Shown in pieces: positions 1 to 64,000 of a stretch of DNA of 64,000 bases. The stretch is from an uncultured candidate division Zixibacteria bacterium (GTDB lineage Bacteria > Zixibacteria > MSB-5A5 > GN15 > FEB-12). The translations under genes were made by a program, and so were the position numbers. The stretch is taken from positions 762,459-826,458 of the forward strand of contig OY760907.1 of NCBI GenBank assembly GCA_963664195.1, read 5' to 3'. Every line of letters begins with the position of its first letter. The first letter of the stretch is position 1. Under the pieces are notes generated by a model that did not search any database, was not told where the DNA came from, and saw only the letters and a list, made by a program, of their open reading frames with translations.

Positions 1-75
1 GGTCAAGGTTGACAATGCCCTCCCCGGTCGCGTATCTTGATGGCAATCCTCAACCACCACACTATCTGGAGGGAT

Positions 76-639
76 ATGAGATTTCCGCAACGACCTCGCC
101 AGACCCTCGTCGCAATCGTGGCGTGCGCTCTGGTACTCATGACGCTCCTGATAGGTTGTGCCAAGCACTTCTGGGCGTACTCGAGTGTTCCGACCGAGAT
201 ACGCCGCAAGACTTACTTCCTTCAATTCGACGTCAGTCCAATCGGGAGATCGCTAACTCTGGGCGATTCGATTGCCGGCTTTCCAACGAATGACCGGGCT
301 GACACGCTGTTCTTCTTTTCTGTCACCGTTTGCGAGCGCGATACTCTCAGCAATCCTCGATTGTCAATGGAAGTCACCGATGTCAAGATTACCGGACTCC
401 GGGATAAGGTCCTCTTACAAATCGGTCAGGCTTGGGAAACAGCCACCGAGCGGGGCGCACGTGGCTGGGGCGATACCTGGCAACGTCAAGCCTTCGGCCC
501 TATTCCCCTTCCTCCTCCGCGACCGGACTCCATAGCCGTCCATGCCGTTATAGTCATCAGAGAGAAGCAAAGCGGGATGGTAGTAGACAGCCTCAACCAA
601 GAGATAAGGGGAGAGTTGAGAAGGATCAGGTTACTGTGA
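76..639 (+). CDS. hypothetical lipoprotein
   Basis: ORF 37-639. The in-frame ATG at 76 lies just after GGAGGG. N-terminus MRFPQRPRQTLVAIVACALVLMTLLIGC is a signal peptide with a lipobox. No family recognised. Confidence 0.5.
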   Translation: MRFPQRPRQTLVAIVACALVLMTLLIGCAKHFWAYSSVPTEIRRKTYFLQFDVSPIGRSLTLGDSIAGFPTNDRADTLFFFSVTVCERDTLSNPRLSMEVTDVKITGLRDKVLLQIGQAWETATERGARGWGDTWQRQAFGPIPLPPPRPDSIAVHAVIVIREKQSGMVVDSLNQEIRGELRRIRLL

Positions 640-670
640 CGTTGGACCTTTCCTGAGTTCGACATCCCGT

Positions 671-737
671 CGCGTGCCACCCTCAAACGTTTCTGAACTC
701 TTTCCATTGGCGATTCGCCTGCCGATTTTGAGGGTGT
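671..737. repeat. REP-like element, family 4 (CGCGTGCCACCCTCAAACGTTT ... TTTGAGGGTGT long-loop hairpin)
   Basis: The arms CACCCTCAAA and TTTGAGGGTG are inverted repeats. Both arm sequences recur at 4542-4608. Confidence 0.8.
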
Positions 738-871
738 CTTCTGGTCGCTAAGCTGGGGCAGATTAGCACCTGCCGTCCACAAACTCGGTGTCGATCTATC
801 AGGACATCGCACCTTCTTCGTGCCCTCTCGAGAGGGGTGGCCCGTAGGGCCGGGGTGTGTTCGCTGACCGT

Positions 872-902
872 GGCGGGTTCGAAGACGGACCCGCCCTACA
901 AG
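872..902 (+). repeat. REP-like hairpin, family 2 (GC stem - GAAGAC-type loop - CCTACAAG tail)
   Basis: GGCGGGT..ACCCGCC stem followed by CTACAAG. The 18-mer GACGGACCCGCCCTACAA recurs inverted at 43214-43231. Confidence 0.8.
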
Positions 903-1078
903 ATTCCCCCTAAACCCCTGAAAACAAACCTGATACAGACCGTCGGATTTTGGCAAACTCCACTGGATTTTTGTAGCAAAAGGAGTATATTCGGCGGCAA
1001 CAGAAAGGCCCGCTCGGAGCCTTATCCGAACGGCCCCATAGCACTTGCAGTAGACTTTTATCCAGTGAGGTAGATACA

Positions 1079-2323
1079 GTGTCGATTGTACGCCCCTTCA
1101 AAGGCCTGCGGCCCAAGCCTGAATTGGCCGCCAGAGTAGCCTCTCCCCCGTACGATGTCCTCTCAAGCGACGAGGCACGGGCGATGGCCGCCAATAATCC
1201 AGATTCGTTTCTTCGTGTTAATAAAGCCGAAATCGATTTTGAACCGGGCGTAGACTCCTACTCCGAGCAGGTCTACCAGCGTGGCAAGGACAACCTGCAG
1301 CGGTTAATCGATGACGGTATCATGGTGCGCGATGAAAAGCCATGCCTCTACCTCTACCGCCTGACCTGGAAAGGCCAGAGCCAGACCGGCTTGGTCACGT
1401 TGACCTCGGTCGAGGAATACGACGCCGGCTTGATCAAAAAGCACGAGCACACCCGTCCGGAGAAGGTCAGCGACCGTGCCAACCATATCTCCTTCCTGGA
1501 GGCCCAGGTCGGACCGGTATTCTCGACTTTCCGTTTCGACGAAACTGTCGACGCCGTCTTCAAGAAAGTCCAGGCCAGCCCGGCCACGACCGATTTTACC
1601 GCTGACGACGGTGTCCGTCATGAGCTGTGGGTGGTCAGCGATGACGCTCAGATAAACGAGATTGTCAAGGCCTTTGGCGCGCTGCCGTGTCTATATATTG
1701 CCGATGGACACCATCGCAGCCAGTCTGCCTCAGAGGTCTGCCGCAGGATGAAAGAGAAGAACGCCAATCACACCGGCAAGGAACCGTACAACTTCTTCTT
1801 GAACGTACTGTTCGCCGACAAAGAACTGCGCATTCTCTCCTACAACCGTGTGGTCAAGGATCAGAACGGTCTCCCGGCCAACGGTGTGGCGGAAATGTCC
1901 GGTCACTGGTTTGATACCGAAGCGGTCGACGGTCCGGTTGATCCGAAAAACCCGAACGAGTTCGGTCTGTATGTCGGACACCAGTGGTACCTGATGAAAG
2001 CCAAAGACGGCTCCTACGATGCGAACCATCCGACCGAATCGATAGATGCTGCTATCCTGGCTAAGAATTTCCTCGGCCCGGTGCTCGGCATCAAAGACCC
2101 GCGAACTGACAAACGAATCGATTTTGTCGGCGGGATCAGAGGCGTCAAGGAACTCGTAAAACTGGTGGAGTCCGGCGAATACAAAGTCGCCTTCTCCCTG
2201 TACCCGACCTCGATTGCCCAACTGTTGACCGTCGCCGACGCTGGTGAAGTCATGCCTCCGAAGTCAACCTGGTTTGAGCCGAAACTCCGTAGCGGCATGG
2301 TCGTGAACTTGCTGAAAGACTAG
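1079..2323 (+). CDS. DUF1015 family protein
   Basis: 414-aa ORF with a GTG start. The N-terminus MSIVRPFKGLRP..ASPPYDV and the length match my recollection of DUF1015. It lies directly upstream of the serA-like and serC genes. Confidence 0.8.
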   Translation: MSIVRPFKGLRPKPELAARVASPPYDVLSSDEARAMAANNPDSFLRVNKAEIDFEPGVDSYSEQVYQRGKDNLQRLIDDGIMVRDEKPCLYLYRLTWKGQSQTGLVTLTSVEEYDAGLIKKHEHTRPEKVSDRANHISFLEAQVGPVFSTFRFDETVDAVFKKVQASPATTDFTADDGVRHELWVVSDDAQINEIVKAFGALPCLYIADGHHRSQSASEVCRRMKEKNANHTGKEPYNFFLNVLFADKELRILSYNRVVKDQNGLPANGVAEMSGHWFDTEAVDGPVDPKNPNEFGLYVGHQWYLMKAKDGSYDANHPTESIDAAILAKNFLGPVLGIKDPRTDKRIDFVGGIRGVKELVKLVESGEYKVAFSLYPTSIAQLLTVADAGEVMPPKSTWFEPKLRSGMVVNLLKD

Positions 2324-2346
2324 TATCTTAATTAAGGAATAGAAAC

Positions 2347-3231
2347 ATGCTTATACTCATTTCTGACGCTTTCGATGATGCCCTTCCGGGCAAGCTCGCC
2401 AAGTTCGGCGACGTTACCGATGACCAGGGCCGTCTGGCCGAGGCTGAGATCGTCCTGATCCGCAGCAAGACCAAGGTCACCAAGGAGTATGTTGACTCCG
2501 CCCCGAAACTGAAGATGGTCATTCGCGGCGGTGTGGGCCTCGACAATGTCGATATCCCGTACGCCAACAGCAAGGGAATCGCCGTGCACAATACTGCCGA
2601 CGCCTCTTCTGTAGCCGTGGCCGAGTTGGCGTTCGCGCTGATGATCGCGATGCCGAACCACGTCACTCGCGCCGACGCCACCATGCGTGACAAAGAGTGG
2701 GCCAAGAAGCAGCTCAAGCGCACTGAACTGCTGGGTAAGACGCTCGGTATCCTCGGACTGGGCCGTATCGGTTCCGCCCTGGCTTCCCGGGCCAAGGCTT
2801 TTGGCATGAACGTAATCGCGTATGACCCGTATGTCTACTTCTCAGATTTCGCGCAGATGAGAAGCGATCTGGATGAAGTCCTCGCCGAATCCGATTACAT
2901 TTCGATGCACATGCCCCTGCTCGACAGCACCAAGGGACTGATCAACAAGGACAAGATCGCAAAGATGAAAGACGGTGCCTTTATCGTCAACACCGGTCGC
3001 GGCAAGACGATCGTCGAGGCCGATGTAGCCGAAGCTCTCAAAAGCGGCAAACTCGGCGGTTTCGGTAACGATGTCTGGTACTCCGATCCCCCGGATTGGG
3101 ATTCCACTCCGCTGCTCGACGCTCCGAACTGTGTCTTTGCGCCGCATATCGGTGCCTCGACCAAAGAGAACATGGGACGTATCGGCCAGATGGTTGAAGG
3201 CCTGATCAGCGCCTATGTGGCAAGCAAGTAA
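2347..3231 (+). CDS. serA: D-3-phosphoglycerate dehydrogenase-like (D-isomer 2-hydroxyacid dehydrogenase family, short form)
   Basis: 294 aa. NAD-binding GILGLGRIGSALA (GxGxxG), then NTGRG and PHIGAST regions typical of the family. The gene is 31 nt upstream of serC. Confidence 0.75.
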   Translation: MLILISDAFDDALPGKLAKFGDVTDDQGRLAEAEIVLIRSKTKVTKEYVDSAPKLKMVIRGGVGLDNVDIPYANSKGIAVHNTADASSVAVAELAFALMIAMPNHVTRADATMRDKEWAKKQLKRTELLGKTLGILGLGRIGSALASRAKAFGMNVIAYDPYVYFSDFAQMRSDLDEVLAESDYISMHMPLLDSTKGLINKDKIAKMKDGAFIVNTGRGKTIVEADVAEALKSGKLGGFGNDVWYSDPPDWDSTPLLDAPNCVFAPHIGASTKENMGRIGQMVEGLISAYVASK

Positions 3232-3262
3232 CGAAGACTATTTTTGAAAAAGAGGCAATACA

Positions 3263-4348
3263 ATGGCTAGAATTTTCAACTTCAATGCGGGTCCCTCGAC
3301 CCTGCCGCTTGATGTCCTGAAGATCGTCCAGGACGAACTTCTGGATTATCGTGGCACGGGCATGTCGGTGATGGAAATGTCCCACCGCTCCCCGGAATTC
3401 GACGAGATCAACGAGCAGGCTATTTCCCTGACCCGTGAGCTGATGGGTCTCGACGAGAAGTACCATGTGATGTTTGTTGGCGGCGGCGCTTCCACGCAGT
3501 TCGCTTACATTCCGATGAACTTCCTCCACGAGGGCATGACCGCTGCCTATGTTGACACCGGCACATGGTCGACCAAAGCGCTTCAGGAAGCCCAGAACCT
3601 CGGCAATACGCATCTCGCGGGCAGCTCCAAGGACGAAGGCTACTGCCGCATCCCTAAACAGTCGGAACTCGATGTCCCGAAAGACGCCGCCTACCTGCAT
3701 ATCACCTCGAACAACACCATCAAGGGAACGCAGTACCATGAGTTCCCGCAGTACGACGGTATTCCGCTTATTGCCGATATGTCCTCGGACATTCTGTCGC
3801 GCAAGATAGACTTCACGAAGTTCAGCATGATCTACGCCGGCGCTCAGAAGAACCTGGGCCCGTCGGGCGTTACGATGGTTGTCATGCACGACGACATGCT
3901 GGCCAAATGCAAAAAGGGCCTGCCGTCGATGATCAACTACAACACGCACGCTTCGAAGAAATCACTCTACAACACACCGCCGGCGTTCGGCATTTACATG
4001 GTCAAGCTGAACATGGAATGGATCAAGGGGCAGGGCGGTCTCGAGGCGATTGAGAAGGTCAACCGGGCCAAGCAGGAACGCCTGTACCAGGTTTTCGATC
4101 TGTACCCGGATTACTTCAGGGGCACGGCCGAGGAAGACAGCCGTAGCTGGATGAACGTAACGTTCCGCCTTCCGAGCGAAGACCTCGAGAAGAAGTTCAT
4201 CGCCGAAGCGAAGGCGGCCGGTTTCGGCGGTCTGAAGGGTCACCGTTCGGTCGGCGGTTGCAGAGCTTCGATCTACAACGCGATGACGCTTGAGGGTTGC
4301 GAGAAGCTGGTCGAGTTCATGGAGGCTTTCAAGAAAGCCAACTCGTAG
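3263..4348 (+). CDS. serC: phosphoserine aminotransferase
   Basis: 361 aa. N-terminal IFNFNAGPSTLP, the YAGAQKNLGPSG region and the overall length are typical of SerC. Confidence 0.9.
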   Translation: MARIFNFNAGPSTLPLDVLKIVQDELLDYRGTGMSVMEMSHRSPEFDEINEQAISLTRELMGLDEKYHVMFVGGGASTQFAYIPMNFLHEGMTAAYVDTGTWSTKALQEAQNLGNTHLAGSSKDEGYCRIPKQSELDVPKDAAYLHITSNNTIKGTQYHEFPQYDGIPLIADMSSDILSRKIDFTKFSMIYAGAQKNLGPSGVTMVVMHDDMLAKCKKGLPSMINYNTHASKKSLYNTPPAFGIYMVKLNMEWIKGQGGLEAIEKVNRAKQERLYQVFDLYPDYFRGTAEEDSRSWMNVTFRLPSEDLEKKFIAEAKAAGFGGLKGHRSVGGCRASIYNAMTLEGCEKLVEFMEAFKKANS

Positions 4349-4360
4349 ATTGATTCGATT

Positions 4361-4388
4361 GTAGGTCGAAACTCCTGTAGTTACGACA
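4361..4388 (+). repeat. REP-like hairpin, family 1 (GTAGGTCGAAACT-loop-AGTTTCGACA)
   Basis: gtaggtcgaaactcctgtagttacgaca. A 9-bp stem with 1 mismatch, 13 nt after the serC stop. Near-identical copies at 21194 and 29207. Confidence 0.85.
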
Positions 4389-4469
4389 ATGGATTGATAT
4401 CGAAACCGGGATTCCGTATGGAATCCCGGTTTTGTTTGCGGGTGAGTATCTCTGAATGCAATCATCGTC

Positions 4470-4492
4470 GCCTTGGTGCCGCACTGCTTGCG
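4470..4492. repeat. dispersed 23-mer, family 3 (GCCTTGGTGCCGCACTGCTTGCG)
   Basis: An identical 23-mer is present at 19004-19026. Confidence 0.85.
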
Positions 4493-4541
4493 ATACGATT
4501 GGGATTCAATGCTTTGGTTTCAAGGAGAACAGACTTCTCAA

Positions 4542-4608
4542 CGCGTGCCACCCTCAAACGTTTCGTCCAGACTTCGACCCTCGCCGCAAGCTCGGAGTTT
4601 GAGGGTGT
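4542..4608. repeat. REP-like element, family 4 (second copy)
   Basis: It shares the 22-mer CGCGTGCCACCCTCAAACGTTT and the 11-mer TTTGAGGGTGT with 671-737. The loop sequence differs. Confidence 0.8.
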
Positions 4609-4918
4609 ACTCCCTTGAATCCGCGACGACACCTTCTCCGGGTGGCCGGTTCAAACTTGTTTGGACCGGATTCTCATCGCCCCCCAAGCAGTGCGGCACC
4701 GGGGCAGAGACAAGACAGGCAAGGACAATAGAACCGGCAAGGCTGTCACTCCCGTGGGCGGCAGACGATAGTGTGCCCGTTGAAAAACCGCCACCCCGAT
4801 ACGTCGTCTCTTGTTGACTCTCCCCCGATAATCCGCGAACCTTCCACTCAAGATGTCGGGTTTCTCACCCCGCCGCGGCGGGCCTCGGAACCGCGACCTA
4901 CTAAGACAGGAGAACCGC

Positions 4919-5563
4919 ATGTCTGATAAATACAAAGCCGATGAAGCCGATTTCACACAGTTAGCCGAAATCGCACGAGAAACCCTCATCGGGCGCGTCG
5001 GGATCATCACCCCCGATGGATATCCGAGAGTCGTGCCGATCAATTTCGCTCTCCTCGATGGCCGTATCTACTTCCACGGTGCGCTCTCCGGCGAGAAGTA
5101 CGACGTGTTCGCCACCAACCCCAAGGTCACGATCTCAATAGACATCCCGTACGCCGCGCTCCCATCGTACTGGCAAAGCGAGCAGTACGGCTGCAAAGCC
5201 AATCAATTCTACAAGTCTGTCCTCGTCAAAGGTCGCGGATCTCTCGTGACCGAGGTCGCCGAGAAGACAGCCTCGCTGCAGGCGTTGATGGAAAAGCACC
5301 AACCCGAGGGTCGCTTCACTAAACTCACTCCCGATGAGCCGCTCTACAAAAAAGTCATCGCAGAAACCGGCATCTACCGGATCGACCCGGAACAAATCAC
5401 AGTCAAAACGTCATTCGGGCAGAACATGACCGAGCGCCTTCGTAACAAGATCATCGACCTTCTCGAAGAACGCGACTCTGAAGTCGATCTCAAAACCACC
5501 GAGGAGGTTCGCAAGACGCTCGTAGAAGACTTCGATTATACTGAAGGGAAACATGATGAATAG
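4919..5563 (+). CDS. pyridoxamine 5'-phosphate oxidase-like (FMN-binding split-barrel) family protein
   Basis: ORF 4853-5563. The ATG at 4919 is preceded by AGGAGA. GRVGIITPDGYPRVVPINFALLDGRIYFHGA resembles the PNPOx-like family. The C-terminal ~60 aa are acidic and unassigned. Confidence 0.65.
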   Translation: MSDKYKADEADFTQLAEIARETLIGRVGIITPDGYPRVVPINFALLDGRIYFHGALSGEKYDVFATNPKVTISIDIPYAALPSYWQSEQYGCKANQFYKSVLVKGRGSLVTEVAEKTASLQALMEKHQPEGRFTKLTPDEPLYKKVIAETGIYRIDPEQITVKTSFGQNMTERLRNKIIDLLEERDSEVDLKTTEEVRKTLVEDFDYTEGKHDE

Positions 5564-5942
5564 AAAGCTCATCACTTCCGGCTCACCGTACGAAGAGCCG
5601 ATCGGCTTCTCACGCGCCGTGAGAGTCGGCAATGTCATCTCGGTTGCCGGTACCGGTCCTATCGGTCCCGACGGCAACACGGCCTGTGTCGGTGATGCCT
5701 ACGGTCAGGCGATGCGATGTCTCGAGATCATTAAGAAAGCTATCGAAGACGCAGGCGGCAAAATCGAAAACGTGATTCGTACGCGACAGATGATCACCGA
5801 CATCTCAAAATGGGAAGAAGTCGGTCGCGCTCACGGGAAGTTTTTCTCCGAAATAAGACCGGCCAGCACGATGGTCGAGGTGAAGGGATTGGTGCAACCG
5901 GACTGGATTGTGGAGATCGAGGCAGACTGTGTGATCGACTGA
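5553..5942 (+). CDS. RidA/YjgF/TdcF family protein
   Basis: 129 aa. 'FSRAVRVGNVISVAGTGPIGPDG' and the C-terminal 'VEIEADCVI' fit the endoribonuclease L-PSP/RidA fold family. It overlaps the upstream gene by 11 nt. Confidence 0.85.
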   Translation: MMNRKLITSGSPYEEPIGFSRAVRVGNVISVAGTGPIGPDGNTACVGDAYGQAMRCLEIIKKAIEDAGGKIENVIRTRQMITDISKWEEVGRAHGKFFSEIRPASTMVEVKGLVQPDWIVEIEADCVID

Positions 5943-6120
5943 TACGGTGAAGTAGGCGGGCTACCCAAGCCATTGGCAAACAGTCTATTACGAGCGCGGT
6001 GAATGATTCACACGTTCCCCACATTTAGGAACAGGTAGCCGCTAATCACTTGACAAATCGGGTTTGAAAACGTTCTTTTCAGCTTGATGCCAACCGCCAA
6101 CTCGTCCAAAGGAGCCCCTC

Positions 6121-7347
6121 TTGCAAGCGGAAAACGAGGCGCAGATCGCTCGCGTTGATATGTTCGATAAGTGTCGGTCTTTCACCACTGCCGAGGAAGT
6201 GCGGCAGATGGGAATATATCCCTATTTTCACCCTATTCAGGATGCTCCTGGTGACGAAGTTTTGGTCGACGGCAAACGTTGCGTGATGATTGGCTCCAAC
6301 AATTACCTGGGGCTGGTCAACCATCCGAAAGTCAAAGAAGCTGCTGCCAAAGCGGCCCTGAAATATGGTTCCGGCTGCACTGGTTCGCCTTTCCTCAACG
6401 GTACGCTCGATTTGCATCTGGAGCTTCAAGAACGGCTCGCCAGATTCGTCGGCACCGAGGATGCCCTCGTCTTCTCGACCGGCTTCCAGACAAACCTCGG
6501 TTCGATATCCTGCCTCGCCGGCAAAAACGACGCCCTCGTGATCGACCGCCAGGACCATGCCTGTATAGTGGACGCCTGCCGCCTTTCATACGGAAAAACC
6601 TATAAATTCGCCCATAACGACATGGAAGATCTGGACCGCGTTCTGACCAACGTTCGGAGTATAAACTCCCGAGGCGGGATCATGATCGTTGTCGACGGTG
6701 TTTTCTCGATGGAAGGTGACATCATTGATCTCCCGGCGCTGGTAAAAGTAGCAAAGAGACACAACGCGCGGATTATGGTCGATGACGCCCATTCCATCGG
6801 CGTGCTCGGCAAGACCGGAGCCGGCACCGCGCAGCACTTCGGCCTTCAAGATGAGGTTGACCTGACGATGGGGACTTTCTCCAAGTCATTCGCCTCACAG
6901 GGCGGCTTCATTGCCGGCGACAAACAGGTTATTGAGTATGTTAAGCACTTCGCCCGCGCGCTCATTTTTTCGGCCTCGATCACGCCATCGTCGGCAGCAG
7001 CCGTGCTGGCAGCCCTGGACATCACAGAAGCCGAGCCAGAACGTCGAGAGAATCTCTGGAAGAATGCACGCCGGATGCAGAAGGAACTTCGCGGCCTCGG
7101 TTTTGATATCGGCAGGACGGCGACGCCGGTGATTCCTATCCTTATTGGAGAGGACATCGCCTGTTTCGAGTTCTGGAAAGCACTCTATGATAACGGCGTA
7201 TTTGCCAACCCGGCTGTTTCGCCGGCAGTCCCGCCGGGGCATGCCATGATTCGTACCTCCTACACCGCCACACAGACCGACGAGCAACTTGACCGCGTAC
7301 TTGAAGTCATGGCCAAGGTCGGTCGCGAGAAGGGATTGATTTCCTAG
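6121..7347 (+). CDS. alpha-oxoamine synthase, serine palmitoyltransferase-like (PLP-dependent)
   Basis: 408 aa. TTG start 6 nt after AAAGGAG, with an alternative ATG at 6160. PLP-lysine motif GTFSKSFASQGGF. 'GSPFLNGT' and 'DDAHSIGVLGKTGAGT' are closer to SPT (GSRMLNGT, GTFSKS) than to KBL (ICGT, GTLGKA) or BioF as I recall them. Confidence 0.8.
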   Translation: MQAENEAQIARVDMFDKCRSFTTAEEVRQMGIYPYFHPIQDAPGDEVLVDGKRCVMIGSNNYLGLVNHPKVKEAAAKAALKYGSGCTGSPFLNGTLDLHLELQERLARFVGTEDALVFSTGFQTNLGSISCLAGKNDALVIDRQDHACIVDACRLSYGKTYKFAHNDMEDLDRVLTNVRSINSRGGIMIVVDGVFSMEGDIIDLPALVKVAKRHNARIMVDDAHSIGVLGKTGAGTAQHFGLQDEVDLTMGTFSKSFASQGGFIAGDKQVIEYVKHFARALIFSASITPSSAAAVLAALDITEAEPERRENLWKNARRMQKELRGLGFDIGRTATPVIPILIGEDIACFEFWKALYDNGVFANPAVSPAVPPGHAMIRTSYTATQTDEQLDRVLEVMAKVGREKGLIS

Positions 7348-7351
7348 TACT

Positions 7352-8479
7352 ATGGGCAATGTCGAAGTAGTAGAAGTAGAATCCCGAGCACAGCTCAAGA
7401 AGTTCATCACCTATCCGAACAAACTGTATGCTGGCGACAAGAACTACGTCACCCCGTTAATAATGGAGCGTAAGGAATTCTTTGACACTGCACACAATCC
7501 GTTCTATCGGGTGGCGCGCACCAAGCTGTTTTTGGCGATGCGGGACAACGAAGTAGTCGGTCGTATCGCTACCTGCATCTATTACCGCCACAACGAATAC
7601 CACGAGGAACAGACCGGCTTCTTTGGGTTTTTCGATACGCCGGACGATGAAGAGATTTCGCACAAGCTGCTCAAAGTGGCGATGATTACGCTCAAAAAGG
7701 CTGGCATGGACAAGATGCGCGGCCCGATGAATTTCTCGACCAATCACGAGTGCGGATTCCTCCTCGAGGGATTTGACAGCCCCCCCATGGTCATGATGAC
7801 CTACAACAATCCGTATCAGGTACGTCTCGCGGAATCCTTTGGCTTGAAGAAGGCCATGGACCTGTTGGCGTTCACGATCAACAAGGATCAGGGCATTCCG
7901 GAGCGACTGCAAAACGTGGTCGACAAGGTGCGGAAGCGGACGAAAGTCACGATTCGAAGCCTGAACATGAAGGATTTCGATCATGAGCTTGAACTCGTCC
8001 AGAAGATCTACAACTCCGGCTGGGCCAACAACTGGGGATTCGTACCGATGGATGAAGCGGAGTTTGCTCACCTCGCCAAGAATCTCAAGCAGATTGTTGA
8101 TCCGGACATCGTCTTGATAGCAGAATGCGAAGGCGAACCGGTCGGCTTCTCGCTCGCCCTGCCCAACATTAACCAGGCACTCATCAAACTCAACGGCAGG
8201 CTGTTCCCCACCGGACTCGCCAAACTCCTCTGGCACACAAAGATCAGGAACAAGGTAGACTCGACTCGACTGGTCATTTTCGGTATCGTTCCTCAGTTCC
8301 AGAAACGCGCCATTGATTCTATGCTTTTTATCGAGACCTTCCACCGGGGGGTTGCCAAAGGGTACAACACGGCCGAGCTGTCCTGGATTCTCGAAACAAA
8401 CGAACTCATGTGTCGCTCGGCGGAACAGATGGGCGCCAAACCGTATAAGAAGTATCGTATTGTCGAGATGCCGCTTTAG
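7352..8479 (+). CDS. large GNAT-fold N-acyltransferase family protein
   Basis: 375 aa, starting 4 nt after the upstream stop. The acyl-CoA N-acyltransferase-like core is GEPVGFSLALPNINQAL...VPQFQKRAIDSMLF. The specific function is unknown. Confidence 0.6.
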   Translation: MGNVEVVEVESRAQLKKFITYPNKLYAGDKNYVTPLIMERKEFFDTAHNPFYRVARTKLFLAMRDNEVVGRIATCIYYRHNEYHEEQTGFFGFFDTPDDEEISHKLLKVAMITLKKAGMDKMRGPMNFSTNHECGFLLEGFDSPPMVMMTYNNPYQVRLAESFGLKKAMDLLAFTINKDQGIPERLQNVVDKVRKRTKVTIRSLNMKDFDHELELVQKIYNSGWANNWGFVPMDEAEFAHLAKNLKQIVDPDIVLIAECEGEPVGFSLALPNINQALIKLNGRLFPTGLAKLLWHTKIRNKVDSTRLVIFGIVPQFQKRAIDSMLFIETFHRGVAKGYNTAELSWILETNELMCRSAEQMGAKPYKKYRIVEMPL

Positions 8480-8525
8480 TCGACGGTTCGATTAAACAAA
8501 ACCTCAGCCAGAACGTTCTGTTACT

Positions 8526-9074
8526 ATGCCAATAAGATCGATCTTTTCACGCACTGCGCTCGCCCTGTTGTTTCTCACTATTTTCGCAAGCTGCACCAGC
8601 CGCTATCGCATGGAGCTTTTTGAAATCCGCGGCGAGGAGCAAAGAAAAATCAAGGTCGAAAAGACACAGTATATCAACGGCGGGATTCTCGCCGATCCTA
8701 TGGCGACAGAAAAGGTTGTCAAGGGCAGAGGCAGCTGTATCGTGTTGAACACCGGCGCGCGAGGCGATATGGCTGACACCGACAAGGCGACTCTCGTCGG
8801 CTACGACAAGTATCTCCGTTACATGATCTATATGCAGCTCCCGGAGAACGTCCGGGTGGAAACCTATCCGCTCAACGACCGCTCCTTTGCCCATCTGCTG
8901 GGGGAATACGAACTCCCGGCTGAAGACAAGATGTTTATCTGCACCGGGGGGAGTTTGGTAGTAGACTCAATCCCCAAGAAGCATCTCTACGGCGAGATCA
9001 AGGCAGACTACGAGAATGCCAAAGGCGAGCCGGTCACGTTCCAGGGCAAGTTCCGTGTGAAAGTCGCGCGGTAG
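8526..9074 (+). CDS. hypothetical lipoprotein
   Basis: 182 aa. Signal peptide plus lipobox: MPIRSIFSRTALALLFLTIFASC. Confidence 0.5.
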   Translation: MPIRSIFSRTALALLFLTIFASCTSRYRMELFEIRGEEQRKIKVEKTQYINGGILADPMATEKVVKGRGSCIVLNTGARGDMADTDKATLVGYDKYLRYMIYMQLPENVRVETYPLNDRSFAHLLGEYELPAEDKMFICTGGSLVVDSIPKKHLYGEIKADYENAKGEPVTFQGKFRVKVAR

Positions 9075-9085
9075 AGGTCGAGATT

Positions 9086-9610
9086 CTAGGAACTCTCTCC
9101 CGCCAATTTCTCTCGTACCGCTTTTTTGAAAAGCCCCAGTCCAACGTCATCAAACAGGCAAAACTGAATCCGTTGCACATGTTTGGCCTGTGACTTCCAC
9201 AACCGCGCCGCCTCCACCATAATGTTCGCACACGGTCGGATCGGGAATCGGCCCACTCCCGTACCGAAAGCCGGCAACGCAACCGATTCAACCTTGAGCT
9301 TATCCGCGATATTGAGACAGGCAATGGTCGTCTGCCGGATCAACACATTGTTCGTGTGAAGGTCCTGCCCCATCACCGCACCATGGATGACATACTTAAA
9401 CGGAAGCTGTCCCGCTCCGGTGAAGATTGCCTCGCCGGGCATAACCGGCCCCTTGGCGGTCGCTTCCTTCTCTATTATGTCTCCCCCCCTGGCCTTGATC
9501 GCGCCGGCCACACCTGACCCCATCCAAAAACGATTGTTGGCGGCATTTACGATTGCTTCGGTATCTGTCGCGGTAATATCACCCTGGATAACTTCGAGAA
9601 TACAGGACAT
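9086..9610 (-). CDS. macro domain protein (ADP-ribose binding/hydrolase family)
   Basis: The C-terminal 174 aa of ORF 9086-10066. GDITATDTEAIVNAANNRFWMGSGVAGAIKARGG is the classic macro-domain signature. The ATG at 9610-9608 overlaps the PAP2 stop (TGATG). Confidence 0.85.
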   Translation of the reverse strand: MSCILEVIQGDITATDTEAIVNAANNRFWMGSGVAGAIKARGGDIIEKEATAKGPVMPGEAIFTGAGQLPFKYVIHGAVMGQDLHTNNVLIRQTTIACLNIADKLKVESVALPAFGTGVGRFPIRPCANIMVEAARLWKSQAKHVQRIQFCLFDDVGLGLFKKAVREKLAGESS

Positions 9611-10182
9611 CAGCTCTCCCCTCCGGTTTTTCGCACGGGGATACGCCCCATGACATACTTTCTGTAAACAATTGCTATCGTCAGACCTATGGTAGCACCA
9701 AGCAATGAACCGGCAAGAACATCCCCCGGATAATGCACGCCCACATAGACGCGACTGATTGCCACAATCCCTGCAAAGCTCAACAGATATACGCGCGTCT
9801 TGGGATACAGGAGAGAAAACAACACCGCCTGGGTAAAAGCGTTGGCTGCGTGTGACGAGGGCATTGACTTCCCACCTCCACAACGGACCAGCAGGTTGAT
9901 GCCGTCGAGCGTATGGCAGGGCCGAATGCGTCCGATCATTGGCTTGAGCAGACTGGATGATATCTGATCCGCCGCCAAAAGCGCCAGCAGCGAAAACAGA
10001 ATCAACCACCTGAGCCGGGCGTCGCCCTTCCAGATAATGCCAACAAGCGCGACCAGATAAACGCACCGCAGCAGAATATCCGAGGTGACTATCGGCATAA
10101 CAACGTCTGTCACCGGATTGGCGAGAGTGACGTTCAAAAACAAGAAGACCGCCTGATCAAGGGCTGTCAATGTCTCAAGCAT
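9610..10182 (-). CDS. PAP2 family membrane phosphatase
   Basis: 190 aa and multi-TM. All three PAP2 motifs are present: KPMIGRIRP, PSSHAANAF and SRVYVGVHYPGDV. Confidence 0.85.
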   Translation of the reverse strand: MLETLTALDQAVFLFLNVTLANPVTDVVMPIVTSDILLRCVYLVALVGIIWKGDARLRWLILFSLLALLAADQISSSLLKPMIGRIRPCHTLDGINLLVRCGGGKSMPSSHAANAFTQAVLFSLLYPKTRVYLLSFAGIVAISRVYVGVHYPGDVLAGSLLGATIGLTIAIVYRKYVMGRIPVRKTGGES

Positions 10183-11113
10183 ACTGCCTCGGCTTTGATT
10201 TCAAGAACGTTTGCAACTGCGCGCAATTGGGAAGACCTGTCCGTGCTCCCATCTTGATACACTTAAGTGCCGCCACCGCCGCTCCCAGTCTCATCCTTTC
10301 AGCCAAACCGGCGCCCTGCAGAAGGCCGTGGAAATAACCCGCATGGAAGGCATCCCCTGCCCCGGTCGTATCCGCCACCTTCACCTTGAACGCCCGTTGC
10401 CTGATAATCCGTCCCTTTTCATATCCGACAGAGCCTTTGATCCCGTCCGTCACCACGACCACACCCTTAGACTCCCTGCCAAGGGTCTCGACAGCCTTGC
10501 GTATCGTGCTCTGTCCGGTGAACGGCAACGCAAACGCCCCGGCAACCACGAGATGATCCACAAGCGGAATGATCGCTGAGACATCGTTGCGCATGGAGCC
10601 GACATCGAAACAGATAGTCGCCCCAACCTTTCGTGCCCATCGCGCCAGTTTCATGCAGGCTTCCATGTCACGACCGTCAAGATGCACCACTCGGGGGATC
10701 GGCAACCGTGCTGTCACAACATCGCGTGTGGTCACATGGATATTTCGATTGAGAACCATCGTTCGCTCACCGCTCCCGCGCTCGATAAGACCAACGGCCG
10801 TATCGGAAGTTCCCCTTTTACATACGACATGGCGCATGTCGACCCCCTCAGATTCCATCTCCCGAATCCCCTGACGACCGGTCAGATCATCAGCAACGGC
10901 CGTAATCAGGGCGCCAGAATACCCCATCCTCCGCAATCCAACCAAAACGTTGGGTACGGGGCCTCCCCCCTGCACGGTCATCCCATCACTGTCGATCTTG
11001 GATCCGCTGGCAGGATACCGGGCCACCTCGAACAGCAAGTCAAACGGCATTATACCGAGGCCGAGACAATCAACCCGGCCGACCGGACTAATCTTCGGAA
11101 GTGATTTCTTCAA
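10175..11113 (-). CDS. PfkB/ribokinase-family carbohydrate or nucleoside kinase
   Basis: 312 aa with the C-terminal PfkB signature DTTGAGDAFHAGY. It overlaps its neighbours by 8 nt and 26 nt. Confidence 0.8.
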   Translation of the reverse strand: MKKSLPKISPVGRVDCLGLGIMPFDLLFEVARYPASGSKIDSDGMTVQGGGPVPNVLVGLRRMGYSGALITAVADDLTGRQGIREMESEGVDMRHVVCKRGTSDTAVGLIERGSGERTMVLNRNIHVTTRDVVTARLPIPRVVHLDGRDMEACMKLARWARKVGATICFDVGSMRNDVSAIIPLVDHLVVAGAFALPFTGQSTIRKAVETLGRESKGVVVVTDGIKGSVGYEKGRIIRQRAFKVKVADTTGAGDAFHAGYFHGLLQGAGLAERMRLGAAVAALKCIKMGARTGLPNCAQLQTFLKSKPRQYA

Positions 11114-11723
11114 CCTTCCCCTTCCCTGAACTCAGTTCGACAAAGGTCGCCACCAACCGTGCGGCCAGACTCTGCCGGACGCGAACCCGCATGGCGACAG
11201 TGTCGGTGAACTCTGCATCAATCACTTCAGCCCCGACGCCCTGCACGGCTCTGAGCCATCGATCGTATAGCGAAAACTCTAAAGAGAACCGATAGTCCGA
11301 TGTGAGATAGTTTTCCCGTGTCCCCGCCAGATCCATCGCCGCCCGTGCCGCCTCGCCATAGGCGCGTACAAGCCCGCCTGTCCCCAGTTTGGTGCCGCCG
11401 AAATACCGTGTCACCACACAAAGCACGTTGGTCACCCCCGTACCATTGACAACATCGTAGATAGGTTTGCCGGCGGTGCCGCCCGGTTCGCCGTCATCTG
11501 AGTACTTGAACTGCATCTCATTGCCTCGACCTACGATGTACGCGTAACAGTGATGATTGGCTGTGTACTCCCGCTTGCGAATAACGGATAGCCTCTCCAG
11601 CGCCTCGTCAACATCGGCAATCAGAAAGACCTCGGCAATGAAGCGCGAGGCCTTTACTTTGGTCTCAGCACTCGACGATCTCGCGATAGTGAAATATGAG
11701 TCTTCTATGGCGGGTTCGCTCAT
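11088..11723 (-). CDS. YigZ/IMPACT family protein (UPF0029)
   Basis: 211 aa. 'HHCYAYIVG' and 'SDDGEPGGTAGKPI' are typical of the IMPACT N-terminal domain. Confidence 0.8.
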   Translation of the reverse strand: MSEPAIEDSYFTIARSSSAETKVKASRFIAEVFLIADVDEALERLSVIRKREYTANHHCYAYIVGRGNEMQFKYSDDGEPGGTAGKPIYDVVNGTGVTNVLCVVTRYFGGTKLGTGGLVRAYGEAARAAMDLAGTRENYLTSDYRFSLEFSLYDRWLRAVQGVGAEVIDAEFTDTVAMRVRVRQSLAARLVATFVELSSGKGKVEEITSED

Positions 11724-11729
11724 GCTGCC

Positions 11730-12671
11730 TCACACGAGAGATTTGATAATGTCCTGAACGCCATCGTATCCGGTGATTGGGACTGCTCCGCAGTCCAGTG
11801 CCTGTTTCAGACTCAGTTCATCGGCAAAGGCACCAAACTCCGGATCAATCATGAAAAACACCAGCTTACCGATTTCGTCACAAAAACGGAGTAGATCCAG
11901 AATGCGGCCGCTGTCCTCGTAGGCTTCGGTGACAACAACCGCCTGGGACAACCCCACCAGCAGACGGTTCGATTGCTCAAGGTTCACGTGGACAAACTTG
12001 TTCTCGGGCGGATACTCGCTAATCACACCGCCGTTCTGCACGATATCGATAGCAACCGGCATATCGTCAGTCCTGGCGATTTCGTCGAGTCCGCAGTTGA
12101 GCACGGCAAACGACGCTCCACCGGCCGTCTTGGCCGCCAGGTGTACGGCTGAGTCGATCCCTCCTACCATTGAGGAGATCATTTGTATCTTCTGGGCGGA
12201 AAACTGCTTCGCCAGCCGAGAAGTCATCTCGATACCCTCACTGGAGGCTTTTTCGGTCCCCACTAACGCGATCGTCCGCTTATCGGCATCGGGCAGTTTA
12301 CCTCGCATGTAGAGTATCGAGGGTGGATCGTTCAGCTCAAACAACAGACGTGGATACAGGCTCTCAAAGCGCGACAACAGGTTGATTTCCCGGTCGTTCA
12401 TACTGCGCTCGATTCTTGCAGCCTCCGGAAGATGTGCGGCAGCGGCGTCGATACGATCGACCGTCGTCTTGTTGATACCCTCGATTTCCGCCAGTTCTTC
12501 TTTCTCAGCCAGGAATATGTTCTCGAGAGTTCGGAACCGTCTCAGTAGTGCGTCCATCAGACGTGGGGTCACGCCGGCGTAACGACACAGAGCCAGAACG
12601 CGACATGTTATTGAGAATGGAGTTATATCAATCACGCGACAATCTAATCGTTTAAGTCCCGAAGTCAACAA
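11730..12671 (-). CDS. DprA/Smf-like (SLOG Rossmann) protein, divergent paralog
   Basis: 313 aa. HhH-like N-terminus, then a Rossmann core TIALVGTEKASSEGIEMTSRLAKQF...MVGGIDSAVH...EQSNRLLVGLS that parallels canonical DprA motifs. It lacks the C-terminal winged helix. The start (TTG at 12671) is uncertain. Confidence 0.65.
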   Translation of the reverse strand: MLTSGLKRLDCRVIDITPFSITCRVLALCRYAGVTPRLMDALLRRFRTLENIFLAEKEELAEIEGINKTTVDRIDAAAAHLPEAARIERSMNDREINLLSRFESLYPRLLFELNDPPSILYMRGKLPDADKRTIALVGTEKASSEGIEMTSRLAKQFSAQKIQMISSMVGGIDSAVHLAAKTAGGASFAVLNCGLDEIARTDDMPVAIDIVQNGGVISEYPPENKFVHVNLEQSNRLLVGLSQAVVVTEAYEDSGRILDLLRFCDEIGKLVFFMIDPEFGAFADELSLKQALDCGAVPITGYDGVQDIIKSLV

Positions 12672-12685
12672 CAGCCGGACCCGAC

Positions 12686-12714
12686 TTGAAATGCAGCGAC
12701 TAATTGCTTATACT
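12686..12714 (+). promoter_or_regulatory. sigma70-like promoter of the TPR lipoprotein gene
   Basis: TTGAAA - 17 nt - TATACT. A GGAG RBS and the ATG at 12739 follow. Confidence 0.45.
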
Positions 12715-12738
12715 TCGGCCCCTTGTAACGGAGAACTC

Positions 12739-13581
12739 ATGACTAGATTATTTGCCGCTATCTTTGCGCTGCTCCTGCTCCTGTTGGCTGGCTGCAGCAA
12801 AACAAGCTCTGTAGAGGAAGCTCGCGCCGCCGGGAAAAAAGCGTTCCTCGATAAGAACTACACAGAGGCTCGCGTGCATCTTCGCCAGGCAATCGCCAGA
12901 GAACCATCGGATAAAGAACTGCTATACCTGATGGCCCGAAGCTTCCGGCATGACTACGAGTACGATTCTGCCCTGTTCTATCTGAAGAAGATCGACATAC
13001 TATACCCGCAGGATAGAGAGGTGGCGACACAGATATATGGCGTGGCCAACGCTCTCGAAGAATGGCGGACTGTCGCCGACGCGATCATGGTCCTTGCCAA
13101 AACCGGTGACGGCTATGAGCGATATTACGGTGAACTGAGCACCCTCTGGAGCAAAATGGAAAGCCCGTATAACGCCCTCTACTGGGGCAGCAGGGCAATC
13201 GAACGGGATCCCGACAATCCGACCTGGTATGTTATTTCTGCAAACGGTGCCTCGCTGAGCGTCTCACCGGATTCTGCCATCACCATTCTGGATTCGGCCA
13301 TATCCCATTTTGGCGAAGACCCCCGATTCCTCGCCAACAAGGCTACTTTTTTGTCTCAAAAAGAGGAATACGGCCAAGCTGAGAAGATGCTTCGCCCGCT
13401 GGTGGAAAGTGATTCCACGGTCCTGATGTACCGTCTGGGGCTGGCCCATGCTCTGGCCAAACAGGATCGTCGGGCCAAAAGGAAAGAAGCTCTTGAACTG
13501 TACAGGAATCTCAGACCGCTGGTAGGGCCGGGATTCAAAATCGATTCGATTATTGTCGATTTGGAAGAAAAGCTCAAATAG
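12739..13581 (+). CDS. TPR-repeat lipoprotein
   Basis: ORF 12691-13581. The ATG at 12739 follows GGAG and gives MTRLFAAIFALLLLLLAGC (lipobox). The upstream ATG lies inside a promoter spacer. The body is helical and TPR-like. Confidence 0.65.
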   Translation: MTRLFAAIFALLLLLLAGCSKTSSVEEARAAGKKAFLDKNYTEARVHLRQAIAREPSDKELLYLMARSFRHDYEYDSALFYLKKIDILYPQDREVATQIYGVANALEEWRTVADAIMVLAKTGDGYERYYGELSTLWSKMESPYNALYWGSRAIERDPDNPTWYVISANGASLSVSPDSAITILDSAISHFGEDPRFLANKATFLSQKEEYGQAEKMLRPLVESDSTVLMYRLGLAHALAKQDRRAKRKEALELYRNLRPLVGPGFKIDSIIVDLEEKLK

Positions 13582-13584
13582 GAA

Positions 13585-13616
13585 GTTGGGCAGGACTGCC
13601 GCCAATCCTGCCCAAC
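13585..13616. terminator. hairpin between convergent genes (possible bidirectional terminator)
   Basis: An 11-bp perfect stem GTTGGGCAGGA/TCCTGCCCAAC with a 10-nt loop, 4 nt after the TPR gene stop. No clear U-tract. Confidence 0.45.
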
Positions 13617-13808
13617 GCTCCACTGTCCGTTTGGACAGAGACAGGAGGGAATTGACTTGCCTCACCCCTTCTAACAATTTTCCTCCCTCTGATGTTTCCC
13701 CTCATACGATTATTCGCCACCACAAGAAAACGGCCGCCCCGGGGAAGAGCAGCCGTTTCTCGTCAAAGCCCTCGATCATGCGCATCGAAGCCTGTCCTCA
13801 GCCTATCG

Positions 13809-14948
13809 TTAGAAGCCGTCGTCGTAAAGGCGTCCGTATCCAGAACCGGCAGACAGTTCATTGCAGTCAATTTTCCAGCGAGCCTGGAACCAGCCACGGC
13901 CCAAATCCGGAGACGATTTGAATTTACCCTTGAGTTCACCAATCATAGCACCGTCAGCATCGCATATCTCACCCATGAACCAACCGCCCGCGCGCCTGCG
14001 TGCGTTCTCACTGGCGTTTGTGCTCGGGTTGGGCCCCCAGGTACCCTTGATAAGACCCTCGAACTTGCCGGCGCGGTCGATCCACTTGCCGTAGAAAACG
14101 TTGCTGCCGTTGTCATCCTGTCCGAAATGCCCCTGCACGTAGCCGACTGCCCAGCCGCGACGGTTGTGCCACACGCCGTTGAAGACACCGTTGCCTTCCT
14201 CATCGTAACCCCAGCGACCGACAAGATGTCCGCGACGGCACTGGTTGGGGAACACCTGAAGCGACTGGAAAGCCACCACGTTAGAGTCTTCGAGAGTAAC
14301 CACGGTATCAAGCGCGGCCAACTCGTCGAGAGTAAACGTCTGCGTGTACGGTCCGGTCTCAAACGTCAGGGTAACCGGATCGCCCGGAATGGTGTCATAG
14401 ACCACGGTCGTATCACCGAGCGTGTCGACGGCGATGATGGTGTCGACAACCGGCGGTACAAAGAGATCAACCGCGATACCGTCGTTGTGAACGGTCGTAG
14501 TTGAGAACCATTCGACTAGTTCGGGATCGGTGCGCGGGAGATAACCGTCCTGATTTAGTTCGAATCGAATAAGGCGCCTGATTACCAACGCACCGCGCGA
14601 GGCGGTCAGAGAACCGGTCCAATCGGTCGGATCGGTGTGCGTCGAGTCATAGCACAATTGACCCCAGACAGCGCGGAAGTGGAACATTCCGCAATTGACA
14701 TCATCGACCATCTCAGCAACTGCCGGCGAGGCAAGTATAACGTCGTCGATTTCTTCTTCCTCTGCCTCGGTTCCCGCAAGATCCGGATCACCAAATGCAG
14801 GCGATTCCGACGTAGCCGTATAGCCGCCGAATTCATCGGTCAGGTTCGGCGTATCGGTGGCAGCCGGTTCTGACGGATTGCTTGAACAACCGACGGCAAA
14901 CACCAACATGGCGAACGCCAGCATTGGAATGAGTGTCTTCTTCAACAT
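13809..14948 (-). CDS. hypothetical lipoprotein with C-terminal Gly/Trp-rich repeats
   Basis: 379 aa. MLKKTLIPMLAFAMLVFAVGC is a lipobox signal. The C-terminal third has recurring G-x-W/F-x-G units (GRWGYDEEGNGVFNGVW, NVFYGKWIDRAGKFEGLIKGTW, GGWFMGEI..GELKGKF), loosely MORN-like. Confidence 0.6.
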   Translation of the reverse strand: MLKKTLIPMLAFAMLVFAVGCSSNPSEPAATDTPNLTDEFGGYTATSESPAFGDPDLAGTEAEEEEIDDVILASPAVAEMVDDVNCGMFHFRAVWGQLCYDSTHTDPTDWTGSLTASRGALVIRRLIRFELNQDGYLPRTDPELVEWFSTTTVHNDGIAVDLFVPPVVDTIIAVDTLGDTTVVYDTIPGDPVTLTFETGPYTQTFTLDELAALDTVVTLEDSNVVAFQSLQVFPNQCRRGHLVGRWGYDEEGNGVFNGVWHNRRGWAVGYVQGHFGQDDNGSNVFYGKWIDRAGKFEGLIKGTWGPNPSTNASENARRRAGGWFMGEICDADGAMIGELKGKFKSSPDLGRGWFQARWKIDCNELSAGSGYGRLYDDGF

Positions 14949-15308
14949 TTTCAGTAATCTCCTATCACCGGGTTAATAGATTCCTAGCTCTTGTCGGGAA
15001 TATAATCAATCTCCGTGCCAAAGCCGCGCGGCCGATGTAAGCTATTGATCCACAACACAGTACACTAACGACACGCCGATGCCGTGCGCACTCGATCTGT
15101 ACCGAGAGGTACATCTCGCCCCGAACGGAGCACGAAACGTGTACCGCTGCGCGATTCCTGTGGCGTACTCATGGCGTAGGCTCAACGGGGGTCTACCTAC
15201 CCTAGTGTCGCAACTCACCGGGGCGCGCCGGCGGGAGGGGCAGATGACAATCTGTCCCATCCTCACGTCTTGAGCCCTCCCATCGTCCCAAAAATCCGGC
15301 CTAAACCT

Positions 15309-15337
15309 TTGACAAATCCGGGTTTTGCCGACATATT
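15309..15337 (+). promoter_or_regulatory. sigma70-like promoter upstream of the tail-fibre-like gene
   Basis: TTGACA - 17 nt - CATATT. This predicts a ~120-nt leader before the ATG at 15464. Confidence 0.4.
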
Positions 15338-15463
15338 AAATAGAGGTCCGGGGCGACCATCTTTGGCCTGATTCCTATGAAGGGCAGGTTCTAACAGCCC
15401 GGACCGGGTCCGCATTCTATGAAATAGACAAATCGATTTCTGTAACCTTACAGGAGAAATACC

Positions 15464-17509
15464 ATGTTGCGCTATTCTATTCCCACAGCGCTGGCTATCA
15501 CCATTATTGTCCTGCTGACAGGTTCTGTCGCCGCACAGTCTTCGCGGGCAATGTCATTCCAGGGTCGTTTGACCGACGACTCCGGTGCCCCATTGTCAGA
15601 TACTGTCAGCCTCACCTTCCGGCTGTACGACACGGAAACTGAAGGCACGGCTGTTTGGACCCAGGTTCATCCTGAGGTGGGAGTGACCAACGGTCTCTTC
15701 CATGTGATGCTCTCAGAGTTCACCGACGCCGCGTCTGTTTTCGATGGCACGTCAAAATGGCTAAGCATACAGGTTGAATCTGATCCGGAGATTTCGCCAC
15801 GGTCGCAGATAGGCACGGTAGCTTATGCCTATCGCTCAACGATGTCCGACACGGCCACCTATGCGCTCGCCTCTCCTACCGGAACAGCAGGGGGGTGGAC
15901 AGATGACGCCACGACGGTGCGGTTGGCCTCTGCGGGTGACAGCATAGGCATTGGCGTGACGGATCCGTCCGAACAGGTGGAGATGTCAGGCAATTTGCGG
16001 GTCGGCGGTAAGATTATCGCTGGCGGCACCCTCAACGACTGTTCAGGCGATCTAGGGTTCATCGGCGGCGGCGATTCCTGCATTATCACGGGTGACGCTA
16101 CTTACAGCACTGTCTCAGGAGGCAGAAGAAACGTGATCAATGCCGACTACAGCATGATAGGCGGCGGCTGGGAAAACGATATCGGACTGTGGGGCGCTAA
16201 CGAACCCGCCGGGAACGGCATAGCCTCAGGAATCAACAACTCAGTACAATACTGCGACAGCGGCGCATTCATCGGCGGCGGACAGGAAAACATGGTTCAG
16301 GGCGACTGGGCGATCGTGGGGGGTGGACGAAAGAACCGCTCGGAGGGAGATTACTGCACGGTTGCCGGCGGGTTTGACAACAGAGTCACGTTCACCGACA
16401 ACTTCAGCACCATTGGCGGCGGTGACAGCTCATACGTCTCAGCGACTTGTGCCACAATAGGAGGCGGTCACCGCAACAACATCAGCGGAGACTACGGAAC
16501 AGTGGGCGGAGGAGAGCTTAACCTCGCTCAGCGATCCCACGCAACAGTCGCAGGCGGCAGGAGCAACAACGTGATTGGCACATTCGGATTTATCGGCGGC
16601 GGTGACGACAATGCTATTCACGGCGAAGGTCATTGGTCCGCAATTGCTGGAGGACTCGATAACTTCGCTTATGGACCGTATGCCTTCGTCGGCGGCGGCT
16701 ACAGCAACTACGTAGGGACCGGTGAATACACCACCATTGCGGGCGGGTACGAGAACCAATCGTACGGCAGCTACTCCACCGTTCCCGGAGGCGCCTATAA
16801 CCATGCCGACGGAAACTACAGCTTCGCGGCGGGCAGTTACGCACGCGCCGATCACAACCACTCTTTTGTCTGGTCCGACGGTTACAACCTGAGCACCTTT
16901 GAGACGACCGGCTCGTATCAATTCCTTATCAGGGCACACAACGGTGTCGGAATCAACGGCAATACGCCCATGGGCGCGCTTGACATCACGCAGGACCCTG
17001 ACCAAGTCTGCCTTCATTTCAGCAATGGTTCGCGCGATATTACGTGGATGCCCACTCATGCTCTCCAATTCGGTCAGTGGAACGACACCACCTGGACCGA
17101 ACGGATGCGGATATCATCCGACGGATACGTCGGAATCGGCGTCACCAACCCAACCTACCGACTTGACTGCAGCGGCAGTATTCGTTGCGTATCCGTTAAT
17201 GAAACCTCTGACGGCAGATACAAACATAGCGTCAGCCAAATCGATAACGCGCTGGAGACAGTCGAGTCAATGCGCGGCGTCACGTTTGAATGGAACGACG
17301 AAATCGAAGCCAAACCCGGCCGTCAGGTAGGGGTGATCGCACAGGAAGTTGAAGAAGTGCTTCCGGAAGTCGTCTCCACCGACGCCGAGGGCATCAAGTC
17401 GGTCGACTACAGCAAACTGACGGCAGTGTTGATCGAGGCGGTCAAGGAATTGAAGGCGGAGAACGAGGATCTTCGGGATCGCGTTAACAAACTGGAAAGC
17501 GAGATGTAG
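15464..17509 (+). CDS. secreted tail-fibre-like fibrous protein with C-terminal peptidase S74 intramolecular chaperone domain
   Basis: 681 aa. Signal peptide ...LLTGSVAAQS. N-terminal 'FQGRLTDDSGAPL..LTFRLYD...NGLFHVML'. A long Gly-rich repeat core (IGGG/VAGG/VGGG..N periodicity). The C-terminus 'SDGRYKHSVSQIDNALETVESMRGVTFEWN...GVIAQEVEEVLPEVV...VDYSKLTAVLIEAVKELKAEN' matches the S74 auto-cleaving chaperone. Confidence 0.8.
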   Translation: MLRYSIPTALAITIIVLLTGSVAAQSSRAMSFQGRLTDDSGAPLSDTVSLTFRLYDTETEGTAVWTQVHPEVGVTNGLFHVMLSEFTDAASVFDGTSKWLSIQVESDPEISPRSQIGTVAYAYRSTMSDTATYALASPTGTAGGWTDDATTVRLASAGDSIGIGVTDPSEQVEMSGNLRVGGKIIAGGTLNDCSGDLGFIGGGDSCIITGDATYSTVSGGRRNVINADYSMIGGGWENDIGLWGANEPAGNGIASGINNSVQYCDSGAFIGGGQENMVQGDWAIVGGGRKNRSEGDYCTVAGGFDNRVTFTDNFSTIGGGDSSYVSATCATIGGGHRNNISGDYGTVGGGELNLAQRSHATVAGGRSNNVIGTFGFIGGGDDNAIHGEGHWSAIAGGLDNFAYGPYAFVGGGYSNYVGTGEYTTIAGGYENQSYGSYSTVPGGAYNHADGNYSFAAGSYARADHNHSFVWSDGYNLSTFETTGSYQFLIRAHNGVGINGNTPMGALDITQDPDQVCLHFSNGSRDITWMPTHALQFGQWNDTTWTERMRISSDGYVGIGVTNPTYRLDCSGSIRCVSVNETSDGRYKHSVSQIDNALETVESMRGVTFEWNDEIEAKPGRQVGVIAQEVEEVLPEVVSTDAEGIKSVDYSKLTAVLIEAVKELKAENEDLRDRVNKLESEM

Positions 17510-17694
17510 GAGCCTGCTCCTCCATGGCGGGGCCTTGGCGACAAATCGACACCTCCAATTTTCCAGTATGACCGCAGGGTTTCCGTCACTATATTCCCCG
17601 TTCGACGAAAGAACGGCAACACGCGCTGCCACCGTGCCCGACGGTTGGAACCCGTGAAACCTTTGTAGAAACACTACAGCTTTGGAGGCGAGTC

Positions 17695-18426
17695 GTGACC
17701 GGATTCAAGCGTATCCCTGCTACCATCATTGTCCTTTTGGTTATCTTCAGCGGACTGATGCTCACGTCGACTGTTTTGGGACAAGACTCAACATCACAGA
17801 CGGTCCCCATGCGACGTCAAGCTCCAGAGCTTTTCTACGCTCACGGCATGGTCGGCATCGGGATGGATTGGTATACATCCTCAAACATCCAGGATATTCT
17901 CCCGGAAGATTTCAAACTCGGTAGTCTCGGGTTTCCATTCGAGTACGGCATCCGCGGCGGCTTCAAGAATATCGGACAAATCGAGTATCGCAAATTCTCG
18001 ACCGGATCACACGCCATCCGTCTCCAGGGGTTCACCGGGGGCTCGGGGGTAGGTGGCACCGGGATCGGCACCGTAGCTGAAACGCCGATGAAGTTCAAAT
18101 CGACTGAAATCGCATTCAAGCTCAATCCGTTCGTCTGGACCTGGACAGGTTCAAACACCAACCAGCCTTACAAGTGTCTGTTCCTGGTGTACGGGACCAG
18201 CGACGTGTCTTACCGCGACGACGTCAACGACGGCTGGAAAGGTAACGGGACTCTTTATGGAATAGAGTACGCCATGATCTCGAAGATATTCAGTGCGGAC
18301 GTTGGCGTGGTGGTTCAGAAAATCGAATACGACGAGATTACTCTGGTTGATCCAGACTTGCCGTTGTCATACGATGCCTCCCATATTATGGTTTACATGC
18401 ATATCGCGGCTGGGATCGGGATGTAG
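17695..18426 (+). CDS. hypothetical outer-membrane beta-barrel-like protein
   Basis: 243 aa with a GTG start. Signal peptide ...LMLTSTVLGQDS, then an alternating aromatic/Gly-rich pattern. No family assigned. Confidence 0.5.
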   Translation: MTGFKRIPATIIVLLVIFSGLMLTSTVLGQDSTSQTVPMRRQAPELFYAHGMVGIGMDWYTSSNIQDILPEDFKLGSLGFPFEYGIRGGFKNIGQIEYRKFSTGSHAIRLQGFTGGSGVGGTGIGTVAETPMKFKSTEIAFKLNPFVWTWTGSNTNQPYKCLFLVYGTSDVSYRDDVNDGWKGNGTLYGIEYAMISKIFSADVGVVVQKIEYDEITLVDPDLPLSYDASHIMVYMHIAAGIGM

Positions 18427-18431
18427 TCCTG

Positions 18432-18450
18432 GTGCGGGGCACCGAGGATT
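18432..18450. repeat. dispersed motif, family 5 (G(C/G)GGGGCACCGAGGATT)
   Basis: gtgcggggcaccgaggatt. Related copies at 18495-18519 and 19067-19090. Confidence 0.7.
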
Positions 18451-18457
18451 GGTGGGC

Positions 18458-18477
18458 GGCAGACGCCCTCGTCTGCC
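18458..18477 (+). terminator. hairpin downstream of OMP-like gene
   Basis: GGCAGACG-ccct-CGTCTGCC (8 bp), 32 nt after the stop at 18426. The T content afterwards is weak. The same GGCAGAC/GTCTGCC stem occurs at 45553-45571. Confidence 0.35.
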
Positions 18478-18494
18478 CCGGCTTTGTGCGGCTC

Positions 18495-18519
18495 CGCTCT
18501 GGGCGGGGCACCGAGGATT
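18495..18519. repeat. dispersed motif, family 5
   Basis: cgctctgggcggggcaccgaggatt. It shares 20 of 24 nt with 19067-19090. Confidence 0.75.
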
Positions 18520-18528
18520 CTATCTCGT

Positions 18529-18558
18529 TTGATCGGAATTGACTCCGGCGGGTATAAT
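18529..18558 (+). promoter_or_regulatory. sigma70-like promoter of the small membrane protein gene
   Basis: TTGATC - 18 nt - TATAAT, then GGAG and the ATG at 18584. Confidence 0.4.
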
Positions 18559-18583
18559 AGACAACCTTGACGGAGATTGTGTC

Positions 18584-18982
18584 ATGGAATTATACGGCGT
18601 AGTCCTCAGTGTACCCGGCTTCTTTGTGCTCGGCTCTGTTTACAGTTTGATTCTGAAATGGCTGATCGCGCCTCATGCGCGGCTGTCGAAGCTGTTCTTG
18701 TGGGGAGGTGTCGCGGTTTTGTTCCTCTGGGCTGTCGAGTTGATCGCGGTTACGAATGTCGGCCCCACAGAATTGGCGGCAGCACTCGGACCGTCGTTTA
18801 TTGTCGTTCACACCGTTCTCCTCACACTCTCCGTGCCCTCGCTGGCCAACCTCATACGACTTCAGGACATCTTACCGAGAGTTGCTCGATGGTACGTTGC
18901 AGGACCTTGTTGCGGTTTGTTCGCGCCCGTCGTCATATTACTGCAAATACACGTGGCAGAGTCGCTCTACGGGATTCATTAG
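18584..18982 (+). CDS. hypothetical integral membrane protein
   Basis: ORF 18539-18982. The ATG at 18584 lies 8 nt after GGAG and downstream of a TATAAT box. About 4 hydrophobic helices. Confidence 0.45.
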   Translation: MELYGVVLSVPGFFVLGSVYSLILKWLIAPHARLSKLFLWGGVAVLFLWAVELIAVTNVGPTELAAALGPSFIVVHTVLLTLSVPSLANLIRLQDILPRVARWYVAGPCCGLFAPVVILLQIHVAESLYGIH

Positions 18983-19857
18983 GCTAGGTACCCATCCTCT
19001 TGTGCCTTGGTGCCGCACTGCTTGCGGTGCGAACCGGTTTCTCCCACCCGACGCTTCATTTCATTTCGCTCTGGGCGGGGCACCGAAGACCTTGCGGTCG
19101 GCTGACATGAAGTCCTCGTAGGGCAGAACCCGAATAGACAAGCCCACACGCATCGCAACGTCGTCGGAGCGGTTCTGCCATTGTCGCTGACGCGACTCAT
19201 CCTTGCTGGCGGAACCGCTAAAGGGTTCCACCCTACAAGAACTCTGTGCCACCACATCCGCCCGTGCTCATCAATTATGATAGCGCCGTCAGGAGCCTCG
19301 TGAACCGCCATCACCTGAGCCGGAAAGAGCCTCCAGTATATATACTCCTCCCACCCGATCGCCGCATCCGCCCAGGCAAACAGCGAGTCACGCTCGTCAC
19401 CGTCAATCGTACTGCCCCAGTGAAGCATCCGGTAACTCAACAGCGGCATCTCCCCTTCCTCAATCTCTTCCTTGATCTCCTCTAGCGCCTTCGTCTGGCT
19501 TTCGTAACCGGCGAACGGGAAATCATTCGACAGGTCGAGATGCTCGCGGGCTTCCTCGATATGACCGTCGATCATCCCGCCGATCCCCGGAATCGAATGA
19601 TACCACGGATAGTCGGCCTGGTCGCTGTGACAATCATAGCAACACGGCTGCATGAGCGTCTTGAACCGCTGCGTGTAGGCTTTGTTAATGAACCCGTAGA
19701 CAGAATCGCGCAGGGCGATTTGATCCGAAGTCAGGTTTTCGTCTTTCAGTCGCGACTCGTGTTCGTCATCATCGGCAAGAGCGATGAATGACAGGCAGAG
19801 GATGACCAGGATAAGTATCGGCAGCAGTCGTGCCGTTTTTCGATTTGATAAGAGCAT
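18979..19857 (-). CDS. haem-binding domain (Haem_bd-like) protein; 3' end doubtful
   Basis: The ATG at 19857 follows GGGGAGA. Signal anchor ARLLPILILVILCLSFIAL. 'CCYDCHSDQADYPWYHSIPGIG' is the CxxCH-containing haem-binding domain motif. The last ~40 codons run through REP-like repeats. Confidence 0.6.
   Translation of the reverse strand: MLLSNRKTARLLPILILVILCLSFIALADDDEHESRLKDENLTSDQIALRDSVYGFINKAYTQRFKTLMQPCCYDCHSDQADYPWYHSIPGIGGMIDGHIEEAREHLDLSNDFPFAGYESQTKALEEIKEEIEEGEMPLLSYRMLHWGSTIDGDERDSLFAWADAAIGWEEYIYWRLFPAQVMAVHEAPDGAIIIDEHGRMWWHRVLVGWNPLAVPPARMSRVSDNGRTAPTTLRCVWACLFGFCPTRTSCQPTARSSVPRPERNEMKRRVGETGSHRKQCGTKAQEDGYLA
19004..19026. repeat. dispersed 23-mer, family 3 (second copy)
   Basis: Identical to 4470-4492. 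It lies inside the 3' end of ORF 18979-19857. Confidence 0.85.
19067..19090. repeat. dispersed motif, family 5
   Basis: cgctctgggcggggcaccgaagac. It lies inside the 3' end of ORF 18979-19857. Confidence 0.75.
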
Positions 19858-20077
19858 ATTTTTCTCCCCGGTAATAGGTTCGATCATCCCACCATGAAGG
19901 GCTTGTTGAATAACCCTGATCGTTCAACTGCAAATGTTCGGTGCCCCACAGCTTGCTGTGGGAAATGTCCATGTTTCTTGCACTTGCGTTCAATCGAATG
20001 CCTTCGCCAATTGCCATCAGTTGCTTGCAGCGCCTTTTTCAACAAGCCCTGAATGGTGGGCCACCGAGTTTCGATTC

Positions 20078-20121
20078 TGTAGGGCGGGTCAACGCCATGA
20101 ATGGTCGTCCTCGAACCCGCC
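20078..20121 (-). repeat. REP-like hairpin, family 2 (inverted orientation)
   Basis: TGTAGGGCGGGT ... ACCCGCC. The TGTAGGGCGGGTC head matches the reverse complement of the family-2 tail. Confidence 0.7.
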
Positions 20122-20160
20122 ACATTTGGAGTCGAGCCCTTTGGGTTCGACACTTCCGGC

Positions 20161-20190
20161 AGGTTTGAAGACAAACCTTCCCTACAAGAA
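20161..20190 (+). repeat. REP-like hairpin, family 2
   Basis: AGGTTTG-AAGA-CAAACCT followed by TCCCTACAAGAA. Confidence 0.75.
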
Positions 20191-20224
20191 CCTACTCACA
20201 ACATAGACGAACGATTACTCGCCG

Positions 20225-21136
20225 CTATTCAATCTTCGAGATAAACCCGCCGGCTTTGTCGAGTTTCTCGCGCGCTTTCTCTGCATCGCAGTTGAACCGG
20301 TGCATGACAATCGCCAGCTTCACCGAACCGTCTGACTTCTTCAGCAAATCGTCAGAATCCGCAAACGAAAGACCGCACAGTTCCATCAGAATCCTACGCG
20401 AGCGCGCAGTCAGTTTCTCCGAACGACACTGCAAATCCACCATCAGGTTGCCATAGGTTTTGCCCAACAATACCATCGCGGTAGTGGAAATCATGTTCAA
20501 CGTCAGCTTCTGGGCGGTGCCGGATTTCATTCGGGTCGATCCGGTGATAGCTTCGGGGCCGACCGGTAGCTCTATCAAGATGTCCGACTGAAATTCCAGA
20601 TCTCCCGCTTTGTTACAGATAATAAACGCCGTCTTACAGCCAAGCGATTTGGCGTACTCAAGACCCGAAATCGTGTACGGGGTACGATTTGAGGCCGCAA
20701 CACCGATCAGGAAATCATCTTTGCTGAGGTTGCGTTCCTGCAGGTCATCGATTGCCGCCTGACGGTCATCCTCAACCCCTTCCAGCGATAACACGAGTGT
20801 GGCATACCCACCGGATATGACGCCGACAATCTGCTCCGGGTCGGTGCCGAACGTGGGAGGACACTCGGCAGCATCGAGCACGCCCAGCCGTCCGGAAGTC
20901 CCTGCGCCGATATACAGTGCCCGACCGCCAGAACGAAGCGTCTCGGCGTAGACTTCGGCAGCTTTGGATATCGGCTCAAGAGCGGTCGCGACTACTTCCG
21001 CGACTTTCCTGTCCTGATCGTTGATTTTGCGGGCAATTTCCAGCGGTGACAGTCGATCGATATCAACCGTGTCCGGATTAATCTTCTCGGTATCGAGAGC
21101 ACCTAATTGCTGGACGAGTTTGTTTATATCTGACAT
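20225..21136 (-). CDS. murQ: N-acetylmuramic acid 6-phosphate etherase
   Basis: 303 aa with a SIS domain. 'GAGTSGRLGVLDAAECPPTFG' and 'GSTRMKSGTAQK' are typical MurQ signatures. Confidence 0.9.
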   Translation of the reverse strand: MSDINKLVQQLGALDTEKINPDTVDIDRLSPLEIARKINDQDRKVAEVVATALEPISKAAEVYAETLRSGGRALYIGAGTSGRLGVLDAAECPPTFGTDPEQIVGVISGGYATLVLSLEGVEDDRQAAIDDLQERNLSKDDFLIGVAASNRTPYTISGLEYAKSLGCKTAFIICNKAGDLEFQSDILIELPVGPEAITGSTRMKSGTAQKLTLNMISTTAMVLLGKTYGNLMVDLQCRSEKLTARSRRILMELCGLSFADSDDLLKKSDGSVKLAIVMHRFNCDAEKAREKLDKAGGFISKIE

Positions 21137-21193
21137 GGAGGAAACGTAGGCAGGATTGTATGACGTAGCAACAAGAATTGGGGCTACGGAAGG

Positions 21194-21221
21194 GTAGGTC
21201 GAAACTCCTGCAGTTTCGACA
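21194..21221 (+). repeat. REP-like hairpin, family 1
   Basis: gtaggtcgaaactcctgcagtttcgaca. A perfect 9-bp stem between the lipoprotein gene 3' end and the murQ start. Confidence 0.85.
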
Positions 21222-21323
21222 ACAGACGGCGCTCCCCTCGCATGCGCTGTCGCGTGTCAGCAGCACTGTGTGTCCCCACGCGACAGCCGTAGTTCAATGG
21301 CGGGAAGACTCAGTGTTGGGTCG

Positions 21324-22121
21324 TTACTGAATGACCGCTACTCGGATGCTGTCGCGCAGAGCCACCATCACCGTGCCAAACCGGCCCGTGATATTGCGAT
21401 CAGAGACATTGGGGTCTTCTTGGCTCGGCAAGGGTACCGGCAGAAGCTCATGGGAAAGGACGCTGTCCGGTGATCCGTTAATCGCGTAGACATACAGATA
21501 ATACAGTCCCGTGTCCGGTTCGCCTGCACCCGGAAGCAGGAAGGCATCCGGTGGGAAAGTCCCTGCGTTCGCCAGATTCAAGACGTACTCGCAGTATCCG
21601 GTGCCGGTGTAAGCCTCGGCGGCCTTCACGCTCGCCAAAACATAGGTCTCGGCATTAGCGGAGCCGGACCATTCCAACGAAACGGTCCACGGCGGGGTCA
21701 GCGTATCTTGTGCCGGAGTGCGGCTTGAGATCGCAAACGAATCTACCGCGACGACAGTCATGCTGTCGATGAGACGGTTACCGTCGCGCTCTACCAGCGC
21801 CGAGCTGAGGCCTGCAAACTCGCCCTTCAACGATCTGGAGGCGTACACCGAATCGAGACCGTCGAATACGGTATCAAAGGGCAACGTCTCGCCCGAGAAC
21901 TTGACCGTACCGTGGACGAAGGTTTCACCGTCGACGGTAAGATTGACAGCCACGACGGCCGAGTCACCGTTTGCGTCCTCAATGACCACCCCCGCAAGAC
22001 CGTAATCCCGCGTTGGTGAAACACCCGTACCGTTGCTGTTGCAGCCCGCGACAGCGAGCACAGCCACCAGCGTTACAAGCAGTAACGCGTTGGTTTGTCT
22101 AAAGATAGATAGCATACCCAT
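21324..22121 (-). CDS. hypothetical lipoprotein
   Basis: 265 aa. The signal ...LVAVLAVAGCNS contains a lipobox. No family recognised. Confidence 0.5.
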   Translation of the reverse strand: MGMLSIFRQTNALLLVTLVAVLAVAGCNSNGTGVSPTRDYGLAGVVIEDANGDSAVVAVNLTVDGETFVHGTVKFSGETLPFDTVFDGLDSVYASRSLKGEFAGLSSALVERDGNRLIDSMTVVAVDSFAISSRTPAQDTLTPPWTVSLEWSGSANAETYVLASVKAAEAYTGTGYCEYVLNLANAGTFPPDAFLLPGAGEPDTGLYYLYVYAINGSPDSVLSHELLPVPLPSQEDPNVSDRNITGRFGTVMVALRDSIRVAVIQ

Positions 22122-22140
22122 ACATTCCGTACTATCGGCA

Positions 22141-22189
22141 CAAAACAGCCCCGGATTTACTTCTGTAGTAGAATAATGCTTCCGGGGCT
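22141..22189 (-). terminator. putative intrinsic terminator of the ECF-RND operon
   Basis: A 9-bp stem AGCCCCGGA/TCCGGGGCT, followed on the minus strand by GTTTTGTG. It lies 41 nt after the DUF2892 stop. Confidence 0.55.
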
Positions 22190-22229
22190 GGTTTGGTTTC
22201 TGGCTAAATGACCGTATTTCCCGGTCCGT

Positions 22230-22439
22230 CTAGTGCTCTGGCGCGGTTGTTGGCTGTTTGAAAAAGAGCTTCTTCATAATGGTTTCCGCCGGGCAAAATC
22301 CCGTAAACGAGCTCTGAATCAAGTTCAGCGACACAAAAGCCGCCAAAAACAGCCAATACGGCGAGACAAAATAGTACAGCACCAGCGAGATTGCTATCAT
22401 CACGCCTGCCATCAGGCGGATGCTGTTTTCTACAGTCAT
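22230..22439 (-). CDS. DUF2892 (YgaP C-terminal-like) small membrane protein
   Basis: 69 aa with two TM helices and the characteristic 'QSSFTGFCP' motif. Confidence 0.7.
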   Translation of the reverse strand: MTVENSIRLMAGVMIAISLVLYYFVSPYWLFLAAFVSLNLIQSSFTGFCPAETIMKKLFFKQPTTAPEH

Positions 22440-22455
22440 GTTTCTAACCCCTATG

Positions 22456-23736
22456 CTAGAATCCGTACGTCACTTTCACGTACGCATTATCGTTCTTCTG
22501 AAACTGCCCGAACTCCGTGCTTTCGTACTTTCCGGCAAAAATGTTTCCGCCGACCGACAACGTCACCTCATCGGTATGCTTGTACGAGGCATTCAAGCGA
22601 ATGTATGTATCTTCATCAGTGGGCGAGTAAAAGACGAAAGTCGAAAGCGTCAGATTCTCGTCCATCATAAGTTTCGTAATTCGCGAGGTCAGAAGATGCC
22701 GATCCTCACTTGTTTTCACCGTCATGCCACCGTCTTTCACTCGTAGAAAAACGCCGTCATCAAGCTTGTGCTGTACCTGCCACTGGGCGTTGATCGTCAG
22801 GTTGGTAGCGATCTGACGCTCGTACCCGATCATTCCCGTAACCATGGAATTGGGCCGTAAGTTCACGGTTTCGTTTGCCTGGTAATCGCGGGAATCGAAC
22901 CAACCGCCTTCGAGCCAGAGCACGCCGCCCCAGAGAGTACCGCGAATCGAGGCGCCGTAGACGTCAACCCGTGCAAAGACCGGAGCATAAACCGGCAGAT
23001 CATCGACCACTCCCATAAAATCAGCACCCGTCGGGTTCTTATAGAGGCCGTGGTAGTAGTACAGAGAAGTACGATGGTTCATGATCGTCCGGCTCAACCG
23101 CATTGCAATCTCACTGTTTTTGAACCGAGACTCAGGTTCCGGCGGCTCAAACAGGAATTCCTCGCCCATCCCGGTCCCGACAATGGCGGCGCCAAACGGG
23201 TTGTAGTAACTCAGCTTGCGACCGTCAGGAATACGGTTGGCAGCGAATTTCGGTGACCAGACGATTGACAGTTCACCGATCGGATTATAATACTCTACCC
23301 GCATAGCGTTCTGCGGGGCTTTGAGATACTGGTCATCCCGACCGACCAGAAACGACTGGTAGTCCTTAGCGAAAACGTCGTTAATGAAAATCAGATCACC
23401 CGTTCCCCAGGTCACTATCTGGCGACCAATCTTGAAGTCAAGGTTGTTGCCCAACCGAAACTTCATGTATCCCTCGCGAAGCTCCCAGTCAAGCTCGTCA
23501 CCGACCGCACCGTCGTAGGTGAAATCCAGCCTGCCAAAGAACTCGACCCCGTCGCCGAAATGCTCGGCGCGAAGCTGCATGCGGGTTTCCGAGGCGGTAT
23601 ATTCGGTTTCCGTGGGATTGTTCTGGTCGATCCGTCCGCCGTACAGCCCCTGGAGGAAACCGTCGATGAACAGCTCGGCCCGTGCAGGGACTGCTGCCAG
23701 GAGCAGCAGTCCGAGTATGGTAAGTGTCTTTTTCAT
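22456..23736 (-). CDS. outer-membrane beta-barrel protein (porin-like, RND-cluster associated)
   Basis: 426 aa. Signal MKKTLTILGLLLLAAVPARA. Alternating beta-strand pattern. The C-terminus ...VKVTYGF ends in an aromatic residue. Confidence 0.7.
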   Translation of the reverse strand: MKKTLTILGLLLLAAVPARAELFIDGFLQGLYGGRIDQNNPTETEYTASETRMQLRAEHFGDGVEFFGRLDFTYDGAVGDELDWELREGYMKFRLGNNLDFKIGRQIVTWGTGDLIFINDVFAKDYQSFLVGRDDQYLKAPQNAMRVEYYNPIGELSIVWSPKFAANRIPDGRKLSYYNPFGAAIVGTGMGEEFLFEPPEPESRFKNSEIAMRLSRTIMNHRTSLYYYHGLYKNPTGADFMGVVDDLPVYAPVFARVDVYGASIRGTLWGGVLWLEGGWFDSRDYQANETVNLRPNSMVTGMIGYERQIATNLTINAQWQVQHKLDDGVFLRVKDGGMTVKTSEDRHLLTSRITKLMMDENLTLSTFVFYSPTDEDTYIRLNASYKHTDEVTLSVGGNIFAGKYESTEFGQFQKNDNAYVKVTYGF

Positions 23737-23755
23737 TTCCGCACCTCAGAAAAGT

Positions 23756-24556
23756 CTATTTGATGAATTCGCGTGGGGGATTCTTCAGATACCGTTCACT
23801 GAACAGATCGTCGGTCAACCCCTGATTGTACCTGATACTGGAGAAATCGACATAGGTTTTAGTACCCTTCTTGAGGTTCTCCATTGAACGCAGTGTAACG
23901 GTCATGATGCCGTCGATTTCCTCGACGCTCTCGGCGAGGAAGACCCGGATCATTTCGTCCTTCTTGTCAAAGTACTCCTCTTTGAGCGGCAGGAAACCCT
24001 CTTTGTCGATATAGGAGACTTTGCGCGCGAAACCTTTGTAATCGTCTTTCGGAACCGACTGGATCACGTACACCGCCTTGCCGTCGAGTTCGGTACCCTC
24101 AAGCATGGTGTGGGTATCCTCGGTCCAGTGACGGCCGGACACGTCCTCGTAAGTGAAATCGGAACCGACGAAGCTAGAGTTCTTGTCGTCCGCTGAGATC
24201 GGCTTGATAAGGTCTACGGCGGGGACATAGATCCAGCGCTTGTCGTTGCCGTCGGGGTCCTTGTGAACCATGAACGTCATGCGCGAGACGTCGGATGGTT
24301 TCTTGAAATAGGTGTAGTACTTCTGCGCGCCGCCTTCGTTGACGTCGAGGCGAAGCATGACAAACTCACGGTTACGCTCTTTGCCCTTTTTGTCGACCAG
24401 ACGCATGGTGACATCGGCAACACCGTCATCAGCAGCGTAATAGTACGCCATGTGTGACTTCTTCATTATTTCATCGGCAGTCTGCGAGAAGGCGGCTCCG
24501 ACAAGGATCATCAGTCCCAGCAGAGTCATCATAAGAAAAGCGGTGAGATTCTTCAT
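23756..24556 (-). CDS. LolA-like outer-membrane lipoprotein-sorting family protein
   Basis: ORF 23756-24640. The ATG at 24556 gives the signal MKNLTAFLMMTLLGLMILVGAAFSQ. 'TADEIMKKSHMAYYYAADDG..DVTMRLVDKKGKERNREF' is typical of the LolA-like carriers encoded next to COG1033 RND exporters. Confidence 0.7.
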   Translation of the reverse strand: MKNLTAFLMMTLLGLMILVGAAFSQTADEIMKKSHMAYYYAADDGVADVTMRLVDKKGKERNREFVMLRLDVNEGGAQKYYTYFKKPSDVSRMTFMVHKDPDGNDKRWIYVPAVDLIKPISADDKNSSFVGSDFTYEDVSGRHWTEDTHTMLEGTELDGKAVYVIQSVPKDDYKGFARKVSYIDKEGFLPLKEEYFDKKDEMIRVFLAESVEEIDGIMTVTLRSMENLKKGTKTYVDFSSIRYNQGLTDDLFSERYLKNPPREFIK

Positions 24557-24572
24557 TTTTGCAATCCTTCTA

Positions 24573-26903
24573 TTATTCGTTAACATCACTTGCAAAACTT
24601 GATTTCGCCTGCCCCGGCAGCAGGCTCTTGCGGAAAACATAGATAATAGCCGGCAGGAGCAGCATGGTTGTCAATCCGGAGACCACCATAATGGCCAGGA
24701 AGAACGAGCCGACGGTGATATACGGGACCAGTGTGGAGAAGAGCATCGGCACGAAGCCAATCGCGATGACCAGCACGTTTCGACCGATTGCGCGCCCGGT
24801 ACCCTCGAAAATCTCCTTAAACGATTCCTGGAAATCATTTGTCCGGGCGTGGATCATCCTCAGCCGCTGAATGAAGTGGATCGCGAAATCAATCGAAAGA
24901 CCAAGGGTCAATGAAGACAGCACGGCCACCGGCATGTCATACGGCTTGCCGACATAACCGATGAAGGCGTAGATGGCCATAATCGTTATCGACAGCGGCA
25001 GCATCGAAATGATTCCCCACTTGAAAGAGCGGAAGAGGAATATCATCATGATGAACACGACAACGTAGGAGCTCATCAGCGACTTGCCCATGCCGGTAAC
25101 CATCTGATCCTGCCAGGCAACATTGATATACGGCAGCCCAGCCCATTGAGCGGTGACTCCTTCCGGCAGCGGGTGTTCTTCCAGGAAGCGATTGCCTCGC
25201 TCGACCACTTCGGTGACGGCCACGTTGTCGCCTTTCTTGAGCTGTATCCACAGGTTGGCCTTGTTGTAGTATGGCGTAACGAACTTGAACAGGTCATCAG
25301 GGTTGCCCCCGGACATCTCAAACATGAAGAGCATCTGGGCAATCTCGTCCTGTGAGTCCGGAAGCGCGAGTTTAGAGGAATCAGCGCCAAACAGCTCGTA
25401 ACGAACCTTCTTGACAATGTCCGCGAGGCCCGTGGTGGCGCCTACGTTCGGTTCTTTCTCCAGCTCGCGCTGGATCGCCTCTATATACTTCACGACTTCG
25501 GGCGACTTCATACGGTCGTCGTCGTCGCTCTCAAAGACGAGGTAGTTCATGTAAGTACCGGCAAGGTGTTCGTTCATCACCTGGTCGGCGATCCGAATCG
25601 GGTGTGATTCCTTGAACCATTTCACCGGGTTATCGTTTACGACGATTTTCGTCAGACCATAGCCGGACACTGCCACGACGATTATGGCCAGGGCAATGAT
25701 GACCTTTGGTCGTTTCGAGGACACGCGCCGGAATGCTTCCATGAGGCGTGACAACGGTCCTCTGGTCACATCCTGATTAACAAACTTCATCAGGATCTTG
25801 TCCGGAATCAGGATGGCAATCGCCGGATTGATGATCAGCGACAGGAACCAGGCCACAATGATACCGAAGGCAACGAACATACCGAACACGCGAACCGGCG
25901 GTATCGGAGTCAGCGCCAGTGAGATAAATCCGGCAACAGTGGTCAGGGAAGTAAACAGCATCGGCATAAACAACTCACCGATCGAGTGCCGTATTGTATT
26001 GGGCTTGTCCTGGAATTTCTTGTAGCGGTCGCAACACTCGGATAGAATGTGGATTGAGTTAAGCACCGCAATTGGAATCAGGAAGATCGGAATCATCGAG
26101 GACATGATATGCACGGTGAAGCCCATCATGATGAGCAGACCCATCGCCCAGATCACCGACATCATGGCGACGATCATCGGCGCCAGAATCACTCGCCATT
26201 GCTTGAAGAACATAAGCAACAACAGAAAGATGATGAGCATGGCAGCCGGGGCGCTAAACGCCATCTGCGAAAACATTTCTGATCCGAAAGAGTCCTCAGC
26301 CAGCGGCAGACCGGCGATATGATACTCGGCGTCGCCACCGAGACGGTCAATAATCGCCTGGATTTCCGTTGCCACCCGATGCGAGACGTCTTTCGACTCC
26401 AACGGGATGAACAGAGCAATCGTCTTGCCGTCGTCGGAGGCCAATTTGCCCCGAAGAATGGGGTTGTCATGGATACGCCCGAGGATGTACTGAGCCTCTT
26501 CGTCGGTCTCGATCTCATCCGCCATGAGCGGTTCGATGACCAACACGCCCCCAGGCCCCTGCTTGATGTCATCAGTAGTAGAGGGAGCCATGATGTCATC
26601 GACTATCACGCCGTCGATTTCCTCTATCTCGGCGGTAATATTGTATACGCGGTTCAGCAGATCAGCCGTAAAGGCGGTCGGCTCTTGTACAACACCAACA
26701 GCGATGAAATCCGAGAGCGCAAACTCTTCCTTGGTGAAGGAATGGAAGAGCCGTGTCGGCTCGTCCTCTTCCAGCATGTTCTGCGGATCGGTGTCAATCT
26801 TAATCTTGGGGAACTGAAAGGCGAAGAAGACCGTGATCAGCAGCGTCACCCCGATGACAATCCAGGGATGTTTGATCGCGAATTCCGTTAATCCTCTTTT
26901 CAT
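24573..26903 (-). CDS. RND superfamily exporter (MMPL/COG1033, HpnN-like)
   Basis: 776 aa. Two blocks of about 6 TM helices, each preceded by a large periplasmic loop. No adjacent membrane-fusion protein gene. Confidence 0.85.
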   Translation of the reverse strand: MKRGLTEFAIKHPWIVIGVTLLITVFFAFQFPKIKIDTDPQNMLEEDEPTRLFHSFTKEEFALSDFIAVGVVQEPTAFTADLLNRVYNITAEIEEIDGVIVDDIMAPSTTDDIKQGPGGVLVIEPLMADEIETDEEAQYILGRIHDNPILRGKLASDDGKTIALFIPLESKDVSHRVATEIQAIIDRLGGDAEYHIAGLPLAEDSFGSEMFSQMAFSAPAAMLIIFLLLLMFFKQWRVILAPMIVAMMSVIWAMGLLIMMGFTVHIMSSMIPIFLIPIAVLNSIHILSECCDRYKKFQDKPNTIRHSIGELFMPMLFTSLTTVAGFISLALTPIPPVRVFGMFVAFGIIVAWFLSLIINPAIAILIPDKILMKFVNQDVTRGPLSRLMEAFRRVSSKRPKVIIALAIIVVAVSGYGLTKIVVNDNPVKWFKESHPIRIADQVMNEHLAGTYMNYLVFESDDDDRMKSPEVVKYIEAIQRELEKEPNVGATTGLADIVKKVRYELFGADSSKLALPDSQDEIAQMLFMFEMSGGNPDDLFKFVTPYYNKANLWIQLKKGDNVAVTEVVERGNRFLEEHPLPEGVTAQWAGLPYINVAWQDQMVTGMGKSLMSSYVVVFIMMIFLFRSFKWGIISMLPLSITIMAIYAFIGYVGKPYDMPVAVLSSLTLGLSIDFAIHFIQRLRMIHARTNDFQESFKEIFEGTGRAIGRNVLVIAIGFVPMLFSTLVPYITVGSFFLAIMVVSGLTTMLLLPAIIYVFRKSLLPGQAKSSFASDVNE

Positions 26904-27092
26904 ACCGTCGACCTCTCCAATCTACATTTACTCGTTTTCAGATTAGATGGGCACCTGGTCAAAACGATTCAACTTTTCTTGCCGATGCGGCGCAATACCG
27001 TAAGTTGCTGTCATCAGGACGCTTCGGATAGATAATGGACCCGGTGTGCTATATGAGAAGGAAGATAGTGAGTGCGCTTAACGGGAGCAAGT

Positions 27093-27344
27093 CTACTTTT
27101 TGCCGAATTTCTGCTCCCAGCGGGCTTTGAGCAGACCGTTCAAGCGGGACGCCAGTTCCTGAGGAAGGGGCTCTTCTTTGCCCTCACGACATAACTTGAC
27201 CGTCTGTTTGAGAGTATCGATCATAATGCGACAGTTTTCGCACTGCCCGAGGTGTTTCTCGATTTCAGCGCAAATGGAACCGTCGAGAGTACCGTCAAGA
27301 TAGTCGTTTAGCTCGCTTACGTAGTCGGGGCATTTATGTCCCAT
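27093..27344 (-). CDS. anti-sigma factor (zf-HC2 type)
   Basis: The ATG at 27344 is internal to ORF 27093-27431. 'CPDYVSELNDYLDGTLDGSICAEIEKHLGQCENC' is the H-x3-C-x2-C zinc-binding anti-sigma motif. It overlaps the sigma gene by 11 nt. Confidence 0.75.
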   Translation of the reverse strand: MGHKCPDYVSELNDYLDGTLDGSICAEIEKHLGQCENCRIMIDTLKQTVKLCREGKEEPLPQELASRLNGLLKARWEQKFGKK

Positions 27345-27936
27345 GTTGTACCTCAAAAAGTGCCGAGAGTTGTTCCCGGAGGGCGAGTCGTGCCCTGAGG
27401 ATTCTGGATTTTGTTGCGGCCTCTGATTCATTGATCGCCTCAGCGACTTCCTTCACCGACAGTTCCTCTACATACCTTAGCACAAACGCCTCACGGTATT
27501 TGTACGGTAACTCAGCTACCAGTCGGTGGATGGCATCACGGAGCTGTTCGTTTTCGAGTAACTGCTCCGGGTTGTTCCAATCCGAGAGCATTCGGCTTTC
27601 AGCCCGCATGCCCTGATCGTTGTGTCCACCGGGCAGATAATCCTCAATCGGCTTCAACTCTGCCTGTTTGCGTTTGGCGAACAGAGCACGGGCCTGGTTC
27701 AGAGCAATACTGTAAAGCCAAGTGCCAAACGACGATTCCAGCCGAAACTGATCGATCTTATCAATAGCTTTCAGGAACGTATCCTGAACAATATCCTCAG
27801 CATCTTCAGTATTCCCGGAGAGCTTTCTGGCCAGCCCGTAGATCTTGTCCTGATGGGCCTGAATCAACTCCGTGAAGGCCGAAAAATCACCGGCCTGAGC
27901 CTGCTGTACTAACCTCTTTTCATCCATTGGATACAA
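27334..27936 (-). CDS. ECF (sigma-70 family group IV) RNA polymerase sigma factor
   Basis: 200 aa. Region 2 'DAEDIVQDTFLKA' and region 4 'ELSVKEVAEAINESEATKSRILRAR'. Confidence 0.85.
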   Translation of the reverse strand: MYPMDEKRLVQQAQAGDFSAFTELIQAHQDKIYGLARKLSGNTEDAEDIVQDTFLKAIDKIDQFRLESSFGTWLYSIALNQARALFAKRKQAELKPIEDYLPGGHNDQGMRAESRMLSDWNNPEQLLENEQLRDAIHRLVAELPYKYREAFVLRYVEELSVKEVAEAINESEAATKSRILRARLALREQLSALFEVQHGT

Positions 27937-28153
27937 TATACGTTAAAGTGATTCAAAGAAAAGCCCCGGTTTCAGCAAAAACCGGCTACGCCTAACATCG
28001 GAAATGACACCGGAAGTAAACGGTCTTTAGGTTTTCTTGCGGGAGAAAAATAAAAACCACAAATTTGGAAACTTTTCCCCGCTCAAGATTGTAATTGAAT
28101 ATGCTGGCGGTGATGATTCTGCATACCTGTACTGCAACGTGCCGCCCATATAG

Positions 28154-28193
28154 CCCCGTGCCGATCCCCCTCCCCCCCGGTGCGGGGTTTTTT
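28154..28193 (+). terminator. orphan intrinsic-terminator-like hairpin in a divergent intergenic region
   Basis: CCCCGTGCC / GGTGCGGGG stem (2 G-U pairs), a C-rich 16-nt loop, then TTTTTT. No annotated plus-strand gene lies upstream. Confidence 0.4.
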
Positions 28194-28290
28194 ATGCGGA
28201 AAATCGAACGGCAAATCAAGCAAGATTCGGGTGGAATTCACGCCAGCATAGGTTACATTCAGTGACAACAGTCAAACGGCGGAGAAGCAA

Positions 28291-29145
28291 GTGCACTCAG
28301 GCATCGGCGAACAGAAGTCAGAGGACTACCGAAAAATCGAAAGCGCGATTCGTTTCATTGAATCTGAATTCCAGTCTCAGCCAAACCTGGAGGAAATCGC
28401 CTCCTCCGTTCACCTGAGCAGGTTCCACTTCGATAGGCTGTTCAAACGATGGGCCGGGATTAGCCCCATTCAGTTTTTGCAGTCTCTTACGCTCGACTAC
28501 ACCAAACAGAGACTTGCCGAATCGGCCAGCGTGCTCGACGCCTCTCTGGATGCTGGTCTCTCCGGTCCGGGCAGACTGCACGACCTGTTTGTCACTTTCG
28601 ACGGTCTCACTCCGGGTGAGTTCAAACGGCAGGCGATTGGATTGGACGTATCGTACGGCTGGTGTCCCTCCCCTTTTGGGGAGTGTCTGATCGGGGCCAC
28701 GAACCGGGGACTCTGCTTTCTCGGGTTTGTCGGCGAGGATCGCGACGATTCCTTCCATCAACTCCTTGGGACCGTGCCGCGGGCGTGCTTTGTAGAGCGA
28801 CCTGACGTCATCAAGCCAATTGCCGCAGGCATTTTCGATCTCCGCAGGGCCGACACCACACGGCCGTTCACGCTGCATCTCAAAGGAACGAATTTCCAGT
28901 TCAGAGTCTGGAAAGCTCTTCTGGGCATCCCCGAGGGTCGAGTTGTCACCTATCAGGATATAGCCCGACATATCGGCCACCCTGAGGCGCACAGGGCAGT
29001 TGCAAATGCGGTCGCGGTGAACCCGGTTTCGTACCTGATCCCCTGCCATCGGGTGATTGCCAAATCTGGAAGGATTCATAAATATCGCTGGGGTTCTGCA
29101 CGCAAAAAAGTGCTGGTTGCCTTTGAAGCGGCGAGAACGGCATGA
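28291..29145 (+). CDS. AraC-type HTH regulator fused to methylated-DNA-protein-cysteine methyltransferase (Ada/Ogt-like)
   Basis: 284 aa. An N-terminal AraC HTH (LEEIASSVHLSRFHFDRLFKRWAGISP) and a C-terminal MGMT active site 'IPCHRVIAKSG'. Confidence 0.85.
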   Translation: MHSGIGEQKSEDYRKIESAIRFIESEFQSQPNLEEIASSVHLSRFHFDRLFKRWAGISPIQFLQSLTLDYTKQRLAESASVLDASLDAGLSGPGRLHDLFVTFDGLTPGEFKRQAIGLDVSYGWCPSPFGECLIGATNRGLCFLGFVGEDRDDSFHQLLGTVPRACFVERPDVIKPIAAGIFDLRRADTTRPFTLHLKGTNFQFRVWKALLGIPEGRVVTYQDIARHIGHPEAHRAVANAVAVNPVSYLIPCHRVIAKSGRIHKYRWGSARKKVLVAFEAARTA

Positions 29146-29206
29146 AACTGTCGCGTCCGGGGTAGAACCCCGACGCTCACGACTATGGTATGGGCTCCAC
29201 AGAAGA

Positions 29207-29233
29207 TAGGTCGAAACTCCCACAGTTTCGACA
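29207..29233 (+). repeat. REP-like hairpin, family 1
   Basis: taggtcgaaactcccacagtttcgaca. A perfect 9-bp stem between the convergent Ada-like and NmrA-like genes. Confidence 0.85.
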
Positions 29234-29343
29234 TCATTCGGCCAAAACCCCAAGGGTTTTGACCCACTAAACCTGCGATCTTTGATACACAGCATAAAGA
29301 AGCCGCCGGCGAAACACCGACGGCTCAGAGGTAAGACTGAGGG

Positions 29344-30237
29344 TTAGTTCTTGATTTTCAGGGCCGGCACAATGACGCTGGCCGCAAAATTCTCCAGAGT
29401 GGTCGGAGTCGTGGACTCGTTGGTTCGAGGCGAATCGGATTTCAATTCACCCCGATCCAGGGCATCATACATTTGCACGAATTGGTCCGCCACATTTCTA
29501 CTGGCGCCCATTCCGGTCAGGGAGCTAATAGCCTCCTGCGGCGTAATCTGAACGTAGTTGACCGCTTGACCAACCGCGGTGCCGATTATACTGGCCGCCT
29601 CGTCGAATGTGTATTCACGAGGACCGTGCAGCGGAACGACATTGGTCCCGGAAAAACCGGTATTGATCGTGTTTACCGCAGCCACCGCCACATCCTCAGT
29701 GGCGATCATCGGAATCTTGGTGTTGCCCTTAATCGGCAGACTGATGCTGTTGGTCCGCGTGATATTGGGAACTTCGGTCAGGAAGTTCTCCATGAAGTAG
29801 CTGGGACGGAGAATCGTCAGGTTGTCACAAACGTTCTTGAACCGTTCCTCGGTTTCATGAAGCGAGGTTATCGGCCCTAACTCACCGGTAGTGAGATGTG
29901 CACCCGCAGACGACAACAGAATAACACTCTTGATCTTGTTGTTGCGAATAGCGTTGGTGGCATTGTCGGCCAGAGTCATCTCGAATGCATCCAGATCAGT
30001 CGCTGTCAGATCGACCGGATTGATCCAGAAGAGCATATCGACTCCCTTGGTCGCCTTCTGCACATAACTGCTGTCGGTCAGGTCTCCCTTGATAATGGTT
30101 ACGCCCCGCTTCTTCTCGTCCTTGAGCCTCGAAGGATTCCTCGCCAGAAGAACCAGCTCATGGCCGCCTTCATCAAGAAGTCTGTTGACTACCTTGCGCC
30201 CGATTTTCCCTGTCGGGGTGGTAATTGCGATCTTCAT
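29344..30237 (-). CDS. NmrA-like NAD(P)-binding oxidoreductase family protein
   Basis: The ATG at 30237 follows GGAGAGG and gives MKIAITTPTGKIGRKVVNRLL (Rossmann GxxGxxG-like). 297 aa. Confidence 0.7.
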   Translation of the reverse strand: MKIAITTPTGKIGRKVVNRLLDEGGHELVLLARNPSRLKDEKKRGVTIIKGDLTDSSYVQKATKGVDMLFWINPVDLTATDLDAFEMTLADNATNAIRNNKIKSVILLSSAGAHLTTGELGPITSLHETEERFKNVCDNLTILRPSYFMENFLTEVPNITRTNSISLPIKGNTKIPMIATEDVAVAAVNTINTGFSGTNVVPLHGPREYTFDEAASIIGTAVGQAVNYVQITPQEAISSLTGMGASRNVADQFVQMYDALDRGELKSDSPRTNESTTPTTLENFAASVIVPALKIKN

Positions 30238-30484
30238 AAAGCCTCTCCTTTTGTTTTGATCCGCCGTCAGGACTTTCACGCGCCACGCCCCCCTCGGCTG
30301 GTGCGTGGGGCCTCAACAAGTCCAAATAGGCTGCATCAGTCCTTTTGGCAGAATACTTGTTTGTCGTACAGACAAAGGGATATACGCGAAAACAGCTGTT
30401 AATCATGGGACTAACAGGGGTTAACGGGCTCCGGGAGTCGTATCCTGTCGAAAAATCGACCGGCGACAGGAAGTGTCAGATTAT

Positions 30485-30529
30485 GACAAAAAGAGCGCGG
30501 GTGGGCAGAGCTCAAGGCTGACCGCCCGC
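30485..30529 (-). terminator. putative intrinsic terminator of asnS
   Basis: An 8-bp stem GCGGGCGG/CCACCCGC (1 wobble) on the minus strand, followed by GCTCTTTTTGTC. It lies 22 nt after the asnS stop. Confidence 0.6.
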
Positions 30530-30550
30530 AAAGGCTTACCCGATTGCAAC

Positions 30551-31948
30551 TTAGAACTTTGCCCAGCGCGGCACGCGGGGGAACGGGGCAACATCGCGGA
30601 TGTTACTCATGCCGGTGATGTACATGACGGCCCGGTCAAAGCCCAGCCCAAATCCAGAGTGAGGAACCGTGCCCCACTTGCGAATATCCAGGTACCAGAA
30701 GTAGTTATCCAGGTCGTTGATGCCTTTTGATTTCATCCGGTCGACAAGAACGTCGTATCGATCTTCTCGCTGGGAACCGCCGATGATTTCGCCGATCTTG
30801 GGGACAAGGACGTCCATCGCTCCGACAGTCTTGCCATCATCGTTGACCTTCATATAAAAGGACTTGATCTTCTCCGGGTAATCATACACGATCACGGGCT
30901 TCTTGAACGTCTTCTCGGTCAAGTATCGCTCGTGCTCGGACTGAAGGTCCACACCCCACTTCACTGGAAATTCAAACTTGTCACCGGCTTTCTCCAAAAC
31001 CTTGATTGCCTCGGTGTATGTGATCCGCTCGAATTCCGAGTTGACAACATGTTCAAGCATCTGGTGCAGTTCTTTGTCGATCCACTTGCCGAAAAACGCC
31101 ATTTCGTCGGCACAGTCTTCGAGGGCAAACCGCAGGAGATACTTCAGGAAATCCTCGGCCAAATCCATGTTGTCGGAGTTTTCCGCCCAGGCCATTTCCG
31201 GTTCGATCATCCAAAACTCAGACGCGTGGCGGCTGGTGTTTGAGTTTTCGGCACGGAAAGTCGGGCCAAACGTATAGATATCGCCCAAAGCCGTGGCCAG
31301 TAGCTCGCCCTCAAGCTGACCCGACACCGTAAGGTAGGCCTCGGCACCGAAGAAATCAGCGTCCCAGTCGATCCCGCCGTCCTTCATGGGTACGTTCTTG
31401 AAATCGAACGTGGAAACGCGGAACAGATCACCTGCCCCCTCGCAGTCTGAGGCAGAGATCAGTGGCGTCTGGATATAATAGAAGTCACGCTCCTGATAGA
31501 ACTTGTGCACGGCATACGCCAGTTTGGACCGAATCCGATTGACGGCACCAAAGGTGTTCGTTCGAGGACGCAAGTGAGCGATCTCACGAAGGAACTCGAA
31601 ACTATGCCGCTTCTTTTGCAACGGGTAGCTCTGATCAGCCTCACCGACCAGATCCACCGACTCAACCGCCAATTCGTATTTCTGTCCTTTGGCCGGAGAC
31701 TCAATTAGCTTGCCTCTCAAGCGTACCGAGGCACCGGTGAGAATCTTGTCCAGCACCGGAAAGTTATCCGGCTCGCCGATAACGCCCTGAATATTCCCCA
31801 TGCAGGACCCGTCGTTGACCTCCAGAAAAGCGACTGACTTGCTTACGCGGGCGGTTCGGATCCAACCGAGTATGGTAACGTCACTGTTTAGCTCCACGGC
31901 GTCGTCGAGCAGTATTCTTGCGATTTTCGTTCTACTTCTGTAATCCAC
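30551..31948 (-). CDS. asnS: asparagine--tRNA ligase
   Basis: 465 aa. An N-terminal OB fold (GWIRTARVSKSVAFLEVNDGS), class II motifs (FRAENSNTSRHASEFWMIEPE, GFGLGFDR) and the C-terminal FPR.P...F. Confidence 0.9.
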   Translation of the reverse strand: MDYRSRTKIARILLDDAVELNSDVTILGWIRTARVSKSVAFLEVNDGSCMGNIQGVIGEPDNFPVLDKILTGASVRLRGKLIESPAKGQKYELAVESVDLVGEADQSYPLQKKRHSFEFLREIAHLRPRTNTFGAVNRIRSKLAYAVHKFYQERDFYYIQTPLISASDCEGAGDLFRVSTFDFKNVPMKDGGIDWDADFFGAEAYLTVSGQLEGELLATALGDIYTFGPTFRAENSNTSRHASEFWMIEPEMAWAENSDNMDLAEDFLKYLLRFALEDCADEMAFFGKWIDKELHQMLEHVVNSEFERITYTEAIKVLEKAGDKFEFPVKWGVDLQSEHERYLTEKTFKKPVIVYDYPEKIKSFYMKVNDDGKTVGAMDVLVPKIGEIIGGSQREDRYDVLVDRMKSKGINDLDNYFWYLDIRKWGTVPHSGFGLGFDRAVMYITGMSNIRDVAPFPRVPRWAKF

Positions 31949-32250
31949 GGCGGCACCTCTCTAGTTCGTCCTGAGATAAACCCGGCTGAAGCCTGATGTA
32001 TCGAAGTCACAAAAATAGCAGAATAATCGAAAGGCGCAAGGACTGAGTTTGCGACCAAAACTGGCAGAGAGCGAAAAACGGAGAAATGGGTCAAAAAAGT
32101 GGAACAAATTTATCCGGCTCTGCGTATTAATCATACACACACACTGAAGTTCTTGAAAGCAACGCAGTTTCCCAACCTATCATTCAACCTGCGGCCGCTG
32201 ACCCTTCTCCAGGGTCGGCGGTTTCTTTTTGTGGAGACCGGACAAAGCTT

Positions 32251-32285
32251 GGCCGGACGCCTGCACATTCCGCAGGCGTCCGGCC
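32251..32285 (-). terminator. strong hairpin downstream of the CZB chemoreceptor gene
   Basis: A perfect 14-bp stem GGCCGGACGCCTGC/GCAGGCGTCCGGCC with a 7-nt loop, 32 nt after the stop at 32317. The U-tract is weak. Confidence 0.55.
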
Positions 32286-32316
32286 TTCTCTGTTCCAAAG
32301 AGGCGTACCTGTGCGT

Positions 32317-33801
32317 TTATGATCTGGAAGCTTCGGCAGTATGCGCCTCGATAGCCCTCTTCAGCAGATCGCATTTCCCTGTAACTTCGCGGGAGGCGTC
32401 AGTCGCTTGTGCTAGAAGCCTCTCGGCCCGCGTCTTCTCTGAAGCGTGGACGGCGGCAACACAATCATTAGCAAACTTGTGAACAGCAGCGTGCGACGAT
32501 TCCGTATCCTTGAACTCAGCCAAGGAACCGTAATCTTCGATTCCGTCGGAGTAGTACCACTTACCGAAACGGCAGTTATGGTGATCGAATGTTTTCCAGG
32601 TAGAGACATCCCCTCCGCCACTGATGATCTTATCCAACTGCTTCATGTAGCGCCCGTGATCTTCTTTGGCCAACTGCAAAATGCCGGTGTTACCGCCGAC
32701 TATCTTGAACTTGCCGACCATTGTGCGCATGTTTTCCGCATTGTGGCTGAGTTGATCGGCAGCGGACTGTTCCGCCCCGGAGGCGTTCTCTCGGGTCACC
32801 GACGCCACATACTCGATATTCTTTGAAATCTGTTCAGCCGCTACCGATTGCTCCTCACTGGCGGTTGCTATCTGTTGGATCATATCCATGACACTCTGAG
32901 ACATGTTCACCACTTCCTGAAGGCTGCCCCCTGCCTGATCGACCAGCTCGCGACCCTTGTCGACCTCGGATACGCCTGACTCCATCGAATCGACCGCTCT
33001 GGAAGTTTCTTTCTGGATACCCTGGATCATGCCGGTAATCTCGCCGGTCGCTTTGCCGGTGCGCTCGGCCAACTTGCGGACCTCATCAGCCACAACGGCA
33101 AAACCACGCCCTTGTTCACCGGCACGGGCGGCCTCAATCGCAGCATTCAGAGCCAGTAAATTCGTCTGGTCAGCGATGTCGTCGATAACGCTGGTTATTT
33201 CGCCGATCTGATCGGCAGACTGTGCCAGCTTGCCGATGGAACTTGCCGACTCACGAACGACCTCGGCTATGCGCTGCATGCCGGATATTGTGTCTGCTAC
33301 TGCCTTACCGCCGACGGTGGCGGTGTCGGAAGCACTTCTCGAGGAATCGGAAGCATCACTGGCATTCCGTGAGGCCTCGACGATAGTGGATGACATTTGC
33401 TCAATGGCCGTAGATATCTGATCAACCTGCCCCGATTGATCCTTGGCTCCCCTGCTCATCTGCTCAGAGGACGCTGCAATCTCGGTCGCGGCAGACACGA
33501 TTTCCCGGGAGTTGTCGGACAGCTCACGAACCATCGTATTCAGATTCTCGGTCATTCGGTTCATCGAGTCCGCCATGTGCCCTTTCGTCTCCAGGGTTGC
33601 GGCAATTGCACGTACCAGAATCCCTATTTCGTCTTTGGCCTCTGTCACGCCAATCTGAATATCAGTTCTGGGCACGTGCCTGGTAAGATCGTTATCAGCG
33701 ATGGCATCCAGGACACTCTCGAATTCGGTGAACTCGTTTGTCATCGATTTCGTAGCTTCCACCACTTGCGATACCGGCCTTACAATGTTCCGGGTGATCA
33801 C
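32317..33801 (-). CDS. methyl-accepting chemotaxis protein, cytoplasmic portion (HAMP + signalling domain + C-terminal CZB)
   Basis: 494 aa, starting at a GTG immediately after an in-frame TGA. HAMP-like '[17 protein letters not shown]', then the MCP hairpin '[38 protein letters not shown]'. The C-terminus carries a full CZB motif (HGRY..CRFGKW..HAAVH). Confidence 0.85.
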
Positions 33802-34428
33802 TCAAGCCGCGGCAAGACCGATGACAAGACTGATGGTCACAAGAATCACCATCCAGTTGACCGTCGAGTCAATGTCATCCTTCACGTCAACCATCTGCTT
33901 TCCCGCATGATCCGCAAAGTGTTCCTCAAGTTTCCCCAGGATCCCCTGTGTTTCGTTCAGGGCAACCGAGGTTTCCGTCTCGAAGATAGCAACGGCCTTC
34001 TGCACCGCCGCCGGGTCGGCGGCATCATAGACCTCATCGATTTCCGAGGCTGATTCGTGCAAGTGAGAGTGCGGCTTTTTTATGTCAGCCAGCAGGGCAG
34101 CAAGAGCGGGGTCGGCCGCCGCCTGAGATTGCGTCTCGGCACTGTAGAGCCATTGGCCAAGGCCGCATTTGTGATCGTCCAACTGGACATCGACGTGGTT
34201 TACGTCTTCGTCGTAGAATAGCTGACACAGCCTGTTGGCCCATTGCAGGTGATCAACCTCTTTCTCGATCATAAGGGACTTGTCCGCTTCGCAACCACCA
34301 ATTGCGTGCAAATGCTCTTCCACGGATAGGAAAGCGGAATAATTGAAATAGCTCGCGACCACGAATAGCAGCAAGACAATGGCGAATCCTACGCCCAACT
34401 TCTTTCCGATCTTGAGATTGGCAAACAT
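33802..34428 (-). CDS. chemoreceptor N-terminal portion (TM1 - periplasmic CZB-like sensor - TM2), ends at in-frame TGA
   Basis: The ATG at 34428 lies 7 nt after GGAGG. TM1 is GVGFAIVLLLFVVASYF. The periplasmic region carries HLQW..CGLGQW..HSHLH. TM2 is WMVILVTISLVIGLAAA, followed directly by TGA-GTG and the HAMP of the next ORF. Confidence 0.7.
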   Translation of the reverse strand: MFANLKIGKKLGVGFAIVLLLFVVASYFNYSAFLSVEEHLHAIGGCEADKSLMIEKEVDHLQWANRLCQLFYDEDVNHVDVQLDDHKCGLGQWLYSAETQSQAAADPALAALLADIKKPHSHLHESASEIDEVYDAADPAAVQKAVAIFETETSVALNETQGILGKLEEHFADHAGKQMVDVKDDIDSTVNWMVILVTISLVIGLAAA

Positions 34429-34665
34429 AGAATAGCCTCCCAAAGAATCTAGCCCGTCTCCTATACTTCTGTTGTAGTGTGCCTGGGAGTCTCAAGATGA
34501 AGATCTTGTCGCGACCCCTCCCACAGATCAATATCGGCTATCAGCAATCACGTTTTAGCACTCTATCTTCACAATGGACAACTAAGATATATTTTATCGG
34601 GAACTTCTGCCGCCGCTTGGTGAGAACAGTCCAGTTTCTGCACATGTCGAGGGCACGATCGGCCA

Positions 34666-34699
34666 CGAAAAAGGGCAGCCCGCGAAACGCGAGCTACCC
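34666..34699 (-). terminator. putative intrinsic terminator of the dCache chemoreceptor gene
   Basis: A 12-bp stem (2 mismatches) followed on the minus strand by CTTTTTCGTG. It lies about 50 nt after the stop at 34751. Confidence 0.55.
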
Positions 34700-34750
34700 T
34701 CAAAGATGTACTATGTCCTGTTACTCACCCGGTGGGCAACAGCCTTACGA

Positions 34751-36871
34751 TCAGACGCGGAACTGCGACACCATATTCTTCAGGCTGTCGGCATTTCGAC
34801 TCAGTTCCTCGGAGGCGGCGGCGGACTGCTCTGCGCCCTGTGCTGCCTCCTTGCTGACGGAGGAGATGTGATCGATGTTCCTGGTGATCTGCTCGGCAGC
34901 GACAGCCTGCTCTTCAGAGGCGGTCGCAATCTGCTGGATCATGTCCATGACACGCTGTGACATCTCGACAACCTTGGAGAGATTGTCGCCGGCCTGATCG
35001 GCCAGTTCTCGGCCCTTATCGACTTCCGCGATACCTGCCTCCATCGAGCCTACAGCTTCCTGTGTCTCGTTCTGGATGCCTTTGATCATGCCGGTGATTT
35101 CGCCAGTGGCCTTGCCGGTGCGCTCGGCCAGCTTGCGGACTTCATCAGCAACAACGGCAAAGCCTCTTCCCTGCTCACCGGCACGGGCGGCCTCGATGGC
35201 GGCGTTGAGAGCCAGCAGATTGGTCTGGTCGGCAATGTCATCGATTACTGTGATGATCTCGCCGATCTGGTCGGCAGACTGAGCCAGCTTGCCGATGGAG
35301 TCAGCAGACTCCCTTACCGTGGACGCGATCGTCTGCATTCCTGTAACGGTCTCCCCAACAATCATACCACCGTCAGTAGCAGTGTCAGAGGCGCCCTTGG
35401 AGATTTCATTTGCCTCGGCCGTGTTCTTGGCCTGCTCGGCGATAGTCGCAGACATTTCTTCGACCGCCGCAGCCACCTGACTGACCTGCTGGGCCTGATC
35501 CTGGGCACCCTTTGAGGCCTCCTCGGAAGTGGAGGATATTTGGATGGCCGCAGATACCAGATCTTCGGTGCTGGCATTGATTTGCTGCACCATCTCCGTC
35601 AGGTTGAATACCATGGTCTTGAACGAGTGGCTGAGGGCGTCCTCGTCAGACTTCGGCTCAATCTGCACAGTCAGGTCCTTCGCAGCCACCACCGAGGCGG
35701 CGTCGGCCAGACCCTTCATGTAGTCAATCAGCTTCTGGAATGACTTAGCCAGCGTTCCCACTTCATCGTTTGTCTTTATGTCTATTGACTGCTGAACGTC
35801 ACCCACAGCGATCTTCTCCGCGACTTCGGATATCTTGATAACCGGGCGCACTATAGTACGGGCCAGGAAGAACGCGACTGCGAGAGATATCAACAAACAG
35901 ACAAAACCCAGCGTAACGATAGCGTTTCGGACTTGCGCAACCGGTGCTGTAAACTCGTCGAGGTAACTACCAGCAGCGATGATCCAATCCCAGTCTTTGA
36001 CATACGTGTAGGCCACGATCTTGTCGCGAGGTTCGGTCTCGCCGAGAGCCGTGTTGATCCAGGGGTAGGTGATCCATCCGATTTCGCCGTCAGCAAGCTG
36101 CGGCGCTTTGGCGCATATTTCCTTGATAAAATCGTACTTGCTTATGTTTGAACCCTCACTGGCGGGGTGAACCTGGAGCACGCCGTCTGAGTCCATAGCA
36201 TAAATGTACCCGGTCTCGCCGACTCTCTGGGCAAGAAGACCTGTACGCAAGACTTGTGATTCGGCCAGCTGGGCAATGCCCAAAACACCGACAACATTGT
36301 TTGATCCGTCGCGCAGAGGCTCATAGGCGGTCACATACCACGATCCCAGGATCTGAGCACGACCGTAGAACGGCTGTCCTTTTCCCACGACCTGATCAAA
36401 CACGTCTTGAGAGAGACTGGAACCAACAGCGCGTTCGCCGTCGTCCGACTTTGTAGTCGTGGCGATTCTCACCGCACGTGACCCATCTCTCATGAAAATC
36501 GACGCCATATTGCCCGTCGCACTCTTGATCTGATCGACGAATTCGTGATTGTCGTTCAGTACGACAGCGCCGCCATCGGCTTCATACTGCATCTGTCCGT
36601 TGGACAGACTGATGGAACCGGAGGTGATTTCCTGAAGCAGACTTGACGAAGTGGCCAGATCTGATTTCAGCTTGAATTGAACTTCCTCGGCGTTTACCTG
36701 ACACGTTTTCTGCGCCATTGCGGCCAAGTGGGCCAGATCTGTCTTGGCCAACTCGACCAGGTGTGTCTCCGACTGGGATACGCTGATGAAGGCGACCCCG
36801 GCAATGGATAGCACGAGCACTGAAAAAATCAGTAGCATTATTTTGTGAGTAAGTTTCAGTTGCAGTTTCAT
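34751..36871 (-). CDS. methyl-accepting chemotaxis protein with double-Cache-like periplasmic sensor
   Basis: The ATG at 36871 follows GGAAGG. TM1, a ~280-aa periplasmic domain, TM2 '[17 protein letters not shown]', HAMP '[21 protein letters not shown]', and the MCP signalling domain. Confidence 0.85.
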
Positions 36872-37509
36872 GCCTGCCCTTCCTTTGCTTGACCGAACCA
36901 CGGAGTAAGTTACTGTTTATGAAATATGGTATCTCAGCAGCAAATACGCCAATGTCTCAGCCCCTCTCTATTTCGATTCACTTGTATTGTCGCGTTGCAT
37001 GTCCGCCGTTCCCGTGTGACCACTGACGGCGGAAATATCAATTCCTGATACTTTTGACACGCCTCTTTTGCCCCGGCCCCTCAGGCCCTGCAAGCGCCGT
37101 ATGCTACACGGCATTTCCGATTGTGTGGGCCCATACAATTTGGAATGTGAGATACATAGTTGCTGATCGAGCCCCTTCGCGTATGTGTTCTATTGTCGGT
37201 TGATTGGGAATCGGAATTCACTGATGAAGAGGCGAATTCGCTGTTGGTGTACCGAAAACGAGATTCCAGAGAACCGGAAGGAGAGTCTCAATGAGACTTT
37301 TAGTATGCTGGCTGCACGGCCTCACCAGAGAGACCGGTGCCGAGTGTGACAATTGTCGTTGACTGGCAATCGATTAGTCGGAGAATCAAGCGGAATGGGA
37401 CCGATCCTACGTAACATAGACCGGCTATGTTCAGCGACTGAACATACTCTGCGACCAAATCATACCGGCCAGTAGGTCATCCTGAAATGTGTCCGCAACA
37501 GCAGGCAGA

Positions 37510-40011
37510 CTACTCTTCCTGCCATTGCAGGACCAATCCCTCGTATCTATCGATCAGCGTCTGAGTATCCTCTTTGGAATGGGACTCCGCAAGGATATTG
37601 AAGGAGGCTCTGAGCCTGTCGGGGACAACATACACCCAGCCGCCGTCTTCCTTAATGCGGACACCGTCGACCATCTGTCGTTCCCTGTTTGCGGATTCAG
37701 TTATCAGGTGTCTCATCACCGTTCCTTTCCTGGCCCAGGGGCAGGGGACAGAGGTGGTCTGCCTGATATAGTGCTCGTATTTCTTGCGGAAATCTGCGAC
37801 ATCACGACCGTCTCGGGCGAGCATCTCAAAAATCCTGACCGCTGCAACAATACCGTCGGCTCCTGTCTGGAACCCGGGGAATATGAACCCGCCTCTCGTT
37901 CCCCCTACAAACGAAACACCGCCATCGCGACGGATGTCCATCATCGCCTGATGGTCGCCTCCGACCCGGACAACCTCAACGCCGTGCTCGGCAGCTATCT
38001 CTTCAACGCCCATCGAAGCGCCGATAGGCACTGCGATCCGCGCCGGACGGTGCCCTTTGAGGAATAACTCGGTAACCATCAACAGCAATGTCTGTTCATC
38101 AAGCGGCACTCCCTGACGATCGACCAGAGTTAGTTTCTCGGTAGCTGCGTTGATTCGGATACCGAGGTCGGCATTCAGCGAGCGAACGATAGTCGATAAC
38201 TGCACGATAGCCTGCGCACGTTCTTCATGAGTCACGGAGCATTTGTGCGCCGAGGGATTCGCATTCAATTCCGTCACCGAAATTCCGAGCTTGGTGAACA
38301 GCATCGGGTAGACCTGGGAAGAGGAACCAAAGGCGTAGTCAACGACGGCCTTGAAACCGGCTTTTCTAATGAGGTCCACATCGACCGAGGCTAAAAACTC
38401 GTCCTGATAATCCTCCAGTACCCGCTGCGGATAATCCAGATGACCAATGTCATCAATGGAGGCCCGTTCATAATCCTCGCCAAAATAGTTTCTCTCAAGC
38501 TTTTTGAGTTTGGCCGTCGGCATGTCAAGTCCTGAGCCGTGGAAGAAAATGAAATCGAGTTGACGGTAGTCCTCGGGGTTATGTCGCACGTATATGCCGG
38601 CGTCGTACCGTCCTTTGGAAAGCGCGTATCTGACCACCGGGACAGGCATGGTCTCAAGGTCAGAGACATGAACGCCAGCCGCAAGGAGTCCGGAGATGAG
38701 AGAACGCCGCAGAAGACGAGTGACATCGGAGGCATCGCGGCTGGTGACCACTGCCGACCCGGCACCCAGTGCCGCGCCGAAAGCTGCCCCCAGACGCACG
38801 CCCATTTCAGGTGTGATCTCTGTCATCGCAAGTCCGGATATCTTGGAGTCGGTGCAGAGCTCGCGGTTCCATTTCTCGCCCCAGACCAGCGAGGCAGATA
38901 CGATTGCCCCGTCGTCGACCGTCTTGCTCGGCCATATTTTGCAGTTGGCTTTAACAGTGGCAAAGTTACCGATTGTGCAGTCATCAGAAACAATAGCGTT
39001 ATCCAGCAACTGAACATCGTTACCCAGTCGTGCCCCGGCGCAAACAATCGCGCTTGAGAAACGACAGCCGTTGCCAACGGTAGTGTCCGCCCAGAGTACG
39101 GTATCACGGAGATCGCACTCCCTGCCGATTCGTGAGCGGGCGCCAATTGAACAATTGTGAAGATGGGTGCCGTCGTCAATACGGACGTCGTCACCGAGAA
39201 TCACAGTACCGGTAAACTCGACACCTTCGCCGACTTGTAGATTGTTTCCCTGATGAACGGTCCCTTCTCCTATGTTGGCCTTCCTCACCTTCAGATCAAG
39301 ATGAAGCTGTTCTTCGAAGATGTGTCGGTGGACACGGTAATACTCGTCGACATTGCCGACGTCCTTCCAGTAGCCATCCATAATCTTGCCGCAGAGCTTC
39401 ATCCCTTTTGCCAGCATCAACGGATACAAGTCTTGGGAGAAGTCAAAATTGGTGTGCTCGGGAATCAACCGGGCCGCTTCCGGCTCCAGAATATAGATTC
39501 CGGTGTTGATCGTATCGGAAAACGCCTCACCCCAGGTCGGTTTTTCGAGGAAGCGTACGATACGCCCGGTTTCGTCGGTGATCACGATGCCGTAGGCAAT
39601 CGGATTCTCGATGCGCGTGAGCAGAATGGTGGCATCCGCCTCTTTCGATTTGTGCCACTCGATAGCTTCTTTGAGATCAAAATCAGTTATGACATCACCG
39701 GAGATAATCAGCACAGGTTCATCCGGTTCACCCATAGCGTAGCGGACAGCGCCGGCGGTACCGTAATCATCGTCAGGCTGGGCGTAGGCCATGGAGATTC
39801 CGAATTTCGCCCCGTCAAGGAAGTAGCTGCGGATGATCTCCGGCTGGAAATACAATAGCGACGTGACATCCGTAAGCCCACTCCCGGCCAACAGCCCGAC
39901 CACATGTTCCATCATGGGGATATTTCCGATGGGAACCATCGGTTTGGGAGTGTTGATTGTCAGGGGGCGAAGCCTGGTACCAAAGCCGCCGGCCATCACG
40001 ATCGCTTTCAC
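37510..40011 (-). CDS. sugar-phosphate nucleotidyltransferase (NTP_transferase + LbH) fused to a degenerate phosphohexomutase-like domain
   Basis: 833 aa. The N-terminus has MAGGFGTRLRPLTINTPKPMVP, followed by hexapeptide repeats. The C-terminal ~440 aa align to PGM/PMM but carry YVRHNP (not TASHNP), NAATEK (not DGDGDR) and GGTRGG (not GGExSG). Confidence 0.8.
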   Translation of the reverse strand: MKAIVMAGGFGTRLRPLTINTPKPMVPIGNIPMMEHVVGLLAGSGLTDVTSLLYFQPEIIRSYFLDGAKFGISMAYAQPDDDYGTAGAVRYAMGEPDEPVLIISGDVITDFDLKEAIEWHKSKEADATILLTRIENPIAYGIVITDETGRIVRFLEKPTWGEAFSDTINTGIYILEPEAARLIPEHTNFDFSQDLYPLMLAKGMKLCGKIMDGYWKDVGNVDEYYRVHRHIFEEQLHLDLKVRKANIGEGTVHQGNNLQVGEGVEFTGTVILGDDVRIDDGTHLHNCSIGARSRIGRECDLRDTVLWADTTVGNGCRFSSAIVCAGARLGNDVQLLDNAIVSDDCTIGNFATVKANCKIWPSKTVDDGAIVSASLVWGEKWNRELCTDSKISGLAMTEITPEMGVRLGAAFGAALGAGSAVVTSRDASDVTRLLRRSLISGLLAAGVHVSDLETMPVPVVRYALSKGRYDAGIYVRHNPEDYRQLDFIFFHGSGLDMPTAKLKKLERNYFGEDYERASIDDIGHLDYPQRVLEDYQDEFLASVDVDLIRKAGFKAVVDYAFGSSSQVYPMLFTKLGISVTELNANPSAHKCSVTHEERAQAIVQLSTIVRSLNADLGIRINAATEKLTLVDRQGVPLDEQTLLLMVTELFLKGHRPARIAVPIGASMGVEEIAAEHGVEVVRVGGDHQAMMDIRRDGGVSFVGGTRGGFIFPGFQTGADGIVAAVRIFEMLARDGRDVADFRKKYEHYIRQTTSVPCPWARKGTVMRHLITESANRERQMVDGVRIKEDGGWVYVVPDRLRASFNILAESHSKEDTQTLIDRYEGLVLQWQEE

Positions 40012-40038
40012 AGCTCAATTCCTTTGAATATGTTATGT

Positions 40039-40707
40039 TCACACGGTCAGGAAACCTGCCGCACTCAGTCGACTCGCTATATCACTAAATGTCTCATACG
40101 AGTTGTAGGGAATGTCATTGTCCCGACAATACACTTCGAGGTCTTTCTTGGCAAACACGAGATCCGCCTCCCTGGCGGCACAGGCGTCGGAGTAGCCGTC
40201 GCCGACAAACACCATGATCGTACCTTCGGTGAACACCTTGCGATATTCGCGAATTCGTTCTCCCTTGCAACTGCCGCAGCTTTTGCAGTCATGGTTGGTA
40301 TAGGGAAACTCGATACGAAGACCGTCATTCTCCAGATATCCCTTGTTGCAGACTACTTTTATGAATCCCAACCCGCTGCGTCCGAGGATTTGATGGATAT
40401 ACAGATCCAGACCCTCGGATACTATTGTCAGCGGTACGCCCGCTCCTCGACACCGCCATTCAAACTCTAAGAACGTCTCATCTATGGTGAACTGTTCCAA
40501 AAATTCGAGAATCTCAACCGACGAGGCGTGCACCATTTCAGCTTCTTTGACCAGCACCTCCCGGCTTGAGAGTATGCCGGCCTTCCAATCGGGAAGCAGC
40601 TCATCGTTACGACCACCTGAGAAATGGTGAAACATATTGTAGCCCACATCGTGGGCGGCGACTGTTCCGTCAAAGTCGCAGAAGACGGCTATTTTGTTGG
40701 TACTCAT
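40039..40707 (-). CDS. HAD-superfamily phosphatase, MtnX/PSPase-like subfamily
   Basis: The ATG at 40707 gives MSTNKIAVFCDFDGT (DxDxT motif I). 'CKSCGSCKG' and 'VGDGYSDACAAREADLVFAK' parallel B. subtilis MtnX as I recall it. Confidence 0.75.
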   Translation of the reverse strand: MSTNKIAVFCDFDGTVAAHDVGYNMFHHFSGGRNDELLPDWKAGILSSREVLVKEAEMVHASSVEILEFLEQFTIDETFLEFEWRCRGAGVPLTIVSEGLDLYIHQILGRSGLGFIKVVCNKGYLENDGLRIEFPYTNHDCKSCGSCKGERIREYRKVFTEGTIMVFVGDGYSDACAAREADLVFAKKDLEVYCRDNDIPYNSYETFSDIASRLSAAGFLTV

Positions 40708-40879
40708 CAAACAGATTTCGTCATTTAGTTGTTTCGGATCACACAGGAGCAATATACGCGTTGCCTGCCCCAGAGCATCGTAAAAACCGGGCTGTTGTCA
40801 TCAAAAATCGGAAACAACTGTCGTTTTCCGGGGATGTCGCAGTTGTATTAGTCGATTCCTGACACTCTGATAGCACTAT

Positions 40880-42466
40880 CTAAAAACCACTGGCACGGTC
40901 CGCTTTGAGAACCTCAGCGGCAAACCTTATGTCCGGTCTGTACGGGACAATTGCTCGTTGATACGCAGCTCTTCCGCCCCCCTGATGTTCCCAGGCAATT
41001 TCCTCGAGCCGCATCTTGATATAATCCCCGTAGTGAATGAACTCATTGATATCATCCTCGTGCGCCAACTCGCTGATATCTTCGCAGACAGCGCGTGTCT
41101 CAGATTCGTTTTCACTTAAACGGGCTATCTCAAGTAGAAACACGGCCGCCTCGGTCACGGGAGACACATACTGGAATTGTTCGGACCAGGCATACTCGCG
41201 AAATCGCGCTACCCACAGGTCATCAAGTTCATCTTCTCCGGAAGCCTCGACAATCTCTTCGCTGTGAAAGTTTCCGAATTGGTTCAGCAAACGAGAGTAC
41301 TCAAGAGTCAGCGGAAAAGCCTCGTGATCGACAAACTTCAGCACATAGTCCGGCACCAGACCGTGGCCGACATCCTCAAGCACGGAATCGAATTCGTTGA
41401 GATAGATGCCCCCCTCGAGATAATACCTCGATACGGTCAAACGAAGCGCACCACCATCGACTAACCGCGTGAATCCCTGTACCAAACCTTTGCCGAAAGT
41501 AGTATCCCCAACCAGCACCGCCCGGTTAAGCTGCTGAAGAGAACCGGCGACAATCTCAGCGGACGAGGCCGACCCGCCGTCAACAATCACGGCCATGGGC
41601 AACCCGCCAGTGATGTCAGAGCCGGTCGAGTAATGCTCCTCCTCGTTCCACACCGACCTGCCCCTGGTCCCGACAATGAACTGGCCGCCGTCGAGGAACA
41701 AATTGGCGGTTCGGTATGCCTCCTGGAACAGCCCGCCCGGGTTTTCACGGAGATCGAGCACCACCCCCTGCGGCGTGATTTCCTCCGAAGATATGAGCGA
41801 GTCAAGGGCAGCCTCGAGGTCGTCGGAGGCACCGGCATCGAAATCAAGCATACGCACATAGATCATGCTGTCCGCAGTGAATCCGGCATAGGGAACATGG
41901 ACGAGATTGATCCGGCGTCTTGTGATATCTACGTCCAGCGTATCACCGCTGCTGGGACGGAATACAAGTGCGTTGAGTTTGGTCCCCTCCATCCCCCGTA
42001 TGTATGCCGTTGCGTCCGCTGCCGAAAGTCCCTTGAGATCGGTTGAGTCGGCCCGAATTATGATGTCCCCCGTGAGCATCCCAGCTTCATCTGCCGGACC
42101 ATCTTCACGCACTGAAATCACCAGCAGACCACGGCCGTTTTCCACAACAGTCACGCCGATTCCGGTGTACCGGCCCGTCATTTCCTCGTTAATACGGCCG
42201 AACTGCTCCGCGTTGTGATAAGTGGAAAATCTGTCCAGCCGGTCGAAAATGGCGTCAATGCCGCTATCAAGCAGTCGGTCCCAGTCAACGTCGTCTCTGT
42301 AGACGCGATCAATGCCGATTGCCACCCGGGTGAGGCGAAACGTCTCGTGCAAGTCATCATCCGCCAGCACATAAACCGCCACACCACCTGATATGAGCAC
42401 AATCAGAAACATGAAAATCACAGAAAGGAGAATGTAGCGCCGCTCAGGGATTTGAGAAGACATCAC
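40880..42466 (-). CDS. S41 family C-terminal processing peptidase (PDZ-containing)
   Basis: 528 aa. N-terminal TM, PDZ 'GPADEAGMLTGDIII', the catalytic region 'VIVDGGSASSAEIVAGSLQ' and '..TFGKGLVQ'. Confidence 0.85.
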   Translation of the reverse strand: MMSSQIPERRYILLSVIFMFLIVLISGGVAVYVLADDDLHETFRLTRVAIGIDRVYRDDVDWDRLLDSGIDAIFDRLDRFSTYHNAEQFGRINEEMTGRYTGIGVTVVENGRGLLVISVREDGPADEAGMLTGDIIIRADSTDLKGLSAADATAYIRGMEGTKLNALVFRPSSGDTLDVDITRRRINLVHVPYAGFTADSMIYVRMLDFDAGASDDLEAALDSLISSEEITPQGVVLDLRENPGGLFQEAYRTANLFLDGGQFIVGTRGRSVWNEEEHYSTGSDITGGLPMAVIVDGGSASSAEIVAGSLQQLNRAVLVGDTTFGKGLVQGFTRLVDGGALRLTVSRYYLEGGIYLNEFDSVLEDVGHGLVPDYVLKFVDHEAFPLTLEYSRLLNQFGNFHSEEIVEASGEDELDDLWVARFREYAWSEQFQYVSPVTEAAVFLLEIARLSENESETRAVCEDISELAHEDDINEFIHYGDYIKMRLEEIAWEHQGGGRAAYQRAIVPYRPDIRFAAEVLKADRASGF

Positions 42467-43107
42467 TTCGCTCCCATCCTCTGAGCCAGCAGCCTCTTGA
42501 CATCGGCGAATATCTCATCGACAGACCCCAGGGCGTCGATCACTCTCACCCGGTCGCTCTCTTCGGCGGCGATTTGCAGAAAACCTCTACGGACCCGCTC
42601 GAAAAACGCACGCGATTGCGACTCCAGACGGTCAGGCTCATTACCACGACGCGAAAATGCCGTATCCAGATCAACATCGAAAACCATTGTCAAGTCTGGC
42701 GTGATCTCCCCCACCGCAACCTTATGCAACTGCTTGATCATGGCGATATCGAGTTGCCGTCCGTACCCCTGATATGCGGTGGTGCTATCGTAGAACCGGT
42801 CGCACAGGACGATCTGTCCGGCTTCAAGCAAGGGCCGAATCTCGCGCTCAGTGATTTCGCTGCGAGCGGCCTCGTAGAGAAGAAGCTCAGTGGTATCTGT
42901 GAGCGAGGAATCATTGCTCAGTAGAATATCACGAATCTTCTCAGACACCGGCGTCGATCCCGGTTCGCGGAGTTTAGTAACAGTGTACCCCAGCGAAATC
43001 AGATGGTCATGCGCCCTGTCCAACTGCGTAGTCTTGCCGCAACCGTCGATACCCTCGAAGGTCACGAAGAGGCCGCGTTTATTTTGCGAGTTCTGTGTCA
43101 TTACCAT
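42463..43107 (-). CDS. tmk: thymidylate kinase
   Basis: P-loop 'FVTFEGIDGCGKTTQ' and 'DRFYDSTTAYQG'. The start is taken at ATG 43107 (alternative 43101), because the longer ORF start lies inside a REP hairpin. It overlaps the peptidase gene by 4 nt. Confidence 0.9.
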   Translation of the reverse strand: MVMTQNSQNKRGLFVTFEGIDGCGKTTQLDRAHDHLISLGYTVTKLREPGSTPVSEKIRDILLSNDSSLTDTTELLLYEAARSEITEREIRPLLEAGQIVLCDRFYDSTTAYQGYGRQLDIAMIKQLHKVAVGEITPDLTMVFDVDLDTAFSRRGNEPDRLESQSRAFFERVRRGFLQIAAEESDRVRVIDALGSVDEIFADVKRLLAQRMGAK

Positions 43108-43110
43108 AGA

Positions 43111-43156
43111 GTCGAAACCGCAGGACAACGATGTTACGTGGGTTTCGACCTACTAC
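43111..43156 (-). repeat. REP-like hairpin, family 1 variant (GTCGAAACC ... GGTTTCGACCTACTAC)
   Basis: A 9-bp stem with a 21-nt loop. The CTAC tail gives it the opposite orientation to copies 4361, 21194 and 29207. Confidence 0.8.
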
Positions 43157-43174
43157 TGTCTCATTTCCGTTGAT

Positions 43175-43204
43175 GTCGAAACCGCAGGGGTTTCGACCTA
43201 CTAC
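43175..43204 (-). repeat. REP-like hairpin, family 1 variant
   Basis: gtcgaaaccgcaggggtttcgacctactac. A 9-bp stem with a 5-nt loop. Confidence 0.8.
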
Positions 43205-43213
43205 TTACGGATG

Positions 43214-43231
43214 TTGTAGGGCGGGTCCGTC
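43214..43231 (-). repeat. family 2 tail, inverted (TTGTAGGGCGGGTCCGTC)
   Basis: Exact reverse complement of 886-903. Confidence 0.8.
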
Positions 43232-43249
43232 CGCGAGCCCACCGGGGAT

Positions 43250-43268
43250 GTCGAAACTACAGGACAAC
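43250..43268. repeat. family 1 half-element (GTCGAAACTACAGGACAAC)
   Basis: It matches the left half of the 43111 copy (gtcgaaaccgcaggacaac) with 2 changes. No right arm is seen. Confidence 0.6.
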
Positions 43269-43360
43269 ATGGTTGCGCCGAGCTCGACCTGCTCTACCGC
43301 CAGGTGCCGTCATTTGTCCCTGCGAGAGGGCACTCCATACGTTGACAAATATCCGTATGC

Positions 43361-43396
43361 TCAATAAGAAAACCGGCGATGCATCATCGCCGGTTT
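43361..43396 (-). terminator. putative intrinsic terminator of ino1
   Basis: A 12-bp perfect stem AAACCGGCGATG/CATCGCCGGTTT with a 3-nt loop, followed on the minus strand by CTTATTG. It lies 31 nt after the stop. Confidence 0.65.
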
Positions 43397-43426
43397 ATAC
43401 TAGTCAATAAGTCTGTCAGGGCAAAC

Positions 43427-44686
43427 TTATTTTTTCGCCTTCACCACTCTCTTGGCAGTCTTCTTCGGAGCTGCCTTCTTGGGCGTTACCTTTTTCGGCG
43501 CTGCCTTCTTGGGCGTTACCTTTTTAGGCGCTGCCTTCTTGGTCGCCGGTTTCTTAGCAGCAGGTTTACGAGCAGCTCTCTTGACCTTGCTGGTTCCCAC
43601 TGCGGTGGTCTTCCAACCGTATTTGGCGATGAACTCCTCGGTCATACGGCGGGCTTCCGGATCGGTGTACTGGACCGGCGGGGACTTCTTGAAGTACGAC
43701 GACGGCTCGATCAACGCACCAGAGAGATGATTGTCAAGAGCCAGCTTGCAACAACGCACGGCATCGATCACAACACCCGCAGAGTTCGGGCTGTCCCAGA
43801 CTTCAAGCTTCAGTTCCAGATTCAGCGGCACATTGCCAAAGGTCGTGCCTTCCATACGAATATACGCCCACTTGCGGTCATCGAGCCACTCGACATAGTC
43901 GGAGGGTCCGATGTGAATGTTCTTCGGATCAATGTCGAAATCGAGCTGTGAAGTCACAGAGTTGGTCTTGGATATCTTCTTTGATTCCAGGCGGGAGCGC
44001 TCGAGCATGTTCAGGAAGTCGGTGTTACCGCCGACGTTCAACTGGCTGGTGCGCTCAAGTTTGACACCGCGCTCAAGGAACAGGCGAGTAAGGACACGAT
44101 GCGAGATCGTGGCGCCGACCTGAGACTTGATATCATCGCCGATAACCGGCAGACCTTTTTCTTTGAATCGCTTCTGCCAGTATGCTTCGCGGGCGATAAA
44201 GACCGGAATGCAGTTCACGAGGCCGCAGCCCGCATCGAGAATCTGCTCAACATACCACTTCGTGGCCTCTTCGGAACCAACCGGAAGATAGTTCACCACG
44301 ACATCAGTCTTGGTGTCCTTGAGCAGCTTCACGATATCAACCGTGTCGCCCGGAGCCTTCTCGATGACCTGTGAAAGATAGTAGCCGAGACCGTCGTGGG
44401 TCATACCGCGCTGAACCGTAACGCCGGATTTCGGGACCTTGCAGAACTTGTACGTATTGTTCGGCTTCGTGTAGATGGCTTCGGAGAGATCCTTGCCGAC
44501 TTTGTTCTTGTCGATGTCGATGGCAGCGGAGAACTCGATGTCACGGATGTGGTATCCGCCGAGGTTGACGTGCATCAGGCCCGGGACCTTATCTTCGTCT
44601 TTGGCCTTCTTGTAGAACTCGACTCCCTGTACCAACGAGGAGGCACAGTTGCCGACGCCGATAATGGCGACTCTCACTTTACTCAT
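43427..44686 (-). CDS. ino1: myo-inositol-1-phosphate synthase with Lys/Ala/Pro-rich C-terminal tail
   Basis: 419 aa. '[22 protein letters not shown]', '[11 protein letters not shown]' and '[14 protein letters not shown]' are typical of the bacterial/archaeal Ino1 family. The last 54 aa are [53 protein letters not shown]. Confidence 0.9.
43471..43542 (-). repeat. 30-bp tandem repeat (2.4 copies) inside the ino1 3' end
   Basis: ctgccttcttgggcgttacctttttcggcg / ctgccttcttgggcgttacctttttaggcg / ctgccttcttgg. It encodes the [10 protein letters not shown] units on the minus strand. Confidence 0.9.
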
Positions 44687-44871
44687 GGTTTGCTTCCCTT
44701 CTTCTATCCGTATTCCAAATTCGCATTGTCACTGTCATGCCATTTGTTGCAAGCGGCTGAATATATTAGACCTTTACACGCGACGTCAATATATTAGTTG
44801 CGTCTTGTGACAAGTTATATATGATTAGTATATAGATTATGACCATATAGTCATTTCGACTAGAACGAACG

Positions 44872-45528
44872 GTGTCCAGCATGCTTGATGAAAACGTAGT
44901 TGCAGAGTTAGTTCAGCGAAACGTCGTGTCCGATACTTTCCGGCGACTGGCGCCGGAAAAGAAGCTTCTGGTGTACCGCGCAGCCACACAGTTATTCGGC
45001 AGATACGGCTACGACGGCATTGCAGTTGATCGGATCTGTCACGATGCAGGGATTTCCAAAGGTTCGTTTTTTCAGTACTTTGAATCGAAAAGTCACCTGC
45101 TCGAATTCACGATTCTCGTATTTGATGACTACCTCGCCAAATGGGCCGAGGAATTGAAACGTCAGGAAACAGCCGTGCTGGCGCGGGATCGGCTGATGTA
45201 CCTGTACGATTCGCTTGTCGTGAATGCCAAACTACACCCGTCGGAGGAAAAGTTCTTCCTGTTTGTCACCCACGCGCTTGACCACGCGGGTGTGGTACTT
45301 GAGGGGATTGATCTTGAGCGTCACTTCAGGCAATATGTAAACGAAATTGTTGAACGGGCGGTGAGAACCGGCGAGATCAGGGGGGATTTCGAGGTTGACC
45401 TTACCGGCTATCTTGTGTCTATCATTATGGAAGCTCTGTTGCGACGGCAGTTTTCCGGCCGCCGCATGCCTCGTCGCCAGATGCGGGAGTACTTGATTTC
45501 GTTCCTGTTCGACGGCATCAAGGCGTAG
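44872..45528 (+). CDS. TetR/AcrR family transcriptional regulator
   Basis: 218 aa with an N-terminal HTH 'AATQLFGRYGYDGIAVDRICHDAGISKGSFFQYFESK'. The start is GTG 44872 or ATG 44881. Confidence 0.8.
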   Translation: MSSMLDENVVAELVQRNVVSDTFRRLAPEKKLLVYRAATQLFGRYGYDGIAVDRICHDAGISKGSFFQYFESKSHLLEFTILVFDDYLAKWAEELKRQETAVLARDRLMYLYDSLVVNAKLHPSEEKFFLFVTHALDHAGVVLEGIDLERHFRQYVNEIVERAVRTGEIRGDFEVDLTGYLVSIIMEALLRRQFSGRRMPRRQMREYLISFLFDGIKA

Positions 45529-45552
45529 AATATCCTTGTGATGTAAGGCAGG

Positions 45553-45571
45553 GGCAGACTGCCCGTCTGCC
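45553..45571. terminator. hairpin between convergent TetR and OMP genes
   Basis: GGCAGAC-tgccc-GTCTGCC (7 bp) with no U-tract. Confidence 0.3.
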
Positions 45572-45642
45572 GCCCACAACCCGGGAGTCTTCCGCACTAC
45601 CGGGGGTGGCACATGGCAATGTGCCCCTGTCGCAACCTTCGA

Positions 45643-47259
45643 CTAAAAGATGTGATGTGTGAAGGAAAGCGAGAGGCCATACCCATCGCTGTTTTCCTCG
45701 AACATCCGCTCTGCGAGCACTTCACGGTCGGTCTTCCACCAGTCCAGATCGACAACCAACGTTGTCGGGACAGAGAGCCGGTACTCCACTTCTGCGCCAA
45801 AACTCAGGGTCCAGTAGTGCAGATCCGGCGCGGCTCCTTCGTCTGGTGCCGGTTCGGGTTCCTCTCGGTCGCCGTCCTGCCTGTAGTAGTTACCGTAGAA
45901 GCGAACGCTGGTGCGCTCGTCATGGAAGTACTCTGCCGAGGCTGAGAGCCAGCCTCGCCAGAGGTCCTGGTAATCCACCTCAGTGGTAACCTCATGATTC
46001 ATTTCTCTGAGATTCTGGGCACCTACATACCAGTCAAGACGTGCACCTGCTTCCAATTGCCATCGTAGATTAACCGGCTTGGCGTAGCTGACTGCACAGG
46101 TTGCATAGGGTTCTCTATAGACGCGTTTTGTGTACTGAGCGGACAGGAATGTATCGACATACACAACTGTATCAACGTTCCCGGTGCCGTCCATATGACG
46201 GAGTATGTCGCTCCCGATGCTCCTTTGAGTCACACTTCTCTGGCTGCTGGTGTGGACGATTGTCACTCCGACGCCCCCGCTCACCGTAAGCCCGAACTGA
46301 CGACTATCGTTGCCGGGGAAGTAATCCCACACATCCTGAATCAAATACTGTGCGACTGCCTCCGACTCAGCCATCACCCCTTCCTCCCTCAGGAAACCGA
46401 CAATGCTCTCCAACGCCTCCATTCGATGCAAACGCGAATCGACTGCATGTGTCAGCCGGTAGCGATACACAAGGTCGGTCAATTGCATCATTTCGTTTCT
46501 GTCCGGTTCACGGAGGAGAAGGCCGGCATCTCGCAGTTCACCGATCATGTTCATTGCCATCGCCGCGAAACGTCCCTCGTATTTCCTTCCCCAGCCCGCC
46601 GTACATTCCACCTTCAGGTTGTGACCCTTTTGATCACCGTCCGTATCCTCATAGAGTGCTTGACTACGTTCCCGGACTGATCCGTCAAAACGGTTTTCTG
46701 ACGAATACCTCTTGCGGAATCGATCCTCACCAGGCGACTGGCTGTAGTAGTAGGAGTAGTTGAAGTGGATTGCGCCGAAGACGTCCCCTGCGACATACTC
46801 CTTCACCCCTATAGCGGGACTGAACCTCACAATGTATTGGAACCTTTCAACGCTTATACTATCCTCGGTGATGCGTCCAAGCGTGTCTTGTGCAGCCTCA
46901 TGCCGATCTGATTCCTGATTATCGATTCGAGTAGTCACCAGCAACGAGACGTCGAAGTCCCGATCGACAGAGTAGTGATGATACTTCCAATGGGAGAGCA
47001 GTGAAGCATTCTGCTGATCGACGTCCTGCTCTCCATCAAAGAAATCGTATGCGAGCGGATCGCGCTCGTAGCCGGATTCCTTATGGCTTTGACCGGAGAA
47101 ATCCAGGTCGCCTTCCACTCTCCACTCATAATCAGTCAGCTTCTCCGGTAAGTAACTCTCTACTCTGAAACCCGTTGTATCAGTAGCTATAGCTGAGAGT
47201 GAGAGCGCGAAAACAGCAGCAAGCGTAAGTGCAAGACGTTCGATAGCAGTTTGAAGCAT
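45643..47259 (-). CDS. hypothetical large outer-membrane beta-barrel protein
   Basis: 538 aa. Signal ...LSLSAIATD. Alternating strand pattern rich in Y/D/R. The C-terminus ...LSLSFTHHIF ends in an aromatic residue. Confidence 0.6.
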   Translation of the reverse strand: MLQTAIERLALTLAAVFALSLSAIATDTTGFRVESYLPEKLTDYEWRVEGDLDFSGQSHKESGYERDPLAYDFFDGEQDVDQQNASLLSHWKYHHYSVDRDFDVSLLVTTRIDNQESDRHEAAQDTLGRITEDSISVERFQYIVRFSPAIGVKEYVAGDVFGAIHFNYSYYYSQSPGEDRFRKRYSSENRFDGSVRERSQALYEDTDGDQKGHNLKVECTAGWGRKYEGRFAAMAMNMIGELRDAGLLLREPDRNEMMQLTDLVYRYRLTHAVDSRLHRMEALESIVGFLREEGVMAESEAVAQYLIQDVWDYFPGNDSRQFGLTVSGGVGVTIVHTSSQRSVTQRSIGSDILRHMDGTGNVDTVVYVDTFLSAQYTKRVYREPYATCAVSYAKPVNLRWQLEAGARLDWYVGAQNLREMNHEVTTEVDYQDLWRGWLSASAEYFHDERTSVRFYGNYYRQDGDREEPEPAPDEGAAPDLHYWTLSFGAEVEYRLSVPTTLVVDLDWWKTDREVLAERMFEENSDGYGLSLSFTHHIF

Positions 47260-47345
47260 GGCTTCCCCCGGTGTTTGGGCGATTGGTTTAGATGGCCCAT
47301 CCTAATTGGACAATTGCAACCATCTTTATGGTGTGACCAATATAT

Positions 47346-47379
47346 ACAAAAAAGCGGGCATTGGTGCCCGCTTTTTTTG
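47346..47379 (-). terminator. bidirectional-type intrinsic terminator after the nitroreductase gene
   Basis: AAAAAAGCGGGCA-ttgg-TGCCCGCTTTTTTT: an 8-bp GC stem flanked by A- and T-tracts. Confidence 0.8.
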
Positions 47380-47397
47380 AATAGTAGATGATTTTCT

Positions 47398-47952
47398 CTA
47401 GAACGCGAACTTGTCGCGCGAGATAATCTCGTTCAGGTCCTTCCGTACACGCGGCGACTCGTCCTTCTTGCGCGTGTCCGCATCCAGCAGATCGATCGAT
47501 CCCGGATACCCCAGCGAAACCGCACACATGACGTGATACTCGTCGGGGATATCGAGCGCCGTGTGGAGCTTGACCGCATCATAACCGGCCATCGCGTGCC
47601 CCATCAAATTCTCGTCGACCGCCGCCAACAGAAGCGACATGGTTGCCAACCCGCAGTCAAACTGGTAGTACTTGACCGGGTCGTCCTCGCGCGAGTAGTC
47701 ATCGCTCTCTTTGGCACAAACTGCAATCAACACCGGAGCTTTCGCGGCCCATTCGTTGCCAACAGCAAGAGCTTCGACAAACTTCGCATGCTGTCCCTGC
47801 TCCGATACGAACACAAACCGCCACGGCTGCTTGTTGGCGCACGACGGTGACCAGCGAGTCTTCTCAAGTATTCGGTTGAGAACAGCCTCGTCAATCGGCT
47901 TGTCAAGATACGACCGCCTGCTCTCACGCTTGAAAAAGATGGAATCGCTCAC
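47398..47952 (-). CDS. nitroreductase family protein
   Basis: 184 aa. 'RRSYLDKPIDEAVLNRILEKTRWSPSCANKQPWRFV' is the classic nitroreductase N-terminal signature. Confidence 0.8.
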   Translation of the reverse strand: MSDSIFFKRESRRSYLDKPIDEAVLNRILEKTRWSPSCANKQPWRFVFVSEQGQHAKFVEALAVGNEWAAKAPVLIAVCAKESDDYSREDDPVKYYQFDCGLATMSLLLAAVDENLMGHAMAGYDAVKLHTALDIPDEYHVMCAVSLGYPGSIDLLDADTRKKDESPRVRKDLNEIISRDKFAF

Positions 47953-47966
47953 AACGACCTCCCTTT

Positions 47967-48902
47967 CTACTGATTTGCCGCTACCTGCGGCCTGAAACCT
48001 TCCATAGCCAACAGCGTGTTCTGACGCTCTCGCACGACTTGCTCGGTCATCTCAAACTCCGGTCCTACCTGTTCAATCATCACCGAGGACACGCAGGAAG
48101 CAAAACAACCGGACTTTCTCAGATCACCGCCGGTCTTCAGGTACTCAAACGTAAACCCGGCCATATAGGTGTCACCCGCGCCGGTGGAATCGAGCAGTTT
48201 CACCGGATGCGGCGGAATGTCGATGAACTCGTTGCCGTCGTATATCACCGAACCGAGTTCGGCCAGTGTCACGATCACCAGTTTCGGTCCCCAGGACTTG
48301 ATGATCCGGGCAGCCTCGTACGGATCCTTGCGGCAGTCGATGCCGGTAAGCACTTCGCCTTCCAGTTCGTTCGGCTTGACGATATCGAACTGACCGAGAA
48401 TTTCTTCGATCCCGTCCGGCTTCTCGTGGTAGATGCGGCCGTCGTCGTGAGCGCCGCGAAGCAACCCCTGCGGATCGCAGAAAAAGAGGCCGTCGAATTC
48501 CTTGCGGATGTCGCGGATGTTGTCAAATGACACTTCGCGCAAAATTGGGCCGATCAAGACAGCTTTGGAGTCATTGTACCATTGCGGCGGAAGGTCACCG
48601 ATGGCATCGGCGCGACCCAGCAGGTCGAGTGTCCGGTTGCCGAAGTTGTCGTAGTACACCAGCGAAAAGCCGCCGGTTTCTTTCGACGGGGTCACCTCGT
48701 AGTTGACCCGGTATCTGTCCAGATCCGCCACAAACCGATTGTGTTTATCTTCACCGACCGCACCGACCAAACGGACATCCTCGCCGAGTTTTGACAGGGC
48801 CAGGACGGCGTTAGTGGAACATCCGGAAAGCACGCGCCCTTCGGTCTCCACGCGCTGCGTTTTTATATAATCGTAAACAGGATTGCCAATAGCCGTAATC
48901 AC
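47967..48902 (-). CDS. PfkB-family sugar/polyol kinase
   Basis: 311 aa with a GTG start and the C-terminal 'DSTGAGDTYMAGF' PfkB signature. Confidence 0.75.
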   Translation of the reverse strand: MITAIGNPVYDYIKTQRVETEGRVLSGCSTNAVLALSKLGEDVRLVGAVGEDKHNRFVADLDRYRVNYEVTPSKETGGFSLVYYDNFGNRTLDLLGRADAIGDLPPQWYNDSKAVLIGPILREVSFDNIRDIRKEFDGLFFCDPQGLLRGAHDDGRIYHEKPDGIEEILGQFDIVKPNELEGEVLTGIDCRKDPYEAARIIKSWGPKLVIVTLAELGSVIYDGNEFIDIPPHPVKLLDSTGAGDTYMAGFTFEYLKTGGDLRKSGCFASCVSSVMIEQVGPEFEMTEQVVRERQNTLLAMEGFRPQVAANQ

Positions 48903-49036
48903 GTATTCGCCTTTCGTGAGTATTCATTATTGATCGGAAATGTACAATGCACAAAGCGCGAAGTCAACGACGTGGTCATACCGGCCAACAATTCGTATAG
49001 GATTTGAAAAAGGAGGCGAGCCTCGCTGTGGCTGCG

Positions 49037-49660
49037 TTAGACTTCCTGACGGTCGCCGAGCATCTTGTGGGTATAGATAATTCGCTGTATGGCGGTCCAG
49101 AATGAGAAGAAACCGACCACGATCAGCGCGAACTCCAGCCATCCGCCCTGCGGCCAGGTGCCAGTCGGCAGATAATGTTCAACAATAGCGCCGGCCATAA
49201 TAAGGATGAACTTCTCAAGTCGCCCCATGATCCCAACCGCGCAGTTTTCCAGCTTGCCCATCGATTCTGCTGCGGCTCTCGTGTAAGAGGCGATCAACAT
49301 TCCGAACAGCGCAAACAGTCCCCAGCCGGGATGCGCCGCACCGGACAGAGTGATACCAGCTAAGATGAAGAACTCGCCGTAACGATCCGAGACATGATCG
49401 AGAATACCGCCAAACACGGTGCCAATCTTGCCGGCGCGGGCGGTAGAACCGTCAAGCATGTCGGTGAAAGAGGTGAGGAGCATCCAGACAACGCCCCAGA
49501 TCATGAAGCCCTTCCAGAACATGATACCGGAGACGATAGCACAAAGGAACGAAATCGCCGTAATGAAATTGGGCCGAAGACCTAGCTTCAGACAAGCCCT
49601 GCCGAGGAACAAAGAAGATTCCTCGTATATCTGGCGTTTACGTTGGTTTATCCCTGGCAA
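49037..49660 (-). CDS. CDP-alcohol phosphatidyltransferase family protein (AIPS/PIP-synthase-like)
   Basis: 207 aa and multi-TM. The signature D-ML-DG-ST-AR-x8-G-GIL-D-HVS-D is complete. 'ASYTRAAAESMG' resembles the inositol-phosphate transferase branch as I recall it. Confidence 0.8.
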   Translation of the reverse strand: MPGINQRKRQIYEESSLFLGRACLKLGLRPNFITAISFLCAIVSGIMFWKGFMIWGVVWMLLTSFTDMLDGSTARAGKIGTVFGGILDHVSDRYGEFFILAGITLSGAAHPGWGLFALFGMLIASYTRAAAESMGKLENCAVGIMGRLEKFILIMAGAIVEHYLPTGTWPQGGWLEFALIVVGFFSFWTAIQRIIYTHKMLGDRQEV

Positions 49661-49816
49661 CTGTTCTCACTCCTCATCCATAAGTGTGCGGGCAATATAC
49701 GTGCAGGTTCTGGGGGCGTCAATGACCGGCAACAAGAAATTTACATCATTTGCACGAAGTTGGCCGCGCGCGTAAGGTCGATTGACAAGCGGCCCAACAA
49801 TGAGGATATTGGGGCC

Positions 49817-50794
49817 GTGTTTATAGATTATGTTGAAATCGAAGTTGCTGCCGGTAACGGCGGGCACGGGTGCATTGCTTTCCGGCGGGAAAAGTTCATC
49901 CCCAAGGGAGGGCCTGACGGCGGCGATGGTGGTCGCGGCGGCAGTGTCATTGCCGTGGCAGACGCCAACCTGTCGACTCTTCTGGAACACCGGTACCGCA
50001 GGAACTACAAGGCTGACAAGGGTCAACCCGGTGGTGGTGCGCTCAAGACCGGCAAATCCGGCGACGACCTCTATATCAAGGTTCCCGTGGGCACGCTCAT
50101 TAAGGACCGTGAGACCGGACAGGTGATCGCAGACCTCGATAAGCCGTTGGCAGAAGCTACTATAGCTCGGGGCGGCAAGGGCGGTCACGGCAACACGTAT
50201 TACAAATCTGCCACCAACCAGACGCCGCGCAAAGCCCAGGACGGATTCCCCGGCGAACAGAAGAAGCTGTCACTGGAACTGAAACTGCTGGCCGATGTCG
50301 GTTTGGTAGGACTACCAAACGCGGGAAAATCCACCATCTTAGCCTCGTTTTCAGCCGCACGTCCCAAGATCGCCGATTATCCGTTCACGACACTGATCCC
50401 TAATCTTGGCATTGTCCAGTTGCACGACTACAACTCCTGCGTCATGGCAGATATTCCGGGCTTGATTGAGGGAGCATCCCAGGGCAAAGGCCTCGGACAC
50501 CAATTTCTCAAACACATTCAGCGGACAAGACTGCTGGTGTACGTCATTGACGTTAATGAACTGGATATCGTGGAAACCCGACGAGTCTTGGAACAGGAGC
50601 TTGACCAGTTTGACTCATCGCTGCCGAAAAGACCGTCGCTGACCGTCATTACCAAGATTGACACACTGCCGGAAAGCGATCTAAAAGAGATATCAAAGGA
50701 GTTGCCTCCCGATTATATTTACCTTTCGGCGGTGGCCCGCATGGGTGCCGAGGGATTCATCCACAAAATCGAGGCTTCGCTTGACCAATTCTGA
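49817..50794 (+). CDS. obg: GTPase Obg/CgtA
   Basis: The GTG at 49817 gives MFIDYVEIEVAAGNGGHGCIAFRREKF.. (Obg fold). G-domain motifs 'GLPNAGKST' and 'DIPG'. The longer ORF from 49643 adds a non-homologous extension. Confidence 0.9.
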   Translation: MFIDYVEIEVAAGNGGHGCIAFRREKFIPKGGPDGGDGGRGGSVIAVADANLSTLLEHRYRRNYKADKGQPGGGALKTGKSGDDLYIKVPVGTLIKDRETGQVIADLDKPLAEATIARGGKGGHGNTYYKSATNQTPRKAQDGFPGEQKKLSLELKLLADVGLVGLPNAGKSTILASFSAARPKIADYPFTTLIPNLGIVQLHDYNSCVMADIPGLIEGASQGKGLGHQFLKHIQRTRLLVYVIDVNELDIVETRRVLEQELDQFDSSLPKRPSLTVITKIDTLPESDLKEISKELPPDYIYLSAVARMGAEGFIHKIEASLDQF

Positions 50795-51890
50795 GTTGAG
50801 AGACCGGCTTACCAATACTATAGCGCTGCTGAACGTCCCTGGAGTTGGGCGTGTCCGTTTCACGCGACTGAGTGCAAGACTCGGATCTGTCGAAACCATA
50901 CTGGCTGCGTCCATCTCCGAGCTTGAGTCGGTTCCTGGCATCTCGCGCACTGTCGCCTCTGCGATCAAACAGGAATGTGATCTCGACAAAGCAAGGCAAA
51001 TCGCGTCCAGAATTACACAGTTGGGTTGGGCGGTGATGTTTCAAGACAGCCCTGACTATCCACAACCGCTTGTGCCACTGGCTGATGCCCCTCCCCTGCT
51101 CTTTCGCGAAGGGGACTCATTCGACCCGAGCGACAAAATGATCGGCATTGTGGGCACGCGCCACGCCTCCGAGTCCAGCCGACGGTTCACGCGGCAATTG
51201 GCCACCGAATTGGCCCGCGAGGGCATAACCGTGGTGTCGGGGATGGCCGAAGGCATAGACTCAGAGGCTCACAAGGGCGCGTTGGAGGGGGGCGGCAGAA
51301 CGATTGCCGTTTGGGGAACTCCGCTAAATCGAGTGTATCCGGCCTCCAACCGACAGTTGGCCGAGAAGATCAGAAACCAGGGTGCGATTTACTCGGAATA
51401 TTTGCCGGATGTTGAATCCAGCCCCTCGAATTTCCCCGAGCGCAATCGGATCATCTCCGGACTATCCGAAGGCATTATAGTCGTCGAGGCAGGCCGGAAG
51501 TCCGGAGCGCTGATCACCGCAAAATACGCTCTTGAACACGGGCGTGAACTGTTTGCCGTGCCGGGTCCCCCGGGGGCCTCACGCAGCATAGGCACCAATG
51601 CCCTCATCAAGGTCGGAGCAAGACTCCTGACAGAGGTCGGCGACATTTTCGACGAGTTGCCTCGACTGAAAGGGCAGATTACCGCAAAGAAATTCCGCCA
51701 GATGCCCGATATGACGAAACAGGAACGCCAACTGGTAGATCTGCTGGCAGTTGGGCCTCTTCAACTTGACAACATGTCCAGGGAAGCAGCCCTGCCGGTT
51801 TCGGATTTGATGGAACTGCTTCTGGCGCTTGAACTCAAAGGGGTTGTGGAAGAACTCTCCGGCAAACGGTTTGTTCTGAGAGAACAGTAG
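50745..51890 (+). CDS. dprA: DNA-protecting protein DprA (Smf)
   Basis: 'IVGTRHASESSRRFTRQLA..VVSGMAEGIDSEAHKGAL...FPERNRIISGLS...EAGRKSGALITA' plus a C-terminal winged helix. The start is uncertain, with TTG alternatives at 50781 and 50796. Confidence 0.85.
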   Translation: MPRDSSTKSRLRLTNSELRDRLTNTIALLNVPGVGRVRFTRLSARLGSVETILAASISELESVPGISRTVASAIKQECDLDKARQIASRITQLGWAVMFQDSPDYPQPLVPLADAPPLLFREGDSFDPSDKMIGIVGTRHASESSRRFTRQLATELAREGITVVSGMAEGIDSEAHKGALEGGGRTIAVWGTPLNRVYPASNRQLAEKIRNQGAIYSEYLPDVESSPSNFPERNRIISGLSEGIIVVEAGRKSGALITAKYALEHGRELFAVPGPPGASRSIGTNALIKVGARLLTEVGDIFDELPRLKGQITAKKFRQMPDMTKQERQLVDLLAVGPLQLDNMSREAALPVSDLMELLLALELKGVVEELSGKRFVLREQ

Positions 51891-51894
51891 GATC

Positions 51895-52164
51895 ATGATC
51901 ACCAAGAAAACCACCATAGTCAATAAGCTGGGACTTCACGCCCGACCGTCGGCGCTGCTGGTATCCACTGCCGCCAAGTTCCAATCAGAAGTGTTTTTCA
52001 CCAAGGATGACCTTCGCGTCAATGGCAAGTCAATCATGGGCGTCATGATGCTGGCTGCTGAAATGGGATCTCAGGTACTGGTCGAGGTCGACGGAGCCGA
52101 CGAAAACGAGGCAATTGAGGCCATTGTGAAGGTGATCGAGTCAGGCTTCGGCGAAAACGGTTGA
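51895..52164 (+). CDS. ptsH: phosphocarrier protein HPr
   Basis: 89 aa. The His-15 region 'GLHARPS' and the Ser-46 region 'NGKSIMGVM'. Confidence 0.9.
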   Translation: MITKKTTIVNKLGLHARPSALLVSTAAKFQSEVFFTKDDLRVNGKSIMGVMMLAAEMGSQVLVEVDGADENEAIEAIVKVIESGFGENG

Positions 52165-52244
52165 TATTCCACTTGCCTTTCCCCCTTTGGTTTACCTATT
52201 ATTTCCATGTTAATTTGGAGTAGTATGCTCAAACGCAGGGAATT

Positions 52245-53990
52245 ATGGTCACCAAACGACGGGTCATAAAAGGCGTCTCAATCTCATCAGGTATTGCCAT
52301 GGGAACAACGCGGGTAGTTCACCCCGGGTTTCTCAATGTGGCGGAAATACCTATTACGTTGGCGAAGGTCAAGCCTGAGATTGATGCCCTCGAAGAGGCT
52401 GTTCGTGAGACGATTGCGGAACTCGAGCACTTGCGCGATACTGCTGGCAAAAAGACCGGCGCTTCGGTAGCCAAGATTTTCGAGGCCCAGTTGTTGATTG
52501 CCGGTGATCTGGATTTCCTTGCGCAGGTCAAACAGCAGATAAAAACGCGCCGGCGCAACGCCGGGTTTGTCTACAACACGCTGGTAAACGAGACCATCCG
52601 TGCACTCGACAATTCGCCGGACCAGTATATGCGGCAGATGGTGCAGGAAATCGAAGCAGTGACCAACAAGGTCCTATCGCATCTGACCGGGTTTGGCGAG
52701 AAATCAACGGCCCGACTGCCTGACAACACGATCCTTGTCGCCCAGTCATTTTCCGCCAGTGACATTATGGACTACCGCTCCCGTCGCGCGGCAGGATTCA
52801 TCACGGCCGAGGGTGGTTCCAACTCGCACATGGCGTTGATTGCACGTTCGTTGATGCTGCCGGCGACTCTCTCGAATAACGCGCTCTCGCAGATACCAAA
52901 CGCCTGCCGGGTGATTGTCGACGGCACCAACGGCAAAGTGATCGTTCGACCAAGCGATGACGACTGGTCGGAGTATCTCAAAAAGAGGAAGCTCCAGGGA
53001 CCGGCCATTATCAGCCGGATCAAGAAGCTGGAGGAAATCCCTCCAAAGACTGCCGACGGCGTCCCGGTTAACGTCGCGGCCAATCTCGAGATCCCGGGGC
53101 CGGCAGATGATCTGCTGTCTGATGCAAGGATACCGGTTGGGCTGTACCGCACTGAATTTCTGTACCTGGAACACGTGGATTTCCCGGGCGAGGCGGCACA
53201 ATTCGAATACTATTCCAGAATTGCTGAACGCTTTGCCAACACACATGTTATCCTGCGGACGTTTGATCTCGGTTCCGACAAGGTCAAAGACGACGGTCTC
53301 ATGCCCGCCGAAGACAACCCGGCGCTGGGTTGGCGGGGCATTCGCTCAATGCTCGATATGCCACAGATTTTCAAGACGCAGATCCGTGCCATTCTCAGAG
53401 CTTCAACGCTCAAGAACGTCAAGATTCTGTTGCCTATGGTGTCGGATGTCTCTGAGCTGAGAAAAGCGAAAAAGTACGTTTCGCAGGTGATGCTGGAGCT
53501 TCGGAGAAAAGGCATCCCGTTCGATAACGATATCGAAATCGGAGTCATGGTCGAGATCCCGTCGGCGGCGCTCACAGCCAACCAACTGGCCCGGGATGCA
53601 GACTTCGTGTCAATCGGCACCAACGATCTGACGCAGTACACTATGTCAGCCGATCGGAACAACTCGCGCGTGGCGGGCCTGTACAGTCATTTCCACCCCT
53701 CGGTGCTGAGCCTCATCCACATGACCGTGATGGCCTGCAGAAGACATGGTACACCGGTACAAATATGCGGCGAGTCGGCGGGTGATCCGCTGGCCCTGCC
53801 CCTGTTCATCGGCATGGGCGTCTCCGGCCTGTCAATGAACCCGACGAAGATTTTCGACGCCTGTCGACTAATCAAGAGAATAGACTTTGAAATGGTGAGG
53901 CACCTGGTTGACCCGGTGTTGGCCTCCAAGTCAGTTGCGGCAGTTGTCCGCAAACTGCAGAACTATAGAAATGCTGTTGAAGGCAAGTAA
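52245..53990 (+). CDS. ptsI: phosphoenolpyruvate-protein phosphotransferase (PTS Enzyme I)
   Basis: 581 aa. The phospho-His region 'GGSNSHMALIARSL', 'GLYRTEFLY' and 'FVSIGTNDLTQY'. Confidence 0.9.
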   Translation: MVTKRRVIKGVSISSGIAMGTTRVVHPGFLNVAEIPITLAKVKPEIDALEEAVRETIAELEHLRDTAGKKTGASVAKIFEAQLLIAGDLDFLAQVKQQIKTRRRNAGFVYNTLVNETIRALDNSPDQYMRQMVQEIEAVTNKVLSHLTGFGEKSTARLPDNTILVAQSFSASDIMDYRSRRAAGFITAEGGSNSHMALIARSLMLPATLSNNALSQIPNACRVIVDGTNGKVIVRPSDDDWSEYLKKRKLQGPAIISRIKKLEEIPPKTADGVPVNVAANLEIPGPADDLLSDARIPVGLYRTEFLYLEHVDFPGEAAQFEYYSRIAERFANTHVILRTFDLGSDKVKDDGLMPAEDNPALGWRGIRSMLDMPQIFKTQIRAILRASTLKNVKILLPMVSDVSELRKAKKYVSQVMLELRRKGIPFDNDIEIGVMVEIPSAALTANQLARDADFVSIGTNDLTQYTMSADRNNSRVAGLYSHFHPSVLSLIHMTVMACRRHGTPVQICGESAGDPLALPLFIGMGVSGLSMNPTKIFDACRLIKRIDFEMVRHLVDPVLASKSVAAVVRKLQNYRNAVEGK

Positions 53991-54015
53991 CTTTTAGATA
54001 ACAGGAACCACGACC

Positions 54016-55107
54016 TTGTCAATACTGAACGATATCGAGAAAGTGCGGTCGCTCGACCCCTCCAATATGTATAATGCTATCTTTGATCTGCCGGAGCAGA
54101 TGAAGAAGGCGCTCAAACTGGCCAGCGGATGGAATGTCCCCAAGGATGACTTCCCCGATGTTCAGAATATCGTCGTAGTCGGAATGGGCGGTTCGGCCAT
54201 AGCCGGCGATCTGGCCAGGTCATACCTGTCAAAGGAAATGCTGATCCCGTTCCAGGTCTGTCGCGACTACTCCCTGCCGGAGTACGTAGACGATGAGACC
54301 CTCGTGATAGCGTCGTCCTACAGCGGCAATACCGAGGAAACGCTGTCGGCGGTCGATGACGCCCTTGAACGCAAAGCCATGATCGTGGGGCTGACTACAG
54401 GCGGGCTGCTCGAAGAGGTCCTGCAGTTGAACGAGGTCCCCATGCTCAAACTACCGTCCGGACTTCAACCGCGCGCCGCGCTCGGGTTCTCGTTTGTACC
54501 GTTGATGGTCTTCCTTGGCAAGATCGGCCTGGTGAAAAACGCCGAAGACCGTCTGAAAGCCGCAATTGCGCACCTTGAGTCCACCCGAGGCCGTATGATC
54601 GAAGACGCCCCGGTCGGCCAGAACCCCGCCAAACAGCTCGCCGAGCTGATTCACGGTCGTATTCCGATCGTCTACAGCGGCCCGACTCTAACCGATGTCG
54701 TGGGCGTCCGATGGAAAGGGCAGATATGCGAAAACTCCAAAATGCTCGCATTCCACAATATGTATCCGGAATTCAACCACAATGAGTTGGTGGGCTGGTC
54801 AAAACAGATTGAGCCGTTTGGCGAGAATTTCATCGTCATCAACCTGCGTGATATAGAGGACCACCCCAAGGTCTCCGCCCGCATGGATATCGTCAAAAGC
54901 ATGATTGAAGACCATGACATTCAGGTGATTGACCTCTATGCTTCCGGTGAATCACGGCTCGAACGGATATTCAACCTTATCCAGATGGGCGATTTCGTGT
55001 CGTACTATATGGCAATTCTCAGCGAGGAAGATCCCACTCCGGTGGAAGCAATCGAACACCTCAAAGTCGAATTGTCCAAGGTATCGACCAACCCTGTCGA
55101 AGAGTAG
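54016..55107 (+). CDS. bifunctional phosphoglucose/phosphomannose isomerase family (SIS domain)
   Basis: 363 aa with a TTG start. 'VVVGMGGSAIAGDL' and 'SYSGNTEETL' are SIS motifs. The length and C-terminal region resemble the PGI/PMI family. Confidence 0.75.
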   Translation: MSILNDIEKVRSLDPSNMYNAIFDLPEQMKKALKLASGWNVPKDDFPDVQNIVVVGMGGSAIAGDLARSYLSKEMLIPFQVCRDYSLPEYVDDETLVIASSYSGNTEETLSAVDDALERKAMIVGLTTGGLLEEVLQLNEVPMLKLPSGLQPRAALGFSFVPLMVFLGKIGLVKNAEDRLKAAIAHLESTRGRMIEDAPVGQNPAKQLAELIHGRIPIVYSGPTLTDVVGVRWKGQICENSKMLAFHNMYPEFNHNELVGWSKQIEPFGENFIVINLRDIEDHPKVSARMDIVKSMIEDHDIQVIDLYASGESRLERIFNLIQMGDFVSYYMAILSEEDPTPVEAIEHLKVELSKVSTNPVEE

Positions 55108-55117
55108 GTAGCCAACG

Positions 55118-55330
55118 ATGGACATCACAAAGGACACATCGGTGGAAAAGCTCGTCGAAGTTTTCCCCGGTGTAGTCCGTTTACTGATATTGGAAGGGCT
55201 TCCGTGCGTAATCTGCGGGGAGCCATTCTGGGGATCTGTGGGGGAGCTTGCCCGAGAAAAAGGCTGGGACGAGGGCCGCATTGACCTGCTGATAGTGAAG
55301 ATGCGGACGGAGTTGGGCCAGGCCGGGTAG
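55118..55330 (+). CDS. DUF1858 domain protein
   Basis: 70 aa. 'ITKDTSVEKLVEVFPGVVRLLILEGLPCVICG' is typical of DUF1858/ScdA-N-like domains. Confidence 0.7.
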   Translation: MDITKDTSVEKLVEVFPGVVRLLILEGLPCVICGEPFWGSVGELAREKGWDEGRIDLLIVKMRTELGQAG

Positions 55331-55362
55331 CCAGCCGACAATTCAGACCAGGCTTCGTAGCA

Positions 55363-55382
55363 CGGGTCTATCCTCAGACCCG
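55363..55382. repeat. REP-like hairpin, family 2-like
   Basis: CGGGTCT-atcctc-AGACCCG, flanked by cgtag on the left. Confidence 0.6.
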
Positions 55383-55414
55383 CAAGGATACTTACACATG
55401 AAAACGACTCCGCT

Positions 55415-55442
55415 GGTCTGAAGACAGACCTGCGCTACAAAG
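55415..55442 (+). repeat. REP-like hairpin, family 2
   Basis: GGTCTG-AAGA-CAGACC followed by TGCGCTACAAAG. Confidence 0.75.
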
Positions 55443-55577
55443 ATCAAGTGGGGACACATATCAGCACTCAAAGAGGATATTCAACCCGAATTCATTGAGT
55501 TGACACGCCTGAGTCGCCACACTGCAGCCGTCACTCAGCCTCTTCCCCGTAAACCACACAATACTGACAACCATTCG

Positions 55578-55605
55578 TTGACAATTCGGAGTTAATTCGT
55601 ATATT
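55578..55605 (+). promoter_or_regulatory. sigma70-like promoter of the five-gene membrane cluster
   Basis: TTGACA - 16 nt - TATATT. The -10 box ends 5 nt before the GTG at 55611. Confidence 0.45.
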
Positions 55606-55610
55606 TCCGC

Positions 55611-56489
55611 GTGCAAAAAACTATCGGCAAAGCCTGCAATGTGATTGCATCCAGTTTATTCTTTCTCCTAGCTGCAGGGCTTGAGTCCTCGTTCGCTCAG
55701 GCGGCAGAGGACGGCATATTCCGCACCGAGCGTATCAATGCGATGGTACTGGTGCTCGTGTTCTCGGGCGCAATCCTCCTTTATACCAGATGGGCTAAAC
55801 AGGGCAAACCGCTGTTCCTTCGCAAGATCCCAGGATTGGACGCGGTCGAAGAAGCCGTCGGTCGTGCCACTGAAATGGGCCGTCCGGTGCTGTTCGTTCC
55901 GGGTATTGCCGAGCTTGACGAGATTGAAACGATCGCCGGTATTTCCATTCTTGGCCGTGTAGCGAAAATTACCGCCGAATACGGCACACCCTTGCGGGTT
56001 CCGGTAAGATATCCGCTGGTGCTGGCCGCCGGGCAGGAAGTTGTCGAGCAGGCCTATGCTGAGGCCGGCAACCCCGATGGTTACGATAGAGACTGTGTCA
56101 GATACGTGGCAGGAGAGCAGTTTGCTTTCACAGCGAACGTCAACGGCTACATGATGCGAGAGCGTCCCGCCACCAACATATATATGGGGGCATTCTACGC
56201 CGAATCGCTTCTTCTGGCTGAAACCGGCAACGCGGCCGGTTCGATTCAAATCGCCGGTACCTCGAAACCGGAGCAGTTGCCGTTCTTCATCGCCGCCTGT
56301 GACTACACGGTGATGGGAGAAGAATTGTACGCCGCCTCGGCGTATCTGTCCCACGAGCCGATAATGCTCGGCGGATTGAAGGGGCAGGATTTTGTTAAAA
56401 TGTTAATCACCATTGCCCTGATCGTCGGCGTGATTCTTGTCACGTTCGGTTACGGCGATGTCTTCCTTACCTGGTTTGACGCGGTGTAG
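55611..56489 (+). CDS. uncharacterised bitopic membrane protein (cluster gene 1, paralog of gene 3)
   Basis: 292 aa with a GTG start. Signal-like N-terminus, a TM helix (INAMVLVLVFSGAILLY), a ~200-aa soluble domain and a C-terminal TM (MLITIALIVGVILVTFGY). No known motif recognised. Confidence 0.7.
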   Translation: MQKTIGKACNVIASSLFFLLAAGLESSFAQAAEDGIFRTERINAMVLVLVFSGAILLYTRWAKQGKPLFLRKIPGLDAVEEAVGRATEMGRPVLFVPGIAELDEIETIAGISILGRVAKITAEYGTPLRVPVRYPLVLAAGQEVVEQAYAEAGNPDGYDRDCVRYVAGEQFAFTANVNGYMMRERPATNIYMGAFYAESLLLAETGNAAGSIQIAGTSKPEQLPFFIAACDYTVMGEELYAASAYLSHEPIMLGGLKGQDFVKMLITIALIVGVILVTFGYGDVFLTWFDAV

Positions 56490-56513
56490 CAACGTGGAAG
56501 GTATTATTCGTTA

Positions 56514-57173
56514 ATGAGAACAACTGTCCCGGTAATAGTAGCCTTTCTTTCCGGTCTGACGCTGATCGTGTCGTTCTTCTTCCGTGAAGGCACTTGGATC
56601 GGCGATCTTTCGCAGGAATTGATTGTCTGGCTGACTATTGTCGGTGGCTTCACCCTGCTTCTGGGTGTTGTCTCCATCACCCGAGTCAACTGGACGGCGG
56701 TGCAGCGACGCAGACCCGGCTGGGGCTATAAGATTCTGACGTTGATATCTATCTTCGCCATGGCTATCCCCTCGTTGTTGTCTCCCTCTTGGAGTCCGTG
56801 GTTTGGTCGTGCTGAGGGTTCGATTTACGATTGGCTTTTCGTCAATTTGCAGATGCCGATGATGTCGACCATGTTTGCGACACTCGCTTTTTACATCGCT
56901 TCGGCGGCGTATCGTGCCTTCAGGGCACGTTCGGTTGAGGCCACCATTCTCCTGATCACCGCCTGCATGGTCATGCTCTGGCGCGTTCCAATGGGAGAGG
57001 CACTGTTGAATATGCTCCCCGGTGACATTCCGGCTTTCCTGAACACCTACGTAATGGGTGGCGCCAACATGGCGGTTCAGCGCGGCATCATCATTGGCGC
57101 GGCACTGGGTGCGGCCTCCATGTCCCTTCGCATTATTCTCGGTATCGAGAGAACTTACATGGGGAAGGGATAG
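56514..57173 (+). CDS. uncharacterised polytopic membrane protein (cluster gene 2)
   Basis: 219 aa with about 6 hydrophobic helices, starting 24 nt after gene 1. Confidence 0.7.
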   Translation: MRTTVPVIVAFLSGLTLIVSFFFREGTWIGDLSQELIVWLTIVGGFTLLLGVVSITRVNWTAVQRRRPGWGYKILTLISIFAMAIPSLLSPSWSPWFGRAEGSIYDWLFVNLQMPMMSTMFATLAFYIASAAYRAFRARSVEATILLITACMVMLWRVPMGEALLNMLPGDIPAFLNTYVMGGANMAVQRGIIIGAALGAASMSLRIILGIERTYMGKG

Positions 57174-57176
57174 CCT

Positions 57177-58013
57177 GTGAGCTTCTGGAAACAACTTGAA
57201 GGTATCGACAGGCGCTGGATATACCTGGCTGTGGGCGTAGCGGTGATATTCCCGTTCATTTTCCCAACCCCTTTGCCGATCAGCATAACGCCGGAGTCGC
57301 AGTCTTTTTACGACGCAGTCGAGGATCTCCCCGATGGCTGTAATGTGTTTCTCGTGTTCGACTACTATCCGTCGACAATCGCAGAATGCGAGCCAATGGC
57401 CAGAGCGGCGCTGCATCATTTCTTCCGCAAGGACTGCAAAGTAGTCACTCTCAGCAACATACCTCTTGGCGGACCTTCGATGGCCGAAAAGGTCACACGA
57501 GAGATGGCGGAATTGTACGGCAAAGAATACGGCGTGGATTACGTCAATCTTGGATACAAATACGGCTATGTCGCCGTCATGCAGGGAATGGGCTCCTCAA
57601 TTGAGTCGATCTTCCCAACCGACAACAGGGGCACCCCGCTGTCTGAGTTGCCCCTCATGGACTCGGTAAAAAACTACAGTGATATGTCGTTCCTGTTCGA
57701 GATAGCTGACAACGCGACTGCCGATTATTGGGTGTCGATAGTCAACGCCCAGTACGGTCTTCCAATGGGTTGTGGCACGACTGCCGTGAGCGCACCAAAA
57801 TACTATGCTTTTGTATCTTCCGGTCAATTCGTCGGACTGCTTGGAGGCATGAAAGGCGCCGCCGAATATGAACTGCTGGTAGGCAAGTCAGGTACCGCGG
57901 TGACAGGAATGGGTGCCCAGTCGCTGGTCCATCTGTTGATTATTGCTCTTGTGATACTTGGCAATCTCGGGTTTTTCATCATGAGATCGCAGAGTAGAAG
58001 GGGGCAGGCATGA
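57177..58013 (+). CDS. uncharacterised bitopic membrane protein (cluster gene 3, paralog of gene 1)
   Basis: 278 aa. The GTG start lies 6 nt after GGGGAAGGGA and 3 nt after the gene 2 stop. N-terminal TM (WIYLAVGVAVIFPFIF), a soluble domain and a C-terminal TM (LVHLLIIALVILGNLGFFI). Confidence 0.7.
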   Translation: MSFWKQLEGIDRRWIYLAVGVAVIFPFIFPTPLPISITPESQSFYDAVEDLPDGCNVFLVFDYYPSTIAECEPMARAALHHFFRKDCKVVTLSNIPLGGPSMAEKVTREMAELYGKEYGVDYVNLGYKYGYVAVMQGMGSSIESIFPTDNRGTPLSELPLMDSVKNYSDMSFLFEIADNATADYWVSIVNAQYGLPMGCGTTAVSAPKYYAFVSSGQFVGLLGGMKGAAEYELLVGKSGTAVTGMGAQSLVHLLIIALVILGNLGFFIMRSQSRRGQA

Positions 58014-58648
58014 GTGGCATAGAACTGCTCCAGCTCTGGATCATCGCCTTCTTCACTCTGGCGCTGTTCTCCTTCATGTACAAAGACAACCCGATCTACA
58101 AGGTCGCGGAGCATATATTCGCCGGACTTACCGCCGGTTACCAGGTCGGACTTGTCTGGGACACCGTCATCTTGCAGCAGTTGTGGAATCCGATGGTCAA
58201 CGAAGGCGACTGGTGGTTGATAATCCCCGGTGTCATGGGTTTTCTAATGTTCGCCCGCTTCTGGGAGCGCTTCTCCTGGGTCTCGCGCATTTCGCTGGCC
58301 TTTGTCATGGGCGTTACCTCCGGTATCTTCCTGACCTCGCAGCTTCACGGTCTCGTACTCCCCCAGATGAAAGATACCATGCTGCCGCTGTGGAACGGCG
58401 ACGGTTTTGCCGCTCTGGCGCTCACGCTGATCGTCGTTATTGGCGTCATCTCGACCCTGATCTACTTCTATTTCTCGAAAGAGCATACCGGTGCGCTCGG
58501 AGTCACGGCAAAGGTCGGTATCTGGTTCATCATGATATCGTTCGGCGCGCACTTCGGCTACACCGTCATGGGTCGTGTATCACTGCTGATTGGCAGGGTG
58601 CAGTTCCTGATCGAGGATTGGATCGGATCGTTTTCACAGATTTTCTAG
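58010..58648 (+). CDS. uncharacterised polytopic membrane protein (cluster gene 4)
   Basis: 212 aa with about 6 TM helices. ATGA start/stop overlap with gene 3. Confidence 0.7.
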   Translation: MSGIELLQLWIIAFFTLALFSFMYKDNPIYKVAEHIFAGLTAGYQVGLVWDTVILQQLWNPMVNEGDWWLIIPGVMGFLMFARFWERFSWVSRISLAFVMGVTSGIFLTSQLHGLVLPQMKDTMLPLWNGDGFAALALTLIVVIGVISTLIYFYFSKEHTGALGVTAKVGIWFIMISFGAHFGYTVMGRVSLLIGRVQFLIEDWIGSFSQIF

Positions 58649-58688
58649 GCATTCTGTGCCTCAACAACTGAATTCCTGCAGGTTCGTC

Positions 58689-59348
58689 ATGATGAAAAGC
58701 TCACTATTCTTCTGTTCGATATTCCTCTTGTTCCTCTCAGGCTGCGGATCGGTCGACGACGGCTCCATTTATGACACCGCCGACAACCCGGATGGTTTTC
58801 CGACCACAGCCCTCACGGTGATCGAGAACGTTCGCGACGGCAAACTCGCCGATTATGAATCAGTCACTGTCGCCTTTGGTGATCTGTACACCGAGAATCC
58901 GGACCTGCTGGATCAACCGGAATGGAACAACGTCATCCAGCTAATCGGAAATGTCTTCCGAACCAGGGCCGACAGCCTGGCAAAAACGGGAATCGAGAAC
59001 CTCGCCCGAACGGCCGAACTCTATCAGTTAGCCCTGTTGGGCAATCCTGAGGACAAGGCACTCCAACGCGAGGCCGGTCTGTTTGCCATCTGGTTAGAAG
59101 CGGAGGAAAACGCCTCGATCCCCCTGGCTCCGCTGCTGAACGCCAACAGCATTCGGCTGGGCGACGCTATCATCGTGGCCGGACACGTCTTGAGAGCGGG
59201 AGACGACAGTGCAGAATTCTTTGAGGACCGGCTGAAAGGGCCCGTTATGGACCGCCTCATCGCCCGAAACCAGCTCACGCCGGAGGTTGTTGCTGCCCTC
59301 TCCCCGGTCGAACGGGAATTAGCTACCCGGGCTGGATTGATACGGTAG
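58689..59348 (+). CDS. uncharacterised lipoprotein (cluster gene 5)
   Basis: ORF 58656-59348. The ATG at 58689 gives MMKSSLFFCSIFLLFLSGC (lipobox). The mature part looks helical. Confidence 0.6.
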   Translation: MMKSSLFFCSIFLLFLSGCGSVDDGSIYDTADNPDGFPTTALTVIENVRDGKLADYESVTVAFGDLYTENPDLLDQPEWNNVIQLIGNVFRTRADSLAKTGIENLARTAELYQLALLGNPEDKALQREAGLFAIWLEAEENASIPLAPLLNANSIRLGDAIIVAGHVLRAGDDSAEFFEDRLKGPVMDRLIARNQLTPEVVAALSPVERELATRAGLIR

Positions 59349-59409
59349 AAATCAGCGTCCGGTCACCGATCGTTTTGCCAAATACGGGGTATTCCACCGA
59401 GATTTCTGC

Positions 59410-59438
59410 TTGTCAGCTATATCTTGTTTGGCTACATT
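59410..59438 (+). promoter_or_regulatory. possible promoter of the nucleotidyltransferase-metK-ahcY unit
   Basis: TTGTCA - 17 nt - TACATT, with GGAAAGGA before the ATG at 59464. Confidence 0.3.
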
Positions 59439-59463
59439 CGGTTAATTCTGGAAAGGAATTGGC

Positions 59464-60453
59464 ATGAGAGTAGTTATCCCGGTAGCAGGGATCGGCACAA
59501 GACTCAGACCGCACACACATTCGTTGCCCAAGCCGCTGTTGCATGTGGCCGGCAGACCTATCCTGGCACACCTGCTTGACCCAATCGTGCAGTTGGACCC
59601 GGAAGAGGTTGTCTTTGTTATTGGGTTCCGTGGCGACCAGATTCGCGAATATGTGGAAGAGAACTACTCTTTCAAATCTACTTTTGTTCATCAGGATGAA
59701 TTGCTGGGATTGGGGTACGCCCTCAATCTGGCGGTCAAGGATGTTACCGACGGAGACGTATTGGTCATCCTGGGCGATACGATTGTTGAATGCGACCTGA
59801 AGAAGTTCGTGAGCGCCGGCGACTATGTCCTCGGCCTCAAGCAGGTCCCGGATCCGGAGCGGTTCGGGGTAGCGGTCGTAAACGATAACCGCGTTGTTGA
59901 GTTGGTGGAAAAACCGGAAAAACCAAAAACCAACCTGGCCGTCATCGGGCTGTATTACTTCAAAGATGTCAATACCGTCAAGAGAGCGCTCAACAAGCAT
60001 GTTGGTTCCGGTAAGACTACACGCGGAGAAATCCAGTTTACGGATGCCCTCGACGATATGATCCGAAGCGGCATATCGTTCGTGCCGTACGAAGTCAACG
60101 AATGGTTCGACTGCGGCAAGACAGAGACCCTCCTTTCCACCAACGAACATATTGTCACGACCAAGAACCAGACCAAAGCGCTTGAGGGATGCATTCTCAT
60201 ACCGCCGGTGTATGTACACCCGGAGGCGAAGGTCGTGAAGTCCGTAATCGGCCCCAACGTTTCGATCTCAGCCGGCTCGACAATCACAAACTCAATAATC
60301 AGAAATTCCATTATCGGCAGCAACACAACGGTGGATCAGATGATCCTCGAGGATTCGCTGCTTGGTCACGATGCATGCATCAAGGGAACCAGCCAGGTGC
60401 TGAACCTTGGTGACTCCTCGGAAATCAACGCGGAGAAGAAAACCAATATCTAG
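59464..60453 (+). CDS. sugar-1-phosphate nucleotidyltransferase (long RmlA/GlmU-like form with C-terminal LbH)
   Basis: 329 aa. 'VIPVAGIGTRLRPHTHSLPKPLL', 'ERFGVAVV...VEKPEKP', then hexapeptide-repeat-like sequence at the C-terminus. Confidence 0.8.
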   Translation: MRVVIPVAGIGTRLRPHTHSLPKPLLHVAGRPILAHLLDPIVQLDPEEVVFVIGFRGDQIREYVEENYSFKSTFVHQDELLGLGYALNLAVKDVTDGDVLVILGDTIVECDLKKFVSAGDYVLGLKQVPDPERFGVAVVNDNRVVELVEKPEKPKTNLAVIGLYYFKDVNTVKRALNKHVGSGKTTRGEIQFTDALDDMIRSGISFVPYEVNEWFDCGKTETLLSTNEHIVTTKNQTKALEGCILIPPVYVHPEAKVVKSVIGPNVSISAGSTITNSIIRNSIIGSNTTVDQMILEDSLLGHDACIKGTSQVLNLGDSSEINAEKKTNI

Positions 60454-60493
60454 TGCCGTAAACATTTCGAACGGCAGATAAGGAGAATTGCCA

Positions 60494-62921
<2,428 letters not shown>

Positions 62922-62952
62922 TCCCGCAAACGGCGAATGAACCGGCATTCAT

Positions 62953-62987
62953 GAGGGCGAGGCCGTGAAAGTCTCGTCCTCTTTTTT
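62953..62987 (+). terminator. intrinsic terminator after ahcY
   Basis: GAGGGCGAG / CTCGTCCTC stem (1 wobble) followed by TTTTTTG, 32 nt after the stop. Confidence 0.8.
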
Positions 62988-63036
62988 GTGAGACAAAAAG
63001 AAAAAAAGATAATGGACACATACTCTGGAGGTTGAC

Positions 63037-63465
63037 ATGGCCAGCGTAAAGGACGGCAGCACAGTCAAGGTACATTACACGGGCAAACTGGAAGACGGCA
63101 CCGTGTTCGATAGCTCCCTGGAGCGGGAACCGCTGGAATTCAAGATCGGTGCCGGCAGTATCATTCCCGGCTTCGAAAAGGGCATCATGGGCCTGGAAAC
63201 CGGCGCGAAGAAGACCTTGACCATCGCCCCGGAAGACGGGTACGGCGACCCGAGCCAGGACCTGATCGCGGTGGTGAAGAAGACTGAATTCCCGAAAGAT
63301 ATCACTCCCGAATTAGGCCAACAGCTCCAAATGCAGCGCCCCGACGGTCAGATTGTCAACATGGTTATCTCCCAAATCGATGGCGATGACGTCACGCTGG
63401 ATGCCAATCATCCACTCGCCGGCAAAACGCTCATATTCGATATTGAACTGGTCGAAGTGGCCTGA
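63037..63465 (+). CDS. FKBP-type peptidyl-prolyl cis-trans isomerase (SlyD-like)
   Basis: 142 aa. 'VKVHYTGKLEDGTVFDSS', a '..IPGFEKGIMGL' IF-domain insertion and 'DANHPLAGKTLIFDIELVEV'. Confidence 0.9.
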   Translation: MASVKDGSTVKVHYTGKLEDGTVFDSSLEREPLEFKIGAGSIIPGFEKGIMGLETGAKKTLTIAPEDGYGDPSQDLIAVVKKTEFPKDITPELGQQLQMQRPDGQIVNMVISQIDGDDVTLDANHPLAGKTLIFDIELVEVA

Positions 63466-63500
63466 AGACCGCCTGATTCAGCAATAAATGGCAAATCTAA

Positions 63501-63535
63501 CCCGGTAGACCCCGTGTCTGCCGGGTCTTTCTTTG
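63501..63535 (+). terminator. intrinsic terminator after the FKBP gene
   Basis: CCCGGTAGAC-cccgt-GTCTGCCGGG (10 bp, 1 wobble) followed by TCTTTCTTTG. Confidence 0.75.
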
Positions 63536-64000
63536 TCCGTTGGACTCGCCCACACTGCATGCCAGTGTCGCTATGTAACTGCCTTGCAAGAATATAAGCA
63601 TATTCTTCAACCAAATTAAAATCATCCAGTTTCCACTGCCACAATCTGACAGTGAATCTCATATCTTACAATTAAGCGAAGGAGAAACGGGGGGGGACAG
63701 TACAAGAAGCACTTGGGGCGAATAGATAAATAAGAGAAATCTGGTCGCGGGCCAGTTCACGTCGCTGACAACAGAGATGACTGATATCGGCTGTTTCCTT
63801 TCGTGCAATCGGGCCATGAGAGTCGGAGGGGAATAGTCGTTTACGGTCGGGTTTCCGATCCTGTAGTGCCTATTGGGAACCCGGCCTTCTTGTGTTCCGG
63901 ATCATCTGACACCATCGTTTACAAATGGCCAATCCCTCCTTGCCTGCATCCACGAATATCGTATCTTGCAACGAGATGGAACAGTGCCCATCCGAAGGCG

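Follow-up and report, generated by a model that had tools for sequence, protein, structure and literature searches.

A nucleotidyltransferase fused to a probably inactive phosphohexomutase-like module in a Zixibacteria bacterium

A 64,000-nucleotide stretch of Zixibacteria DNA, here called the window, carries a gene in which a sugar-1-phosphate nucleotidyltransferase is joined to a phosphohexomutase-like domain. The question was whether both halves are enzymes and, if the mutase is not, what the second half might do. The fusion gene is located at 37510..40011 on the minus strand. In the ORF list it starts with GTG, is terminated by a stop codon at 37510-37512 and encodes 833 amino acid residues; an AAGGA ribosome-binding site is found 8 nt ahead of the GTG. 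Pfam assigned residues 2-231 to NTP_transferase, residues 251-366 to a left-handed beta-helix (LbH) and residues 389-745 to PGM_PMM_I/II/III. On the minus strand, the nucleotidyltransferase domain is encoded at 39319..40008 (PF00483, E=2.5e-49), the LbH with its hexapeptide repeats at 38914..39261 (LbH_EIF2B 3.5e-19, Hexapep 2.5e-12) and the four-domain phosphohexomutase-like module, residues 389-833, at 37513..38847 (Pfam PGM_PMM_I/II/III, phmmer, Foldseek). All three parts are colinear in a single polypeptide of the ~800-860 residues that mark the fusion family, and full-length homologues are about 790-860 residues long (797-843 in a first set). The AF2 model had a mean pLDDT of 82.5. Our best reading of the protein is a pyrophosphorylase for NDP-hexoses, joined to a PGM-derived module that is non-catalytic and probably serves as a sensor of sugar phosphates or as a scaffold for oligomerisation. 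A working transferase with the dead PGM module as a sensor explains the data best overall, with a probability of roughly 50%.

The first-pass annotation, made from the DNA letters and the ORF translations, had described the N-terminal half as an intact NTP-transferase with an LbH domain, and this was borne out. PF00483 scored 168.5 bits (cut-off 21.2) and LbH_EIF2B 69 bits (cut-off 54), Hexapep also matched, and the predicted structure has a ladder of beta-strands at the LbH domain. The nucleotide-binding signature GGFGTRLRPLTINTPKP (residues 8-24; 39940..39990, minus strand) matches G-x-G-x-R-L-x-P-L-x5-P-K and was present in every full-length family representative. It is intact in a 46-sequence family alignment, where G9, G11, R13, P16, T18, P22 and K23 are invariant. 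E156-K157-P158 (39538..39546, minus strand) corresponds to the (F/V)EKP sugar-phosphate motif of the transferase class, occurs here in the form LEKP and is invariant family-wide; motif and signature were defined for the class in earlier work (PMC5982138). Asp106 and Asp217 are kept and are invariant across the homologues. Judged by these residues, the transferase half is very probably active as a sugar-1-phosphate nucleotidyltransferase.

The best solved relatives of the N-terminal half were a UTP-glucose-1-phosphate uridylyltransferase (8x7s) and GDP-mannose pyrophosphorylases (7x8j, 7d72), with E-values of ~1e-44 to 1e-49. All nucleotidyltransferase scores fell under the NCBIfam equivalog cut-offs: 233 of 440 bits for man1P_GTase_Rv, 130 of 424.9 for glgC (TIGR02091) and 140 of 320 for rmlA_long. 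The specificity signals diverge, with a mycobacterial GDP-mannose enzyme as the top NCBIfam match and a UDP-glucose enzyme as the top solved match, and the sugar and nucleotide specificity is not decided by the sequence. Human GMPPB (7d72), Arabidopsis VTC1 (7x8j) and the CugP-type cyanobacterial tlr0611 (8x7s) have NTP_transferase and LbH domains with the signature motifs, like residues 1-370 of the fusion. However, these GMPP and CugP enzymes end after the LbH, whereas the fusion continues into the PGM-like domain.

The C-terminal ~440 residues had been called phosphohexomutase-like, and the profile and structure comparisons agreed. With phmmer, residues 391-820 align end to end with the archaeal PGM/PMM structures 9du5 (E=1e-46), 1wqa (3e-44) and 2f7l (8e-30). 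In the structure check proposed earlier, Foldseek superposed the C-terminal half of the model on the Thermococcus PGM 9du5 with a TM of 0.90 over 452 columns, domain IV included. The four-domain alpha/beta fold of the superfamily with its central cleft was thus recovered by Pfam (domains I-III), phmmer and Foldseek. The likeness is not a chance one: the E-values run from 1e-30 down to 1e-46, and PGM structures can be superposed with the AlphaFold model. TIGR03990, the archaeal GlmM model, scored 255 bits on the module (cut-off 439), and Pfam PGM_PMM_IV had no match in the fusion protein. The fold is common to the archaeal PGM/PMM proteins (T. kodakarensis PGM, 9du5; Pyrococcus horikoshii PH0923, 1wqa; TIGR03990) at ~25% identity over ~430 residues including domain IV. 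They are free-standing and have the catalytic residues, whereas in the fusion the domain sits behind a transferase and the catalytic residues are replaced. The closest solved PGMs, 9du5 and 1wqa, were each deposited with four chains.

The replacements affect all four motif loops (coordinates on the minus strand). At the position of the catalytic phosphoserine the phmmer alignment (ITASHNP vs IYVRHNP) has Arg476 (38584..38586), so that TASHNP is changed to YVRHNP; this is the Ser-to-Arg codon of the first-pass annotation. The Mg2+ loop DGDADR is changed to N621-A-A-T-E625-K626 (NAATEK, 38134..38151), again at the place given before. Of DxDxDR, what remains is Glu625 in place of the third Asp and a Lys for the Arg. 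The sugar loop, previously described as lost, reads GGTRGG at residues 703-708 (37888..37905; VGGTRGG from residue 702) where the archaeal GEx[S/N]G enzymes have GGEENGG. For the phosphate loop of domain IV the earlier claim of loss stands in either register, but not its alignment to RASFNIL: HMMER places the motif four residues upstream, where RASGTEP is changed to V796-P-D-R-L-R-A802 (VPDRLRA, 37606..37626). Two further active-site residues are exchanged: Ser392 (38836..38838; 'vrgia' vs 'isgla' in the alignment) stands for the conserved Arg of the N-terminal G-x-R-G of active mutases, and Asp486 (38554..38556; phmmer alignment) for the conserved Lys after the SHNP loop (..YNGIK). An alignment to the PGM_PMM models had been proposed as a check; Pfam gave matches to I-III and not to IV, and in the phmmer alignment the motif columns are replaced. 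Nor was there an intact Ser or DxDxDR elsewhere, which the first-pass annotation had named as the contrary case: a regular-expression search of the whole protein found no SHxP, DxDxD, GEx[SN]G or RxSxTxP. Because four motif loops and two more active-site residues are replaced and no canonical motif exists elsewhere, the C-terminal mutase domain is very probably catalytically dead, and phosphoryl transfer should no longer be possible.

To see how widely this holds, a family survey covered 220 sequences from many phyla, and the same fusion was found in ≥150 clusters at 50% identity and ≥600 species genomes. Alignments were full length (roughly residues 1-830) for most of the top 150 cluster representatives, which include several fragments, and for most of 80 genomic loci. 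None of the 220 sequences combined the canonical Ser loop with a metal loop. The TASHNP Ser in its context was absent from all 137 full-length representatives of the 50%-identity clusters and from the fusions of 83 loci. The Ser position holds Arg in 151 of 220 sequences (69%) and Arg or Lys in 166, and an Arg here is a hallmark of the family; the ortholog survey suggested earlier thus gave Arg in 120/120 close homologues and in about two thirds of the family. A few members, such as P0139 and P0162, retain DGDADR or DEDGDR plus a GGxE sugar loop. To judge from this distribution, the mutase was already lost in the ancestor of this very large fusion family, and the loss is not peculiar to one protein. 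The inactivation would belong to the early history of the family, with an Arg taking the place of the phosphoserine and the loss of two of the three Asp residues that bind the metal.

These data bear on the name of the family. JGI calls it 'mannose-1-phosphate guanylyltransferase/phosphomannomutase' (ManC/ManB bifunctional); KEGG K16881 presumably applies the same bifunctional name to it, and we take the CDD entry 'MPG1_transferase' to be the same family. The bifunctionality implied by the name is contradicted by the alignments, where the mutase catalytic apparatus is absent in all 220 sequences. The name could still be right if a non-canonical chemistry were used, with His477 or another residue as the nucleophile, and His477 is indeed invariant in the close clade. 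Position 477, however, varies family-wide (R, K, Q, L and others), there is no Ser, DxDxD metal site, sugar loop or phosphate loop to work with, and five loci encode a separate canonical PGM next to the fusion, all of which makes a bifunctional enzyme very improbable. An experiment on S. coelicolor SCO1388 points the same way. For this 831-residue 'ManC/ManB' protein the architecture of the fusion was described and bifunctionality assumed, but its disruption gave no GDP-mannose phenotype, the knock-out added none either alone or in double mutants, and it contributed little to GDP-mannose synthesis (PMC5982138). From the published description and its neighbour, SCO1388 is likely a member of the fusion family: by locus-tag number it adjoins Sco1389, as actinobacterial fusions adjoin a CDP-alcohol phosphatidyltransferase. 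At least one experimental paper has thus reasoned from the bifunctional assumption (PMC5982138), and metabolic reconstructions that trust the label credit genomes with a mutase they possibly lack. The dead mutase domain was not noted in any paper within the literature searched. The Arg in place of the phosphoserine offers a simple diagnostic for re-annotating the family.

If the domain is dead, it could be left over from an enzyme that was once bifunctional, evolving neutrally and about to be lost. The erosion is progressive across the family: P0139 and P0162 retain some motifs and others have deletions. Against this, the length and the four-domain fold are kept throughout the clusters and genomes counted above. 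Within the close clade (120 homologues, 62-74% identity), the identity to the query is 64% in the PGM-like part, above the 54% of the LbH domain, and 73% in the transferase. The replacement residues themselves hardly vary there. Arg476 is found in 120/120 sequences, N621 in 119/120, E625 in 120/120 and K626 in 118/120; G703, G704, G707 and G708 in 120/120, T705 in 118/120 and R706 in 110/120; P797 and D798 in 119/120 and R799 in 114/120; D486 is at least 90% conserved. Family-wide, E625 is kept in 179 and P797 in 211 of 220 sequences. With replacement residues almost unchanged throughout the Zixibacteria clade, the PGM-like domain is selected and not decaying, as the first-pass annotation had assumed. 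These sequences place the dead domain under purifying selection, and a relic is hardly credible.

The first-pass annotation had proposed a binding or regulatory module. We, too, tentatively take the dead domain to be retained as a non-catalytic module, most likely an allosteric or ligand-binding sensor through which a phosphorylated sugar would adjust the activity of the transferase. The remodelled cleft would offer Arg476, Lys626, Arg706 and Arg799 plus Glu625 and Asp798 for this. Conservation in the close clade is significantly higher in the four loops than elsewhere in the domain, with 16 of 26 columns at ≥95% compared with 135 of 430 others (Fisher p=0.002). This argues against a purely architectural domain, as do the surface-type basic residues R706, R799 and K626 of the conserved loops, which a mere scaffold would not need. 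The architectural alternative, oligomerisation or a rigid support of the transferase that binds no small molecule, is nevertheless favoured by the family-wide picture. There, none of the 26 loop columns reaches ≥95%, and the cleft loops show no more conservation than other parts of the domain; many distant members have a variable sugar loop or lack it; and conservation in the C-terminal half falls mainly on Gly/Pro and on a few residues of buried type (G446, G783, Y535, G634, D719, G617, P797). The four chains each of 9du5 and 1wqa also fit oligomerisation. In active mutases the Ser side chain lies against three Asp carboxylates, and an Arg at that place would contact Glu625. Arg476 may thus fill the vacated Mg2+/phosphoserine site and pair with the remaining carboxylates (Asp/Asn621, Glu625), but R476 and E/D625 are weakly associated (odds ratio 2.6; p=0.03 without correction for phylogeny). 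We regard a scaffold that binds nothing as somewhat unlikely. With a cleft that is not conserved family-wide and a sugar loop that is deleted in many distant members, a scaffold or clade-specific ligands fit better than one universal ligand.

A third role, in which the domain still binds hexose-1-phosphate or docks a stand-alone mutase and passes the sugar phosphate to the transferase, is improbable. The domain descends from a hexose-phosphate binder, and a canonical PGM gene lies directly downstream of the fusion in five loci (L029, L035, L037, L042 and L073), with TASHNP, DGD[AG]DR and RxSGTE in its product. Such adjacency is rare, however (5/87 loci), and the substrate-holding sugar loop and the distal phosphate loop are both replaced or deleted. 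With a dead module, the hexose-1-phosphate would have to come from a separate canonical mutase.

Regulation by a dead relative has precedents. GMPPA and eIF2B gamma/epsilon are pseudoenzyme paralogues with regulatory or structural roles, and GMPPA and eIF2B chains were among the structure matches of the transferase half. The principle is the same as in the fusion, but in these complexes a paralogue of the transferase, on a chain of its own, is the dead partner, whereas the fusion carries in cis a dead mutase of the preceding pathway step. Tuning by the sensor would resemble that of GMPPB by the inactive GMPPA, and that of GlgC, which is under allosteric control by glycolytic intermediates. Vertebrate PGM5 (aciculin) is a PGM-family protein that is reported to have a structural role and no mutase activity. 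Its structures were among the distant Foldseek fold matches of the model, but PGM5 is eukaryotic, free-standing, of the PGM1 subgroup and in an unrelated context. If the sensor is real, the fusion would clearly exemplify, in bacteria, the reuse in cis of a pathway enzyme as the regulator of the step that follows.

The genomic neighbourhood was then considered for the product of the transferase. A HAD-IB phosphatase gene (MtnX-like/PHOSPHO-type; 40039..40752, minus strand) ends 27 nt upstream of the fusion, as reported earlier. The MtnX-like label holds at the subfamily level (TIGR01489, 102.8 bits, cut-off 81.55), and the DFDGT and GDGYSD motifs are intact; as MtnX itself the gene failed at the equivalog level (109 vs 292 and 91 vs 303 bits). 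No terminator-like site was found between the two genes, and the phosphatase is probably an operon partner of the fusion. This neighbour is confined to five loci (L001-L005) from Zixibacteria and, in two cases, Ignavibacteria.

The first-pass annotation had also considered a nucleotide-polyol enzyme. Such an enzyme, for instance one like inositol-phosphate cytidylyltransferase, would work with the phosphatase and a nearby inositol-3-phosphate synthase. The synthase is encoded on the same strand at 43427-44686, a block that is repeated in L001, and actinobacterial family members adjoin a CDP-alcohol phosphatidyltransferase, a pairing that recalls IPCT/DIPPS. The link was not supported. In the window the synthase is four genes away behind housekeeping genes, with those for thymidylate kinase and an S41 protease in between. 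It does not occur in the 6 kb that precede the fusion in the Zixibacteria locus L003, nor in any of the other loci. Both the EKP motif and the top matches are those of hexose-1-phosphate enzymes, and the actinobacterial neighbour is of the same type as S. coelicolor Sco1389, which has been proven to be a cardiolipin synthase (PMC4966929). A polyol product is therefore very improbable.

Glycogen genes are the most widely recurring sugar-metabolism context of the family. In 18 of 87 loci, from at least five phyla, a GlgA (GT5), GH57 or GalT-like gene occurs at most 5 kb from the fusion, with glycogen-linked loci in Desulfuromonadota, Clostridia, Margulisiibacteriota, Caldiserica and WOR-3; in Clostridia the order is GlgA, fusion, GH57 branching enzyme. 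For the family, NDP-glucose for alpha-glucan (glycogen) synthesis is the most likely product, at about even odds. For the Zixibacteria gene itself this assignment is more doubtful, and no glycogen gene was found within the 64-kb window. A possible functional analogue is GlgC, an NTP_transferase plus LbH enzyme that supplies glycogen synthase, as the fusion may do in its GlgA/GH57 clusters of several phyla. The fusion differs in its extra 445-residue domain and in having no glycogen genes nearby in the window. That it is GlgC by sequence was ruled out by the TIGR02091 score given above. It is conceivable, though rather unlikely, that a sensor of hexose phosphates (e.g. Glc-6-P or Glc-1,6-bisphosphate) gates NDP-glucose synthesis and that the family represents a hitherto unrecognised point, independent of GlgC, at which glycogen/alpha-glucan synthesis is controlled. 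Such a control point would, equally speculatively, span Zixibacteria, Ignavibacteriota, Desulfuromonadota, Clostridia, Actinomycetota, Elusimicrobiota and others. The fusion may then explain the supply of sugar nucleotides for glycogen synthesis and its control in many uncultured phyla. Other recurring neighbours of the fusion were PTS EIIA-2 in 14 loci, CDP-alcohol phosphatidyltransferase in five and HAD proteins in five.

The fusion is encoded by an ORF at 37510..40011 on the minus strand, which starts with GTG and gives a product of 833 amino acids. Pfam assigned residues 2-231 to NTP_transferase (E=2.5e-49), residues 251-366 to a left-handed beta-helix and residues 389-745 to the PGM_PMM domains I, II and III, and no Pfam match to PGM_PMM domain IV was found in the 833-residue protein. 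The top NCBIfam model for the C-terminal half was the archaeal GlmM (TIGR03990), which scored 255 bits over residues 388-824 against a cut-off of 439. When all PDB sequences were searched with phmmer, residues 391-820 aligned end to end with the PGM/PMM of Thermococcus kodakarensis (9du5, 1e-46) and likewise with the PGM/PMM enzymes of Pyrococcus horikoshii (1wqa, 3e-44) and Sulfolobus tokodaii (2f7l, 8e-30) and the phosphopentomutase 9ix8 (2e-33). No solved structure spanning both halves was present among these PDB sequences. The AlphaFold2 model of the fusion had a mean pLDDT of 82.5, mostly 85-95 in the C-terminal half, and superposed on 9du5 with a TM score of 0.90 over 452 columns. This superposition indicates that all four PGM domains are present, and the four-domain fold, domain IV included, is predicted to be kept in the fusion.

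The first-pass annotation had described the PGM-like domain as devoid of its catalytic motifs, and the motif columns of the alignments to solved PGMs confirmed this observation. In the phosphoserine loop, ITASHNP of the active mutase is replaced by IYVRHNP and the serine by Arg476 (codon 38584-38586). The Mg2+ loop DGDADR has become NAATEK (residues 621-626, 38134-38151) and the sugar loop GGEENGG is VGGTRGG (residues 702-708). For these three of the four motifs the earlier calls were exact, as were the coordinates. The phosphate loop RASGTEP is aligned with VPDRLRA at residues 796-802; its loss holds in either register, but the 'RAS' match proposed earlier lies four residues too far downstream. 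In addition, the arginine of the N-terminal G-x-R-G of active mutases is Ser392 in the fusion, and the lysine following their SHNP loop is Asp486. A regular expression scan of the whole fusion protein found SHxP, DxDxD, GEx[SN]G and RxSxTxP nowhere else, and hence neither the intact serine nor the DxDxDR at another place that would have spoken for an active mutase. The PGM-like half thus has no nucleophile, no metal site and neither of the substrate-holding loops. By its fold the fusion belongs to the phosphohexomutase superfamily, of whose catalytic motifs it keeps none.

The N-terminal half has the signature GGFGTRLRPLTINTPKP, an EKP motif at 156-158 and Asp106/Asp217, all of them invariant in the close homologues and in the wider family. 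With its catalytic signature kept, this half looks like an active nucleotidyltransferase. Among solved structures its best relatives are a UTP-glucose-1-phosphate uridylyltransferase from a cyanobacterium (8x7s) and two GDP-mannose pyrophosphorylases, one from Arabidopsis and one human. It scored below every NCBIfam equivalog cut-off and hence carries no sugar or nucleotide assignment; on sequence grounds, the fusion is not a GlgC.

A word-indexed search gave a close clade of 120 homologues with 62-74% identity, mostly named Zixibacteria or GN15. Here the replacement residues were nearly invariant. In the serine loop, Arg476, His477 and Pro479 were each found in 120/120 sequences, and in the metal loop Asn621 was found in 119, Glu625 in 120 and Lys626 in 118. 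In the sugar loop, Gly703, Gly704, Gly707 and Gly708 were each kept in all 120, Thr705 in 118 and Arg706 in 110, with lysine in another 9; in the phosphate loop, Pro797 and Asp798 were each present in 119 and Arg799 in 114. Of the 26 loop positions, 16 were conserved to at least 95%, compared with 135 of the other 430 columns of the domain (Fisher p=0.002). On average, the transferase was 73% identical to the query, the beta-helix 54% and the PGM-like part 64%. Because the replacement residues are near-invariant and the loops are enriched in conserved columns, the PGM-like half does not look like a decaying relic and is under purifying selection.

An exhaustive phmmer search over 1.84 billion cluster representatives was evaluated for the best 150 matches, which had 30-43% identity. 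Most of these were colinear fusions of about 790-860 residues and about a dozen were shorter and fragment-like. The query and 136 representatives of at least 760 residues were aligned. In these 137 sequences the transferase signature was kept wherever the N-terminus was complete, whereas the TASHNP serine in its context was found in none. The serine loop mostly reads h-H-x-R-[KRQ]-S-P and the metal loop D-x-G-x-E-[KR]. Among 220 family sequences, position 476 was arginine in 151, lysine in 15 and serine in 16, the serine never with H-N-P after it or with an intact D-x-D-x-D-R loop; position 625 was glutamate in 179 and position 797 proline in 211. A few members (P0139 and P0162, with the loci L086 and L087) had lost the catalytic serine and still retained a GGxE-type sugar loop along with DGDADR or DEDGDR, as if caught midway through inactivation. 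The P0162 cluster also holds a fragment labelled Thermoprotei archaeon, and an aminotransferase gene follows the P0162 gene. When each species was scanned through a single genome, at least 600 genomes matched, among them Ignavibacteriota/Bacteroidota-type MAGs, Desulfuromonadota including cultured Geomonas, Elusimicrobiota, Gemmatimonadota, NC10, Margulisiibacteriota, Spirochaetia, Caldiserica, Actinomycetota, Eremiobacterota, WOR-3 and Anaerolineae. The cluster names further gave Calditrichota, Gaiellaceae, Clostridia and one archaeal-labelled bin. The pseudoenzyme reading is supported and holds for a very large family, of which the dead mutase is a shared trait and not a local event.

We propose that the fusion would act as an NDP-hexose pyrophosphorylase that carries the dead mutase domain as a non-catalytic module. 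This module may be a ligand-sensing, allosteric one, a plausible reading to which we give a probability of about 0.4. It is favoured since the cleft residues specific to the clade show unusual conservation and include many arginines and lysines, since the ancestor bound hexose phosphates and since enzymes of the same class are classically regulated. GlgC is controlled by glycolytic intermediates and GMPPB is regulated by its inactive paralogue GMPPA. The main rival, to which we give a somewhat lower probability, is a purely architectural domain, where Arg476 would fill the old Mg2+/phosphoserine site against Glu625. For this speaks that the cleft loops are not conserved family-wide, with 0/26 columns at 95% or more and no better conservation than in the rest of the domain, and that in the 137-sequence alignment the sugar loop is deleted in many distant members. 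The covariation of Arg476 with the acidic residues at 621, 625 and 798, calculated without phylogenetic correction, was weak or non-significant and was given no weight. The sensory role is favoured over the architectural one.

The neighbourhood of the gene was compared in 87 related loci. In 18 of them, genes for a GT5 glycogen synthase, GH57 or GalT-like proteins were found within 5 kb of the fusion. In Geobacteraceae (L079, L076, L067, L062 and others) the fusion occurs with GH57, GalT-like and GlgA genes, and a Clostridia MAG (L085, 1445-11006) has the order CBM53, GlgA, GalT-like, GlgA, fusion, GH57 branching enzyme and DUF4912. One glycogen-gene locus each was observed in Margulisiibacteriota, Caldiserica and WOR-3. 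For the family as a whole, NDP-glucose that feeds alpha-glucan synthesis is the most plausible product, whereas the Zixibacteria gene is given no product assignment. In five unrelated MAGs (L029, L035, L037, L042 and L073, at about 7500-9300) a stand-alone PGM/PMM lies directly downstream of the fusion; it is fully canonical with TASHNP, DGD[AG]DR and RxSGTE, and some genomes therefore encode a true mutase beside the fusion. Directly downstream in 14/87 loci, at about 7500-8100, is a PTS EIIA-2 (PtsN-like) gene (L007, L010, L012, L014-L017, L020, L023, L030, L034, L045, L053 and L058). These are mostly Ignavibacteria/Bacteroidota-type MAGs, and the EIIA-2 protein could be a regulatory partner or mere lineage synteny.

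The fusion architecture is already catalogued, with the JGI name 'mannose-1-phosphate guanylyltransferase/phosphomannomutase'. KEGG K16881 and the CDD model 'MPG1_transferase' cover the same fusion, which at NCBI is named 'sugar phosphate nucleotidyltransferase'. In the literature searched, which took in a 2024 review on the alpha-glucan enzymes of prokaryotes, no description of the dead mutase half was found. That a sugar-nucleotide enzyme carries a pseudoenzyme module is a known theme, of which the fusion is a fresh variant. The main consequences are a re-annotation of the fusion family and the testable hypothesis that the fusion controls the supply of glycogen precursor. In full-text searches only one paper treats the architecture, discussing S. 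coelicolor SCO1388 as such a protein (PMC5982138). The gene next to SCO1388, Sco1389, encodes a cardiolipin synthase that depends on CDP-DAG (PMC4966929). These adjacent locus tags parallel the synteny in five actinobacterial loci (L084, L069, L073, L075 and L078), where a CDP-alcohol phosphatidyltransferase gene is directly upstream of the fusion, in L084 (5453-6004) with a 4-nt overlap.

In the window, a HAD-IB phosphatase gene (40039..40752, minus strand) lies 27 nt upstream of the fusion. The interval contains an AAGGA ribosome-binding site and nothing that resembles a terminator. The phosphatase has the core motifs DFDGT (40663-40677) and GDGYSD (40186-40203), passes the MtnX-like subfamily model, fails the MtnX equivalogs and also matches Pfam Put_Phosphatase (PHOSPHO1/2-type). 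A cysteine cluster, CKSCGSC, is found between the core motifs at 40267-40287. The pairing recurs in three Zixibacteria and two Ignavibacteria loci (L001-L005), with a fragment in L008; with these 6/83 loci, all from the two groups, the HAD gene was rejected as a universal partner. Neither a second PGM gene nor glycogen genes were found in the 64 kb. Two methyl-accepting chemotaxis proteins, one with a C-terminal CZB zinc-binding domain, are encoded downstream (32317-33801 and 34751-36901, minus strand). Farther upstream are an S41 protease, a thymidylate kinase and an inositol-3-phosphate synthase, and a link of the fusion to inositol phosphate was rejected as unsupported. The synthase (ORF 43427..44686) matches TIGR03450 over residues 4-353 and ends in a Lys/Ala/Pro-rich, histone H1 tail-like stretch of about 60 residues (43430-43621, minus strand); its sole other NCBIfam match is to a ValRS model, in the K-rich tail of the latter. 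The 538-residue ORF at 45643-47259 (minus strand) has no Pfam family at E<=0.001. Locus L001 (GCA_035529075.1) shows the order TetR, inositol-3-phosphate synthase, Tmk, S41 protease, and further on HAD, fusion and AsnRS. Because this gene order matches the window, at 65% protein identity, the 'Acidobacteriota' label of this MAG protein probably goes back to a Zixibacteria genome that was wrongly binned or named.

Follow-up and report, generated by a model that had tools for sequence, protein, structure and literature searches.

A conserved polybasic C-terminal tail on the myo-inositol-1-phosphate synthase of Zixibacteria-like bacteria and its possible role as an electrostatic tether

In a 64,000-nucleotide stretch of an uncultured Zixibacteria genome (hereafter the window), the myo-inositol-1-phosphate synthase (MIPS) consists of a complete catalytic core (residues 1-355) followed by a 64-residue C-terminal extension that contains 25 Lys or Arg and no acidic residue, for a net charge of +25. 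A basic MIPS tail was present in all 120 of the closest protein clusters and in all 34 Zixibacteria-like species representatives (154/154), and we regard it as close to certain that the tail is real and conserved. The first-pass annotation of this DNA had described a histone-like tail fused to MIPS; the tail is indeed part of MIPS, but it is a clade-wide feature, shorter in Eisenbacteria-like bacteria, and not a one-off fusion. That the tail tethers MIPS electrostatically to a cellular polyanion is a reading to which we give an even chance. The tail would be a modest new variant and no new kind of system.

The MIPS gene is a single reading frame of 419 aa at 43427-44686 on the reverse strand, to which all MIPS coordinates below refer. 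Its core (43622-44686) was delimited by using PF01658 (Inos-1-P_synth), TIGR03450 and an alignment to the M. tuberculosis Ino1 structure 1GR0 (367 aa). PF01658 from Pfam matched residues 191-299 (123.7 bits; gathering cutoff: 27), TIGR03450 was matched end to end (query 4-353 to model 1-355 of 355; 542.7 bits; equivalog cutoff: 638), and 1GR0 aligned to residues 2-353 over 352 residues without long gaps (E = 2e-143), including the N-terminal NAD-binding Rossmann region. The GxGxxA motif of the latter reads GVGNCAS and was invariant across 71 aligned Zixibacteria-like sequences. Like Ino1, the protein thus combines a collinear core and the Rossmann motif with a genomic tie to a CDP-alcohol phosphatidyltransferase, and the core appears to be an ordinary NAD-dependent MIPS of the Ino1 type, as first annotated (the enzyme had been called complete, and the protein text quoted for it was exact). 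Because its score lies below the equivalog cutoff of TIGR03450, we call it MIPS but do not file it as the actinobacterial (mycothiol-type) equivalog. No signal peptide was found on MIPS.

The flanking signals are those of a normally terminated gene product in its own frame: the TAA stop codon (43427-43429, read from the sequence) has the same position in the closest relative, which also retains the strong intrinsic terminator that lies 31 nt past the stop (43370-43396; perfectly paired inverted repeat of 12 bp, 7 of them G-C, enclosing a loop of 3 nt and followed by a T-rich run). A site 5' of MIPS (44760-44789; TTGACG-18-TATATT) is promoter-like by consensus match alone, at 10 of 12 positions. 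An Rfam scan of the MIPS region returned only a sub-threshold mmgR/suhB match inside the repeat described below (19.7 vs 41 bits, E = 0.42), which we treated as chance.

Since the Ino1 alignment ends at query residue 353, residues ~356-419 are extra, and they set the window protein apart from 1GR0, whose solved chain stops at its own residue 365, and from most MIPS representatives. In a 50%-identity representative library, full-length MIPS usually end ~20-25 residues past the YFxKSP motif; this library is rich in fragments and apparently frame-shifted high-GC products and is useful only for locating the usual MIPS end. The extension opens with a junction or linker that the solved Ino1 chain does not reach (residues 356-367, [12 protein letters not shown]; 43586-43621), followed by a semi-conserved basic patch placed by anchored position counts (residues 368-384, [17 protein letters not shown]; 43535-43585), a variable spacer of AAPKKVTP units in which the length changes occur (residues 385-411; 43454-43534) and a conserved C-terminal motif placed by counts of the ending (residues 412-419, KRVVKAKK; 43430-43453). 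Nucleotides 43430-43591 correspond to residues 366-419 (54 codons), and the basic stretch proper comprises the 53 residues K367-K419, with 21 Lys (40%), 3 Arg, 13 Ala, 7 Pro and no Asp or Glu (Lys+Arg 45%; K+A+P 77%). The tail had been described as roughly half lysine, which conveys its lysine-rich character while slightly overstating the fraction. No hydrophobic stretch occurs anywhere in residues 356-419. In an AlphaFold2 (AF2) model of MIPS, no secondary structure follows residue 357 and the tail is coil (pLDDT ~35), but the whole model is poor (mean pLDDT 52.6) because the alignment of 71 sequences is shallow (82-94% identity), and it suits neither docking deductions nor a comparison of folds. 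Composition together with this low-confidence coil suggests that the tail is disordered.

Across the 154 Zixibacteria-like orthologues, which are related by descent so that counts over their tails are not counts of independent events, tail length ranged from 32 to 76 aa (median: 47) and net charge from +8 to +31 (median: +17 to +18). MIPS of Chloroflexota, Thermoleophilia and Actinomycetes fetched in the same scan had a median of 11 aa and a net charge of 0, and Eisenbacteria-like MIPS carried a shorter form of the tail. An alignment of orthologues had been proposed at the outset as a check on how widespread the tail is and whether its repeat number varies; it found the tail in every Zixibacteria-like MIPS and a repeat number that does vary. 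Conservation is concentrated at defined positions. The junction residues Y356, G357, W358 and K359 (YGWK) were invariant and A371 and A372 nearly so among the 71 aligned Zixibacteria-like MIPS, and the patch consensus [KR]-[VAQ]-A-A-[KR]-K-P-x-x-K-K-P-A-[VTA]-K-K was found in 111 of the 154 tails, usually 14-15 residues past Tyr356. The ending [KR][RK][VLIM][VIAT]x(1-2)[KR]K[KP]? closed 133 of the 154 tails, compared with a mean of 0.37 and a maximum of 3 in composition-preserving shuffles. Counted from the C-terminus, position -7 was Arg in 144 tails, -6 was Val in 124 and -5 was Val in 140. Mean pairwise identity was 69% over the last 8 residues vs ~19% over the preceding 16 residues of spacer, which are still basic, and the KRVV[KR]xKK end persists though the spacer ranges from ~20 to 62 residues. 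A generalised form of the ending motif was present in 9 of 13 Eisenbacteria-like tails and in none of 33 others. The family layout is fixed as a YGWK junction, a +xAAKKP..KPAxKK patch, a variable Lys/Ala/Pro/Thr spacer and a KRVV[KR]xKK end. The conserved ending and the internal +xAAKKP patch had been overlooked in the first-pass annotation. Both argue for more than a generic polycation.

The spacer of the window MIPS is built on a DNA tandem repeat. Tandem Repeats Finder placed 2.8 copies of a 30-bp unit ([10 protein letters not shown]) at 43460-43542 (score: 145; 94% matches; no indels), with an underlying period of 15 bp, or one pentapeptide, in 5.4 copies; the two full 30-bp units are one synonymous base apart. 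The 30-bp unit was as first reported, and the extent and copy number given then (2.4 copies at 43471-43542) were too small. The proposal that the tail can expand or contract was borne out: the closest relative, represented by two independent assemblies (L081/L082), is shorter by one clean, in-frame 30-bp unit, with the indel inside the spacer, and another relative (P0003) carries an independent array of 15 bp x 6.6 at the equal tail position. Most orthologues have MIPS tails without repeats. Comparison of these sequences shows the spacer growing or shrinking as 15- or 30-bp units are duplicated in tandem or deleted, and the tail in this genome was probably lengthened by a recent 30-bp duplication that added one unit. 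The exact copy number (2.8 vs 1.8 units) could be an assembly or population variant.

The tail had also been called histone-H1-like, which holds for composition and does not extend to family membership. The window tail scored far below cutoff against the Hc2 models PF07382 (HC2; 14.4 bits; cutoff: 40) and NF038052 (10; cutoff: 135) and against the Burkholderia H1-like model NF038053 (15.6; cutoff: 80), and five orthologous tails without the expansion gave no match to H1-like models. Typical orthologous tails contain more Thr and Val and less Pro than that of the window. The resemblance to H1 therefore reads as compositional and confined to the expanded spacer of this genome, and the histone-like look as the product of a recent expansion of the repeat within a motif layout that is older and non-repetitive. 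The tail shares Lys/Ala/Pro richness, predicted disorder, penta- or decapeptide repeats and variable copy number with the KPAA tails of AlgP/PhaF, chlamydial Hc2 and the PAKKA tails of mycobacterial Hlp and Ku (PMC9239181, PMC2848022, PMC3553676). It differs from them in being shorter, mostly non-repetitive in orthologues and closed by a conserved non-repetitive ending, and in sitting on a biosynthetic enzyme where those tails belong to DNA-binding or granule-organising proteins.

The first reading knew of no such tail on a metabolic enzyme, but there is precedent. Tail residues 361-417 align to the C-terminal positions 979-1036 of the 1044-position valyl-tRNA synthetase model NF011492 (PRK14900; E = 2e-5), and very weakly to an adenylate kinase model. 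ValRS is thus a housekeeping enzyme with a similar basic tail, although tRNA is an obvious ligand for the tail of a tRNA synthetase, whereas no nucleic acid is a substrate of MIPS; the resemblance is one of low complexity and is not evidence of common descent. A search of the literature returned no relevant account of MIPS with a lysine-rich tail, nor of Zixibacteria with inositol.

Within the sampled DNA, the tail is peculiar to MIPS. No strongly basic terminus other than that of MIPS occurs among ~452 large ORFs of the window and 34 loci, and the fetched DNA (1.32 Mb) has no gene but MIPS that closes with the ending motif; these counts cover ~20 kb around MIPS in each genome and leave room for tailed proteins elsewhere in the same genomes. 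A metagenome scan for the ending motif gave 69 matches, of which 8 were MIPS and the rest unrelated proteins or short spurious ORFs, and K[RS]VV[KR]KKK was also seen to end topoisomerase-IB-like, Lon-like, uL5-like and small K-rich proteins. Because only 8 of the 69 matches are MIPS, the ending is not a private signal of the family. A tail-only search of a 5.8-billion-protein collection yielded 77 word-sharing candidates, none at E ≤ 1e-3; low complexity and database size erase the signal, and such a search is therefore unable to list other tailed families.

MIPS is usually taken as a plain soluble enzyme. Its neighbourhood includes a CDP-alcohol phosphatidyltransferase of the PIP/AIP-synthase-like kind (49037-49660 on the reverse strand; PF01066) with a visible D-x2-DG-x2-AR...G-x3-D-x3-D signature; among NCBIfam models it comes closest to archaetidylinositol phosphate synthase (130.5 bits; cutoff: 180) and PIP synthase (84.6; cutoff: 170), scoring below cutoff in both cases. 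It is likely the membrane-bound consumer of the MIPS product. The order CDP-alcohol transferase - PfkB - ... - MIPS - Tmk - S41 - HAD - NTP-transferase/PMM is syntenic across Zixibacteria-like loci, and at Eisenbacteria-like and many other loci the transferase gene lies directly upstream of MIPS. Gene clusters of Bacteroidetes combine MIPS either with PIP synthase or with a set of NTP-transferase, CDP-alcohol transferase and HAD, and bacterial inositol-lipid synthesis is deemed relatively rare, with its pathways still being worked out (PMC9246714).

For the tail itself, we favour an electrostatic tether. Tail charge lies between +8 and +31 in all 154 orthologues, the core is not acidic (median net charge: 0 in tailed clades vs -3 in untailed ones), and the spacer stays basic at ~19% identity. 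The four tails of a MIPS tetramer would bring together roughly +70 to +100 charges, and because the tails are strongly positive and the core offers no compensating acidity, MIPS may be held on a polyanion; contact would be made by the conserved end patch, and the charged spacer would act as an adjustable leash. TubY offers an analogy: this tetramer carries a flexible C-terminal tail that contains lysine, and it binds both membranes and DNA through multivalent electrostatic contacts (PMC7762940). MIPS may bind in a similar way, although the TubY tail is described as amphipathic and the MIPS tail contains Pro, has no predicted helix and offers only Val and Ala as hydrophobic residues. Inositol phosphate is a freely diffusing small molecule, which counts against a tether. 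Nor would the pathway require one, since mycobacterial MIPS feeds PIP synthases without such a tail (1GR0, 367 aa). Two other roles were rejected: a tail folding back on an acidic core, as the cores of tailed clades are not the more acidic ones, and a tie to the S41 C-terminal-processing peptidase (40880-42466). This peptidase is probably extracytoplasmic, given its N-terminal membrane anchor, loci whose MIPS is nearly or wholly tailless share the MIPS-Tmk-S41 synteny, and S41-family proteases are known to recognise non-polar C-termini.

As the polyanion we rank the membrane first, marginally and tentatively, with nucleic acid and polyphosphate as live rivals; MIPS would then sit at the inner face of the cytoplasmic membrane, a placement to which we give somewhat less than an even chance. 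The ranking follows from the next enzyme of the same conserved locus, the PIP/AIP-synthase-like transferase, being an integral membrane protein whose product is an anionic lipid. Aromatic or strongly hydrophobic residues and amphipathic helices are the usual bacterial membrane-targeting features. Against a membrane location, the tail has none of these: leaving aside the junction Tyr and Trp, the pooled Zixibacteria-like tails offer no hydrophobic residue of note other than Val, and an amphipathic-helix targeting sequence of the MinD/FtsA type was not recognised, as the low-confidence AF2 model has no helix after residue 357 and the stretch holds 7 prolines. C-terminal sorting signals (PEP-CTERM, LPXTG, GlyGly-CTERM) were rejected for want of a hydrophobic stretch in residues 356-419, and an encapsulation peptide because the tail has no hydrophobic helix. 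Lys/Ala/Pro repeats are, in addition, classically DNA- or polyP-binding (PMC3553676, PMC9239181).

Nucleic acid is the strongest rival, though we think it doubtful. By analogy with the H1 C-terminal domain, Hc2, Hlp/Ku PAKKA and AlgP/PhaF KPAA tails, the tail would bind DNA or RNA non-specifically, and MIPS on the nucleoid might moonlight or be evenly partitioned at division, as proposed for PhaF-tethered granules. The K+A+P content of the window's basic stretch fits, as do the weak HC2 and Burkholderia H1-like matches, the variation in repeat number that Hc2 also shows (PMC2848022), the DNA binding of PAKKA (PMC3553676) and KPAA tails (PMC9239181), and the presence of K[RS]VV[KR]KKK at the end of several metagenomic proteins of nucleic-acid-binding families. 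Every one of those model scores is far below its family cutoff, however, and the typical orthologous tails, with their higher Thr and Val and lower Pro content, match no H1-like model at all; nor is there an evident reason for MIPS alone, among ~450 neighbouring genes, to be on DNA.

Another reading takes KRVV[KR]xKK as a short linear motif that would dock on a defined site and control activity, assembly or turnover; it might meet the PIP/AIP-synthase-like enzyme, a second subunit of the same MIPS tetramer, or else a chaperone or protease. The disparity in conservation between ending and spacer, the excess of the ending over shuffled tails, its persistence across spacer lengths and the related ending in Eisenbacteria-like MIPS all speak for such a motif. 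We nevertheless hold it to be distinctly unlikely: no acidic docking surface was found on the CDP-alcohol transferases, whose net charge is positive in every group, the MIPS core likewise has no acidic character, unrelated metagenomic proteins share the ending, and the AF2 model, itself poor, has no docking.

Less probable again, and in our view very unlikely, is association with polyphosphate granules, on which a polycationic tail would concentrate or store MIPS. AlgP (net charge +55, KPAA repeats) reaches polyP granules through its tail (PMC9239181), and the window tail has KKPAAKKPA-type units, but this resemblance is compositional only, no polyP metabolism genes are evident in the locus, and inositol phosphate synthesis has no known functional link to polyP. 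That the tail is an artefact or neutral junk (a frameshift, mis-assembly or selectively neutral low-complexity run-on) is scarcely credible and, for its existence, largely refuted on sequence grounds: low-complexity repeats readily suffer slippage and mis-assembly, yet the frame, stop codon and terminator are kept in two independent assemblies of the nearest relative, the basic tail is retained in every orthologue although the DNA has diverged, positive charge and ending are conserved far beyond composition, and none of the 154 orthologues has a stop near the core end, nor a stop near 43591 or a separate downstream ORF, the two signs that the first-pass annotation had named as counting against the tail.

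The tether reading has a more ambitious form, which we judge unlikely: the tail may be a phylum-wide bipartite localisation signal, in which the +xAAKKP patch and the KRVV[KR]xKK end, with a charged leash of tunable length between them, determine where in the cell inositol-lipid synthesis takes its first step. The MIPS tetramer would be recruited to the membrane beside the PIP/AIP-synthase-like enzyme, or parked on the nucleoid or polyP. Such a signal, if real, would give bacteria their first example of a MIPS whose position in the cell is regulated, and repeat slippage would tune how tightly the tail binds; if the tail is merely a generic sticky end, it would amount to a minor annotation note. 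That a whole uncultivated lineage keeps a cationic tail with a fixed end on just MIPS suggests that the site of inositol phosphate synthesis matters to it, and the tail may offer a handle on Zixibacteria membrane biology and on what directs a short polybasic tail to membrane, nucleic acid or polyphosphate.

The myo-inositol-1-phosphate synthase (MIPS) ORF occupies 419 codons on the minus strand (43427..44686; TAA stop at 43427-43429), with the tail at its 3' end, and its translation was identical to the protein text given for enzyme and tail in the first-pass annotation. The enzyme itself is ordinary: residues 1-355 form a standard MIPS (Pfam PF01658, 123.7 bits where 27 is the cutoff), to which TIGR03450 aligned end to end (542.7 bits, under the equivalog cutoff of 638). 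The solved M. tuberculosis Ino1 (1GR0, 367 aa) was aligned to query residues 2-353; because this alignment stops at residue 353 and the 1GR0 chain ends two residues further on, residues 356-419 were assigned as an add-on. Counted from Y356, this add-on is 64 residues long and contains 25 Lys/Arg but neither Asp nor Glu; Lys makes up 40%, and Lys, Ala and Pro together 77%, of its 53-residue basic stretch. When all 64 kb of the window were scanned in six frames, no further Lys/Ala/Pro-rich stretch of this type turned up. A terminator with a perfect 12-bp stem (43370-43396) lies 31 nt past the stop.

The presence of the tail among relatives was determined at two levels. A basic tail was present in 120/120 of the best protein clusters (81-100% identity; lengths 394-432 aa), which, where named, belong to Zixibacteria or the FCB group. 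When GTDB species were scanned, each through a single genome, 80 loci were obtained, and the MIPS gene of each was translated; since the labels of the metagenome-assembled genomes (MAGs) were inconsistent, loci were grouped by MIPS identity and common gene order. The 34 Zixibacteria-like species representatives (L001-L034), some labelled Ignavibacteriales or only "bacterium", carried tails of 32-75 aa with net charges of +9 to +30. Tails were a median of 33 aa with a median charge of +11 in 13 Eisenbacteria-like loci (L035-L047), and a median of 11 aa with a median charge of 0 in the 33 loci from Chloroflexota, Thermoleophilia, Actinomycetes, Fermentibacteria and others. Neither a stop at the core end nor a separate tail ORF, the two observations by which, according to the first-pass annotation, the fused tail would be refuted, was found in any MIPS orthologue examined; the tail is real. 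Many MAGs labelled 'uncultured Ignavibacteriales' (L006, L008, L010, L012-L014, L022, L025, L027, L030, L032 and others) had a Zixibacteria-type MIPS (79-90% identity) within the full Zixibacteria gene order, and single loci were labelled Acidoferrum (L021) and Dormiibacterota (L037); these record labels are probably unreliable.

Judged from its sequence, the tail is not of uniform low complexity. The junction YGWK was invariant across 71 aligned sequences, and a semi-conserved internal patch, [KR]-[VAQ]-A-A-[KR]-K-P-x-x-K-K-P-A-x-K-K (17 residues long in the window tail), was found ~14 residues past the junction Tyr356 in 111/154 tails (the 120 clusters plus the 34 species representatives). 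A spacer follows; from the patch to the C-terminus the distance is 20-62 residues, and between-sequence identity in this stretch is only ~19%. The last eight residues, K-R-V-V-[KR]-[KT]-K-K, were shared by 133/154 tails (0.37 expected and a maximum of 3 when each tail was shuffled) with a mean pairwise identity of 69%; as the sequences are related, these motif counts do not represent independent events, and the robust part of the result is the conserved ending set against a scrambled spacer inside the same molecules. Rarer endings, ..KRVTRKTLLKK and ..KKKVAExx, occurred together with an internal RKLTLK motif. A generalised ending, [KR][KR][VALI][VATI][KR][KRTSA] within the last 12 residues, was present in 118 of the 154 Zixibacteria-like tails, in 9 of the 13 from Eisenbacteria-like loci (..LKRAARKSA) and in none of the 33 others. 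Eisenbacteria-like MIPS (L035-L046), with their shorter tail (~33 aa, net charge ~+11), have their own conserved ending, ..GLKRAARKSA, which resembles the internal KRAARK patch of the window protein.

The first-pass annotation had described a histone-H1-like tail built from a slippage-prone 30-bp tandem repeat, and this interpretation was partly supported. Tandem Repeats Finder placed a 30-bp unit at 43460-43542 (2.8 copies, 94% matches, 15-bp sub-period), the two full units being one synonymous base apart. The closest relative, P0002 (92% identical; found in an NCBI MAG and in an independent Logan assembly), aligned base for base over tail, stop codon and terminator, bar one clean 30-bp in-frame gap equal to exactly one decapeptide unit of the window tail. 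P0003, a 432-aa relative, had an independent 15-bp array (6.6 copies, 95% identity, KKATP) at the matching site; both expansions sit in the spacer. Slippage-type length change is therefore real, but a strong DNA repeat was absent from most other tails examined, and such change is an occasional embellishment, not the general way of building the tail. The likeness to histone H1 is compositional only, and in the window genome only: the window tail scored 14.4 bits against Pfam HC2 (cutoff 40) and 15.6 against a Burkholderia H1-like model (cutoff 80), and five orthologous tails lacking the expansion gave no match at all. The tail of the full window protein matched the C-terminal segment of ValRS model NF011492 (E = 2e-5) and, very weakly, an adenylate kinase model; curated models thus offer precedents for similar basic tails on housekeeping enzymes. 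A sub-threshold match to the Rfam mmgR/suhB sRNA, opposite the repeat at 43466-43532 (+), is most likely due to chance (19.7 bits, gathering score 41; E = 0.42).

Gene order around MIPS (~10 genes, window 37510-50000) was kept across L001-L034. On contigs reaching far enough it reads CDP-alcohol phosphatidyltransferase (49037-49660), PfkB kinase (47967-48902), (nitroreductase), (538-aa unknown), TetR (opposite strand), MIPS, thymidylate kinase, S41 peptidase, MtnX-like HAD phosphatase (40039-40752) and an 833-aa ManC-like nucleotidyltransferase-phosphomannomutase fusion (37510-40011). The transferase carries the CDP-alcohol transferase signature and best matched archaetidylinositol-phosphate and phosphatidylinositol-phosphate (PIP) synthases, both below cutoff; in Eisenbacteria-like and many other loci such a gene lies directly upstream of MIPS. 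Two kinds of MIPS cluster are known from Bacteroidetes, one containing PIP synthase and PIP phosphatase, the other a set of NTP-transferase, CDP-alcohol transferase and HAD genes (PMC9246714). The window locus, reminiscent of the 'alternative' Bacteroidetes cluster in that paper, may serve inositol lipid or glycolipid synthesis. Given the transferase matches, the transferase genes adjoining MIPS and the Bacteroidetes clusters, MIPS likely provides a membrane-bound lipid synthase with inositol phosphate. The 538-aa ORF flanked by the TetR and nitroreductase genes (45643-47259, minus strand) had no Pfam or NCBIfam match, and its product shared just 23-31% identity with counterparts in a few Zixibacteria-like loci. 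The MIPS-thymidylate kinase spacer (43105-43285) contains a ~180-bp insertion relative to the closest relative, made up of three hairpin-forming copies of GTCGAAACC...GGTTTCGAC (RNA fold z-score -2.05); its appearance is that of a small palindromic element of the REP or MITE type. A seed copy also lies elsewhere in the window, at 21207-21220 (-).

When ~452 large non-overlapping ORFs, taken from the window and from the 34 Zixibacteria-like loci, were filtered for a basic terminus (11 or more K/R with no more than 2 D/E within the first or last 30 residues), MIPS proteins alone passed. Across the entire 1.32 Mb of DNA fetched, the ending motif closed MIPS genes only. Both counts cover just ~20 kb around MIPS per genome. 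In a metagenome scan (L084-L152), K[RS]VV[KR]KKK-stop also terminated unrelated proteins, MIPS accounting for 8/69 matches; other carriers, with families assigned by eye from sequence, were uL5-like (L085, L107), Lon-like (825 aa, L114), topoisomerase-IB-like (L093, L110), PilT-like (L097) and small K-rich proteins (L136, L145).

The function of the tail we infer from charge and context. AF2 modelled the extension as low-confidence coil (a poor model). The MIPS core is not acidic (median net charge 0 in tailed clades, -3 in untailed), so the tail charge is uncompensated and would have to be answered by an external polyanion. MIPS enzymes of solved structure are tetramers; four tails would give ~+70 to +100 charges per particle, a putative multivalent tether. 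The pathway context leads us to place the anionic inner surface of the membrane first, as a tentative target; against it, aromatic and amphipathic elements are absent from the tail, mycobacterial MIPS works without a tail, and what MIPS produces is a small soluble molecule. A somewhat less probable target is nucleic acid or the nucleoid, for which argue the DNA and polyphosphate binding of KPAA and PAKKA tails (PMC9239181, PMC3553676) and the MIPS-type ending on topoisomerase-IB-like, Lon-like and uL5-like metagenome proteins. That the tail addresses a specific protein partner we consider unlikely, and polyphosphate as its target very unlikely. Polybasic low-complexity tails are already a known kind of feature; our literature search turned up no MIPS subfamily described as having a conserved polycationic tail and fixed end motif. 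The tail observation is confirmed and, while not surprising in kind, represents a clear-cut peculiarity of an uncultivated lineage that lends itself to testing.
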